Shown here: in pieces, positions 1 through 32,000 of the stretch
Layout of the letters: every line of letters starts with the position of its first letter
How positions within the stretch are numbered: position 1 is the stretch's first letter
Assembly: GCF_000092105.1 (NCBI RefSeq)
Contig: NC_014148.1
Coordinates: 2,640,001 to 2,672,000 of the forward strand
DNA from: Planctopirus limnophila DSM 3776
GTDB taxonomy: Bacteria > Planctomycetota > Planctomycetia > Planctomycetales > Planctomycetaceae
Length of the DNA: 32,000 nucleotides
Reading direction: 5' to 3'
Notes under the pieces: generated by a model
Databases searched by the model: none
What the model was told of the DNA's origin: nothing
The model's input: only the letters and a program-made list of their open reading frames with translations
Made by a program: the position numbers and the translations under genes

Positions 1-498
1 CGAGAAAGCCGCAAAGATGTAGCCGAGAATGTGATGATTGTGGATCTGCTGAGGAACGATCTCTCACGGGTTTGTCGTGCTGGAAGTGTGAACGTTCCTG
101 CATTATGCGAAGTGGAAACCTATCGGACAGTTCAACATCTCGTGAGTGTTGTCACGGGAGAACTCTCCGAGCCTTTTGACTCCTGGGACGCCTTGCGGGC
201 CTGTTTTCCCGGCGGTTCGATCACGGGGGCACCGAAAGTTCGAGCGACGGAAATCATTGCTGAACTGGAACCCACCACACGAGGCCCTTACACAGGAACA
301 TTGTTCTACATGACCCCCGATCTCTGGTGCGACAGCAGTATTCTCATTCGCACATTCATCGCGAGCGAGGGCTGGCTGCAATTGGGAGTCGGGGGTGGCA
401 TTGTCGTCAATTCCGACCCGGTTCAAGAGTTCGAGGAGACATTAACCAAAGCCTCCGGAATGCTTGCGGCTCTGACTCGCCCCCATTCGAGCGAGTAA
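1..498 (+). CDS. pabB: Aminodeoxychorismate synthase component I (chorismate-binding enzyme), C-terminal part; the 5' end lies outside the window
   Basis: Frame 1 is open from nt 1 (RESRKDVAENVMIVDLLRNDL...). DLLRNDL, FPGGSITGAPKVRATEIIAELEP and GGGIVVNSDP form the conserved C-terminal core of the TrpE/PabB family. The GGSITGAPK and GGGIV variants resemble E. coli PabB more than TrpE (from memory, no search run). Confidence 0.8.
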   Translation, partial: RESRKDVAENVMIVDLLRNDLSRVCRAGSVNVPALCEVETYRTVQHLVSVVTGELSEPFDSWDALRACFPGGSITGAPKVRATEIIAELEPTTRGPYTGTLFYMTPDLWCDSSILIRTFIASEGWLQLGVGGGIVVNSDPVQEFEETLTKASGMLAALTRPHSSE

Positions 499-606
499 AG
501 ACCTATTTGCGCCGAATTGTTCCTTCTGTAGGGCAAGAGATGCTATTTTCGTGATGCCACGTTGACCACCATAGATCGCCGATCGACCACGCCTGATAAG
601 TGCCAC

Positions 607-1284
607 ATGCTGCTGATCATCGACAATTATGACAGCTTCGTTCAAAACGTCGCCCGCTATCTGGTCGAGCTTGGCCAGAACGTTCGTGTCGTCAGAAATG
701 ATGTCCTTTCGATCCAGCAGATCATCGAACTGGCCCCGTCTGCCATTGTCATCTCTCCTGGCCCATGCTCACCTACAGAAGCGGGGATTTCTCTGGAAGT
801 TATCAAACGGCTATCAGGGAAGATTCCCATACTCGGCATCTGTCTGGGGCACCAGGCGATTGGTGCCGCTTTTGGCGGCAAAGTCGTGCGGGCACATCGT
901 CCCCTCCATGGAGAAGCATCAAGCGTCACTCATCATGGCCACGCTCTGTTCCATGGTCTGCCAGAAACTTTTCAAGCTGGCCGCTATCACTCACTGGTGA
1001 TTGATCATCATGATTTACCAGACGAACTGGAGCCTTTGGCATGGACTCTCGACGCACCTCACGATACCCCCGTGCTCATGGCCGTTGGCCACCGAACCCA
1101 TGCCACTTTTGGCATGCAATTTCATCCGGAATCGATACTGACACAAGGTGGCCACCGATTATTGTCCAACTTCCTAAGCCTGGCCAAACTCCCATCGTCA
1201 AATCATCTTGCCGAATCAAAAGTTGAGTCCCAACCACCGGAAACAGGCAATTCCGTGGCAGGCAGAGCGGCTGTCTTCTGGTGA
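607..1284 (+). CDS. pabA: Glutamine amidotransferase component II of aminodeoxychorismate/anthranilate synthase, with a ~45-aa C-terminal tail
   Basis: MLLIIDNYDSFVQNVARYL, ILGICLGHQAIG (catalytic Cys) and FGMQFHPESI (catalytic His) are class-I GATase TrpG/PabA signatures. I chose the ATG at 607 over the upstream TTG at 562 used by the ORF track. The gene sits directly downstream of pabB. Confidence 0.85.
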   Translation: MLLIIDNYDSFVQNVARYLVELGQNVRVVRNDVLSIQQIIELAPSAIVISPGPCSPTEAGISLEVIKRLSGKIPILGICLGHQAIGAAFGGKVVRAHRPLHGEASSVTHHGHALFHGLPETFQAGRYHSLVIDHHDLPDELEPLAWTLDAPHDTPVLMAVGHRTHATFGMQFHPESILTQGGHRLLSNFLSLAKLPSSNHLAESKVESQPPETGNSVAGRAAVFW

Positions 1285-1641
1285 AAAATGCTTCTGATCG
1301 ATCCTTCTCAAGATCGTTTCATCGTAAAAGAAACACCATTGGGCGGTCGTCAAACTCTACCTAGATCTCCAATTCTACTTATGCGCCAAAGCGCCCTTAA
1401 AGAGAGCAAAACTCAGTCTCCGTCGAGTTCTCTCGACTTTCTCTTCACCGAAGAAACTTCCTGACGTCGGCAACTTTTTCATGAGGCAAGGTTGAGTGGT
1501 TGCAGTGCGAATGCTGCAAATCGGATTTGTCTTCGGAGCCGCCCACTCATGCTCTCTTCATGTCTGCACTGTTCGAGCCAGGATTCACAATCCCACTTCT
1601 GTTCCAACCCAATCGTGGCCTTCCAGAAGGGCCTGCGATCG

Positions 1642-2622
1642 ATGGGACTGGTTCTGCTGATCTTCATCACAACACAATCGGCCTGGGCACAGTATCCACA
1701 GGGAGGACATCCACAGGGAGGGCAGGGAAGTGTGTGGCTGGGCAGCTATAACACAGCACTCCAGGAAGCCAGCCGCACAAACAAACCTGTGCTGCTGCAT
1801 TTCTCAGCCACCTGGTGCGGGCCATGCCAACAGATGGAGCGGGGTGTCTTTCCTCATCCTCAAGTTCAACAGCTTTTGCGCACTTCTGTGGCTGCTGTGA
1901 AAGTTGACTCCGATCAGAATCCACAACTCGTTCAACAGTATGGCGTCCGGGGGTTACCTGCCGATGTCATGATCGATCCTCGAAATGGCAAGGTTCTCCT
2001 GCATTCCGAGAACTATCTCGATGTCGGAGCTTACACTTCGATGATTGGCGGAGTGGCTCAAAAATACTCGATGAGCCTGGCCCAGGCTGCACCTGCCCAA
2101 CGAATGCAGAACAAAGTACCCGCGACACTTCCCGGGAATCAGAATTTTGAGCGGAAATCGGCCCCTTCACAATCGATGGCCAATGCTGATGATGTTGGAC
2201 TGGATGGATTCAGTCCGGTGGCATTGCAAAGAGCCAGACAATGGATGCGAGGTGACAGCCGTTTCGCGTGGGATCATCAGGGAATCACCTACTTCATGGC
2301 TACAGAACAAGAGCTGGCCGATTTCAAACTGACACCCGAACAGTTTGCACCGAAACTTCTGGGATGTGATCCCGTCGTGTTGTGGGACACTACCAAAGCC
2401 GTCAGTGGTTCAACTCAGTTCGCAGCGTTTTATGATGACAGTCTCTTCCTCTTCGTTTCTCGCGAATCGCGTGATCGATTCAAAGAGAACCCACGTCGTT
2501 ACATGCGAACCGAGCAAGTTCTTCGACGGACCGATGTGCAACGTCTCGTTCAGGCCCTGCCCGATGAGTCCTCAGAATCAACTCGTCAGGCTGAAAACCC
2601 TGCGAAGACCGAAGTCCGTTAA
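1642..2622 (+). CDS. Secreted thioredoxin-domain protein with two C-terminal YHS-like repeats
   Basis: MGLVLLIFITTQSAWAQ looks like a signal peptide starting at the ATG at 1642. The motif HFSATWCGPCQQME contains a thioredoxin CxxC. The C-terminus carries two similar ~50-aa repeats (GFSPVAL...ITYFMATEQELADF and GCDPVVL...SLFLFVSRESRDRFKENPRRY) that resemble Cys-less YHS-type domains. The start is uncertain; the track ORF begins at 1492. Confidence 0.7.
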   Translation: MGLVLLIFITTQSAWAQYPQGGHPQGGQGSVWLGSYNTALQEASRTNKPVLLHFSATWCGPCQQMERGVFPHPQVQQLLRTSVAAVKVDSDQNPQLVQQYGVRGLPADVMIDPRNGKVLLHSENYLDVGAYTSMIGGVAQKYSMSLAQAAPAQRMQNKVPATLPGNQNFERKSAPSQSMANADDVGLDGFSPVALQRARQWMRGDSRFAWDHQGITYFMATEQELADFKLTPEQFAPKLLGCDPVVLWDTTKAVSGSTQFAAFYDDSLFLFVSRESRDRFKENPRRYMRTEQVLRRTDVQRLVQALPDESSESTRQAENPAKTEVR

Positions 2623-2649
2623 AACACAAGGCATCGATCGTTAATACCC

Positions 2650-2695
2650 AGGTGAGATCACACCCCCTCACGTGATCTCACCTGTGTGATTTTTC
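2650..2695 (+). terminator. Intrinsic terminator of the thioredoxin-domain gene
   Basis: Perfect 12-bp stem AGGTGAGATCAC (2650-2661) / GTGATCTCACCT (2672-2683) with a 10-nt loop. It is followed by GTGTGATTTTT. Confidence 0.6.
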
Positions 2696-2764
2696 AGCAC
2701 CAGATCTGTGCAGACAAGTTCTGCTCAGGCGATCGCCTTCTGCACAGATTCTGAACCGACCTTT

Positions 2765-5700
2765 TCAGGGAATTCGCACTTCAAAACCACCCTGGGCAGG
2801 TTTGGGCAAACGAGCCTGGTACTTCTTTGCCAGACGATGTTGTCGGGAATCAATCGGCACTGCAGATCCCCCGATCAGAACGCCATGAATCTGCGTCCCC
2901 TGCAGAAGAATTGAGCCATCAGCAATCACCAGATCGGCTCGCTTACCGGGCGTGATCGATCCGGTCAGCTCACCGACTCCCAGAATCTCGGCGGCAGAAA
3001 TCGTGATCGCTTTAATGGCCTCATTTTCCGGCAATCCGTAAGCCACGGATGTAGCCGCATGGAACGGTGTATTGCGACTATCTGGTGCCCCATCGGAACG
3101 AAACGCAATCTTGACTCCGGCTTCGTGCAAACGCCCGGCATTGGCGTAACAGGCATCAAATGGATCCCAGGAGTGAATGGGCCGCCGGATGACGCCACCC
3201 ACAATCACAGGAATCTTCCGGGCTGCGAGTTCGTCAGCCAGTTTCCAGGCATCTGCCCCACCGGTAATCACGGCCTGGAGCTTCTCTGCTTCGATAAACA
3301 GGAGTGCTTCCGCAATCTGTTTCTCTGTATTGGCTTCGATAAACACCTTCTTCTCGCCAGAGGCATAGGGGATCATCGCCTCCAGGCGCAGATCCCTTTG
3401 CGTCAGTAAAGATTCTGGTGATTTCGACATCGCTGCTGCATACGTTCGGGCAGCAGTAAACATCGCTTTCAATTCACGAATTGCTCCCTCATTTGAATCG
3501 CCACCTGGCCACTGGATCTGCAAACCCGCATCCCGAAGAAGTGTCATCTCAGCCGATGTCCAGCCCTGGAGAGCAATGATCGAGTTCTGCCCGCTGATGC
3601 GACCACCTTGGGGACTCAAACCCGCCAGAGTAATTCCGCCTGATCTTGCGGTGAAAATATGCTCAGAGTCAGGATTCACAGCCGCTGCTGCGGCGAGATC
3701 AGGTTGGAACTGACCAATCTCGGAGTAATCCGAAGTGACGGAAAGCTGGCTGATCTCTGTAATTCCGACAGTTGTGCTGGCATCGATCATCCCCGGGAAA
3801 ACTCGTCTTCCCTGGAGATCAATTCTCGTAATAGACGGTTCGGCCTCAAGCTTCTCACCCAGTGCGAGAATCTTTCCCTCTTTGATGTGAATCATTCCCT
3901 GCTTGATTTTCGCTTGATCGACGGGATGAATCTCACAATTGACCAGGAGATATTCGTTGCCCAGATTTTCAGGCCATTCCATCACTGGCAAACGCTTTTC
4001 CGCAGGAGGCCATTCTGGTGCCGGAATTTTTTCAGAGGCTTTGGCAGCTACCTCCGACATGACTGCCGGTTGCCTGGATCGATCGAAGTACCACTCGCCA
4101 CCAATGAACGTCTTCTCGCAACGGGAGAATCCACTCATGGGATGCGTGTTGAAGATCGCAACGTCGCCCAGTTTGCCGACTTCGATGGTCCCCACATGCT
4201 CATCGATTCCCAGCTCTCGAGCGGGATTTCTCGTCACAAACTGAAGTGCCACTTCCGGAGGCACATTTCCATGTCTAATAGATTTTGCGGCCTCATGGTT
4301 CAGAGCATTGGGAGTGACAGGGAAATCACTCTTGATCACCACACTGGCCCCCGCCTGCAGCAACATAGCCGCGTTGTAAGGGGTGGCATCATAAGCTTCC
4401 ACTTTGTAGGCCCAGTGATCAGCAAAGGTACTGGTGCTGGCCCCATGGGCTGCAATTTCCGGAGCAATCTTGAATCCCTCAAGGACATGCTGCAGGGATT
4501 GAATGCGAATTCCGTGGGAACTGGCAACCCGGAGCAGCATGAGGATTTCATCAGACCGGTAACAATGCGAGTGGATCAGGATCTCGCCAGCCAGAATCTT
4601 TGATAAGGCTTCCAGTCGCAGATCGCGCCTTGGTGGAAGAGTTTTGGCCTTTTCTTCTGCAGAGAGCCGATCATAAGCCATCCAGCGGGAGCGATAATCG
4701 AGCGATTCGACAAAAGCCCTGGTGATCGTAGCTTCGACTCCCAGCCGCGTATTCGGGAAACGCCCATTTTTGCGTTTCACATTTTCCCCCAAGGCAAACT
4801 TCACACCTTGGCGAGAGAAAGGGAAGAGATGATCGTGGGTGGATGCCCCGATCTTCATTTGAACGACCGCGTCCTGCCCGCCGATTGTATTCGCCGAACC
4901 ATGGAGCAGGCGGGCCGTGGTCAACCCTGTCGCCAGCCAGCGATACGAATCAGGATCTGTACCATCCACAATATCCCGCACACGGACTTCGCAGGTGATC
5001 GAGTTGGTGGCTTCATTCACTCCTCCCAGCCCGCGGCCCATCATCATATGGCTGTGCGTATCAATCTGGCCGGGAACGACGAATTGGCCCGTGGCATCAA
5101 TGACCGTCGTACCATCGGGAGCAGGAATGTCTGTTCCAATCGCCGTGATGCGACCCGCCTGAATCAACACCGCATGACCTGCGAGCGATTGCCCCGTCCC
5201 AGTCAGCACAGTACCGCCTTTGATCAGCACGTTTCCACCCGTTGACGGGGGACGTCTTTGACGATCGGCCTTCAGTTCCACGGGAGGCTTTTTGGCAACC
5301 GCCACTTTCTCTTGAGCATCTTTTTCGCTTTGGGCGGTCTCCAGATGCATCGGTTTCAAAGCATCTGCCGGTTTTTGTGGTTTCTCATTCTTCGAATCAC
5401 CCGATTCTTCGATCGTGGTGACTTCAATCGCCTGCAAAGCGGCACTCCCATCGATCTTTGTCGATTGAGGCTTTCGCTCGGCAGTGAAGTCAATCGCTGT
5501 TCCAAAGAGCGATTTCAATTTGCCTGTCATCGTGTTGCCACGAACAGTCCCTTTGAATTCCAAGGTCACATCCCGGTCACCAGCCCCAATCGAGACCACG
5601 AACTCGACCTCCTGGCCTTTGACCGTCCCTTGTTTAATCCGACCATCTCCCTGTTCACTGGAGAATCGACCCGTCAATCGATCACCCGTCTGCACAATCG

Positions 5701-7267
5701 ATAACGTGGCCATCAGTGAGTTTTCTGTGGCAGTACTCTTCACACGCCACTCACCACTCACCAGCCCTGCGTTGTTCGAATCACTGCCAGTAGCCTTGCC
5801 GTCGTCGGCTTTTCCGGACTCACTCAGTGGCTTGGCCTCGTGAGAAAACTCGAAGACCCGGCCTCCAATGACAACATATCGAACCACGCTTTTAGCGTTT
5901 GAGATTGGCCCATTGAGAATCGTAAAGTTGGCCAGCTTCCCCGGAGCAATCGAACCCAGTTGCTGTTCTTGACCAAGAATCTGCGCCGGTTCCGAAGTTA
6001 ACAGGGCAATTGCTTCTTCCTCTTTGAGCCCGCGCTCGATCATTTTCCGAATCACACCGAGAAACTTCTGTGGTTGGTCGCTGAATCTCCGGCTGGAGAG
6101 ACCCACTCTGATTCCACTGCGAAGAAGTGTTCCTGCCAGATCAAGTTCCTCCTGGTATTCAAGAAGTGAATTTTCCTGAACGTCTTTGGGAGGTTTTTTG
6201 CCTCGTCCCGCGAGACCTGCAGGCGACTCTTCGACTTTTGGTGCATCATCGGCATTGAGTGCGAGGATAACCGGCGTCTGTGTCGATTTGAGCAGTTCGA
6301 TCTGCTGACGGGCTTCTTTACCACCCCAGATGATGACTTTAAGGCCGTGCTCTTCACCCAGTCGAATCGCGCGCTCGATGTCGTTGGCCGTATCCGCAAT
6401 GATGACCGCCGGCCGCCCCGATTTCTTGAACTCGATCAGCGACTCCAAACCGGCATCTTTGGGTGGACGACTGAGCCCCGGGGTTCCGCTGGCAGCTAAT
6501 TTCAAATGCTGCTCGTGTCGCATGGCGTCGAGCCAGACCTGACGGAAAAGAGCCACTTGACCCATGACTGTGGATGGATAGACACCAAACGACTGCGGCG
6601 AGAATTCAAAGACCTGTCCTGCGCCAGTACCTAACCATTCTTCACGGGGTGGCTTATCGCCCAACTGGAGGAGCACACCCTGGCCACTACAGATTCTCCC
6701 CGAAGGCCAGATCGCGACTGTCGTAAAACCCGCTCCGCGTAGCTTCGAAGTACCGGCAAATTCTCGGGGTAGCCGGGACATAACATCGAAATCAGGAGTA
6801 AATCCGGTGCGAAGATCACTGGGGAGATGGGCGAGGGAAGTCTGTTCCAGCCCCATTTCCTGCATGGGCATGAGAGGTATATTCTGCTCCAGGCCACTGG
6901 GAAGGCCCGCGTTAATCCATCCCGGATAGATGTGCAAACCAGCGGCATTAAGGATCGATGTACCGGGAGGAATCACGCTGTTCTGACTGATATCCGTAAT
7001 CACACCATCCCGGGAGAGAATCAGCCGGCTCTTTTCAGTCTTAGCCGAAGCGTCGGCCATGACTTTTTCGTCCGGCGTATTGAGATGCCAGATGCCTCCT
7101 TCAATGGCTAGCTGCCGAAAGGGATGCGGCACCGCTTCCTGAGCCGTCAGCTGAGCAGTTCCTCCGGTGACGGTGAGGATTAAGCCAGTGAGCAATGCCC
7201 GCTGTAGAATTGCTGGTGCGCAGAAAACCCGGCGTTTAAAAACGATGGCGAGAATAGACAAACCCAA
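2765..7267 (-). CDS. Large secreted protein made of three fused amidohydrolase-superfamily modules
   Basis: 1500-aa ORF with an N-terminal hydrophobic signal or anchor. The middle module has the canonical PGQIDTHSH metal-binding HxH (nt 5048-5062) plus downstream HSHCYR and KSD motifs. The N- and C-terminal modules are mutually similar and have PGWINAG / PGMIDAST in place of HxH. The start (TTG at 7267) is uncertain. Confidence 0.8.
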   Translation of the reverse strand: MGLSILAIVFKRRVFCAPAILQRALLTGLILTVTGGTAQLTAQEAVPHPFRQLAIEGGIWHLNTPDEKVMADASAKTEKSRLILSRDGVITDISQNSVIPPGTSILNAAGLHIYPGWINAGLPSGLEQNIPLMPMQEMGLEQTSLAHLPSDLRTGFTPDFDVMSRLPREFAGTSKLRGAGFTTVAIWPSGRICSGQGVLLQLGDKPPREEWLGTGAGQVFEFSPQSFGVYPSTVMGQVALFRQVWLDAMRHEQHLKLAASGTPGLSRPPKDAGLESLIEFKKSGRPAVIIADTANDIERAIRLGEEHGLKVIIWGGKEARQQIELLKSTQTPVILALNADDAPKVEESPAGLAGRGKKPPKDVQENSLLEYQEELDLAGTLLRSGIRVGLSSRRFSDQPQKFLGVIRKMIERGLKEEEAIALLTSEPAQILGQEQQLGSIAPGKLANFTILNGPISNAKSVVRYVVIGGRVFEFSHEAKPLSESGKADDGKATGSDSNNAGLVSGEWRVKSTATENSLMATLSIVQTGDRLTGRFSSEQGDGRIKQGTVKGQEVEFVVSIGAGDRDVTLEFKGTVRGNTMTGKLKSLFGTAIDFTAERKPQSTKIDGSAALQAIEVTTIEESGDSKNEKPQKPADALKPMHLETAQSEKDAQEKVAVAKKPPVELKADRQRRPPSTGGNVLIKGGTVLTGTGQSLAGHAVLIQAGRITAIGTDIPAPDGTTVIDATGQFVVPGQIDTHSHMMMGRGLGGVNEATNSITCEVRVRDIVDGTDPDSYRWLATGLTTARLLHGSANTIGGQDAVVQMKIGASTHDHLFPFSRQGVKFALGENVKRKNGRFPNTRLGVEATITRAFVESLDYRSRWMAYDRLSAEEKAKTLPPRRDLRLEALSKILAGEILIHSHCYRSDEILMLLRVASSHGIRIQSLQHVLEGFKIAPEIAAHGASTSTFADHWAYKVEAYDATPYNAAMLLQAGASVVIKSDFPVTPNALNHEAAKSIRHGNVPPEVALQFVTRNPARELGIDEHVGTIEVGKLGDVAIFNTHPMSGFSRCEKTFIGGEWYFDRSRQPAVMSEVAAKASEKIPAPEWPPAEKRLPVMEWPENLGNEYLLVNCEIHPVDQAKIKQGMIHIKEGKILALGEKLEAEPSITRIDLQGRRVFPGMIDASTTVGITEISQLSVTSDYSEIGQFQPDLAAAAAVNPDSEHIFTARSGGITLAGLSPQGGRISGQNSIIALQGWTSAEMTLLRDAGLQIQWPGGDSNEGAIRELKAMFTAARTYAAAMSKSPESLLTQRDLRLEAMIPYASGEKKVFIEANTEKQIAEALLFIEAEKLQAVITGGADAWKLADELAARKIPVIVGGVIRRPIHSWDPFDACYANAGRLHEAGVKIAFRSDGAPDSRNTPFHAATSVAYGLPENEAIKAITISAAEILGVGELTGSITPGKRADLVIADGSILLQGTQIHGVLIGGSAVPIDSRQHRLAKKYQARLPKPAQGGFEVRIP

Positions 7268-8470
7268 CCCCTTCTAGAATCGATGAAGACGATACAGGAG
7301 AAAGAGTTCGCGCAACTCCCCCAGCTTCAAATTCGTCTACCAGAGAAAATACGACCTCAACCTGAGGGTTTTCCAGTGTGGAATCTGCAATAGAATTGAA
7401 AAAGTTCAATCAGGGGCAAGACTTTACGATTGACAGATTCGTAATCGCCGATACCATCAGCTAACAGAAGTCGATTTTCCAAGTCGGCTTAGCAGGTCTA
7501 TGACCACTGTCTCCGGGTGATCGTCATTTTTGATGTCCCCAATTGTCTGCTGACTCTCACCTCCACACAGCGATGTGTCAGGTTGAGAATCGTAAGTTTT
7601 CCGACAGAGCCTTTCTTTGGCGGGTTCTGCCAGAAAATGTCATCGATTCGTGAGCAGATCTTGCAGCTTTGAGTTTTCAAAATCCTTCAGGTTGCATGGC
7701 GATTTCAGATGGTGCGATGGAATTGCTGAGAACTGACTCGTGTTCTTTGTTCTAGGGATATGTTGGTTGTTTCCTTGCTGTCTGGATGGTGGTTTTATCC
7801 CTGGCTGACGTTTGTTGCCAGATCCATGCAGGTTCAGGGACAGGACATCTTCCATATCAGGCAGCAGATCTGTAGCTGGCGCAGCATATCATCTGCCTGA
7901 ATGTACTTTTCAGTGGAATTCCGGGATCACTGAAATTCAGCATGACTGGCTATCAGTATTACAGGCAATCGGCATTACAGGAACATCGCTCGATTTGCTG
8001 ATCAACTCTTCCTCTGGCAGTTGTTTGGCTGTGAGAAATCGCCTCAGTGGTTCTCTTCTGGGTGGTTCTCTTCTGGATCGTGACAGGGGTTAGATAAGTC
8101 CGGATCACATGGTTTCTGAACTCTTTCGGAACATGCCAATTCATGATGAGACCAATATTCATTAGATCTGAACTTGAAGCGAACTGCCGATTGTCGATCA
8201 CCATGAAGACTGTCACACATTCCTGTTCTGCTTAGAGACATTGGTATCGGTATTAAAGATTTGCCTGTGAGCAAATGTTTTCGAAATTGTCATTCACCAG
8301 GAAGGCAGGATCCATGCCTCGACTTCCTGACCTCAGTCTGTCGCACGAATCGATCAATGGTGGATCTCCTCCAGAATTCGGGCTGCAGCTCAATTGTTGC
8401 TGTGATGTGTACGACTGAGATTACCTCTCGTGCATGTCGACTTTTTGAGATTGAAACTTAGAGATTACGC

Positions 8471-10858
8471 ATGACTGAAAAACGCCCAGGGGCACGACGC
8501 CCAACGCGCCGCCGCTCAGACGATGTCGAGAACTCGACTGAGACACCCAAGCCTGTGATTGAAGAGGTTTTTGAGGAAGTCGCAGGGCTCCATCGCGAAT
8601 TTGATGGCGAGGAACCTCCCAAGCCAAAACGGACGCGGACTCCTCGGGCCACATCGACAGGCTCCCGCAGCGCTGGCGATTCTTCGACCAGCGAATCGGC
8701 TCCCCGTGCCGAACGACCTTCACGCCGCAAACCGGTACCGGTCGATATCGAACCAGCGCCCGTAGCCGGGAGTGCCATGTTCTACGATCCCGTCGATGAA
8801 TCTGACTTCACACCATCGACTCGATCCCGGAAGTCGCCCGACAATGCTGGTGCTGATGCATTCCCAGCGAGCGAAGAGCAACCGGCTGCAACACGGCGCC
8901 GACGTGCTCCCTCTCGAAGCCCTCGCGAAACATCAGCAGAATCCAGAACGGATGATGCCCCTAGAACGCAAGATACCCCCAGAGTTCAAAATACTCCCAG
9001 AGCCCAAGAAGACAGCGACTTCGGCTCTGGCCTGGATGACGTCGACTCGCCATCAAAATCGGCTGGTGCATCGAGATCTTCGCCCTCGAATGAAGGTGAA
9101 TTTCCGCCGAGAGATGAAGCCTCTTCCCGCACTCAGCGGCCACGCCGGTCGGCAGCGAGAACTGGTGGCGAAAGATCAAGTCGATACCAGAGTCGCGGAG
9201 ACGGACCTGCCGACGAACCAACTTCATTCGCACGTCGAGATCGATCAGAAGCCAGTGACAGATCGGAAGCCAGTGACTTTGAACCAGCACCGCGTTCTGG
9301 TGAGTCTTCTTCAGAGGCTTACAATCGCGCCGGTGGTGAAGATGAGGGGCCAAGGTCAGGCTCTCGCGATGAGAGCAATTCGGTTGAAAACTTTAATGAA
9401 TCAGGCTTTTCGGGCGAAAACCCGAACGATGGCACGCCCGCGCGTCGCCATGGTGGATTCAACGAAGGTGATGAGGGAGGCGACCCAAATGATGGAGGTC
9501 GCCGTCGTCGCCGCAGGCGCCGTCGTGGTCGCGGTGGCCCAGATGGTGGCCTGCAGGGCCCACAGGCACCCCGCGGACAGTTCGTTCCTCAGGGAAATAA
9601 TAATCCCCGCGGCCGGAACAACAACAATCGCTCACAAGGTGGTCACCAGCGAAATCAGGGAGGGAATCGTCCCTATGATCAATCGCGACGAGGTCCACAA
9701 AATCCTCAGGATCGCAATTACAACTCTGCTCCGCGCGGGCCGGAAGTGATTGAGCCCACCAGTGGCGTGCTCGAATTGCACCCCAAAGGCTATGGATTCC
9801 TGCGCGACCCGAAAGCCGGTTATGTCTCGCAGGAAACCGATCCGTTTGTGTCAGCCACCATCATTCAGAAGTTTGGTCTGCGTGAAGGTGTACTGATCCA
9901 GGGTGATATGGTTCAGGGCAGCCGGGGGCAGGGCCCGCGTCTGCGAACAACCGAGTATATCGATGGCCGTACACCCGAAGATTACGCACAAATCAAGGGG
10001 TTTGACGATCTCACACCAATCAATCCCTTTGAGCAGATCCGCCTTGAAACAGGGCCCACCCCGATCACTATGCGGATCATGGATCTGCTGACACCGATCG
10101 GTAAAGGTCAGCGAGCACTCATTGTGGCTCCGCCCCGCAGTGGTAAAACCATGCTGCTGCAGGAGATTGCCGATGCCGTCAGCAAGAATCATCCGGAGAT
10201 CTATCTGATTGTGCTGTTGATCGACGAACGTCCTGAAGAAGTGACAGAAATGCGTCGTCGCGTGCGCGGGGATGTCATTGCCTCCTCGATGGATCGTGAA
10301 GTCGAAAACCATGTTCGCGTCAGCCAGTTGATCTTTGAAAGGGCCAAAAGGCTCACCGAGGCAGGACGGGATGTCTTCATTCTGCTTGATTCGATTACCC
10401 GAACGGCCCGCGCTTTCAATAAATGGACAGGGAACACCGGTCGCACAATGTCCGGCGGTCTGGACATCAAGGCCATGGATATTCCCAAGAAGATGTTCGG
10501 CCAGGCCCGTCGTTTCGAAGAAGGGGGCTCACTCACTGTTGTCGGGACGGCACTTGTCGAAACCGGCAGCAAAATGGACGACGTGATCTTCCAGGAGTTC
10601 AAGGGGACTGGCAACATGGAAATGGTGCTCAGCCGAGACCTCGCAGATCGTCGCATCTGGCCTGCCATCGATGTTTCAAAATCGGGGACACGTCGCGAAG
10701 AAAAGATCCTCTCTCCCGAAGTGATGGAGGGGGTGACATTGCTCCGCCGCAGTCTGATTTCTTTGAGCCCCGTGGAAGCGATGGAGCAGATGGTTCGTAT
10801 TCTCACCAAATACAAAACCAACGAAGAGTTCCTCGCCAAGGTTCGTTCAATCCTCTAA
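8471..10858 (+). CDS. rho: Transcription termination factor Rho with a ~425-aa disordered N-terminal extension
   Basis: The C-terminal ~370 aa are collinear with E. coli Rho: GVLELHPKGYGFLR (CSD-like RNA-binding domain), GQRALIVAPPRSGKTMLLQEIA (Walker A), LLIDERPEEVTEM, LLDSITRTARAF and FKGTGNMEMVLSR. The N-terminal part is rich in R/S/D/E/P/G. Confidence 0.95.
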   Translation: MTEKRPGARRPTRRRSDDVENSTETPKPVIEEVFEEVAGLHREFDGEEPPKPKRTRTPRATSTGSRSAGDSSTSESAPRAERPSRRKPVPVDIEPAPVAGSAMFYDPVDESDFTPSTRSRKSPDNAGADAFPASEEQPAATRRRRAPSRSPRETSAESRTDDAPRTQDTPRVQNTPRAQEDSDFGSGLDDVDSPSKSAGASRSSPSNEGEFPPRDEASSRTQRPRRSAARTGGERSSRYQSRGDGPADEPTSFARRDRSEASDRSEASDFEPAPRSGESSSEAYNRAGGEDEGPRSGSRDESNSVENFNESGFSGENPNDGTPARRHGGFNEGDEGGDPNDGGRRRRRRRRRGRGGPDGGLQGPQAPRGQFVPQGNNNPRGRNNNNRSQGGHQRNQGGNRPYDQSRRGPQNPQDRNYNSAPRGPEVIEPTSGVLELHPKGYGFLRDPKAGYVSQETDPFVSATIIQKFGLREGVLIQGDMVQGSRGQGPRLRTTEYIDGRTPEDYAQIKGFDDLTPINPFEQIRLETGPTPITMRIMDLLTPIGKGQRALIVAPPRSGKTMLLQEIADAVSKNHPEIYLIVLLIDERPEEVTEMRRRVRGDVIASSMDREVENHVRVSQLIFERAKRLTEAGRDVFILLDSITRTARAFNKWTGNTGRTMSGGLDIKAMDIPKKMFGQARRFEEGGSLTVVGTALVETGSKMDDVIFQEFKGTGNMEMVLSRDLADRRIWPAIDVSKSGTRREEKILSPEVMEGVTLLRRSLISLSPVEAMEQMVRILTKYKTNEEFLAKVRSIL

Positions 10859-10914
10859 CAGGGCTTACCTTGCTCCCGATGGTGCACCAGTAAAAAACTG
10901 GTTTCAGATAACAG

Positions 10915-10959
10915 ATAAGCCCGTGTACTGAAGAATTTCAGTACGCGGGCTTATCTTTT
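10915..10959 (+). terminator. Intrinsic terminator after rho; probably bidirectional, shared with the convergent gene 10980-11615
   Basis: 18-bp stem ATAAGCCCGTGTACTGAA (10915-10932) / TTCAGTACGCGGGCTTAT (10937-10954) with one G-T wobble and a 4-nt loop, followed by CTTTT. Confidence 0.75.
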
Positions 10960-10979
10960 GAACACACAGGGAACTGTCA

Positions 10980-11615
10980 CTACCATTTCGTGAATTGAGG
11001 AGCTTGATCAAGCTGACCATGAGTGGAAATGGGCTGGCCTTTTCCGTTCAAGAAGGGAGGACGAGCAGGGGCATGAGCTGCAGGATGTCTCCTGGCATCC
11101 AATCGCTGGGCACGCTCCAAAGCTTCACGCGCTGCACGCTCCTGAATTTTCCGACGTGCGAGAGTGACCTGTTGCTCATAAGCCGCCGCTGCACTTCGCG
11201 ATGCTATCGCTTTTACTGGAGATTGATCCGTCGGCAAATCGTTATTCGAAGCATTGGCTGGCGGAATTGTCGCTGGCTCTTGCCCCGCTTGGGAATATGA
11301 AACCTGCCGAGTTCGATCGACGTCAGTACCGTTTGAACTGGCAGATTCCGAGTTGCTGCTGACCTGTGTTGGTGGGGGAGGATTCATCGATCCCGCAGGC
11401 GTCTGATCTTCAAACAGGAGCGGGAGCGGGCCCAATTCCTGCACCAGATTTTCTGTCGTCACTTTTGGTCGGACGAGTTCCGGGTCATGCTGAAAATGGA
11501 CGACCTCTTGAGCCAGACTGGTTCCCAGGGAGAGTGCCAGCACAGGGAGCGATAACGACAGGCCGGCGACATTGAACCATGACTGACGCATGTCATTAAA
11601 CTCCGACTGATCCAT
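10980..11615 (-). CDS. Hypothetical secreted or membrane-anchored protein
   Basis: ATG start. The N-terminal hydrophobic stretch WFNVAGLSLSLPVLALSLGTSLAQE looks like a signal peptide or anchor. It is followed by a low-complexity P/S/N-rich region and a charged helical segment (RRKIQERAAREALERAQRLDARR). I recognise no family. Confidence 0.55.
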   Translation of the reverse strand: MDQSEFNDMRQSWFNVAGLSLSLPVLALSLGTSLAQEVVHFQHDPELVRPKVTTENLVQELGPLPLLFEDQTPAGSMNPPPPTQVSSNSESASSNGTDVDRTRQVSYSQAGQEPATIPPANASNNDLPTDQSPVKAIASRSAAAAYEQQVTLARRKIQERAAREALERAQRLDARRHPAAHAPARPPFLNGKGQPISTHGQLDQAPQFTKW

Positions 11616-11852
11616 GGGGCCTTGAAGAACTCAACAGTTTGATTTCAACGGTGTGATTTCTGAGGCCTGCCGAGATTCCAGCAATTGCTGTCGATACACC
11701 TTGCCCCTGAACATAAAAATCGACCATTCGGAGCTGTCGTCTTGAGAAACTTTAACGGTCATATGCAATTTCATACCGGAACTTCGGTGGAAACTGCCGC
11801 ACGGGAGCCATTCTGAAGCAAAAGCGCTGCCAGTCGTGGCTTGGTAAAGAGG

Positions 11853-12620
11853 TTATTGGCCAGAATTCGGTGCTGGTGATGTCTGCGTAAGCACTGGCTG
11901 TTCGACGGCCGCGCCCTCAGTGCTTTTTGGCGATTCCGAATAGTCGCTCTGCTGTTGCTCAGTTTCTGCTGAGTGGTGCAGGGCATCCGCCAGTTGAGCC
12001 CTTTGAATTTGAATGGCTTCATCAAATTGATTGAGGACATCGATCGCTCGATCGCGCGATGTCACCAGTCCAATAATCAGGTACTGAATAATCGCCAGAC
12101 CATAACAGACCCAACCGACCCAGCCATCCTGAAAGACAGCCATAATGGCAAAGACAGGAGATGACCGGTTGAGGTGCTTGCACAACAAACCTCGAATCAA
12201 ATCCGGTAAGTAGCTCCAACACGCCTTGATACGTCCATGGGGTGGCATTTTGAAAGGAGGTGGCCCGGGATGAATAATCGCAAACAGCCCCTGATCAGGC
12301 ATGCCTTCAATCACACCTATCGCGAGCATTAATCGACCGGCCAGAATCATCCAGCCCTTTTCCTCGCGAAGATCAAGTGGCACCCAGCCAAAGAAGGCCT
12401 GCTCCATGTTGGCCGAGGCGACCAGCAGCAGAATTGCTCCACGGAACCAGAGTTCAAGATCTCGCTCAAGCTCTTGATCAAGCCCGTTCACTCGGACAAC
12501 ACGCTTCAAAAACCAGCGAAACAACGGGACTGCCATCAACCCGATGATCAGGCGCGTCACTGGTTTCAGTATCGGAGCCAGTAGTTGCGGCGGTATCAGT
12601 AATCGCAGCAACTCCAGCAT
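11853..12620 (-). CDS. Multi-pass membrane protein of unknown family; candidate retron effector
   Basis: 255-aa ORF with an ATG at 12620 preceded by AAGGAG (12630-12635, - strand) at a 9-nt spacing. About 4-5 hydrophobic segments are visible: LIIGLMAVPLFRWFL, GAILLLVASANMEQAFFGWV, GWMILAGRLMLAIGVI and VFAIMAVFQDGWVGWVCYGLAIIQYLIIGLV. The C-terminus is a polar tail. The gene lies 58 bp downstream of the RT stop on the same strand. Confidence 0.7.
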   Translation of the reverse strand: MLELLRLLIPPQLLAPILKPVTRLIIGLMAVPLFRWFLKRVVRVNGLDQELERDLELWFRGAILLLVASANMEQAFFGWVPLDLREEKGWMILAGRLMLAIGVIEGMPDQGLFAIIHPGPPPFKMPPHGRIKACWSYLPDLIRGLLCKHLNRSSPVFAIMAVFQDGWVGWVCYGLAIIQYLIIGLVTSRDRAIDVLNQFDEAIQIQRAQLADALHHSAETEQQQSDYSESPKSTEGAAVEQPVLTQTSPAPNSGQ

Positions 12621-12629
12621 GCGTAAAAA

Positions 12630-12635
12630 CTCCTT
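12630..12635 (-). promoter_or_regulatory. Shine-Dalgarno sequence of the membrane-protein gene
   Basis: The - strand reads CTGAAGGAGTTTTTACGCATG. A canonical AAGGAG sits 9 nt before the ATG at 12620. This is notable because most other genes in the window lack a strong SD. Confidence 0.6.
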
Positions 12636-12678
12636 CAGTGTGATGCCAACTTACCGACGCACAAACCGTGGCCAAAGA

Positions 12679-14019
12679 TCATGAATTCCAGTGGATCTTC
12701 TCAAAAATCTTCTGCAAACGCACTCCCCGGTCAGGATTCAAATGCCGGATATGTGCCAACCTGCCCTGAAGATGAGCTCGAAAATCAACCTGTTGATCTC
12801 GATTCTGTGTCTGATGACCATGCCGAACGCAATTGTGCAAAATCGCCTTGAGTTGATCGTAGTCTCTTCGAGAGCAATTGGGACGCTGATTCACGACCAC
12901 ACCAGTGACTGTCTGCCGATTCGACTGCCGGAGAATCCTTCGCTTCGCGGGCTGAGAATGAAAACGGCACTGCACTATCACCTTATCAGTCAGCGGCACA
13001 AATCTTTTGAGCTGTTTCAAAAACCGATGATCACCCGAGAATGTGAGATCGTCCGCGTAACGGGTGTAAATCGCACCAAATCGACGGGCCAAACCCGTCA
13101 GACGTACATCCAGTGAATATGTCGCCAGATTCGCCAGAGCCGGAGAAGTGGGCGCGCCTTGGGGTAAATGACGCCGTGTGAACAGCATAATCGAATAGGG
13201 ATTCTTATCGGGAAATGCCATACCCATGGGCAATGCCGAGGTTGTCAATCGCGCCAGCCACAAAGCCATTTCGCGAGAGTACCCCAGGGAACGAAAGATC
13301 GCGACGACTTTTGAAAATGTGACCGACGGATAGAAATCTTTCAGATCAAACTTCACCACCACAGCTTTCCCGGCATGCAACTGGGCATTTGAGACGATGT
13401 CACAACCGGGGACAAAACCATGTGCCGCTGGATGTGCGGGAACCAGATCAAGAATTCGCCTGAGAATGATCTCCTGGACTCTTTTGAGTGCTGGTTTGGG
13501 TGCTTCAATGAGCCGGTGCCCCGAGCGCTTTTTGCGGATCCATTTCAGCCAGTAATGCGATTTTTTTTCGGTGGGAGGTCGGCCATGATCGGCGAGGTGA
13601 ATCAATCCGGCCAGCCGCTTGATCGGCAGCCCCAGAAACTGGCTTAATTCATCAAGAGTGGTGAGGACTGGCAACCGATGTTGCTGCAGCAAATCGACGC
13701 GCGTATCCGTTAGCAGATTCAGAAACTGCTCACGTCGGCGCGTACGGGCATATCTGGCATAAACGTACGGAAGCTGATCGACTTGAGTTCCACGCCCCTC
13801 GATGCGCCATTGTCGCACCATTTCGGGTGATCGATATCTGAGTCGTGGAAGTTTCGGAGTTGTTGTGGAACCGAGCCATTGCCGCTTCTGGCCACCCGCT
13901 TGATTCGAAGAAGGGCTGCCCGGCAACGTGTGGTTGGAACCTGTCGGTCGCCACCAACTCAAGAACCAACTCCACAAACCCATGAAGACATCCTTGACCT
14001 GGCAATGCATCGTCCGCAT
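12679..14019 (-). CDS. Retron-type reverse transcriptase
   Basis: Collinear with retron Ec86 RT as I recall it. LPVLTTLDELSQFLGLPIKRLAGLI aligns with Ec86 LPVMNNLHDMSKATRISVETLRLLI. HGFVPGCDIVSNAQLHAG contains NAxxH (nt 13375-13389). Further matches are FDLKDFYPSVT, IFRSLGYS, LPQGAPTSPALANL, YTRYADDLTFS (YADD, nt 13048-13059) and NRQTVTGVVVN (VTG, nt 12901-12909). The start is uncertain: ATG at 14019, or Met67 at 13821. Confidence 0.9.
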   Translation of the reverse strand: MRTMHCQVKDVFMGLWSWFLSWWRPTGSNHTLPGSPSSNQAGGQKRQWLGSTTTPKLPRLRYRSPEMVRQWRIEGRGTQVDQLPYVYARYARTRRREQFLNLLTDTRVDLLQQHRLPVLTTLDELSQFLGLPIKRLAGLIHLADHGRPPTEKKSHYWLKWIRKKRSGHRLIEAPKPALKRVQEIILRRILDLVPAHPAAHGFVPGCDIVSNAQLHAGKAVVVKFDLKDFYPSVTFSKVVAIFRSLGYSREMALWLARLTTSALPMGMAFPDKNPYSIMLFTRRHLPQGAPTSPALANLATYSLDVRLTGLARRFGAIYTRYADDLTFSGDHRFLKQLKRFVPLTDKVIVQCRFHSQPAKRRILRQSNRQTVTGVVVNQRPNCSRRDYDQLKAILHNCVRHGHQTQNRDQQVDFRAHLQGRLAHIRHLNPDRGVRLQKIFEKIHWNS

Positions 14020-14033
14020 TGAATTCCAAAAAA

Positions 14034-14052
14034 TCGACCGCCGGGTCGCACA
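14034..14052 (-). repeat. Retron a2 inverted repeat (3' end of the msd-coding region)
   Basis: Partner of a1 (see above). It ends 15 nt upstream of the RT ATG at 14019. Confidence 0.8.
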
Positions 14053-14067
14053 ACCAATGCCTGTTTC

Positions 14068-14105
14068 GAATCCTGTCTACGGTGGAACCACCGTAGACAG
14101 GATTC
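14068..14105 (-). repeat. Long perfect hairpin in the msd region
   Basis: GAATCCTGTCTACGGTGG (14068-14085) + AA + CCACCGTAGACAGGATTC (14088-14105). This is an 18-bp perfect palindrome, the size and position expected for the msDNA stem. Confidence 0.85.
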
Positions 14106-14183
14106 CAGTTCAGTATGGGAGCAATCATTCGAGCACGGGGTAACCCCGCACCGGCCAGGCTTTTCAGCGATATGGCCTCTTCT

Positions 14184-14202
14184 TGTGCGACCCGGCGGCC
14201 GA
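14184..14202 (-). repeat. Retron a1 inverted repeat (5' end of msr)
   Basis: The + strand TGTGCGACCCGGCGG (14184-14198) is the exact reverse complement of CCGCCGGGTCGCACA (14038-14052). Pairing extends to 19 bp (to 14202 / 14034) with one G-U wobble. Confidence 0.8.
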
Positions 14203-14209
14203 CGACTGG

Positions 14210-14238
14210 AGTTTACACGGATTTCCACGACTCACCAA
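14210..14238 (-). promoter_or_regulatory. Putative sigma-70-like promoter of the retron transcript
   Basis: On the - strand: TTGGTG (14233-14238), 17 nt, then TAAACT (14210-14215). This places a start about 7 nt downstream, right at the extended a1 repeat (about 14202). The -35 match is weak and the consensus for this phylum is uncertain. Confidence 0.25.
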
Positions 14239-14384
14239 GCGGCTTTTTGAGCAACCGTTGTGTCACAATTTCTGCAGGGATTTGAATCCTCGTTCTCTCA
14301 GGGAATACACGAGCAGACGTTTCAACTATGCTATGTCGAATCGTTCGTCAAAAGATTACTCACCGAGAAGAGAAACCGATCGAT

Positions 14385-15056
14385 ATGTTTTCTGCAGGTC
14401 CAACTCCGCTGGATGTCACCTTTGTACTTTTTGGCATTCCCGTTCGAGTGAACCCGATGTTCTGGCTGATGGCCGCTGCCCTGGGTTGGGGATCAGGTGA
14501 CCTGCCACTGGTGCTGATCTGGGTGTGGTGTGTCTTTTTCTCAGTACTCATTCATGAACTGGGACACGCTCTGACAGCCGAGTGGTTTGGCTGGCGAAGT
14601 TCAATCCTGCTCTATTTTGGGGGAGGGCTGGCTTTCTCAGATCGGTACGTCAATAACACGCCGGGGCGGTCTGTGATCATGTCGTTCATGGGCCCGATGG
14701 CTCAATTCCTGCTCTTGGGAATCGTGCTGATCGTTTTATTGGCCTTGCGGGCCTTTCAAGTCGAGATTCCGCCTTACGCAGCGACGGCGTTTAATTATCT
14801 GATCATCATCAATATCTTCTGGCCGATCTTGAATCTGCTCCCGATTCTGCCACTCGATGGAGGCCGCATCCTGCAGGGCCTGCTCGATATGTTCCGTATC
14901 CGGCGGCGCAGTGATATCACCCGCGGGATCAGCGTCGTTCTCGCAGCGGCTGTTGCCGTCTGGTGCTTCACTGAAAACATGCCTTTCGGCACGATCATGT
15001 TCGGTTTGATTGCCTGGCAGAACGCGAGTGGAGCGTTTGATTCTCGCGCCTATTGA
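14385..15056 (+). CDS. Site-2 protease family (peptidase M50) integral membrane metalloprotease
   Basis: Shows the HExxH motif VLIHELGHALTAEWFGW, the second M50 signature NLLPILPLDGGRIL, and multiple hydrophobic segments. I chose the ATG at 14385 (MFSAGPTPLDV) over the track start at 14328. Confidence 0.8.
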   Translation: MFSAGPTPLDVTFVLFGIPVRVNPMFWLMAAALGWGSGDLPLVLIWVWCVFFSVLIHELGHALTAEWFGWRSSILLYFGGGLAFSDRYVNNTPGRSVIMSFMGPMAQFLLLGIVLIVLLALRAFQVEIPPYAATAFNYLIIINIFWPILNLLPILPLDGGRILQGLLDMFRIRRRSDITRGISVVLAAAVAVWCFTENMPFGTIMFGLIAWQNASGAFDSRAY

Positions 15057-15607
15057 TTCATTGCAGAGAACTGACAAACATCGATGAATTCAGTATTCAA
15101 GAAACTCAGTTCATCAGTTGGAATCTTGCAGTGATTGCTCAATCAACACCCACACCGCAGAGTCGCGGCTACATTCATAAAACTTGTGAAACAGCTACTG
15201 AAGTGAATGGCGGTGAGTTTCAGGCACTGGCAGATCCATTAGCAGATATGAAACAGACCTATTGTGCGACCTGTGAAGACTACTTCCCGGTCCGTGAATT
15301 TCGCTGGGAAGATACGAACGAAACACTTTCCAAGTACTACGCCAGGCACTCGCAAAAGGCCTCGGCAATGGCTCGCTTCCTGGGTCGCCGGGACGGCATG
15401 CTCGCACTCTGCTTGCTCGGAGCCGGTTTGGGAATACTTGCAGGGATTGCCATCGGCGTCATTAATGGGCTTGGCCTCGGGATCCTCGTCGCGATCATTC
15501 TGGGAGTTATCGGACTCGTGGGTGGCTTTTGCTTGCAGGCGTTTGTTGTCAATCCCCTGTTGCTTTCGATGATCTGCGGTGAATGGGATCCTCGAAGACT
15601 CAAGTGA
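15053..15607 (+). CDS. Hypothetical protein with a Cys-containing N-domain and a Gly-rich C-terminal membrane region
   Basis: The ORF overlaps the M50 stop by 4 nt. It contains KTCETA...CATCEDYFPV, then LALCLLGAGLGILAGIAIGVINGLGLGILVAIILGVIGLVGGFCLQAFVV (2 predicted TM helices). The start codon is very uncertain (TTG at 15053, no nearby ATG). Confidence 0.5.
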   Translation: MIHCRELTNIDEFSIQETQFISWNLAVIAQSTPTPQSRGYIHKTCETATEVNGGEFQALADPLADMKQTYCATCEDYFPVREFRWEDTNETLSKYYARHSQKASAMARFLGRRDGMLALCLLGAGLGILAGIAIGVINGLGLGILVAIILGVIGLVGGFCLQAFVVNPLLLSMICGEWDPRRLK

Positions 15608-15650
15608 TCTCCAAACGAACCCGAGGAAGTCTGCCTACATGTTGGGTTGA

Positions 15651-15690
15651 AAACGAAAAAGCCCGCCCATCGATTCGATGAGCGGGCTTT
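15651..15690 (-). terminator. Intrinsic terminator of clpB; the hairpin may also stop the convergent + strand gene
   Basis: Stem AAAGCCCGC (15658-15666) / GCGGGCTTT (15682-15690) with an inner CATCGA/TCGATG extension. On the - strand it is followed by TTTTTCGTTTTC. Confidence 0.8.
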
Positions 15691-15722
15691 CGCAGAAGTT
15701 GAAAACATGCTGGCAAAATAAC

Positions 15723-18338
15723 TTATTCTCTGGAGGCCGTGAAAGTAAACTCGCCGTGATGAGCATCGACTCTTACGACATTCGATTCACTGAATTCGCC
15801 GGAAAGTAACGAGTTGGCTAGTTCGTTCTGCAGCCTTTGCTGAATGACTCGTTTGAGAGGCCGGGCCCCATAGGTGGGATCGTAACCTTCGGTCGCGAGA
15901 ACATCCTTCACGCTGTCGCTGACTTCGAGGCGAATATCGTGTTCGGCCAGCCGCTTGATGAGTTTGGCAAGCTGCAGATCGACAATCTGCCGAATTTCCT
16001 TTCTTCCGAGGGGATGGAAAACTATCACTTCATCCACGCGGTTGAGAAACTCGGGCAAGAACTCTTTTCGCAGTGCTCCCATCACTCGGCTGTGGATTTC
16101 CCCTTCATCATCAGTTCCCGAAAGATCCATAATGAGTTGACTGCCAATATTCGACGTCATGACGATAATCGTGTTCGTGAAGTCCACAGTTCGACCCTGA
16201 CCATCCGTCAAACGGCCATCATCGAGAACCTGCAGCAAGACGTTGAAGACATCGCGATGGGCTTTCTCGACTTCATCAAGCAACAGCACGCTGTAGGGCC
16301 TGCGGCGAACAGCCTCTGTCAGCTTGCCGCCTTCTTCGTAGCCCACATAACCGGGTGGTGCGCCAATAAGACGAGCCACGGAGTGCTTTTCCATGAACTC
16401 GCTCATATCGATACGCACCATCGCCTTTTCATCATCAAACAGAAACTCGGCCAAGGCCTTGCAAAGTTCCGTCTTGCCCACACCGGTCGGCCCCAGAAAC
16501 ATGAAGGAGCCAATCGGTCGATTGGGGTCCTGCATACCCGAACGAGCGCGGCGGACGGCATTCGAAACCGCTGTGACAGCCTCTTCCTGGTTGATCATCC
16601 GCTTATGAATCTGATCTTCCATGGAGAGCAGCTTCGCCTTTTCAGTCTGCATCATGCGGGCTACGGGAATCCCCGTCCAATGGCTGACCACTCTGGCGAT
16701 ATCCTCATCAGTCACTTCTTCGCGCAGCAGCCGCTGGGTGTTATCCAAAGTGGCTACTCGCGATTCGGCTGCCTGCAACGCGGCCTGTGCGGCTTTCAAT
16801 TCCTGCTCCGTCTGGAAAGCACGCACGAAGTCTTCGTTATTGTTGGTCCGCTGGGCCTGAGCAAAAGCCTGTTCATAAGCCGTTCGCAATTTCTCGATTT
16901 TTTCCTTCATGGGGCGAATGCCGGAAAGTGCTTCTTTCTCGGTCTGCCAGCGCGCTTTGAGAGCCGTCACCGATTCTTCTTTCTCGGCAATCTCCTTTCG
17001 GATCGAAGCCAGACGCTGCTGACTGTCTGGAGAAGTTTCTCTTGTCAGAGCTGTGGCCTCGATCTGCAGGCGTGTTAATGCTCGTGTGGCTTCGTCGATT
17101 TCGGCTGGCATCGAATCCATTTCCATGCGCAACCGGCTGGCAGCCTCATCGATCAGGTCGATGGCCTTATCAGGCAGAAAGCGATCCGCGATGTAACGAT
17201 CCGACAGTTTGGCAGCGCTGATAATCGCATCGTCGGTAATTCGGACCCCGTGATGTGACTCATATCGTTCCTTAAGCCCGCGCAAAATCGAGATCGTATC
17301 CTCCACACTGGGTTCATTGACCAGCACTGGCTGGAAGCGTCGTTCGAGAGCAGGATCTTTCTCGATATATTTGCGGTATTCGTCGAGCGTGGTCGCTCCG
17401 ACGCAATGGAGTTCACCCCGGGCAAGGGCTGGCTTCAACAGGTTTGAAGCGTCCACAGCCCCTTCCGATGCACCGGCACCCACAACCGTATGAAGCTCAT
17501 CGATAAAGAGAATGACTTTCCCTTCGGATTCGGTCACTTCCTTCAGCACAGCCTTCAGTCGATCCTCGAACTCGCCGCGATATTTGGCACCGGCAATCAA
17601 AGCTCCCATATCGAGAGCGATGACACGCTTGTTTTTGAGGTTTTGAGGTACATCTTCCAGCACAATGCGATGAGCCAGGCCTTCGACAATCGCCGTCTTG
17701 CCGACACCGGCATCACCAATCAGCACGGGGTTGTTCTTGCGGCGGCGTGAAAGGACTTGAATCACACGACGAATCTCGCTGTCGCGGCCAATCACGGGGT
17801 CGATCTTCCCCAATCGAGCCAGTGCGACAAGGTCTTTGCCATACTTTTCGAGGGCCTGATATTTATCTTCCGGATTCTGATCAGTCACTTGCTGATGCCC
17901 GCGAATTGACTGCAGGGCCTTGAGAACATCGGATTCCTCAACTCCATTCATTTTCAGCAATCGACCAGCGACGTCGTCACTCTTGATCAGCGCCAACAGC
18001 AGATGTTCGGTTGAAACGAACTGATCCTTCATCTGGTCAGCCAACTGCTGGCTTTTGTTCAGGACATCCATGAGCGCACTCGACGCGCCCACCTGAGATG
18101 AACTCCCGGAAACCTTCGGTAAACGCGAAATTTCGCTATCAACCAGGCTGGTGAGTTGAGTCAGCCGGACGCCGATTTTTTCGAGAATCGGGCGTACAAC
18201 GCCGCTCGACTCGTCCAACAAGGCTTTGATCAGATGCAAAGGCTGCACCTGAGGTTGCCCGTTGTTTTCTGCAAGCTGCTGAGCTTCCTGCAGTGCCTCC
18301 TGGGCTTTAACAGTCAGTTTGTCGGCTCGGAATGCCAT
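15723..18338 (-). CDS. clpB: ATP-dependent chaperone ClpB (Hsp100 disaggregase)
   Basis: Two AAA+ modules ([15 protein letters not shown] and [17 protein letters not shown] Walker A boxes), a long coiled-coil middle domain and an N-terminal Clp repeat ([20 protein letters not shown]). I chose the ATG at 18338 over the TTG at 18365. Confidence 0.95.
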
Positions 18339-18477
18339 GGATGTCTCTCCGTATGTTGCTGCCAATATCTTGACAGAAATTGTGATGATTGTATTTCGCT
18401 AAGGCTATGAAATTCAGCTTCGAGAACTGAATGGCGATCTTGGAACAGGCTGAGAATAAATCCAAAAGTATCTACGA

Positions 18478-18521
18478 CACGACCCTGCGACCGGGCTTGC
18501 GCTCGGCGTCACAGGGTCGTG
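18478..18521 (-). terminator. GC-rich compound hairpin between dnaK and clpB; possible dnaK terminator or attenuator
   Basis: Perfect 10-bp outer stem CACGACCCTG (18478-18487) / CAGGGTCGTG (18512-18521). The inner stem is CCGGGC/GCTCGG with one wobble. No tight U-tract follows on the - strand (only ...ACTTTT about 10 nt later), so the function is uncertain. Confidence 0.4.
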
Positions 18522-18659
18522 GATATTTCGACGAAAACGGGATGAAATCGCTTATTGAGGTGTCGTGTCCAATCTCGGTTTTTTCGGCGGATTGTCGAAT
18601 CAACCGAAATCACCAGACAGGTTCAAATCACAACCATCAACAATCAACTTTCAGCCGCA

Positions 18660-20552
18660 TTAACTCTTCTTCTCAAATTCAGCATCGATGACGTCGTCGC
18701 CTCCCTTGGAAGCAGCACCATCATCGGCAGCAGCACCTGCGGCACCACCGGGAGCATTGATATGCTGCGCCATGGCATAGCTGGCCTGCTGCAGAGCTTC
18801 GACTGCGGTGTTAATGGCTGCGACGTCTTCGCCGGTTTCAACCTGCTTGACGCGAGCGATCGCTGCTTCAATGGCCGACTTCGAGCCCGCATCGAGCTTT
18901 TCGCCATGCTCTTTGAGCAACTTCTCAACTTCGTATGCCGAGGTCGAAGCCTTATTTCTTGCTTCGGCCAGTTCACGTCGTTTCTTGTCGTCGCCCGCAT
19001 GAGACTCAGCGTCTCGCTTCATCCGTTCAATCTCGGCAGTATCCAGACCGCTGGCATTCTGGATCTTGACTGACTGCTCCTTGCCTGAACCGAGGTCCTT
19101 GGCTTTGACGCTGACAATCCCGTTGACATCGATATCGAAAGAAACTTCAACTTGAGGAACACCGCGTGGTGCAGGGGGGATCCCATCCAGATTGAACTGG
19201 CTCAGGAGACGATTATCCCGCGCCATCGGACGTTCGCCCTGAAAGACACTCACAGTGACTGCTGTCTGACCATCGGCTGCCGTTGAGAACACCTGCTTCT
19301 TGCTTGTCGGGATCGTCGTGTTTCGTTCGACAAGGCTGGTCATGATCCCACCCTCCGTTTCGATCCCCAGCGACAGCGGGGTCACGTCGAGCAGAAGCAT
19401 ATCCTTGACGTCGCCAGCAATGATGCCCCCTTGAATTGAGGCACCAATGGACACAACTTCGTCAGGATTCACCGAGCGATTGGGCTCTTTGCCGAAATAG
19501 CTCTTCACGAATTCCTGAACTTTAGGAACGCGAGTCGAACCACCGACCAGCACCACTTCATCGATGTCGGAAGGTTTGAGTTTGGCATCCTTGAGGGCCT
19601 GCTCCACAGGCTTCTTGCAGCGATCGATCAGGTGATCAATCAGCTTTTCAAATTCAGCCCGAGTGACATTCAACTGCAAATGCTTCGCACCCGAAGCATC
19701 AGCTGTAATAAAGGGGAGATTGATATCGGTCGTTTGTGAGGAAGAGAGTTCCTTCTTGGCCTTTTCAGCGGCTTCGCGGAGACGCTGCAGCGCCATCGGA
19801 TCTTTGCGCAGTTCAATCCCATTTTCAGCTTTGAACTTATCAGCGATAAAATCGAGCAACGCCTGATCGAAATCGTCACCACCCAGGTGCGTATCGCCAT
19901 TGGTACTCAAAACTTCGACGAGATCGCCGGAAACTTCGAGGACGGAGATATCAAAGGTACCGCCACCCAGGTCAAAGACCGCGATCTTTTCGTCTTTCTT
20001 GGTCTGTAAGCCGTAAGCCAGCGCAGCAGCGGTGGGCTCGTTGATAATGCGTTCGACCTTCAACCCGGCAATTTCACCGGCGTCTTTGGTGGCTTGGCGC
20101 TGTGCATCATTGAAGTACGCAGGGACAGTGATCACAGCGCGTGTCACGGTGTGTCCGAGGTAAGCTTCCGCAGCTTCCTTCAATTTCCGCAGCACAAGCG
20201 CTGAAACTTCGGGAGGTGTATATTCCTTCCCACCCGCTTCGACGCGCACATATTCACTGGGGCCACCGACCACCTTGTAAGGGACGAGTTTCTCTTCCGA
20301 CTCGACTTCACTGTGGCGTCGCCCCATGAAACGCTTCACGGAGTAAATCGTATTCTTAGGGTTTGTGACGGCCTGACGTTTCGCAGGATCACCCACGAGC
20401 CTGTCCCCTTTATCAGTGAAGGCCACGATACTGGGTGTCAGCCGGTTCCCTTCCTGATTGGCGATGACCTTGACTTCACCACCTTCCATCACGGAGACGA
20501 CAGAGTTGGTCGTCCCCAAGTCGATTCCAATCACTTTTTCCTGAACGGCCAT
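18660..20552 (-). CDS. dnaK: Molecular chaperone DnaK (Hsp70)
   Basis: Matches Hsp70 along its full length: [60 protein letters not shown] and a C-terminal lid. Confidence 0.97.
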
Positions 20553-20994
20553 ATCTCATTCTCCTCGATGACTTGATCTGAAGATGTTGTATCCACGTTG
20601 ACTACTGGCGTCTGACTTCCCATCAAAACTCTGTACAAAGACTTCCGACTCACCTTGAACCCCAGCAACCCCATGGCCGCTCGATTCTGTTCATGATGCA
20701 GAGGCCTCAGCAAACAAGTCTCGACAGAAGTCTGTCAGTCATGCCCGCAGCTTTCGTCAGGTCACAATCAGTAAGCAAAGATCGCGCCAAACACAAAACG
20801 AATGCATGATCTAAATGCAATCTTCTATTCCACAATCAGTTATGAAAAACGAAACTCCTACAACAGAATCGTTGACCTTTAAGTAGCCGCCACTTTGGCA
20901 CATAACGCCAAAATGACAGCCCCCGCCAAAACTGCCATTTTGACACCTGTTATTGAATTGTGGTTGGTAAGTTCGTCTCGGAATCTCTGCCAAC

Positions 20995-21024
20995 TTGACA
21001 AAGCAGGAAACAGACCTGTAAAAG
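20995..21024 (+). promoter_or_regulatory. Possible promoter for pheA
   Basis: TTGACA (20995-21000), 18 nt, then TAAAAG (21019-21024). The -35 is perfect and the -10 is poor. This is a guess. Confidence 0.2.
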
Positions 21025-21034
21025 AGCGTAACGT

Positions 21035-21111
21035 CCTGAATTTTCACGAGTTATGTGACACTTAACTGATACGCGACCTGTCAGAGTGTTAAGTGTTAAT
21101 GTGGATTCAGG
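21035..21111 (+). promoter_or_regulatory. Nested inverted repeats in the putative pheA leader
   Basis: Outer pair CCTGAAT (21035-21041) / ATTCAGG (21105-21111). Inner pair ACACTTAAC (21058-21066) / GTTAAGTGT (21088-21096), plus CTGA/TCAG. The structure ends 32 nt before the pheA ATG. Confidence 0.3.
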
Positions 21112-21142
21112 TTAGGCACTCTCATTCGGGAATACTCGGGAA

Positions 21143-22294
21143 ATGGCCACAAAGCCTCAGCCGACCAAGAAAACATCGAAAGCCTCCACCAGCGGATCGG
21201 CAAAAACTGCTGGCAATCCCGTCAAGGCGACAGCGAGTCTTGAAACGGAAATCGAGAAGCTCGACGGTGAAATTGTGAAACTTCTCAACCAGAGAGCCTC
21301 TGCCACTTTAAAGCTCCTCGAAGCAGCCCCCGACAAAAAGGCTGTGCTCTTTGATCCTAAGGCTGATGATCTCCTCGCATTGAAGCTTGAAGAAAAGTCT
21401 TCCGGCCCTCTGCCTGCCCATGCTTTACGAGGCGTTCTGCGACAAGTTCTCAGCTCGATTCGCAACCAGGTTCGCACCCAGCGAGTGGCCTATCTGGGCC
21501 CGGCGTTCAGCTTTACTCACATGGCGGCTATTGAGCGTTTTGGTGAGGCCGCCGATCTGATCCCCGTGAATACGATTGCCGCAGTGTTTGAAGAGGTTAA
21601 TCGAGGCCATGCCGACTTCGGACTGGTGCCCATCGAGAATAGTACAGATGGCAGGATCATCGACACTCTCGATATGTTCACTCGCCTGCCACTGCGTATC
21701 TGCGGGGAAGTTCAACTCGCCATTCATCACAATCTGCTGGGGCGATCTGCCCGTGGAGAAATCACAGAGATCTACAGTAAACCGCAAGCCCTTTCGCAAT
21801 GCCGCGAATGGCTGAGTCGTAATATGCCTCAAGCCCGGCTGATTGAAGTCACCAGCACTTCGACAGCCGCTCAACTGGGACGTGATAAACCAGGTGCCGC
21901 CGCAGTTGCCAGTCGCCAGGCAGCCACGGAGTACGGATTGGAAATTCTGGCAGCGAATATTGAAGACAACTCGCAGAACATCACGCGGTTTGCTGTGCTT
22001 GGCGACCGTACTATGGCCCCCACAGGACAGGATCGAACCTCGATCCTGCTGCAGACAGCCGACAAGCCAGGGGCTCTAGCCAATGCTCTGGAAATCTTCA
22101 AACGGCTCAAAATCAACCTGACCTGGATTGAATCCTTTCCATTGCGTGGGCCCGAGAGCGGTTACATCTTCTTCATCGATGCCGAGGGGCACATGAAGGA
22201 CACTCGTGTCAAGAAAGCACTTGATGAACTGACAACTCATGCGGTTCGCCTCGAAGTGCTGGGCTCTTACCCCTGCAGCGAACCGATTGACTGA
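21143..22294 (+). CDS. pheA: Bifunctional chorismate mutase / prephenate dehydratase (P-protein)
   Basis: N-terminal chorismate-mutase helix ([22 protein letters not shown]), a prephenate dehydratase core ([28 protein letters not shown]) and a C-terminal ACT domain ([21 protein letters not shown]...ESFP). Confidence 0.9.
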
Positions 22295-22433
22295 AATATC
22301 TGAACGAACAGAGCCATTTTGAATCTGAAAAAATGCTGATCTCAGTTTGAGCAGCGGACTTTGATCTTCAGGCAAACGAACACGTTTAAGCTATCGATTT
22401 CATCTGCATCTATCGTTGTGTGAGGAAACACCT

Positions 22434-23207
22434 ATGCGTCGCCTGTTTGTGGCTGGCAACTGGAAAATGAATACCAACCTTGCCAGTGGCAAAGAACTTG
22501 CCAAAGGTGTGGCTGCCGAAGCTCAGCGTCTGGGTGATGCGATCGACATTGCCGTTTGCCCACCGTTTGTCTATTTGAGCAACGTTAAAGCCGAGCTGGC
22601 AGGTTCGAAAGTGCAGCTTGGTGCCCAAAATACATGGTTTGCAGCTCCCGGTGCCTTTACGGGAGAAACCGCTGTTGAAATGCTCAAAGATATTGGCTGC
22701 TCCTGGGTGATTCTCGGCCACAGTGAAAGGCGTCAGCTGCTCGGCGAGAAGGACGAACTGATCAACAAAAAGATCGCAGCTGCGACTTCCGAAGATTTAG
22801 GCGTCATTTTCTGTGTGGGCGAACTGCTCGAAGATCGTCAGGCAGGGCGGACTGAAACCGTTCTGGAAACCCAGCTTTCAGGCGGACTGGCAAATCTGGA
22901 TGCAGCCGTTCTTGGTCAGATCGTTATTGCGTATGAACCTGTCTGGGCCATTGGCACTGGAGTGACAGCCACTCCGGAACAGGCTGAGGGCGCCCACGCC
23001 TTCATTCGCGGCTGGTTAACGAAGCAGTACGGTGCCAAAGTGGCTGACAGCGTGCGAATTCTTTACGGCGGTAGTGTCAAGGCTGACAATGCCGAGGCCT
23101 TGATGTCTTTGCCGAACGTCGATGGGGCTCTGGTCGGAGGAGCCAGTCTGACAACTGCTCAGTTTGCTCCCATCCTGCAGGCTGCGGCCCTAGTGGCCTC
23201 GCGCTGA
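22434..23207 (+). CDS. tpiA: Triosephosphate isomerase
   Basis: MRRLFVAGNWKMN, ILGHSERR, AYEPVWAIGTG and ILYGGSV. I chose the ATG at 22434, which is preceded by GAGGAA. Confidence 0.93.
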   Translation: MRRLFVAGNWKMNTNLASGKELAKGVAAEAQRLGDAIDIAVCPPFVYLSNVKAELAGSKVQLGAQNTWFAAPGAFTGETAVEMLKDIGCSWVILGHSERRQLLGEKDELINKKIAAATSEDLGVIFCVGELLEDRQAGRTETVLETQLSGGLANLDAAVLGQIVIAYEPVWAIGTGVTATPEQAEGAHAFIRGWLTKQYGAKVADSVRILYGGSVKADNAEALMSLPNVDGALVGGASLTTAQFAPILQAAALVASR

Positions 23208-23384
23208 TCAGTCTTTGATGATCGATTCCATTTTGAGGTAGATGTCTGTCTGAAGTCGATAACAGTGGATTTGCCGTCTCCGAGGCTTTCCCTGTCAATC
23301 TTGAGTTGAAACTATTATCCTCTTCGCTGATTTCCCTTGGGGATCACTTCTCAAAGGACACCTGGAGGTTCTGAAGGCAAAGTT

Positions 23385-23996
23385 ATGGATTATCTCATTT
23401 ACTTCATGATGACGTTGCTGGGCTTTGTGAGCCTGCTGCTGATGGCAATTATCCTGCTGCAACGTGGCCGGGGCGGTGGTCTGGCCGGAGCCTTTGGTGG
23501 TGCCGGCGGACAAAGTGCTCTGGGTGTGAAAGCCGGAGATCTGTTCACACGCATTACCATCGGGATGGCTGCCGTCTGGTTTGCACTGGCAGCCATTTGT
23601 GTCCTGCTCATGTCGCGTCCACTCTATAAAGACGGTTCTCGAGTTGAGAGAAAGCCCAGCGATTCTGCGATTACGAATCCCCTCGTAAAGCCTGCTGATC
23701 CCGAGGAGCCTCAGAGTACGACACCAGTCAGGACTCCAGCAGAAGGCACAACTCCAGCTGGAAATGCACCAGCGGCTGACGTCAAGCCGACGGAAGAGAA
23801 ATCAACGGTCACGCCTCCTGCCTCTACGCCAGAAGTCCCCGTGAAGGAGACCTCAACTGGCGATCAAACATCTGCAGCAAAGACAGATGAAACCAAGCCT
23901 GTCGAGGCAAGTAAAGAAGCTGCCCCAGCAGTGACCACTCCTGCAGAGCCCGCCACCGGGACGGAGACTCCCAAGGCCGAAGAACCTAAGCCATAG
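23385..23996 (+). CDS. secG: Preprotein translocase subunit SecG with a ~125-aa Pro/Thr/Glu/Lys-rich C-terminal tail
   Basis: The motifs LLMAIILLQRGRGGGLAGAFGG...G..LFTRITIGMAAVWFALAAICVLL give the two-TM SecG signature. tpiA-secG is a widely conserved gene pair. The ATG at 23385 (MDYLIYF) is preferred. Confidence 0.8.
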   Translation: MDYLIYFMMTLLGFVSLLLMAIILLQRGRGGGLAGAFGGAGGQSALGVKAGDLFTRITIGMAAVWFALAAICVLLMSRPLYKDGSRVERKPSDSAITNPLVKPADPEEPQSTTPVRTPAEGTTPAGNAPAADVKPTEEKSTVTPPASTPEVPVKETSTGDQTSAAKTDETKPVEASKEAAPAVTTPAEPATGTETPKAEEPKP

Positions 23997-24181
23997 CCAC
24001 TGGTACAAGACTTGATTTACTCGGTGAACCAGTTTTTGCTTGAAACTGTCGCTCAGGGATGAATCATTGCGACTGCGGGCAGGATTGCGAGGTCTCAAAC
24101 CGCTCCCTCAAAATCAGGATGATGTAAGAGTAGTTTTTCTGGCAATTGTAGACGGTAGACAGCAGCTATTGTCGGGAGTTG

Positions 24182-25069
24182 ATGGCGTTGCTTCTGAGTA
24201 TGACAGGAATCGGAATTGGCAGTGCCGAATCCGGAGAAGAGCGGTTGATGGTCGAGATTCGATCTGTCAATAACCGTTACTTCAAGCTCTCTCTACGCTC
24301 TCCCGATTGTTTCGCTGTCTTTGAACCCGAGATCGAGAAGACACTGCGCGACAGAATCAGCCGGGGAACTGTCAACGTTTCCATTCGTCTGGAAAGCCGA
24401 GGCCTGCCATCTGCCATCCGGATTCAGCAGGATGTTCTCAAGGGATACTGGTCGCAACTTCAACCTCTGGCAAAAGAGCTGAAGACCAAGCCTCCCAGAC
24501 TGTCGGAGTTACTCACACTTCCTGGTGTCTTGAGTGATGAATCTCAGTCATCCACAGCAGCCGAAGAGCACCTGGCATTGCTCAAACAGGCGCTGTCGTC
24601 AGCTCTGGATGAGTTTGAGGCTTTTCGCTGCCGGGAAGGGGCGGCCATGCAGGCCGACCTCTGCAAACAGCAATCGCTGATCGTTGAAAAATCGCAACTG
24701 GTTCGCGAGACAGCACCTCAGGTTCTTCAGGAATACCGCGAGAAACTGCTGGAACGCATCAACCAGGTGCTCGCGAATTCTGCGACGCAGGTCACTCCCG
24801 CAGAAGTGGTTCGTGAAATGAGTCTGTTCGCCGACAAGTGCGATATCAATGAAGAACTCGCCCGCCTCGCAAGTCACTTCGAACAGTTTGAAAAATACTT
24901 GTGTGATCAGATTTCCCAAGGTCGAAAAATCGAATTTCTGCTTCAGGAAATGTTCCGCGAAATCAATACCGTTGGCTCGAAAGCCAATCATGCGGCGATT
25001 GCACATTGCGTGGTGGAAATGAAGGCGGCACTTGAGCGGATGCGAGAAGTCATTCAGAACGTCGAATAG
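24182..25069 (+). CDS. yicC: YicC/YloC family stress-induced protein
   Basis: The N-terminus SMTGIG...VEIRSVNNRYFKLSLRSP matches the YicC_N signature (compare SMTGFG...E.KSVNHR). The C-terminus EFLLQEMFREINTVGSKAN matches the YicC C-terminal domain. The gene sits upstream of gmk, as in many bacteria. Confidence 0.85.
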   Translation: MALLLSMTGIGIGSAESGEERLMVEIRSVNNRYFKLSLRSPDCFAVFEPEIEKTLRDRISRGTVNVSIRLESRGLPSAIRIQQDVLKGYWSQLQPLAKELKTKPPRLSELLTLPGVLSDESQSSTAAEEHLALLKQALSSALDEFEAFRCREGAAMQADLCKQQSLIVEKSQLVRETAPQVLQEYREKLLERINQVLANSATQVTPAEVVREMSLFADKCDINEELARLASHFEQFEKYLCDQISQGRKIEFLLQEMFREINTVGSKANHAAIAHCVVEMKAALERMREVIQNVE

Positions 25070-25161
25070 GCAACCGGCTGTGTGAGATGAGTGAATTGCC
25101 CTGAGTTGTTGGAACTGAGTGATAGACTTTCCGCCCTTGAAGCCCACGGGATGCAGAGACA

Positions 25162-25782
25162 ATGACAGTTGCATCAGAGCGTCCAGAGAGCACGGATTCT
25201 CTGCCTTTCCGGGTGGTCGTTCTTTCCGGGCCCAGCGGCAGCGGCAAGACAACAATTGTCCACCATCTGCTTGAGCAATCGCCAATTCCGCTCACCAAAG
25301 CGATCTCTGCGACAACGCGCCCGCCCCGAAAAGGTGAAATCGACGGCGAAGACTATTATTTTCTATCACATGAAGAATTTATGGCTCGGCTCCACCAGCA
25401 GGAGTTTGTCGAAACGGCAGAAGTCTATGGTGCTGGTTACTGGTACGGGACTTTAGTATCGGAAATTGAACGGGCACGAGCACTGAACTCCTGGTCATTT
25501 CTGGAAATTGATGTGGAAGGTGCTCTGCGAGTCGTGCAGCTTTACCCAGATGCGATTACAATTTTTCTAAAAACACCTTCACCAGAAATTATTGAGCAGC
25601 GACTCCGGGGAAGAGGCACCGACTCGGAAGAGACGATTCAAAAGCGCTTGAAGCAAGCTCATCTCGAACTTGCCCAGGCAGACCAATATCGCTACCAGAT
25701 CATCAATGATCATCTGGATGCAGCAGTCCAACGCATTATCGCACTATTGCAAAATGAGGCCGGCACATGCTCGAAGAACTGA
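25162..25782 (+). CDS. gmk: Guanylate kinase
   Basis: [15 protein letters not shown] (P-loop), [32 protein letters not shown]. Confidence 0.93.
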
Positions 25783-26027
25783 AAGAAGAAGCGATTGTCC
25801 GTAAAGTGGGAGGTCGCTTTAAACTCTCCACCCTGATTCAAAAGCGAATGGTGGCTCTCAATCGCGGAGCCAGGCCACTGGTCGACATCCAGACCAAGAA
25901 TCCTATGGAAGTCGTTGTGCAGGAGATCTTGCAGGATAAGATCTTCCTGGATGCTTCCGGAAATCTCCAGACCGCACCCAGCGTTCCCCGAGAAATGGAT
26001 GCGGGACCTTCTCTGGATGATCTGTAA
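25767..26027 (+). CDS. rpoZ: DNA-directed RNA polymerase subunit omega
   Basis: 86 aa. [25 protein letters not shown] resembles the omega core helix region. The gene overlaps the gmk stop by 16 nt in the conserved gmk-rpoZ arrangement. Confidence 0.8.
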
Positions 26028-26055
26028 TCGATTTGTCCGACAATAATTTTCATCT

Positions 26056-26093
26056 CACCCCGGTTTGCCATCAGTGCAAAACGGGGTGTTTTT
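26056..26093 (+). terminator. Intrinsic terminator after rpoZ
   Basis: CACCCCGGTTTGC (26056-...) loop GCAAAACGGGGTG (to 26088). The stem is 7+5 bp with one mismatch and is followed by TTTTT. Confidence 0.7.
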
Positions 26094-26312
26094 CTCGACT
26101 GAAATGCACAAGTCTGTGAGGTGCATCGAACTGACTTCGCCGCCTTTGATACATCCATGTGATGTCAAAAATCGCGAAGGAACCGATAGGCCATACTGGA
26201 ACAAAGGTTCATCAAGTCAGCGTGCCATATCAGGTTAGAACTTAAACAGAGCAGGCGTCTTGCAGACTTGCCGGACGTTTTGTCGAAAACCCGCCCGATT
26301 GGAGGATTTTCT

Positions 26313-26864
26313 ATGGCTGGATTCGAAGTCCTTCTGGGGGTGACAGGAGGCATTGCTGCCTACAAGTCGGCTGAACTTTGCAGCAAGCTGGTTCAACGCG
26401 GTGCTCAGGTCTCTGTAGTCCTCACTGAATCTGCCGAAAAGTTCATTGGCCCGACGACATTTGAAGCACTCACAGGGCGCCCCGTCATTCGCGAAATGTT
26501 CTCTCCACAGGAGCATTTTCGTGGTGAGCACATCGGCCTGGCTCAGCGTGCGAATGTCTATGTGATCGCCCCCGCCACAGCCAACTCTCTGGCGCAACTT
26601 GCTCATGGGTTTGCCCCCGATCTGGTCAGCACTCTTGCTTTGACAATTACCTGCCCCTTGTTTGTGGCCCCCGCCATGAACTGCGAGATGTGGGCCAAGC
26701 CTTCGGTCACTCGCAATGTACAACAACTCCGCGAGGATGGCGTACACGTTATTGAACCCGGGGAAGGCTGGCTAAGCTGCGGTCAAATTGGACGCGGCCG
26801 GATGGCTGAACCTGCAGAAATTCTTGCCAAACTACAAGCTCATTTCCCTGTCCTGGCCACATAA
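26313..26864 (+). CDS. coaC: Phosphopantothenoylcysteine decarboxylase flavoprotein (CoaC domain only)
   Basis: VLLGVTGGIAAYKSAELCSKLVQRGAQVSVVLTESAEKFI and VIAPATANSLAQLAHG give the flavoprotein / CoaBC N-terminal domain signature. The ORF ends after ~180 aa with no CoaB (synthetase) half. Confidence 0.85.
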   Translation: MAGFEVLLGVTGGIAAYKSAELCSKLVQRGAQVSVVLTESAEKFIGPTTFEALTGRPVIREMFSPQEHFRGEHIGLAQRANVYVIAPATANSLAQLAHGFAPDLVSTLALTITCPLFVAPAMNCEMWAKPSVTRNVQQLREDGVHVIEPGEGWLSCGQIGRGRMAEPAEILAKLQAHFPVLAT

Positions 26865-26930
26865 AATCTCAAAGGATCATGCTGATCAAGAGATCTGCCC
26901 GCTTGATCTTGTCCAGCGTTTGCCGAAGAT

Positions 26931-27770
26931 TCAGTTGCGTTCGGAAAGACAGCGGACGGCTTCCTGCCAATGGCGGGTCAGCACTGATCGCTCGCTCCCG
27001 TCACAAGAGCGCAGGCAATCCTCCAGCAGTTGCACTGCCAACCCATAATGCCCGGCCTTGAATGCAATGAGGCCCAGATCGCGATGCTGATCAAATCTCC
27101 CCGGTAGAAGAGCTGTCAATCGCCTCTGAACCTGGTGGGCCAGTTCCCAATGCCCCTGCTTGACGTGGAGAACTTTCAGATTATTGAGCATGCGCGTCAT
27201 GATTTCTCGCGGACGTGCAGGATCCATCATCGGCCGCACTTCGTCCTCTGGAAGTTGACTTAAATCGGTCAGCCATTCGAGGCATTCTTCCCAATCTAAA
27301 ATCAGTCCTCCACGAAAGGCATCGACAAAAAGTGGGCCTTCCTCGCTCTCCAGCCTCAAGAGAAACTGGAGCGGTGCAGAGACACCTTGAAGTGGAATAC
27401 CGATCGACCGGGCCACCTCCCACCAGACCAGTGACAGGCTGATGGGCAATCCTGTCCCTGTACTGACCACACGGTTGAGATAGCTGGCTTCTGCTTGATC
27501 ATAGGCTGAACTACTACCATGCAGACCATGTGTTCCCGAAAGACATTGCGCGAGCGCCTGCAATTGATTTCGAGGATCATGTTTCCCGGAAAGCATCGAC
27601 TGTACTTCAAGAGCACGCTTGGAGATCCACTCCAGCGTGGGTCGAAAGCTCAAACCTGGTTGAGCCTCTCGCGCCACTTCCAGGGCAGCAACTGTCAGAT
27701 TGGCATTCCGATCCCGCTGAATCAGCTTGGTGAATTCAACATCATCGGGAAATACAAGCTTAAGGGTCAT
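26931..27770 (-). CDS. SirB1/YchA-like protein (transglutaminase-like N-domain + TPR-like C-domain)
   Basis: The motif YLNRVVSTGTGLPISLSLVWWEVARSIGIPLQGVSAPLQFLLR matches the family core (compare R.GIPISL..LY.ELA.RLGL...GV.FPGHFL.R). The C-terminus has helical repeats. The ATG at 27770 is preferred over the GTG at 27788. Confidence 0.7.
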   Translation of the reverse strand: MTLKLVFPDDVEFTKLIQRDRNANLTVAALEVAREAQPGLSFRPTLEWISKRALEVQSMLSGKHDPRNQLQALAQCLSGTHGLHGSSSAYDQAEASYLNRVVSTGTGLPISLSLVWWEVARSIGIPLQGVSAPLQFLLRLESEEGPLFVDAFRGGLILDWEECLEWLTDLSQLPEDEVRPMMDPARPREIMTRMLNNLKVLHVKQGHWELAHQVQRRLTALLPGRFDQHRDLGLIAFKAGHYGLAVQLLEDCLRSCDGSERSVLTRHWQEAVRCLSERN

Positions 27771-27975
27771 CGGAAAACATCCGTCCACAGAAGCACATAT
27801 TCATGATTCGGACAAATACCGCTAACTGTTGGAATTCAGACTCTTCACGAAACAACTTGAACAGCTAGGGAGAGTCACCCTCTTACGTATCGTATCGCAA
27901 TGTCTCCCTCACGCCCAAGTGAAAAAGGCTTCTATTCACCCACATGAACTCAGAGAGGCGACAAACCACACTGTC

Positions 27976-28407
27976 TTAACTGGCAGTCTCTTCCGGGGTG
28001 ACTCTCAATTTTTCAAGAATTACCTTATTCCCCGAGTCATTGTATTCGACCTTCGACATAAAAGCTCTCATCAGCATGATGCCGCGACCACAGGGACGAT
28101 CCAGATTTTCCTCGGCAGTCGGATCGGGAACATCGTTCCAGTCGAATCCCGGGCCTTCATCTTCGATCTCGATACTGGCAATCACATCGCTGACCGTGCA
28201 GGCAATTCGCACCCTTTTATCAGGATCCATGCGATTACCATGCTTGATGGCGTTGACCAGACCTTCTTCGAGGGCCAGCCGCATGCCAAACACATCTCTA
28301 GGAGAAAACTCCGCTGCTTCCATCGCAGCAATAATTTTCTCCTGAATGGCCTGACCTTCTGCGGTATCACTCGGAATCTGAATCTCGAACTGTTCATAGA
28401 TCGGCAT
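27976..28407 (-). CDS. Anti-sigma factor serine kinase (RsbW/SpoIIAB-like, HATPase_c)
   Basis: ALEEGLVNAIKHGN (N-box), EIEDEGPGFD (G1 box), GRGIMLMRAFM (G2 box). It is ~144 aa from the ATG at 28407. Confidence 0.8.
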   Translation of the reverse strand: MPIYEQFEIQIPSDTAEGQAIQEKIIAAMEAAEFSPRDVFGMRLALEEGLVNAIKHGNRMDPDKRVRIACTVSDVIASIEIEDEGPGFDWNDVPDPTAEENLDRPCGRGIMLMRAFMSKVEYNDSGNKVILEKLRVTPEETAS

Positions 28408-28743
28408 GGCATCACTGCTGTCGAAGAGAATCAGGCAATTACCAGACAAGCTTGAGCTTAAACAACTCGGCATTGATCGTCTGGATCAAAATCCAGAATG
28501 TCGACCTGGCAGACAACCACTCATAGCGCAACATCCATTGAATTCGAAAATGTGAAGCAGTTAGCGTTATGCACCAACGTCATGAGAACATTTTCGACGA
28601 GTTGCTGAGTGAACGTTGTTACCACAATCGCTTTTGAAGAAAGATCGTTCGAAGAGCACGGCCAATATTGTACTCAGTTTCCACTGCTCTCGATCAATGT
28701 CCCGTCCTTCAAGTTTACGATTGCTAACCCGCAAATCGACAGG

Positions 28744-29097
28744 TTACATCCCGTCGAGAGCTTGTTCCTGAGTCGACTTGATATCGAAAATCTTATCCAG
28801 GCGAGTGATCTGGAAGACTTCAAGAATTTCTGGGCGAATGGCGCAGAGCCGCAGCTTACCCCGTGCAGCTTTCACTTTTTTGTCCATCGTGATCAGTTTG
28901 CCCAGTGCAGCACTGGAAAGGTACTCGACAGTGGAAAAATCGAGCACGATCTTTTTGCGACCGTCTTCATCGACCAGTCCAAACATCTGATTCCCGATCA
29001 ACTGAATGTTGGTCTCATCGAGAATCTTCTTATCGACAAACTTGGCCACGGTGACATCACCAACTTCTTCGATGTCCAGACGTCTTGTACTCGACAT
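28744..29097 (-). CDS. Anti-sigma factor antagonist (STAS domain, RsbV/SpoIIAA-like)
   Basis: The 118-aa sequence ...VTVAKFVDKKILDETNIQLIGNQMF...KKIVLDFSTVEYLSSAALGKLITMDKKV...GKLRLCAIRPEILEVFQITRLDKIF follows the typical STAS layout, with the phosphorylatable Ser region (YLSSAALG). Confidence 0.85.
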   Translation of the reverse strand: MSSTRRLDIEEVGDVTVAKFVDKKILDETNIQLIGNQMFGLVDEDGRKKIVLDFSTVEYLSSAALGKLITMDKKVKAARGKLRLCAIRPEILEVFQITRLDKIFDIKSTQEQALDGM

Positions 29098-29803
29098 GGG
29101 TTTTCCTGATTTCGAATGAGACCGAGCCAGAACTGGCCAGAATGATCCTGGCAAACAATTCCAATATAGCTCGAATCCACTTCAAAAGATTCTGCTCTAT
29201 CGGAATAAAACAATTGCCTCAATGGGGATCATTGTTTCATAGACTCAGCAAGTCAAGCGTTTTCCCGGACTTGGGTTACGACCGCTCCCCTCGGCCTGCT
29301 GCAATTGATCCCGTTTTCTGACTTTAACTTAGCGAACAAAGAGTCCGAGAATCCGCTCCAGCCAGCGTGATCCCTCATACCCGGCCTCAAAGGTGTCACC
29401 AGCAGATTGCAACGTGATTGGGCATATCCTGACTGACCATTCCGGTTGACGGAGACAACTGCGATTCAGATGACAACCGATGTTCAGCCTTTGAGGACAT
29501 CGATCCTGCCACCTCAATAACAACCATTTTTGTCAATTTCCCAATTCATCTGACGACCATCTCGCAATATTTGTTGCCTGATTTTTGCAAATTTCTGCCT
29601 CAGTCTGTCAAAATCCCCTGAGGCAGCCAGCAGACCCGATTGACGCCGAAGCCTTCTGAATACACCTCTGACGGGTTGCCACAACATCCCCCAGTGCCGA
29701 TACTTCAATCAGTACGATGTTTTTCAAGATGACCTTGGCCACATGGCAAGACATCGAACAGCTTGTATCTTCGGCTGAGAGTCTACGGATCAAATTCTGG
29801 CGA

Positions 29804-30310
29804 ATGGACGAGAGCATGAGTGAGAATTTTGAAGAACGCCTTTCTCAAGCCATCCAAAGGGGAAATCGTCAGCGGGAAGAGGCGGGCTCACAACGAGCAC
29901 GAGCAGCTCGAACGGACGAAGATTACCGCCAGCAGCACGGCGCCTTGCGTATCGAACTCTCCGATCAGATCGAATCGGCAATTCGCAAAATGGTCAAGCA
30001 CTTCCCGGGATTTAACTTCCGGACGGTGATTTCGCCGGATGGCTGGGGCGCACATGCCAGCCGTGATGATGTCTCCGGCACCACTCGTCGTGATGTCACG
30101 CAGTTGTATTCCTACCTCGAAATTCTCGTGCGGCCCTACAACAGCTCTGCACGCATCATCGATCTGGTGGTGCGAGGCACCATTCGCAACAAAGAAATTC
30201 TTCGCAAGAACGAGTTCAATCTCCTCGATGAAGTGAACACCGAGCAACTGAAGAACGTCATCGATCAGTGGGTCGTGCAATACGCAGAACGCTATGCCGC
30301 CCAGGGATAG
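29804..30310 (+). CDS. Hypothetical protein
   Basis: ORF with normal-looking composition and no family I recognise. Candidate starts are 29717, 29804 and 29816. Confidence 0.5.
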   Translation: MDESMSENFEERLSQAIQRGNRQREEAGSQRARAARTDEDYRQQHGALRIELSDQIESAIRKMVKHFPGFNFRTVISPDGWGAHASRDDVSGTTRRDVTQLYSYLEILVRPYNSSARIIDLVVRGTIRNKEILRKNEFNLLDEVNTEQLKNVIDQWVVQYAERYAAQG

Positions 30311-30399
30311 ACCCGAACGTGACGCGGATCATCCCATCGGGGAGTTGAGCATCACTCGTTAAAGTTTAAATCGCTAAGTTCCAGTCCCACCGTTGTGAA

Positions 30400-31071
30400 A
30401 TGAATGCAAGGATCGATTTCATGAGTCGCCATTCCAGCGTGACGAGAGTTCTCGAATCCGGGTTAATTGCGATTTTGCGATCAGATTCACCCGATAAGCT
30501 CATTTCGCTGTGCCATGGACTGCACCGTGGTGGAATTCAAATCATTGAAATCACCATGACCGTTCCCGGAGCGCTCGATGTCATTCGCCAGCTTCATCAG
30601 GAGTTGGGCTCACAGGTGCTCGTGGGAGCTGGCACCATTCTCGACCCGGAAACAGCACGACTGGCAATCCTCGCCGGTGCAGAGTTTCTGGTGACCCCCG
30701 CACTGAATGTCGAAACCATCCAGTTGGCCAATCGATATGACAAGTTGATTCTCCCCGGGATTTTAACCCCCACAGAATTGGTCACAGCACTGGAAGCCGG
30801 AGCGTCCATGGTCAAGCTTTTCCCGGCTGATGCCGTCGGGCCAACCTTTCTCTCAGCACTCACCAGACCATTTCCGCAGGCGATGATTGTGCCGACAGGT
30901 GGGGTCACTCTCGACTCTCTCCAGGCATTTGTGAATGCAGGTGCTGCTGCCGTAGGCCTGGCCACCAGCCTGATCGATCAGAAACTTGCACAGAGTGGCG
31001 ATGCCACGGAAGCCGAGCGGAGGGCTCGCGCTTTTGTGGCAAAATATGCTGAAGTCCGCCGTAAATCCTGA
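30400..31071 (+). CDS. eda: KDPG / KHG aldolase (2-dehydro-3-deoxyphosphogluconate aldolase)
   Basis: GLIAILRSDS, GIQIIEITMTVPGALDVI, VGAGTILDPETARLAILAGAEFLVTP, PGILTPTELVTALEAGASMVKLFPA (Schiff-base Lys region). Confidence 0.88.
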   Translation: MNARIDFMSRHSSVTRVLESGLIAILRSDSPDKLISLCHGLHRGGIQIIEITMTVPGALDVIRQLHQELGSQVLVGAGTILDPETARLAILAGAEFLVTPALNVETIQLANRYDKLILPGILTPTELVTALEAGASMVKLFPADAVGPTFLSALTRPFPQAMIVPTGGVTLDSLQAFVNAGAAAVGLATSLIDQKLAQSGDATEAERRARAFVAKYAEVRRKS

Positions 31072-31432
31072 GTGTGAAATTGATCATCGCCACCCGTAGA
31101 CACTCAGCAAATACGGCTCATTACGATACGCTAAGTCGTTCTGCAGAAATCAGATTCGACCAAACTTCGGTCTGACCGTACACAGTTTGCCAACACCCGA
31201 TGGATCGTGAGCTAGACTGCATTCGTGGTGCTGGAGAGGCTTCTCCTGGTTCTCGATCGACAATCAGGATTGCATGAAGTCGGCACCGCGAGTGAGTCGA
31301 TACAGACGAAACGAATGTAGCGGAATTAGCGGTTGTATGGCGTGAAATGCCAGTTGAACCCAATTGATGCTGCTGATCTTTCGAGGTTCGACAAGCTGAT
31401 ATTTGGTAATCCTGAGTTGAGCGAGGCCAAAA

Positions 31433-32000
31433 ATGGGCAGCTTTGTGCGAACGTGTCTGAGTCTCTGCCTGGTGGCAGGTCTGGCCACGTTTGCCTCCGC
31501 CGCGAATCCGATCGTAACGGCCAAGAACCGTTTTCGAATCCCGTTTAAGGTCGATCCTGCGGCTCTTCAGAGGATGAATGCGCAGGAACTGAGGCTGTAT
31601 GTTTCATCAGATCGGGGGGCGACCTGGAGTCTGGCCCAATCGATTAATCCGGAAATTGGCAAGTTCGAGTATCAGTCTCCCGGAGACGGCGAATTCTGGT
31701 TCTCTGTCAAAACTCTGGATGGTGATAACCAGCTTCAGCCCAATGGCCGCGTGTTTGAGCCCGGCTTGATGGTCATCGTCGATACGCGTGAACCTCGTGT
31801 CGATCTCGCACTACAGGAAGTCCAGCAGGGCAAGGTACAGCTTTCGTGGCATCTCCACGACCAGAACCTTGATCCTTCCACACTCAAGCTGGAATACTCT
31901 CAACCGGGTGTTGCCGGTTGGCAAACAGTGAGTGTCTCTCCACGCTCTGCCGGTCAAACAACCTGGTCAGTCCCGCAGGGAGGAATTGTTGCCGTTCGTG
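31433..32000 (+). CDS. Secreted protein, N-terminal part (the 3' end lies outside the window); contains an Asp-box (BNR-like) motif
   Basis: It is absent from the supplied track because no stop is reached. The frame opened by the ATG at 31433 stays open to nt 32000 by my manual translation. MGSFVRTCLSLCLVAGLATFASAANP looks like a signal peptide. SSDRGATW matches the S-x-D-x-G-x-T-W Asp-box. Confidence 0.6.
   Translation, partial: MGSFVRTCLSLCLVAGLATFASAANPIVTAKNRFRIPFKVDPAALQRMNAQELRLYVSSDRGATWSLAQSINPEIGKFEYQSPGDGEFWFSVKTLDGDNQLQPNGRVFEPGLMVIVDTREPRVDLALQEVQQGKVQLSWHLHDQNLDPSTLKLEYSQPGVAGWQTVSVSPRSAGQTTWSVPQGGIVAVR

What the first reader, a model, noticed from the sequence alone, without database searches (positions are those of the whole stretch)
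11853..12620. Candidate retron effector: a 255-aa multi-pass membrane protein of unrecognised family
Seen directly: this gene is on the same strand, 58 bp downstream of the RT stop. It has the best Shine-Dalgarno in the window (AAGGAG, 9 nt from the ATG). It has about 4-5 hydrophobic segments and a polar, Q/E/S-rich C-terminal tail. Established knowledge: retrons encode their effector next to the RT, and the order ncRNA-RT-membrane protein is known from Retron-Ec48 (RT + 2TM effector, Millman et al. 2020), where membrane disruption is thought to drive abortive infection. Inference: this protein is the toxin or effector of the retron. Its size and number of TM segments do not look like a simple 2TM protein, and I recognise no domain. 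The RT + effector pair may therefore be an undescribed retron type.
Basis: partly seen in the sequence, partly recalled or inferred. Interest (0 to 1): 0.8.

Follow-up and report, generated by a model that had tools for sequence, protein, structure and literature searches.

The report
Conserved planctomycete membrane protein beside retron
The gene is real and sits just after a genuine retron, but it belongs to a membrane-protein family found across one planctomycete family with or without the retron beside it, so it is more likely an ordinary lineage-specific membrane protein than the retron's dedicated toxin.

Summary
Window 11853-12620 (minus strand) encodes a 255-aa protein with about 5 hydrophobic helices and a polar tail. 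AAGGAG lies 9 nt before the ATG, and the gene starts 58 bp after the RT stop.

The RT is a true retron RT. It has the YADD, NAxxH and VTG motifs. A 151-nt ncRNA lies upstream, with an a1/a2 stem and 28 of 41 base pairs showing compensatory changes.

The effector reading is only partly supported. The protein has no Pfam, NCBIfam, PADLOC, PHROG or PDB match. Its family is compact and confined to Planctomycetaceae (at least 240 species genomes), in housekeeping surroundings (mutL-aroDE-aroK, topA, rho).

- An RT lies directly upstream in 26 of 70 informative homolog loci.
- Starting from RT orthologs, the protein follows in 5 of 11.
- The ncRNA accompanies the RT in about 36 of 38 loci.
- Adjacency changed at least 14 times on the protein tree.
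- The protein is equally conserved with or without the RT beside it.
- Sister-clade retrons have no conserved neighbour.

Most likely this is a lineage-specific core membrane protein whose position next to a vertically inherited retron reflects ancestral gene order (about 0.55). A real functional partnership is not excluded (about 0.35-0.4).

The parts
11853..12620 (-). CDS of the 255-aa membrane protein ('TM255'). It has about 5 hydrophobic helices, a long cytoplasmic C-terminal helix and a disordered Q/E/S-rich tail.
   Evidence: ORF listing and translation; 1208 homologs; alignment A1 with 53 invariant residues; AlphaFold2 model, pLDDT 76
12630..12635 (-). Shine-Dalgarno-like AAGGAG, 9 nt upstream of the ATG
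   Evidence: Sequence. One of only 7 AAGGAG in the window against 18.5 expected. Conserved only in Planctopirus; other genera have weaker GGAG/AGGA or no such motif.
12621..12678 (-). 58-nt spacer between RT and TM255, with no terminator-like site; compatible with co-transcription
   Evidence: In 32 linked loci the gap ranges from -13 to 314 nt (one outlier at 2608), median about 95 nt.
12679..13983 (-). Retron-type reverse transcriptase (434 aa from the conserved MGLW start; the ORF extends to an upstream ATG at 14019)
   Evidence: Pfam RVT_1 3e-21. PADLOC RT_other 413 bits, RT_outgroup (retron) 391, RT_XIII 344. Invariant YADD, NAxxH and VTG columns. Start inferred from orthologs.
14043..14193 (-). 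Retron ncRNA (msr-msd). It has a 14-bp a1/a2 closing stem, an invariant unpaired G after a1, a GGGG-UUA-CCCC hairpin and a long covarying hairpin.
   Evidence: Alignments. RNAalifold gives 41 pairs, 28 with compensatory changes. Both a1 and a2 found upstream of the RT in about 36/38 ortholog loci. Not in Rfam.
14035..14048 (-). Terminator-like hairpin overlapping the 3' half of a2, followed by a T-run
   Evidence: Consensus scan. The GC-rich stem plus T-run is conserved in most orthologous loci (alignment). Function not tested.
14328..15056 (+). Context only: divergently transcribed Peptidase_M50-like membrane protein. It is the RT's other conserved neighbour.
   Evidence: tblastn synteny; Pfam PF02163 on orthologs
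10980..11615 (-). Context only: downstream 211-aa ORF with a hydrophobic N-terminal segment, 237 nt after TM255. Found only in the Planctopirus loci.
   Evidence: no family match

Best explanation
TM255 is a lineage-specific inner-membrane protein of the family Planctomycetaceae. It has about 5 TM helices and a cytoplasmic C-terminal helix and tail. It is inherited vertically as part of the conserved chromosome backbone.

Its position 58 bp downstream of the retron is the ancestral gene order of this family: ATP-grasp, MR_MLE, M50(-) | ncRNA-RT-TM255-mutL-aroDE-aroK. That order has decayed many times. In some lineages the ncRNA-RT cassette stays with the M50 side. In others TM255 stays with mutL.

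In Planctopirus, TM255 is probably co-transcribed with the RT: short gap, no terminator, strong SD. It does not depend on the retron, and it is not a toxin held in check by RT-msDNA. Its biochemical role is unknown. The invariant charged and polar residues in or near the membrane helices (ELExD, NME, EGMPDQ, HLNRSS) suggest a transporter- or enzyme-like membrane function rather than a simple pore-former.

Shown: the gene, the family, its distribution, the synteny statistics and the retron's identity. Inferred: independence from the retron, and non-toxicity.
For: 1. Linkage is facultative in both directions. The RT is directly upstream on the same strand in 26/70 informative TM255 loci. TM255 is downstream of 5/11 independently sampled RT orthologs: present in L081, L083, L084, L165, L166 and absent in L082, L161-L164, L167.
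2. Internal control: ncRNA and RT stay together in about 36/38 loci. No ncRNA relic remains in any RT-less TM255 locus within +-10 kb.
3. Breakpoints fall between RT and TM255, and each gene keeps its other neighbour. L163 and L164 have ATP-grasp-MR_MLE-M50|RT followed by unrelated genes. L069 has M50|TM255. Many loci have TM255-mutL-aroDE-aroK without an RT. mutL adjacency (16/69) is of the same order as RT adjacency.
4. Adjacency changed at least 14 times on the TM255 tree.
5. TM255 is equally conserved whether linked or not: mean identity 58.5% within linked loci, 55.7% within unlinked, 56.0% between. 57 columns are >=90% conserved in both groups.
6. Context and composition are native. Neighbours are rho, clpB, mutL, topA and aro genes. 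GC is 52.7% and GC3 55%, like the neighbouring genes.
7. The sister clade of the RT (41-48% identity) carries the same GGGG-YUA-CCCC hairpin in about half the loci by a simple pattern search. It has no TM255 and no conserved neighbour. So this retron lineage does not generally carry a cis effector.
8. No model of any known defence effector matches.
Against: - The RT is still TM255's single most frequent neighbour (37% against 23% for mutL). The pair has stayed together while both outer flanks changed, for example in L012, L025, L049 and L063.
- Gaps are operon-like, median about 95 nt and often 9-60 nt.
- The TM255 family is confined to the same taxon as this RT subclade. An exhaustive profile search found only 138 representatives and no distant relatives.
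- This RT subclade alone carries the N-terminal MGLFxFLRRLxFG motif, which could be a membrane-binding helix.
- I could not test whether unlinked genomes still hold both genes, so coupling in trans is not excluded.
- By prior expectation, most retrons do have an adjacent effector (PMC7736814).
Confidence: 0.55

Rival explanations
1. TM255 is the cognate membrane effector of an undescribed retron type. The RT-msDNA complex holds it inactive. Phage perturbation releases it to depolarise or permeabilise the inner membrane, giving abortive infection as proposed for Retron-Eco6/Ec48. Where the genes are unlinked, the system works in trans.
For: - The retron is genuine.
- TM255 is on the same strand 58 bp downstream, with a strong SD and no terminator.
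- The pair recurs across genera with operon-like gaps.
- The RT is TM255's commonest neighbour.
- The phyletic ranges of TM255 and the RT subclade coincide.
- There is precedent for membrane effectors: type IV, an integral membrane protein with two TM helices (PMC7736814).
Against: - Linkage is only about 37-45% in either direction, against about 95% for ncRNA-RT.
- A toxin kept alone, under undiminished purifying selection, in more than half of the lineages is unexpected.
- Inheritance is vertical, the context is housekeeping, and there is no defence island.
- Sister-clade retrons lack any partner.
- No PADLOC effector model matches.
- Many invariant polar residues look more like a transporter or enzyme than a simple membrane disruptor.
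Confidence: 0.25
2. TM255 is a non-toxic functional partner of a domesticated, vertically inherited retron. It could be a membrane anchor or sensor that recruits the RT (through the RT's N-terminal amphipathic MGLF helix) or the msDNA to the membrane, for a cellular rather than defensive role.
For: - Both genes are inherited vertically in the same family.
- The N-terminal motif MGLFxFLRRLxFG is specific to this RT subclade and absent from the sister clade. From my own knowledge it resembles the membrane-binding N-terminal helix of PspA/Vipp1. That is a lead, not a test.
- A non-toxic partner would tolerate being unlinked.
Against: - There is no direct evidence of interaction.
- The motif is also present in RTs that are not next to TM255 (L082, L161-L164, L167).
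- The linkage statistics are no better than for neutral neighbours.
Confidence: 0.15

Closest known systems
Retron type IV (Retron-Eco6 / Ec48): ncRNA + RT + 2TM membrane effector
   Same: The gene order is ncRNA-RT-membrane protein, on the same strand. The membrane protein lies just downstream of the RT and has no recognisable domain (PMC7736814).
   Different: - The RT here scores best against PADLOC RT_other, RT_outgroup and RT_XIII; no type IV RT model is among the 25 best listed.
- The protein has about 5 hydrophobic helices and 255 aa, not a signal peptide plus 2 TM helices.
- No PADLOC effector model matches.
- Linkage is facultative and inheritance is vertical.
Retron type XIII (RT clade 10; WH-SWIM protein plus HEAT/ARM protein)
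   Same: RT similarity is strong (344 bits to RT_XIII). Inheritance is vertical: type XIII is the type whose tree correlates with host 16S (PMC7736814).
   Different: The window RT scores higher against the RT_other and RT_outgroup models than against RT_XIII. No gene cluster recurs next to the RT orthologs apart from M50 and TM255, and none recurs next to the sister-clade RTs. I did not scan the neighbours for SWIM or HEAT/ARM domains, and I did not compare the ncRNA with the type XIII consensus.
Orphan retrons (for example the Retron-Eco5/Ec107 branch): ncRNA + RT without a linked effector
   Same: The sister clade, and about half of the orthologs of this RT, have no conserved partner gene. 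Mestre et al. raise effectors in trans or a different function as possibilities (PMC7736814).
   Different: In this window a candidate partner does sit in an operon-like position, and that arrangement recurs in about 40% of related species.
Lineage-specific conserved hypothetical membrane proteins (taxonomically restricted core genes)
   Same: One locus in each of the 80 assemblies listed, restricted to one bacterial family, native composition, housekeeping neighbours, no Pfam family.
   Different: Unusually, its most frequent neighbour is a retron.

Membership tests
Retron (ncRNA + RT cassette), for the upstream element | RT domain with a catalytic YxDD box plus the retron-specific NAxxH and VTG motifs | tested here: met
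   RVT_1 3e-21. YADD (Y321-D324), N211-A212-x-x-H215 and V371-T-G373 are invariant in 21 orthologs. PADLOC retron RT models score 344-413 bits. The RT is below every NCBIfam retron cut-off.
Retron (ncRNA + RT cassette), for the upstream element | Structured ncRNA just upstream of the RT, closed by a1/a2 inverted repeats, with a conserved G next to a1 | tested here: met
   14-bp a1/a2 stem with compensatory changes (for example GGAT../..ATCC in L161). An invariant unpaired G follows a1. 28 of 41 pairs covary.
Retron (ncRNA + RT cassette), for the upstream element | Production of msDNA (a branched RNA-DNA molecule) | not testable with these tools
   Needs nucleic-acid extraction and gel or sequencing from Planctopirus.
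Retron effector (third component of a tripartite retron) | Encoded next to the RT/ncRNA in an operon-like arrangement | tested here: met
   58-nt gap, same strand, no terminator-like site, SD present.
Retron effector (third component of a tripartite retron) | Specific, consistent association with the RT clade across genomes (the criterion of Mestre et al. 2020) | tested here: inconclusive
   RT adjacent in 26/70 TM255 loci. TM255 adjacent in 5/11 RT orthologs. 0 of 76 sister-clade RT loci have TM255. ncRNA-RT control is about 36/38. Genome-wide co-occurrence in trans could not be tested.
Retron effector (third component of a tripartite retron) | Toxic activity neutralised by RT-msDNA and needed for defence | not testable with these tools
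   Experimental. Indirect evidence argues against it: TM255 persists without an adjacent RT with undiminished conservation.
Retron type IV (Ec48-like) 2TM effector | [quoted passage not shown] | tested here: not met
   About 5 hydrophobic helices in 255 aa. No PADLOC family at E<=1.
Any described protein family or fold | Significant match to Pfam, NCBIfam, PHROGs, PADLOC, PDB sequences or PDB folds | tested here: not met
   Best Pfam E 0.12 and best NCBIfam E 0.11, both far below cut-off. PADLOC and PHROGs gave 0 families. PDB profile search best E 0.19. Foldseek best E 1.7 with full-length TM-scores below 0.25.
Vertically inherited, taxon-restricted core membrane protein | Present across the taxon, one locus per assembly, native composition, housekeeping synteny | tested here: met
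   240 species-level genomes. The 80 best loci all come from different assemblies of Planctomycetaceae-type taxa. Neighbours are mutL, aroDE, aroK, topA and rho. GC and GC3 are native. I did not measure the fraction of all Planctomycetaceae genomes that carry it.

The most novel reading that the evidence does not exclude
A family-wide, vertically inherited retron of Planctomycetaceae works with this lineage-specific 5-TM protein, in cis or in trans, as a membrane-associated system. The RT would be tethered through its subclade-specific N-terminal amphipathic MGLF helix. That would be a new retron type, whose role may be cellular or domesticated rather than classical abortive infection.
Probability: 0.25. 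Interest if true: 0.75.

Novelty: new variant of a known kind. Interest (0 to 1): 0.45.

Why it matters
If TM255 were a true retron partner, it would define a retron type outside the 13 described. It would have a multi-pass membrane component and strict vertical inheritance in a phylum where retrons have not been studied. That would bear on the open question of whether some retrons have been domesticated for non-defence roles.

If it is a neighbour by ancestry, as the linkage data favour, the lesson is practical. In slowly rearranging lineages, 'the gene next to the RT' is not enough to call an effector. The ncRNA-RT linkage (about 95%) against RT-neighbour linkage (about 40%) gives a usable internal control.

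Either way, the retron itself is a well-supported and apparently undescribed element: a conserved ncRNA and an RT with a lineage-specific N-terminal extension, in a core-genome location. TM255 is also an uncharacterised, strongly conserved membrane-protein family.

Tried and rejected
- Rfam scan of the whole window: no family.
- Pfam, NCBIfam, PADLOC and PHROGs for TM255: nothing significant.
- PDB sequence profile and Foldseek on the AlphaFold2 model: no match. The weak rhodopsin and 14-3-3 rows are generic helical hits, rejected.
- Exhaustive profile search for distant relatives or informative fusions: only the same family was found. P0245 (593 aa) has a low-complexity N-terminal extension that looks like an over-extended ORF. 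P0294 looks like an RT C-terminus fused to the TM255 N-terminus, but the junction is garbled, so it is a probable frameshift or gene-calling artefact on a fragment. Neither is taken as a real fusion.
- Test for coupling in trans in one isolate. In Schlesneria paludicola DSM 18645, TM255 is not RT-linked. A search with a Schlesneria RT listed no protein named for S. paludicola among the best 120.
- Horizontal transfer or defence island: rejected, because composition is native and the neighbours are housekeeping genes.
- The name 'DNA topoisomerase I' carried by some homologs: rejected as an annotation error. In Gimesia the real topA gene lies convergently next to TM255.
- Literature: no paper in the held library holds both 'retron' and any of Planctopirus, Gimesia, Planctomycetota or Planctomycetaceae among those listed. 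The papers that mention retrons and 'Planctomycetes' do so only incidentally.

Full report
**1. What is in the sequence**

The ORF at 11853..12620 lies on the minus strand: ATG start, 255 aa. It begins 58 nt after the stop (12679) of a 446-aa ORF with an RVT_1 domain. AAGGAG sits at 12630-12635 (-), 9 nt before the ATG. The hexamer is depleted in this window, with 7 copies against 18.5 expected. No terminator-like site lies in the spacer.

Hydropathy shows peaks at about 13-34, 59-80, 89-107 (plus a short 110-116), 154-165 and 168-188, followed by a polar region from 189 to 255. An AlphaFold2 model built on 29 homologs (pLDDT 76, pTM 0.50) has helices 11-41, 48-77, 89-106, 110-116, 130-163 and 167-228, then a disordered tail.

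The window is from Planctopirus or a very close relative. The RT is 96% identical to that of P. ephydatiae. Locus L002 from P. hydrillae is collinear with the window.

**2. The upstream element is a genuine retron**

- The RT scores 413 bits against PADLOC RT_other, 391 against RT_outgroup (retron) and 344 against RT_XIII. It is below every NCBIfam retron cut-off.
- In an alignment of 21 orthologs, YADD, NAxxH (N211, A212, H215) and VTG (V371, G373) are invariant.
- All orthologs start with MGLFxFLRRLxFG, so the true start here is M13 at window 13983.
- A strongly conserved 151-nt element lies upstream, at window 14043-14193 (-). In 23 sequences RNAalifold predicts 41 pairs, 28 of them with compensatory changes.
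- The element has a 14-bp closing stem between GGGTCGCACAA and its complement (a1/a2), an invariant unpaired G just after a1, a GGGG-YUA-CCCC hairpin and a long covarying hairpin.
- Rfam has no match.
- Both a1 and a2 are found upstream of the RT in about 36 of 38 ortholog loci with enough sequence. L166 has the hairpin only and L065 has nothing.

**3. The protein family**

TM255 has no significant match in Pfam, NCBIfam, PADLOC or PHROGs, in PDB sequences or in PDB folds.

It has 1208 homologs at E<=1e-3. The 120 listed are 47-99% identical and mostly 230-270 aa. The core (residues 1-210) carries 53 invariant residues. Among them are charged and polar motifs in or next to the helices: ELExD..W, NME, GVIEGMPDQ.LF..IHPGP, HLNRSSPV, GW.CY and YL.IGL..S.D.A. 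The C-terminal tail is variable.

An exhaustive profile search of 1.84 billion representatives found only 138 hits. All were the same family or fragments of it. So this is a compact, taxonomically restricted family.

A scan of one genome per GTDB species found relatives in 240 genomes. The 80 best loci come from 80 different assemblies: Planctopirus, Schlesneria, Gimesia, Planctomicrobium and unnamed Planctomycetaceae or Planctomycetales MAGs.

**4. Is it tied to the retron?**

*Starting from TM255.* An RT ortholog (46-57% identity) lies directly upstream on the same strand in 26 of 70 loci with at least 1.5 kb of upstream sequence. Three more loci have it nearby: L046 behind an insertion, L057 on the opposite strand, and L074 with an intervening ORF. 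In linked loci the gap from RT stop to TM255 start runs from -13 to 314 nt, median about 95.

In the other 43 or so loci the upstream genes are unrelated (DUF1501, an MBL-fold protein and others). No ncRNA relic is present within +-10 kb.

*Starting from the RT.* This is an independent sample. TM255 follows in L081, L083, L084, L165 and L166. It does not follow in L082, L161 (Caulifigura coniformis), L162, L163, L164 or L167. That is 5 of 11.

*The next RT clade.* This clade is 41-48% identical and scores 285 bits or less. It has 76 loci. It never has TM255 and has no conserved neighbour of any kind. A simple pattern search still finds the same GGGG-YUA-CCCC hairpin in about half of these loci.

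**5. Synteny control**

TM255's neighbours are housekeeping genes: mutL, aroD/E, aroK, topA, and here rho and clpB. The fullest arrangement, on a 140-kb Schlesneria contig, is M50(-) | RT-TM255-mutL-aroDE-aroK, with gaps of 39-100 nt. Upstream of M50 many loci carry an ATP-grasp gene and an MR_MLE gene, and in some loci Fae and Mpt genes as well.

When the pair is split, each gene keeps its outer neighbour. L163 and L164 have ATP-grasp-MR_MLE-M50|RT followed by unrelated genes. L069 has M50|TM255. Eight loci informative on both sides have TM255-mutL with no RT.

mutL adjacency (16/69) is of the same order as RT adjacency (26/70). On a neighbour-joining tree of TM255, RT adjacency changes at least 14 times.

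TM255 is as conserved in unlinked loci as in linked ones. Mean identity is 58.5% within linked loci, 55.7% within unlinked and 56.0% between the groups. 57 columns are >=90% conserved in both groups. GC and GC3 of RT and TM255 match their neighbours.

**6. Interpretation**

The contrast between ncRNA-RT linkage (about 95%) and RT-TM255 linkage (about 40%) is the key result. The retron's obligate unit is ncRNA plus RT. TM255 behaves like a flanking gene of an old, vertically inherited block.

I therefore favour the reading (about 0.55) that TM255 is a lineage-specific core membrane protein. In Planctopirus it is probably co-transcribed with the RT, but it does not depend on the RT functionally.

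Some points keep a functional link alive, at about 0.25 for a toxic effector and about 0.15 for a non-toxic partner:
- The RT is TM255's commonest neighbour.
- The pair has survived rearrangements on both outer flanks.
- Gaps are operon-like.
- The phyletic range of TM255 coincides with this RT subclade.
- This subclade alone has the N-terminal MGLFxFLRRLxFG motif; the sister clade has a different N-terminal domain.

From my own knowledge, that motif resembles the membrane-binding N-terminal helix of PspA/Vipp1. This is a lead only. I could not test whether unlinked genomes retain both genes. The one attempt, on Schlesneria paludicola, was inconclusive.

**7. Comparison with known systems**

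The layout resembles type IV retrons (Ec48: RT plus a 2TM protein). The RT is not placed with type IV, the protein is not a 2TM protein, and no effector model matches.

The RT is nearest to PADLOC's unclassified and outgroup models and to type XIII, which Mestre et al. describe as vertically inherited. Type XIII is linked to a WH-SWIM protein and usually a HEAT/ARM protein (PMC7736814). No gene cluster other than M50 and TM255 recurs next to these RT orthologs, and none recurs next to the sister-clade RTs. I did not scan the neighbours for those domains. Orphan retrons without linked effectors are documented in the same paper.

No paper in the held library links retrons with Planctomycetaceae.

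**8. Verdict**

- Observation: confirmed.
- Interpretation: partly supported.
- The gene is real, conserved and uncharacterised. The retron next to it is real and apparently undescribed.
- The claim that this protein is the retron's effector is not established. The comparative data disfavour it, though they do not exclude it.
- Interest is moderate at 0.45. The most novel surviving reading is a new, membrane-associated, vertically inherited retron type, which I put at about 0.25.

Noticed in passing
window 14043-14193 (-): Retron ncRNA not in Rfam. It has a 14-bp a1/a2 stem, an invariant G after a1, a GGGG-UUA-CCCC hairpin and a long hairpin whose sequence varies but whose pairing is kept. 28 of 41 pairs have compensatory changes across 23 loci.
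   Followed up: yes
window 14035-14048 (-) and the T-run after it: A terminator-like hairpin formed by the 3' half of a2 and the following bases, then a T-run. Most orthologous loci have the equivalent (GCGGCCCGCTGGCC + TTTT). It could end the ncRNA transcript or attenuate read-through into the RT.
   Followed up: partly
window 13945-13983 (-) (RT residues 13-25 of the long ORF): The RT orthologs all start with a conserved amphipathic motif, MGLFxFLRRLxFG, followed by a basic low-complexity linker. The annotated-looking start at 14019 is probably wrong. The motif is absent from the sister RT clade, which has a different N-terminal domain. It recalls the membrane-binding N-terminal helix of PspA/Vipp1 (from memory, not tested).
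   Followed up: partly
L085-L160 (metagenome loci): A large sister clade of retron RTs (41-48% identity). A pattern search finds the same GGGG-YUA-CCCC hairpin upstream in about half of the loci. No conserved neighbouring gene is present, so these look like orphan retrons. I did not determine their host taxa.
   Followed up: partly
P0056, P0092, P0109, P0111, P0116 (homologs of TM255): Several database entries name this membrane protein 'DNA topoisomerase I'. In Gimesia the real topA gene lies convergently just downstream, so the name looks like a misannotation.
   Followed up: yes
window 14328-15056 (+); L163, L164, L165: A Peptidase_M50-like membrane protein is transcribed divergently from the ncRNA-RT in about 20 loci. 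Beyond it lies a conserved ATP-grasp / MR_MLE pair, with Fae and Mpt genes in some loci. This looks like the tetrahydromethanopterin C1 gene neighbourhood. The retron therefore sits in an old core-genome block.
   Followed up: partly
window 8471-10858 (+): The rho gene encodes a 795-aa protein. Its first 400 or so residues are low-complexity and rich in R, S, E, G and N: a large N-terminal insertion before the conserved Rho core.
   Followed up: no
window 10980-11615 (-) and 10900-10960: A 211-aa ORF with a hydrophobic N-terminal segment lies 237 nt downstream of TM255. It occurs only in the Planctopirus loci. A long GC-rich inverted repeat between it and rho looks like a shared bidirectional terminator. 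If so, ncRNA-RT-TM255-orf211 could form one transcription unit.
   Followed up: no
P0294 (365-aa metagenomic fragment): An RT C-terminal half appears fused in frame to a TM255 N-terminal half, but the junction is garbled. This is probably a frameshift or gene-calling artefact, though it would be worth checking as a possible natural fusion.
   Followed up: partly
L065 (RT ortholog locus): This is the one RT ortholog, with adjacent TM255, for which no a1/a2 or hairpin motif was found upstream by pattern search. The ncRNA may be diverged, or the region misassembled.
   Followed up: no

Follow-up and report, generated by a model that had tools for sequence, protein, structure and literature searches.

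The 32-kb window analysed here, by which is meant the whole stretch of Planctopirus limnophila DNA and not only the locus under study, encodes DnaK, ClpB, Rho, TIM, SecG, Gmk and YicC, and it was amid these genes that a first-pass annotation placed a retron with an msr/msd ncRNA and an Ec86-like reverse transcriptase (RT), retrons being by its account units of RT, ncRNA and effector that work as anti-phage abortive-infection systems. The locus thus raises the question of whether a retron is really present among planctomycete housekeeping genes and, if so, whether any of its neighbours belongs to it. On the first point, profile, structure and covariation tests all agree: the locus is a real, intact retron composed of a retron-type RT and an msr-msd ncRNA.

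The RT had been reported as a minus-strand open reading frame of 446 aa (12679..14019) carrying FDLKDFYPS, LPQGAPTSPALANL and YTRYADDLTFS, and the presence of all three was confirmed. The gene itself, of 434 aa (12679..13983, minus strand; Pfam RVT_1 3e-21, with further support from PADLOC, PDB and Foldseek), probably starts at Met13, the ATG at 13983, so that the mechanical frame begins 12 codons too early; this start is preferred because Met13 is invariant in 20 homologues, because AAGGA lies 7 nt upstream of that ATG and because the RT of Planctopirus ephydatiae, which is 96% identical, is also 434 aa long. Retron RTs are defined by the region X motif NAxxH, located between RT2 and RT3, and by the region Y motif VTG in RT7. 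Both were recovered on the minus strand at exactly the positions first given for them when these were recomputed, region X as NAQLH (13375..13389) with N, A and H invariant in 20 homologues, and VTG (12901..12909) with invariant V and G and a T replaced by A in a few of the 20; both are conserved in the RT alignment (A1), in which the catalytic YADD (13048..13059, minus strand) is invariant.

When the RT was searched against profiles of retron and other RT classes, retron models came out best and the other classes far weaker, as the first-pass annotation would have it. The best PADLOC profiles were RT_other (4.3e-124), RT_outgroup (2e-117) and RT_XIII (3.7e-103), and the 25 top PADLOC matches were retron RT models without exception. 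The names RT_other and RT_outgroup are taken by us to denote stand-alone retron RTs. All 14 PDB sequence matches were likewise retron RTs, with Ec86 at 6.6e-31, and the AF2 model of the protein (pLDDT 79) retrieved retron RTs as its top 18 Foldseek matches, the first non-retron match being a group II intron RT weaker by 11 orders of magnitude. For Ec86, the structural comparison gave E = 5e-22 and a TM of 0.80 on Ec86 at 29% identity, and the proposed collinearity with Ec86 RT holds, residues 101-385 aligning with Ec86 14-270 in a single stretch (E = 7e-31). The label "Ec86-like" is consequently right in that Ec86 is the best solved structure, but not as a class assignment, since RT_other, RT_outgroup and RT_XIII far outscore the II-A models (1.6e-65), the group that includes Ec86 itself.

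The protein ends about 70 aa past VTG, like Ec86, and no C-terminal effector fusion was found on it. At the other end, the RTs of Planctomycetaceae carry a conserved hydrophobic N-terminal helix, MGLxxxLxRLF, followed by a basic disordered linker of about 60 aa, in the place of which the RTs of other phyla have a helical N-terminal domain of about 110 aa; the long N-terminus of one homologue (P0246) is a low-complexity over-extension.

Directly upstream of the RT, the first-pass annotation had seen an ORF-free segment of about 170 nt with terminal a1/a2 repeats, short hairpins and one long perfect hairpin. Every one of these elements was found there, within an msr-msd ncRNA gene of 171 nt running from a1 through a2 (14033..14203, minus strand) and defined by fold, covariation and covariance model. 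The segment is real but is overlapped by mechanical ORFs at 13730..14128 and 13959..14228 (minus strand) and at 13928..14143 (plus strand), and no support was found for any of these three as genes. Its minimum free energy is -110.7 kcal/mol versus -74.0 +/- 4.6 kcal/mol for 200 shuffled sequences (z = -8), none of which folded as well.

The inverted-repeat arms a1 (14183..14203, minus strand, GTCGGCCGCCGGGTCGCACAA) and a2 (14033..14053, minus strand, TTGTGCGACCCGGCGGTCGAT) are 21 nt each and pair at every position, two of the pairs being G-U, and 49 nt separate the end of a2 from the RT start codon. Immediately 3' of a1 lies an unpaired G (14182, minus strand), the candidate branching guanosine, which by the canonical retron layout would act as primer; opposite to it, immediately 5' of a2, stands another G (14054, minus strand), the predicted first templated base. 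Both are invariant in 16 of 16 ncRNAs (G32 and G160 of the RNA alignment, A2) and are retained in the wider clade, where the CAAG context around G14182 is kept as well; it is CAA that precedes the branching G here, TTA being usual according to the retron census. Next come msr stem-loop 1 (14153..14177, minus strand), variable in sequence with covariation at 4 of its 4 consensus pairs (helix 2), and msr stem-loop 2 (14132..14152, minus strand), whose nearly invariant core GCGGGG-UUA-CCCCGC does not vary in the planctomycete set and is kept as GGGGUUACCCC in relatives from Acidobacteria, Proteobacteria and Verrucomicrobia. Stem-loop 2 is probably the hairpin recognised by the RT.

An A/U-rich linker (14106..14131, minus strand) connects the msr to the msd hairpin and is the predicted zone of reverse-transcription termination, in line with the empirical rule of the retron census that reverse transcription ends before an AT-rich stretch. 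The msd hairpin (14068..14105, minus strand) can be seen in the sequence as two perfectly complementary 18-bp arms with TT between them, with covariation at 7 of 7 aligned pairs; in relatives it has the same size and place and an unrelated sequence, and the distance from stem-loop 2 to a2 is constant at 79-83 nt across 16 loci. Rfam returned nothing at the gathering threshold in the window, a spurious mir-624 match on the msd palindrome being its only trace, and a scan upstream of a1 gave no sigma-70-like promoter, a consensus which is uninformative for planctomycetes. The a1/a2 stem followed by T6 was also considered as an intrinsic terminator, a reading which is not claimed because the T run is lost in the 93%-identical locus L082 and is variable elsewhere.

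Conservation of an a1/a2-flanked structure upstream of homologous RTs, on which the retron assignment had been made to depend, was observed in 16 of 18 planctomycete loci, with a span of 170-184 nt. Across the 16 relatives compensatory changes affect 23 of 38 consensus pairs and every helix covaries, the a1/a2 helix showing changes on both sides in 10 of its 19 consensus pairs. Paired cells amount to 93.8% versus 38-46% when the partners are slid, and none of 500 shuffles reached the observed value. The covariance model scores the Planctopirus ncRNA at 128.7 bits on the minus strand versus 25.9 bits on the plus strand and places an ncRNA beside the RT in more than 90 other loci from several phyla. 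Among loci outside the training set of the model (R1), scores of 87-157 bits were obtained for L031, L014, L009 and L015, for 17 metagenome loci, for Caulifigura (L162) and for P. ephydatiae (L163), and weaker matches at the same relative position were found in most of about 60 non-planctomycete RT loci, more than 50 of them at E <= 0.01. At RT-less loci, on the other hand, the model never found the ncRNA. The a1..a2 segment is moreover 100% identical to that of L082 despite an RT dS of 0.31. The coupling of RT and ncRNA is thus strict, and both are under purifying selection.

From this anatomy a sequence of events can be proposed. The ncRNA and the RT gene, lying on one strand, would be co-transcribed from a start within the gap of about 180 nt that separates them from a divergent M50 gene, and the RNA would fold via the 21-bp a1/a2 stem. 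The RT would dock on the invariant msr hairpin GCGGGG-UUA-CCCCGC, the 2'-OH of unpaired G14182 would prime synthesis, and copying of the msd would begin at G14054, proceed leftwards across the 18-bp hairpin and halt in the A/U-rich linker. The expected product is a branched multicopy single-stranded DNA (msDNA), some 55-75 nt long, bearing a hairpin of about 38 nt. Production of msDNA by the Planctopirus retron is predicted from its anatomy; its priming site, template limits and biological role are likewise inferred. The retron census, in which 62 of 98 tested retrons gave detectable RT-DNA and about a third gave none, counts against assuming it here.

The immediate surroundings indicate how the cassette has been inherited. 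Its upstream border is the divergent M50 metalloprotease gene (14385..15056, plus strand; Pfam Peptidase_M50 1.6e-17), regarded as context and not as a retron component; in 7 genome loci it is transcribed away from the RT. Downstream of the RT lies TM255 (11853..12620, minus strand), encoding a helical membrane protein of 255 aa. The gap between the M50 and TM255 genes is the preferred chromosomal site of the Planctomycetaceae subclade; P. ephydatiae has the same gene order, and TM255 directly adjoins M50 at the retron-less loci L093, L104, L142 and L145. As judged from these sequences, the Planctomycetaceae retron is inherited vertically like an ordinary chromosomal gene, because RT, TM255 and M50 diverge together, with native composition and an omega of about 0.1. 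Between RT and TM255, pairwise identity shows a correlation of r = 0.76 (Mantel 0/2000), due in part to a few close pairs (Spearman 0.46), and r is about 0.9 once M50 is included; GC and GC3 of the RT equal those of its flanks, and its omega against L082 is 0.10.

As to the effector, none of the PADLOC models of known retron effectors matched any of the 25 proteins of the window. No retron effector was found among 74 downstream neighbours of wider-clade RTs, which are unrelated metabolic genes and often convergent, and PADLOC gave no match on 10 neighbours of the planctomycete relatives, whose surroundings hold MutL, AroD/E, TilS-like, M16 and GGDEF proteins. The effector and abortive-infection part of the first-pass annotation is consequently not shown here, there being no known effector in the window or beside the relatives. 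In the wider clade no neighbour cluster is shared next to the RT and no accessory gene recurs; for the Planctomycetaceae subclade the same is said with reservation, TM255 being adjacent in about half of the loci. The surroundings are housekeeping genes throughout and never a defence island.

Taken together, these results make it probable that the locus is a stand-alone (msr-msd)-RT retron with no dedicated cis effector gene, one that a Planctopirus-like planctomycete carries in its core chromosome and inherits vertically. This is an argument from the absence of an effector in the 32 kb covered and beside the relatives, and one encoded elsewhere in the genome may exist. The RT-msDNA particle itself is favoured as the conserved functional unit, with an output partner in trans or host factors, and the canonical arrangement with a cis-encoded toxin is not favoured.

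The stand-alone reading has to be weighed above all against TM255, a candidate partner only, by virtue of its synteny. The protein has no match in Pfam, PADLOC or NCBIfam; its AF2 model (pLDDT 78), composed of 5 or more long helices, has no Foldseek match in the PDB with E < 1, and a profile search of 1.84 billion representatives recovered 139 proteins only and no informative remote relatives. Of 45 TM255-first metagenome loci that offer enough sequence, 21 have an RT immediately before TM255, and these RT-plus loci are scattered over the whole TM255 tree; of 19 RT-first planctomycete loci, 8 have TM255 after the RT. Mestre et al. take an association that persists below 60% RT identity as the criterion for a functional partner, and since the RT-TM255 adjacency, present in about half of the planctomycete loci, spans 43-60% TM255 identity, TM255 would count as a candidate partner by it.

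The locus could accordingly be read as a tripartite retron analogous to type IV (Ec48) with TM255 as effector, in which the RT-msDNA complex would restrain TM255 and phage interference would free it, with membrane damage and abortive infection as the outcome. Such an arrangement would be consistent with the placing of TM255 on the RT strand, only 58 nt past the RT stop codon, with an adjacency that at L013 outlasts a change of upstream neighbour, with the correlated distances of the two proteins and, more speculatively, with the MGLxxxLxRLF helix, which might bring the RT to the membrane. It nevertheless appears unlikely. About half of the TM255 loci lack both RT and ncRNA, which is unexpected for a free-standing toxin, among them the four "empty sites" next to M50 and Schlesneria paludicola, and in other contexts the cassette lacks TM255 (L003, L011, L012, L014-L017 and Caulifigura L162). 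With many invariant polar motifs, an omega of 0.08 and a narrow family, TM255 looks more like a conserved housekeeping protein and bears no resemblance to known effectors, and the sole apparent RT-TM255 fusion (P0294) is a low-quality sequence frameshifted at both junctions. M50 furthermore correlates with the RT equally well, so that synteny alone explains the RT-TM255 linkage.

Both flanking genes would have a part in another reading, held here as a tentative one, namely that of an anciently domesticated retron with a cellular, non-defence role, whose RT-msDNA particle would work with the membrane proteins encoded on its two sides, the M50 intramembrane protease and the lineage-specific TM255. 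Mestre et al. (2020) have suggested that vertically inherited retrons may be domesticated for non-defence functions. The reading is compatible with the present data because the retron is inherited vertically, the RT is better conserved than the genes beside it (median pairwise identity of 60% versus 53% for TM255), no defence island surrounds it, the RT bears its N-terminal hydrophobic helix and the cassette returns to or stays at the M50/TM255 site. A nucleic-acid-based sensor feeding membrane proteolysis or a stress pathway would be one possibility.

Assignment to type XIII, that is to a myxobacterial Mx162-like retron with ARM/HEAT and WH-SWIM partners located outside the window, is very unlikely. 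The RT does match the RT_XIII profile at 3.7e-103, and type XIII is the retron type with vertical inheritance, an N-terminal extension being also present on the RT here; a 2026 HMM survey, moreover, counted 26 Planctomycetota retron RTs and assigned them to type XIII, although by its own figure 56% of its calls in Planctomycetota are of low confidence. RT_other and RT_outgroup nonetheless outscore RT_XIII, and neither ARM_XIII nor WHSWIM_XIII was detected in the 25 window proteins, the 74 neighbours of wider-clade relatives, a myxobacterial one included, or the 10 planctomycete neighbours, whereas in type XIII the partner gene immediately adjoins the RT on one side or the other. The survey count also bears on the first-pass statement of being aware of no characterised retron in this lineage. 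Planctomycetota retron RTs were already counted there, and some homologues carry the IMG label "retron-type reverse transcriptase"; what stands is that no experimentally characterised planctomycete retron was found in the literature, and no planctomycete entry in the main text of the retron census paper.

That an old retron insertion might be decaying here and no longer function, as repeated loss from the M50-TM255 site and the lack of an effector could suggest, is more improbable still and is contradicted by a full-length ORF all of whose catalytic motifs are unchanged in more than 100 homologues of 47-60% identity, by the RT omega, by an ncRNA perfectly conserved where synonymous divergence is 0.31, by compensatory changes that uphold every helix and by an RT median identity above that of TM255. 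The last alternative, an RT of another class (group II intron, DGR or Abi/UG-DRT) with the hairpins as a terminator or M50 5' leader, can draw on weak matches to the group II intron RT model TIGR04416 (1.1e-10), Drt2 and Drt3a and on the T run after the a1/a2 stem in the window, but is effectively refuted, the non-retron matches being far below cut-offs (41 bits versus 300 for TIGR04416) and trailing the retron models by 40-110 orders of magnitude, with no Rfam intron match in the window and 18 retron RTs first in the structure search, while the RNA scores on the RT strand, which alone its many G-U pairs fit, stays with the RT where M50 is not the neighbour and keeps no T run even in L082.

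As a stand-alone retron, the Planctopirus locus reveals no new kind of system, but it offers a clean test case for what retrons without a toxin partner do: RT and ncRNA are under strong purifying selection, the core-genome site is fixed, loci with and without the cassette occur naturally between the same pair of flanking genes, two hosts, Planctopirus and Caulifigura, can be cultivated, and genetic tools exist for P. limnophila. The compact, well-defined ncRNA family with its constant 79-83-nt msd segment provides further candidates to try for DNA production.

Compared with known systems, the Planctopirus retron resembles Retron-Eco6 (Ec48, type IV, with a 2-TM effector) in that the gene just after the RT, in the same orientation, encodes a membrane protein, but neither the type IV effector nor any PADLOC model shows similarity to TM255, which is larger and multi-helical and is widespread without any retron. 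With Mx162 and Mx65 (type XIII, RT clade 10) it shares vertical inheritance, an RT N-terminal extension and RT_XIII as third-best profile. The hallmark of that type, a linked WH-SWIM (cluster 114) gene, usually accompanied by a HEAT/ARM gene, is absent here, and type XIII msDNAs, with the exception of that of Mx65, are much longer (162 nt in Mx162) than the 55-75 nt or so predicted for Planctopirus. Retron-Eco1 (Ec86, type II-A3) has the same motifs, a1/a2 repeats, G after a1, msr hairpins and single long msd hairpin. It differs in its nucleoside deoxyribosyltransferase-like effector, of which the window has no counterpart, and in its RT, the Planctopirus enzyme being about 110 aa longer at the N-terminus and matching the II-A models 60 orders of magnitude worse than RT_other; the Planctopirus retron also occupies a core chromosomal site and not a mobile island.

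The closest likeness is to the stand-alone (msr-msd)-RT cassettes that Mestre et al. (2020) described in a branch of RT clade 2 and in clade 11, which combine a retron RT and a canonical ncRNA but lack both a recurrent accessory gene and a fused effector domain, and RT_other as best PADLOC profile of the Planctopirus RT points the same way. The family to which it belongs extends over Acidobacteria, Proteobacteria, Verrucomicrobia and Planctomycetes with one ncRNA architecture in unrelated housekeeping surroundings. Unlike the other stand-alone relatives, the Planctomycetaceae have their own RT N-terminus and an M50/TM255 site with which the retron co-diverges. The locus is new in Planctomycetaceae as a representative of a kind of retron already described by Mestre et al. 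(2020).

The reverse transcriptase (RT) gene proposed in the first-pass annotation was found as an open reading frame at 12679..14019 (-), 446 aa long, carrying FDLKDFYPS, LPQGAPTSPALANL and YTRYADDLTFS, with NAQLH (13375-13389) and VTG (12901-12909) where they had been claimed. In an alignment with 19 homologues, Met13 is invariant and no residue upstream of it is conserved in any homologue, and the RT of Planctopirus ephydatiae, 96% identical, is 434 aa long; 13983, with AAGGA 7 nt upstream, is therefore the most probable start of the gene. In the same alignment every sequence has YADD, the N, A and H of region X and the V and G of region Y; Mestre et al. define retron RTs by these two regions.

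Pfam assigns the RT to RVT_1 only. Each of its top 25 PADLOC matches is to a retron RT model, led by RT_other (4.3e-124), RT_outgroup (2e-117) and RT_XIII (3.7e-103). In NCBIfam, retron St85, TIR and Ec67 models come first (~1e-54 to 1e-56) and group II intron, Drt2 and Drt3a models follow at 1e-10 or worse, all below curated cut-offs. A sequence search of the PDB gave 14 matches, every one a retron RT, with Ec86 first (6.6e-31); the reported collinearity with Ec86 was confirmed (residues 101-385 on Ec86 14-270). The AlphaFold2 model (mean pLDDT 79, residues 1-75 disordered except one short helix) retrieved retron RTs as the first 18 chains in Foldseek, Ec86 at E = 5e-22 with a TM of 0.80 on target, and a group II intron RT as first non-retron match at 1e-10. 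The protein is a retron RT. Its description as Ec86-like holds for the best PDB match but less so within retrons, where the three leading PADLOC models are far ahead of the II-A models of Ec86's group (1.6e-65). The N-terminus, residues 1 to ~80 of the 434-aa protein (13747-13983, -), consists of a hydrophobic helix and a linker; planctomycete RTs share this helix (MGLxxxLxRLF) followed by a basic disordered linker of ~60 aa (pLDDT < 50), whereas relatives from other phyla have a conserved helical domain of ~110 aa (LAxAFLAGxW...).

The msr-msd RNA (ncRNA) lies on the same strand, its a1 arm (14203..14183, -) pairing with a2 (14053..14033, -) over 21 nt. These arms enclose a variable first msr hairpin (14177..14153, -) and a G/C second msr hairpin (14152..14132, -), then an A/U-rich linker and the perfect 18-bp msd hairpin (14105..14068, -). 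The segment folds at -110.7 kcal/mol, compared with -74.0 +/- 4.6 kcal/mol by chance (z = -8). The repeats, short hairpins and long perfect hairpin noted earlier are thus all present; the segment is not ORF-free, being overlapped by three mechanical ORFs, which are of no consequence. An Rfam match to mir-624 at 14069-14104 (+) is an artefact of the msd palindrome (22.9 bits, where the gathering threshold is 100).

A scan of the genome collection gave 80 RT loci. Of these, 18 Planctomycetes loci had upstream sequence, and in 16 of the 18 a simple search for inverted repeats picked out a strong one, spanning 170-184 nt, at the same place, its inner part GGGTCGCACAA/TTGTGCGACCC conserved and its outer part covarying. 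The RNAalifold consensus of these 16 sequences has 38 pairs in four helices, both partners having changed in 23 of the pairs. Paired cells make up 93.8%, compared with 38-46% if partners are shifted by 1-3 columns, and none of 500 column shuffles scored as high. Every sequence has the unpaired G that follows a1 (14182) and the G that precedes a2 (14054), the counterparts of the "two opposing G residues" described for canonical retron RNAs (Mestre et al.). All 16 have 79-83 nt between the second msr hairpin and a2, and the msd hairpin sequence is unrelated between loci.

A covariance model built from these sequences and tested on loci outside that set recovered the ncRNA at L031, L014, L009 and L015 (87-149 bits), at 17 metagenome loci (90-157 bits), in Caulifigura coniformis (121 bits) and in P. 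ephydatiae (126 bits), with lower but significant scores at the same relative position for most of ~60 RTs from Acidobacteria, Proteobacteria, Verrucomicrobia and others. Aligned independently, 23 ncRNAs of this wider clade show the same plan: CAAG after a1, the GGGGUUACCCC hairpin, a long msd hairpin and GUUGG at a2. The conserved a1/a2-flanked structure looked for upstream of homologous RTs exists in Planctomycetes and beyond. On the RT strand the window ncRNA reaches 128.7 bits, on the opposite strand 25.9, and its frequent G-U pairs are consistent with the RT strand only. Between the window and L082, a metagenome relative, a1 through a2 is 100% identical despite an RT dS of 0.31 (omega 0.10). 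The ncRNA accompanies the RT into unrelated contexts and was never detected by the model in loci that have the neighbouring membrane protein gene TM255 and no RT. The ncRNA is real and coupled to the RT.

Several features around it were also noted. Six T (14028-14033, -) follow the a1/a2 stem, which therefore resembles an intrinsic terminator that could attenuate RT expression; T runs also come after a2 in several relatives (L003, L006, L007, L012, L013) and are absent in the 93%-identical L082. Long perfect inverted repeats with 21-34-nt arms, absent in the window, lie just upstream of the ncRNA in several relatives (L012 5499-5571, L015 5398-5509, L011 5399-5487, L001 3284-3390, L010 5048-5111) and may represent either repeat elements or terminators belonging to the gene before. 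In distant relatives the GGGG-UUA-CCCC msr hairpin alone can still be made out (L021, L023, L042, L071 and, at L073 5562-5580, the myxobacterium Pyxidicoccus caerfyrddinensis, whose RT is 42% identical and likewise has no type XIII partner genes nearby).

If the element works as characterised retrons do, the transcript would fold on a1/a2, the RT would recognise the invariant msr hairpin, and the 2'-OH of G14182 would prime cDNA synthesis beginning opposite G14054, running through the msd hairpin and ending in the A/U-rich linker, with a branched msDNA of about 55-75 nt as the predicted product. Every sequence element needed for these steps is present and under selection.

As had been proposed, the cassette of ncRNA and RT sits among housekeeping genes, the other 25 window proteins being core genes (anthranilate-synthase-type enzymes, an amidohydrolase giant, Rho, an M50 protease, ClpB, DnaK, TIM, SecG, YicC, guanylate kinase and others). 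Rho (8471-10858, +) carries a ~400-aa low-complexity charged N-terminal insertion before its RNA-binding and ATPase domains, and a 1,500-aa protein (2765-7267, -), whose P. ephydatiae counterpart has repeated amidohydrolase domains, is unusually large for its family. The effector of the proposed RT, ncRNA and effector unit was not recovered: retron accessory models match none of these 25 proteins, nor do effector models match neighbours of relatives. In Planctomycetes relatives these neighbours (MutL, AroD/E, M16 peptidase, PP-loop ATPase, GATase, a GGDEF protein) gave no PADLOC match, and the Caulifigura cassette is flanked by an RNase J-like gene and trpA. In the wider clade the next gene is often convergent, no neighbour cluster is held in common, and the 74 proteins encoded downstream are of mixed metabolic kinds, none matching ARM_XIII, WHSWIM_XIII or another recurrent defence model. 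For biological output, a stand-alone or trans-acting arrangement is most likely.

A tripartite system dependent on TM255, the 255-aa membrane protein gene downstream of the RT (11853..12620, -), is improbable. The RT lies directly upstream of TM255 on the same strand in 21 of 45 metagenome loci collected from TM255 with at least 1.5 kb upstream, and TM255 lies downstream of the RT in 8 of 19 Planctomycetes loci collected from the RT; pairwise identities of the two proteins correlate over 31 loci (r = 0.76, Spearman 0.46, Mantel 0/2000). RT-plus and RT-minus loci are interleaved throughout the TM255 tree, Schlesneria paludicola has TM255 and no RT nearby, and the M50 metalloprotease gene (14385..15056, + in the window) directly abuts TM255 as an empty site in four RT-minus loci (L093, L104, L142, L145). 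Since M50 follows the RT no less closely than TM255 does (r ~0.9 among all three, 13 loci), synteny explains the RT-TM255 linkage; a functional link is possible, not required. Other readings are marginal. An apparent RT-TM255 fusion protein proved to be a frameshifted sequence.

TM255 belongs to a narrow, highly conserved family (1,208 clusters at 90% identity; a profile search through 1.84 billion representatives found only 139 members) with many invariant polar motifs, no domain match in Pfam, PADLOC or NCBIfam, and an all-helical predicted structure whose fold has no PDB match. Several homologues (P0176, P0212, P0229, P0231, P0236) are named "DNA topoisomerase I" in public records, which looks like a propagated misannotation, without domain or fold support. 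In planctomycetes the genes for M50 and TM255 are a conserved divergent pair also where no retron separates them, suggesting that these membrane proteins are functionally linked to each other. RT GC and GC3 equal those of neighbouring genes, and P. ephydatiae has the identical order DnaK-ClpB-x-M50-[ncRNA]-RT-TM255-x-Rho. The simplest reading is an old insertion of the 1.7-kb cassette between this pair, then vertical descent with repeated loss or relocation.

The defining partner genes of type XIII, type II-A and type IV retrons were not found in the window, and the element therefore does not qualify as any of the three. The first-pass annotation named no characterised retron for this lineage, and no experimental work on a planctomycete retron was found in the literature; the lineage has, however, already been touched, as IMG names some RT homologues retron-type RTs, an existing PADLOC profile matches the window RT at 1e-124, and a 2026 survey, many of whose calls were of low confidence, put 26 Planctomycetota retron RTs in type XIII by nearest HMM. 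All features that can be tested in silico place the element in the retron family. Of specialist interest are its deep vertical inheritance at a core-genome site, its lineage-specific RT N-terminus, its constant msd geometry and the natural series of loci with and without it between M50 and TM255.

What the first reader, a model, noticed from the sequence alone, without database searches (positions are those of the whole stretch)
14034..14202. Predicted retron ncRNA architecture and msDNA sequence
The - strand reads 5'-(GTCGG)CCGCCGGGTCGCACA-AGAAGAGGCCATATCGCTGAAAAGCCTGGCCGGTGCGGGGTTACCCCGTGCTCGAATGATTGCTCCCATACTGAACTGGAATCCTGTCTACGGTGGTTCCACCGTAGACAGGATTCGAAACAGGCATTGGT-TGTGCGACCCGGCGG(TCGA)-3'. 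The a1/a2 repeats pair perfectly over 15 bp and over 19 bp with one G-U. A G lies 2 nt after a1 (complement of 14182) in the position where retrons carry the 2'-5' branching guanosine. Two short msr-like hairpins follow (GGCCA/TGGCC at 14153-14177; CGGGG-TAA-CCCCG at 14136-14148). Next comes an 18-bp perfect hairpin (14068-14105) where the msd stem is expected. If reverse transcription starts just 5' of a2, as in known retrons, the msDNA equals the + strand from about 14053 (ACCAATGCCTGTTTCGAATCCTGTCTACGGTGGAACCACCGTAGACAGGATTCCAG...). Its length would be on the order of 70-100 nt; that length is inference, because the stop point cannot be read from the sequence. A perfect 18-bp stem with essentially no loop is unusually clean for an msd.
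Basis: partly seen in the sequence, partly recalled or inferred. Interest (0 to 1): 0.8.

Follow-up and report, generated by a model that had tools for sequence, protein, structure and literature searches.

The report
Retron non-coding RNA in Planctopirus
The flagged 171-base stretch is very probably the template RNA gene of a retron (a bacterial reverse transcriptase that copies part of its own RNA into small single-stranded DNA); its folded shape is conserved in about 30 related bacteria, but it is a new example of a known kind of element, not a new kind.

Summary
On the - strand, 14203-14033 holds a 21-bp closing stem (a1/a2), a G directly after a1 (14182), two msr hairpins, a 17-bp msd hairpin and a G directly 5' of a2 (14054). 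It folds far better than shuffles (z = -9.7). It lies 49 nt upstream of a retron-type RT (12679-13983, YADD, NAXXH, VTG).

A covariance model built from this one sequence finds the same architecture upstream of the RT in 31 other Planctomycetaceae loci. 92.9% of cells pair, against 35-42% in slid controls. 44 of 55 pairs carry compensatory changes, including all 17 msd pairs.

The RNA is 171/171 identical to P. hydrillae, while its flanks are 86-93% identical. A conserved promoter ends 5-12 nt before a1, and a U-tract follows a2.

msDNA should start at 14054. Its likely length is 55-80 nt. The clean msd stem is typical of the family.

The RT sits between Mestre's clade 11 (stand-alone retrons) and type XIII. 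No type XIII accessory gene or any known effector is nearby, and the context is housekeeping and syntenic. msDNA production was not tested.

Verdict: new member of a known kind, of moderate interest.

The parts
14233..14238 (-). Predicted -35 box (TTGGTG) of the ncRNA promoter
   Evidence: It aligns with a conserved TTGAC/TTGnnn box. The pattern TTGnnn-16..18-TAnnnT ends 5-12 nt before a1 in 23 of 32 homologous loci, against 0.7% of random positions. The tool's generic promoter scan did not call it.
14210..14215 (-). Predicted -10 box (TAAACT). It ends 6 nt before a1, so the transcription start is predicted at about 14203 +/- 2
   Evidence: This is inference from conservation. No transcript data were available.
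14183..14203 (-). a1, the 5' arm of the closing stem (GUCGGCCGCCGGGUCGCACAA)
   Evidence: In 32 loci, 14 of the 21 a1/a2 pairs show changes on both sides, and 93.0% of cells are paired. The inner part, GGGUCGCACAA, is conserved in sequence.
14182..14182 (-). Candidate priming (branching) guanosine, directly 3' of a1, in an AAG context
   Evidence: G in at least 90% of the 32 aligned loci. The two exceptions (L018, L048) also read CCAAG but are shifted by 1 nt in the alignment. The position matches the definition in PMC6868368. The function was not tested.
14153..14177 (-). msr hairpin 1 (variable sequence and length)
   Evidence: All 5 base-of-stem pairs have compensatory changes, and 97.1% of cells are paired. 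The MAFFT-only alignment also recovers this stem.
14132..14152 (-). msr hairpin 2, core GCGGGG-UUA-CCCCG. This is the most conserved element and the probable RT recognition hairpin
   Evidence: GGG-NUA-CCC (three G-C pairs closing the loop) is invariant in 32 loci. The same hairpin lies upstream of distant RT_other-type RTs in L030, L045, L097 and L065. The recognition role is inferred by analogy with Ec86 region Y binding to its msr stem-loop (PMC6868368).
14106..14131 (-). Single-stranded linker between msr and msd, with a conserved UUG. This is the predicted zone where reverse transcription stops
   Evidence: RNAalifold predicts no conserved helix here. The conserved UUG is seen. [quoted passage not shown]
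14068..14105 (-). msd hairpin (17 bp and a 4-nt loop as RNA; the same hairpin forms in the DNA copy)
   Evidence: All 17 pairs show compensatory changes across 32 loci. Each of the 24 homologues folded gives a long hairpin here of unrelated sequence when folded alone. The DNA fold of + strand 14054-14131 is -19.3 kcal/mol, z = -6.65.
14054..14067 (-). 3' linker of msd. G14054, directly 5' of a2, is the predicted first template base, so the first msDNA base would be dC
   Evidence: The G before UUG is invariant in 32 loci. [quoted passage not shown]
14033..14053 (-). a2, the 3' arm of the closing stem (UUGUGCGACCCGGCGGUCGAU)
14028..14033 (-). U-tract (UUUUUU) at and after the end of a2. With the closing stem it looks like an intrinsic terminator
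   Evidence: The first 10 nt after a2 hold a mean of 5.4 T in 32 loci, against about 2.1 expected from composition. The small local hairpin called inside a2 was not noticed in the homologues by eye.
12679..13983 (-). Retron-type reverse transcriptase, 434 aa (Plim_2043, WP_196349569.1). The start is ATG 13983, with an AAGGA ribosome-binding site at 13995-13991
   Evidence: The start is conserved in 23 homologues. YADD, NAQLH (NAXXH) and VTG are present. PADLOC scores: RT_other 413 bits, RT_outgroup 391, RT_XIII 344. The best PDB hit is the Ec86 RT, 6.6e-31. Identity of the protein.
11853..12620 (-). Plim_2042, a 255-aa helical, probably membrane protein directly downstream. It is a possible partner, not an established part
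   Evidence: It is same-strand and immediately downstream in 18 of 34 loci with enough flank. It also occurs without an adjacent RT in Schlesneria paludicola. It has no Pfam, PADLOC, NCBIfam or PDB match and no fold match.

Best explanation
This is the msr-msd gene of a chromosomal retron of Planctopirus limnophila DSM 3776.

Proposed mechanism:
1. The RNA (about 171 nt, - strand, 14203-14033) is transcribed from its own promoter, which ends 6 nt upstream of a1.
2. The a1 and a2 ends pair into a 21-bp stem. This brings G14182 next to G14054.
3. The RT encoded 49 nt downstream (12679-13983) binds the RNA, most likely through the invariant GGGG-NUA-CCCC hairpin.
4. The RT uses the 2'-OH of G14182 as primer and copies the msd from G14054 towards the 5' end, through the hairpin at 14068-14105.
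5. It stops in the single-stranded linker (14106-14131). RNase H removes most of the template.

The predicted product is a branched RNA-DNA molecule. Its DNA part equals the + strand from 14054 (CCAATGCCTGTTTCGAATCCTGTCTACGGTGGAACCACCGTAGACAGGATTCCAG...). It would be roughly 55-80 nt long and fold into a 17-bp hairpin.

Shown here: the conserved architecture and its covariation, strong purifying selection on the RNA, the retron-type RT, and the conserved promoter and U-tract.

Inferred: priming at G14182, the start at 14054, the stop zone, and RT binding to hairpin 2.

The cassette appears to be stand-alone, with no recognisable effector. It sits in a conserved housekeeping neighbourhood, so its cellular role (defence with an unlinked or unknown partner, or a domesticated function) is open.
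For: Structure:
- z = -9.68 for the 171-nt RNA.
- The a1/a2 repeat recurs at the same position upstream of the RT in about 20 Planctomycetaceae loci. The outer part varies with compensation and the inner part is conserved.
- RNAalifold on a structure-blind MAFFT alignment recovers a1/a2, the base of hairpin 1 and hairpin 2. 16 of its 32 pairs are compensatory.
- Model R1, built from this one sequence, finds 32 full-length sense-strand matches at E = 1e-50 to 4e-8.
- On that alignment 92.9% of cells pair, against 34.8-42.5% when partners are slid. 44 of 55 pairs change on both sides. The covariation score is 0.542, against 0.05-0.08 for slid partners. 0 of 500 shuffles reach any measure. The msd helix is 17 of 17 compensatory.
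- RNAalifold on that alignment gives the same four helices.
- Folding each homologue alone also gives a long msd hairpin.

Strand: 125 G-U cells against 39 A-C cells. The antisense model score is 40.9 bits against 216.9 bits for the sense strand.

Selection: 171 of 171 nt are identical to P. hydrillae, while neighbouring genes and spacers are 86-93% identical.

RT: RVT_1, YADD, NAXXH and VTG are present. Only retron RT models lead the PADLOC hits. Only retron RTs are hit in the PDB.

Promoter: present in 23 of 32 loci, against 0.7% of random positions.

Priming context: the conserved G after a1 and the G 5' of a2 match published rules (PMC6868368; 10.1101/2024.01.25.577267).
Against: - There is no experimental msDNA for this retron or, as far as the held literature shows, for any planctomycete retron.
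- No Rfam family matches.
- No known retron effector or type XIII accessory gene lies within the 32 kb. Most characterised retrons are three-part systems, so this is unusual.
- The G sits in a CAAG context, not the commonest TAGC or TTAG context.
- The U-tract after a2 could end transcription before the RT gene. That differs from the classical single msr-msd-RT transcript.
- The 32-sequence alignment was fitted to the model's structure, which inflates pair counts somewhat. This is mitigated and by the slid-partner control.
Confidence: 0.85

Rival explanations
1. It is a three-part retron whose effector is the downstream helical, probably membrane protein Plim_2042 (11853-12620). The msDNA-RT complex would hold this protein in check until phage infection, as in retrons with transmembrane effectors. 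This rival concerns function only; the RNA would still be an msr-msd.
For: - The gene is immediately downstream, on the same strand, with its own GAAGGAG ribosome-binding site. I saw no obvious terminator in the 58-nt spacer by eye.
- It keeps that position in 18 of 34 related loci.
- The family is restricted to the same bacterial group and diverges to a similar degree as the RT.
- It has hydrophobic helices.
Against: - It is absent downstream of the RT in 16 of 34 loci with enough flank.
- It is present without an adjacent RT in Schlesneria paludicola.
- The loci also share housekeeping neighbours (the M50 protease, and ORF clusters whose example sequences look like MutL and a shikimate-pathway enzyme but were not scanned), so plain synteny explains the adjacency.
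- It matches no defence model and no known fold.
Confidence: 0.15
2. It is a structured RNA that is not reverse transcribed. For example, it could be a cis-regulatory leader or attenuator (closing stem plus U-tract) controlling RT expression, or a small RNA that merely co-evolves with the RT.
For: - A conserved promoter and a conserved U-tract after the closing stem resemble a self-contained, terminated transcript.
- msDNA has not been demonstrated.
Against: - The architecture matches retron ncRNAs feature by feature: a1/a2, a G at the stem end, one to three msr hairpins and a long msd hairpin. Both the G after a1 and the G 5' of a2 are invariant.
- The RT keeps its catalytic motif and the retron-specific motifs.
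- A plain attenuator would not need a long hairpin of free sequence and two further hairpins.
Confidence: 0.07
3. It is a mobile or repetitive palindromic element (a MITE or REP-like element with terminal inverted repeats), or the terminator of a neighbouring gene, unrelated to the RT.
For: It has inverted repeats at its ends, an internal perfect palindrome, and a terminator-like call at 14048-14035.
Against: - It is single-copy in the window.
- It is always at the same place and on the same strand relative to the RT in 32 loci, with compensatory rather than identical repeats.
- Its G-U bias shows that the selected fold is RNA of the RT strand.
- The upstream gene is divergent, so there is nothing for it to terminate.
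Confidence: 0.02

Closest known systems
Stand-alone (msr-msd)-RT retrons of RT clade 11 of Mestre et al. 2020 (PADLOC models RT_other / RT_outgroup)
   Same: - The best PADLOC match of the RT is RT_other (4e-124).
- No conserved accessory gene is present.
- ncRNAs upstream of full-length RT_other-type RTs in Burkholderiales, Rhodobacteraceae and others (L030, L045, L065, L097) are hit by model R1. They share the order a1-CAAG, hairpin 1, GGGG-UUA-CCCC hairpin, linker, msd hairpin, a2.
   Different: - The window RT matches that profile only from position 142. It lacks that family's N-terminal domain and instead has its own extension of about 95 aa, starting with a conserved MGLxxxLRRLF motif.
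- It scores 413 bits, against 445-557 bits for typical members.
- The lineage is planctomycete, not actinobacterial or proteobacterial.
- Mestre's clade 11 covariance models were not available for a direct test.
Type XIII retrons (RT clade 10: Mx162, Mx65, Sa163, Ne144)
   Same: - PADLOC RT_XIII scores 344 bits, close to the best hit.
- The RT has an extended N-terminus (PMC6868368).
- There are signs of vertical inheritance (PMC7736814; here, conserved synteny).
- A 2026 survey files 26 Planctomycetota RTs under type XIII (10.64898/2026.05.14.725207).
   Different: The defining accessory genes are absent from the 32 kb. These are the winged-helix/SWIM zinc-finger protein and the HEAT/ARM-repeat protein. 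The priming context is CAAG, against CAGC or GAGC. Homology of the N-terminal extensions was not tested.
Retron-Eco1 (Ec86), the best-studied retron and closest solved RT structure
   Same: The RT aligns over residues 101-385 (E = 7e-31). The ncRNA logic is the same: a1/a2, a priming G at the stem end, msr hairpins and an msd hairpin.
   Different: Ec86 works with a nucleoside deoxyribosyltransferase-like effector, and no effector is recognisable here. This RT has about 100 extra N-terminal residues. This ncRNA appears to have its own promoter and a U-tract.

Membership tests
Retron (RT plus msr-msd ncRNA) | Reverse transcriptase with the RT motifs and a YxDD catalytic core | tested here: met
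   Pfam RVT_1, 3e-21, covering residues 161-375. YADD is invariant in 24 aligned sequences.
Retron (RT plus msr-msd ncRNA) | Retron-specific region X (NAXXH) and region Y starting with VTG (PMC6868368) | tested here: met
   NAQLH and TVTGVVVN are present. N211, A212, H215, V371 and G373 are invariant.
Retron (RT plus msr-msd ncRNA) | ncRNA gene adjacent to the RT on the same strand, closed by inverted repeats a1/a2 | tested here: met
   A 21-bp stem lies 49 nt upstream of the RT start. It is conserved with compensatory changes in 32 loci.
Retron (RT plus msr-msd ncRNA) | Conserved guanosine at the 3' end of a1 (priming residue) | tested here: met
   G14182 abuts the stem. It is G in at least 90% of 32 loci, and the two exceptions are shifted by 1 nt in the alignment. 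Its priming activity was not tested.
Retron (RT plus msr-msd ncRNA) | One to three msr hairpins and one long msd hairpin inside the closing stem | tested here: met
   Two msr hairpins and a 17-bp msd hairpin are present. All are supported by covariation.
Retron (RT plus msr-msd ncRNA) | Production of msDNA joined to the RNA by a 2'-5' bond | not testable with these tools
   This needs nucleic-acid preparation, debranching and sequencing.
Type XIII retron (Mestre clade 10) | Adjacent gene for a winged-helix/SWIM zinc-finger protein (cluster 114) | tested here: not met
   The neighbours at 10980-11615, 11853-12620, 14328-15056 and 15053-15607, and ten further large ORFs of the window, give no such Pfam or PADLOC hit. 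The rest of the genome was not searched.
Type XIII retron (Mestre clade 10) | Adjacent HEAT/ARM-repeat accessory protein (cluster 216 and relatives) | tested here: not met
   Same scans. The neighbour-clustering run recovered conserved clusters only of syntenic genes within the Planctomycetaceae clade; none was shared across more than 4 of the distant loci.
Type XIII retron (Mestre clade 10) | RT falls in clade 10 | tested here: inconclusive
   RT_XIII scores 344 bits but is third, behind RT_other (413) and RT_outgroup (391). No phylogeny with reference RTs could be built.
Clade 11 stand-alone retrons | RT matches the clade's profile over its full length | tested here: not met
   The match starts at profile position 142 of 481. 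Typical members match from position 63-71 with 445-557 bits.
Clade 11 stand-alone retrons | Clade 11 type A or B ncRNA structure | tested here: inconclusive
   Model R1 hits ncRNAs upstream of RT_other-type RTs (E = 2e-5 to 2e-3), with a shared conserved hairpin. The published covariance models were not available.
Group II intron | Intron RNA domains and a maturase-type RT | tested here: not met
   No Rfam intron match. TIGR04416 scores 41 bits against a cut-off of 300.
Diversity-generating retroelement | Template and variable repeats of about 100 nt near the RT | tested here: not met
   Direct repeats near the RT are at most 27 nt long and 70% alike. No DGR-type model is among the hits listed for the RT.

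The most novel reading that the evidence does not exclude
The cassette could be a domesticated, vertically inherited retron that is widespread, perhaps near-universal, in Planctomycetaceae. It would be kept in a core-gene neighbourhood (M50 protease - ncRNA - RT - Plim_2042) without any classical effector. Its ncRNA would be an independent promoter-to-terminator unit. Its msDNA would serve a cellular rather than antiviral role, or act through the lineage-specific N-terminal extension of the RT and/or the helical protein Plim_2042.
Probability: 0.2. Interest if true: 0.7.

Novelty: new member of a known kind. Interest (0 to 1): 0.4.

Why it matters
The result gives an exact, testable map of an unannotated retron RNA in a culturable model planctomycete. 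The map covers the promoter, the priming G, the first template base, the msd hairpin and the likely stop zone. It is backed by covariation in 32 loci.

The lineage lacks a known effector and sits among housekeeping genes with conserved synteny. That makes it a reasonable system for an old question raised by the myxobacterial retrons: do some vertically inherited retrons do something other than phage defence?

It also adds a compact ncRNA with a freely variable 17-bp msd stem to the list of candidates for retron-based DNA production.

Tried and rejected
- Rfam at gathering thresholds found nothing. At E <= 10 it gave only spurious miRNA and snoRNA hairpin hits on the msd palindrome.
- The generic promoter scan found no promoter. 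The promoter emerged only from comparison of homologues.
- The terminator-like hairpin inside a2 was not noticed in the homologues by eye, so I did not treat it as a feature. Only the U-tract is conserved.
- MAFFT alone misaligned the msd hairpins, whose sequences are unrelated. RNAalifold on that alignment therefore missed the msd helix. I solved this with a covariance model built from the window sequence and with per-sequence folding.
- My first anchor regex was wrong and found only 2 loci. It was fixed.
- The lower extension of the msd stem in the window's MFE (CUG/CAG and CCC/GGG) is not in register in the homologues and is not predicted by RNAalifold. I left it out of the model.
- Pfam, PADLOC and NCBIfam scans of the neighbours gave no effector.
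- Plim_2042 has no PDB sequence hit. Its AlphaFold model (pLDDT 81) has no Foldseek match below E = 0.68.
- Clustering the neighbours of all 80 genome loci showed no shared accessory gene outside planctomycete synteny.
- The supplements of Mestre et al. are not held, so I could not check whether Plim_2043 is in their set.
- The retron census preprint gives no data on clade 10 or 11 or on planctomycetes in its main text.
Full report
**1. What is in the sequence**

Read on the - strand, 14203-14033 contains the following, in order:
- a 21-bp closing stem (a1 14203-14183 with a2 14053-14033; 19 Watson-Crick and 2 G-U pairs)
- a G at 14182 that directly abuts the stem
- hairpin 1 (14177-14153)
- hairpin 2, with core GCGGGG-UUA-CCCCG (14152-14132)
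- a 26-nt linker (14131-14106)
- a perfect hairpin (14105-14068; 17 bp and a 4-nt loop)
- a 14-nt linker ending in G14054
- a2
- UUUUUU (14033-14028)

The repeat finder gives arms 14034-14053 / 14183-14202 (20 nt, 95%) and 14068-14085 / 14088-14105 (18 nt, 100%). The 171-nt RNA folds at -102.9 kcal/mol, against -59.9 +/- 4.4 for shuffles (z = -9.68, 0 of 200 shuffles as good). The a1 core matches exactly only at a1 in the window; its one 1-mismatch match is the complement of a2.

**2. The neighbouring gene**

The ORF at 12679-14019 (-) is a reverse transcriptase (Pfam RVT_1, 3e-21). An alignment with 23 homologues shows that the real start is M13 of that ORF, at ATG 13983. It is preceded by AAGGA at 13995-13991. 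This gives a 434-aa protein that starts 49 nt after a2.

The RT carries YADD and the two retron-specific signatures, NAXXH (NAQLH) and VTG (definitions in PMC6868368). Its best PADLOC hits are retron RT models: RT_other at 413 bits, RT_outgroup at 391 and RT_XIII at 344. All 14 PDB sequence hits are retron RTs, the best being Ec86 at 6.6e-31. The first 100 or so residues match nothing.

An exact look-up identifies the window as Planctopirus limnophila DSM 3776. The RT is Plim_2043 (WP_196349569.1), named only 'reverse transcriptase family protein'.

**3. Comparative evidence for the RNA**

Scans of genome and metagenome contigs returned 160 RT loci. About 38 of them belong to the same Planctomycetaceae RT lineage, at 46-60% identity.

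Sequence and repeats:
- A plain blastn of the RNA already shows that the hairpin-2 sequence recurs upstream of many of these RTs.
- A simple stem search finds a1/a2-type repeats at the same position. The inner part is conserved (GGGTCGCACAA / TTGTGCGRCCC) and the outer part varies with compensation.

Structure-blind analyses:
- RNAalifold on a MAFFT alignment of 17 sequences recovers a1/a2, the base of hairpin 1 and hairpin 2. 16 of its 32 pairs are compensatory.
- Folding each homologue alone gives, in every one of the 24 folded, a long msd hairpin of unrelated sequence with few or no interruptions at the same place.

Covariance model:
- Model R1 was built from the window sequence alone.
- It finds 32 full-length sense-strand matches at E = 1e-50 to 4e-8, each upstream of its RT.
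- On that alignment 92.9% of cells pair, against 34.8-42.5% with slid partners.
- 44 of 55 pairs show changes on both sides.
- The covariation score is 0.542, against 0.05-0.08 for slid partners.
- No shuffle out of 500 reaches any measure.
- All 17 msd pairs are compensatory.
- RNAalifold on the same alignment predicts the same four helices and none in the linkers.
- Caveat: this alignment is fitted to the model. The structure-blind analyses above agree with it.

Strand and selection:
- G-U cells outnumber A-C cells 125 to 39. The antisense model score is 40.9 bits against 216.9 bits. The selected fold is therefore RNA of the RT strand.
- Between P. limnophila and P. hydrillae the RNA is 171/171 identical, while the RT, the neighbouring genes and the spacers are 86-93% identical.

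**4. Conserved single-stranded features and transcription signals**

The G after a1 and the G directly 5' of a2 are essentially invariant. So are GGG-NUA-CCC (three G-C pairs closing the loop of hairpin 2) and a UUG in the linker. A priming G at the end of the a1 arm defines retron ncRNAs (PMC6868368). In sequenced retrons the first copied base is most often G (10.1101/2024.01.25.577267).

A sigma-70-like promoter (TTGAC/TTGnnn, 16-18 nt, TAnnnT) ends 5-12 nt before a1 in 23 of 32 loci, against 0.7% of random positions. In the window it is TTGGTG 14238-14233 and TAAACT 14215-14210.

The 10 nt after a2 hold on average 5.4 T, against about 2.1 expected. The ncRNA may therefore be a self-contained, terminated transcript. 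The RT would then be expressed by read-through or from signals in the variable spacer, which is 19-259 nt in the loci where a start could be located. This is inference.

**5. Mechanism**

The best-supported reading is the standard retron pathway:
1. The RT binds the RNA, probably at the invariant hairpin 2, by analogy with Ec86 region Y (PMC6868368).
2. It primes on the 2'-OH of G14182.
3. It copies from G14054 through the msd hairpin.
4. It stops in the linker.

The DNA would be the + strand from 14054 (CCAATGCC...). The minimum is about 52 nt (through the hairpin). The maximum is 80 nt if the RT stops at the foot of hairpin 2. [quoted passage not shown]

As DNA, + strand 14054-14131 folds into the same 17-bp hairpin (-19.3 kcal/mol, z = -6.65). 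None of these biochemical steps was or could be tested here.

**6.

- The stem is 21 bp (16 perfect), not 15 or 19.
- The G abuts the stem.
- The msDNA starts at 14054.
- A clean, long msd stem is typical of this family and is not unusual. L018, for example, has 21 consecutive pairs.

**7. Which retron**

Mestre et al. (PMC7736814) define type XIII (clade 10; Mx162, Mx65, Sa163, Ne144) by a winged-helix/SWIM protein and HEAT/ARM proteins, with signs of vertical inheritance. They define clade 11 as stand-alone cassettes.

Distant loci from Burkholderiales, Actinomycetota and Corallococcus match RT_other over its full length (445-557 bits). The window RT, and two other Planctomycetota RTs with the same MGLFDWLF start, match it only from profile position 142. 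Their RT_XIII score is nearly as high as their RT_other score. The lineage therefore lies near both clades and has its own N-terminal extension of about 95 aa. A 2026 survey files 26 Planctomycetota RTs under type XIII (10.64898/2026.05.14.725207).

Model R1 also hits ncRNAs upstream of RT_other-type RTs. They share the GGGG-UUA-CCCC hairpin and the same order of elements. The RNA therefore belongs to a wider family, probably one that is already modelled.

No type XIII accessory gene and no other defence model is found in the 32 kb.

**8. Context**

The window is housekeeping: Rho, ClpB, DnaK, triose-phosphate isomerase, SecG and prephenate dehydratase. Its composition is even and it holds no tRNA.

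Synteny is partly conserved:
- The M50 protease lies divergently upstream in 12 of 25 loci.
- Plim_2042 lies directly downstream in 18 of 34 loci.
- Downstream ORF clusters whose example sequences look like MutL and a shikimate-pathway enzyme (not scanned) recur in several loci.

Plim_2042 is a helical, probably membrane protein found in the searches only in planctomycetes. It has no family, PDB or fold match. It occurs without an adjacent RT in Schlesneria paludicola. I therefore treat it as a syntenic neighbour and only a possible partner.

**9. Verdict**

The finding is correct: this is a retron msr-msd gene with unusually strong comparative support. It is a new, unannotated member of a known kind. 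The points of interest are its effector-less, syntenic, probably vertically inherited state in Planctomycetaceae, its lineage-specific RT extension, and its apparent own promoter and U-tract. The biological role is unknown.

Noticed in passing
window 14210-14238 (- strand), and upstream of a1 in L004, L005, L006, L008, L019 and others: A conserved sigma-70-like promoter (TTGAC-17-TAnnAT) ends 5-12 nt before a1 in 23 of 32 loci, against 0.7% of random positions. The window version is TTGGTG / TAAACT.
   Followed up: yes
window 14028-14033, and the 10 nt after a2 in 32 loci: A U-tract directly follows the closing stem (mean 5.4 T of 10, against about 2.1 expected). This suggests the ncRNA may be terminated before the RT gene, unlike the classical single retron transcript.
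   Followed up: partly
window 14033-14203 versus L001 4815-4985: The ncRNA is 171/171 identical between P. limnophila and P. hydrillae. The RT gene is 93.1% identical, the flanking spacers about 92%, and orf184 85.6%.
   Followed up: yes
window 13699-14019 (RT N-terminus): The longest ORF starts at ATG 14019, but the conserved start is ATG 13983. The first 95 or so residues form a lineage-specific extension that begins with a conserved MGLxxxLRRLF-type motif. It is followed by a basic, low-complexity stretch. It has no Pfam or PDB match.
   Followed up: partly
window 11853-12620 (Plim_2042): A helical, probably membrane protein found only in planctomycetes in the searches (1,208 homologues). 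It has no family or fold match. It lies directly downstream of the RT in 18 of 34 loci, but stands alone in Schlesneria paludicola (L081).
   Followed up: partly
window 14328-15056 (+): An M50-family membrane metalloprotease lies divergently upstream of the ncRNA, and is conserved there in 12 of 25 loci. It gives weak sub-threshold NCBIfam hits to RiPP-maturation HExxH proteases (daptide type, E = 2.8e-8, 33 bits against a cut-off of 300).
   Followed up: no
L028 4442-4589 and L046 4433-4585: A second Planctomycetota RT lineage has the same MGLFDWLF N-terminus. Its ncRNA is shorter (about 148 nt) and has a different a1/a2 core (GGGAGAGAYUU / AAGUCUCUCCC), but it keeps the GGGG-YUA-CCCC hairpin.
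   Followed up: partly
L030, L045, L065, L097 (RT_other-type RTs from Burkholderiales, Rhodobacteraceae and others): The window-derived model hits ncRNAs upstream of these distant RTs. The CAAG after a1 and the GGGG-UUA-CCCC hairpin are shared across phyla.
   Followed up: partly
window 8471-10858 (+): The Rho termination factor is 795 aa. It has an acidic/basic, low-complexity N-terminal region of about 430 aa before the RNA-binding domain.
   Followed up: no
window 2765-7267 (-): A 1,500-aa ORF has three separate amidohydrolase-family matches. It looks like an unusually large multi-domain amidohydrolase.
   Followed up: no
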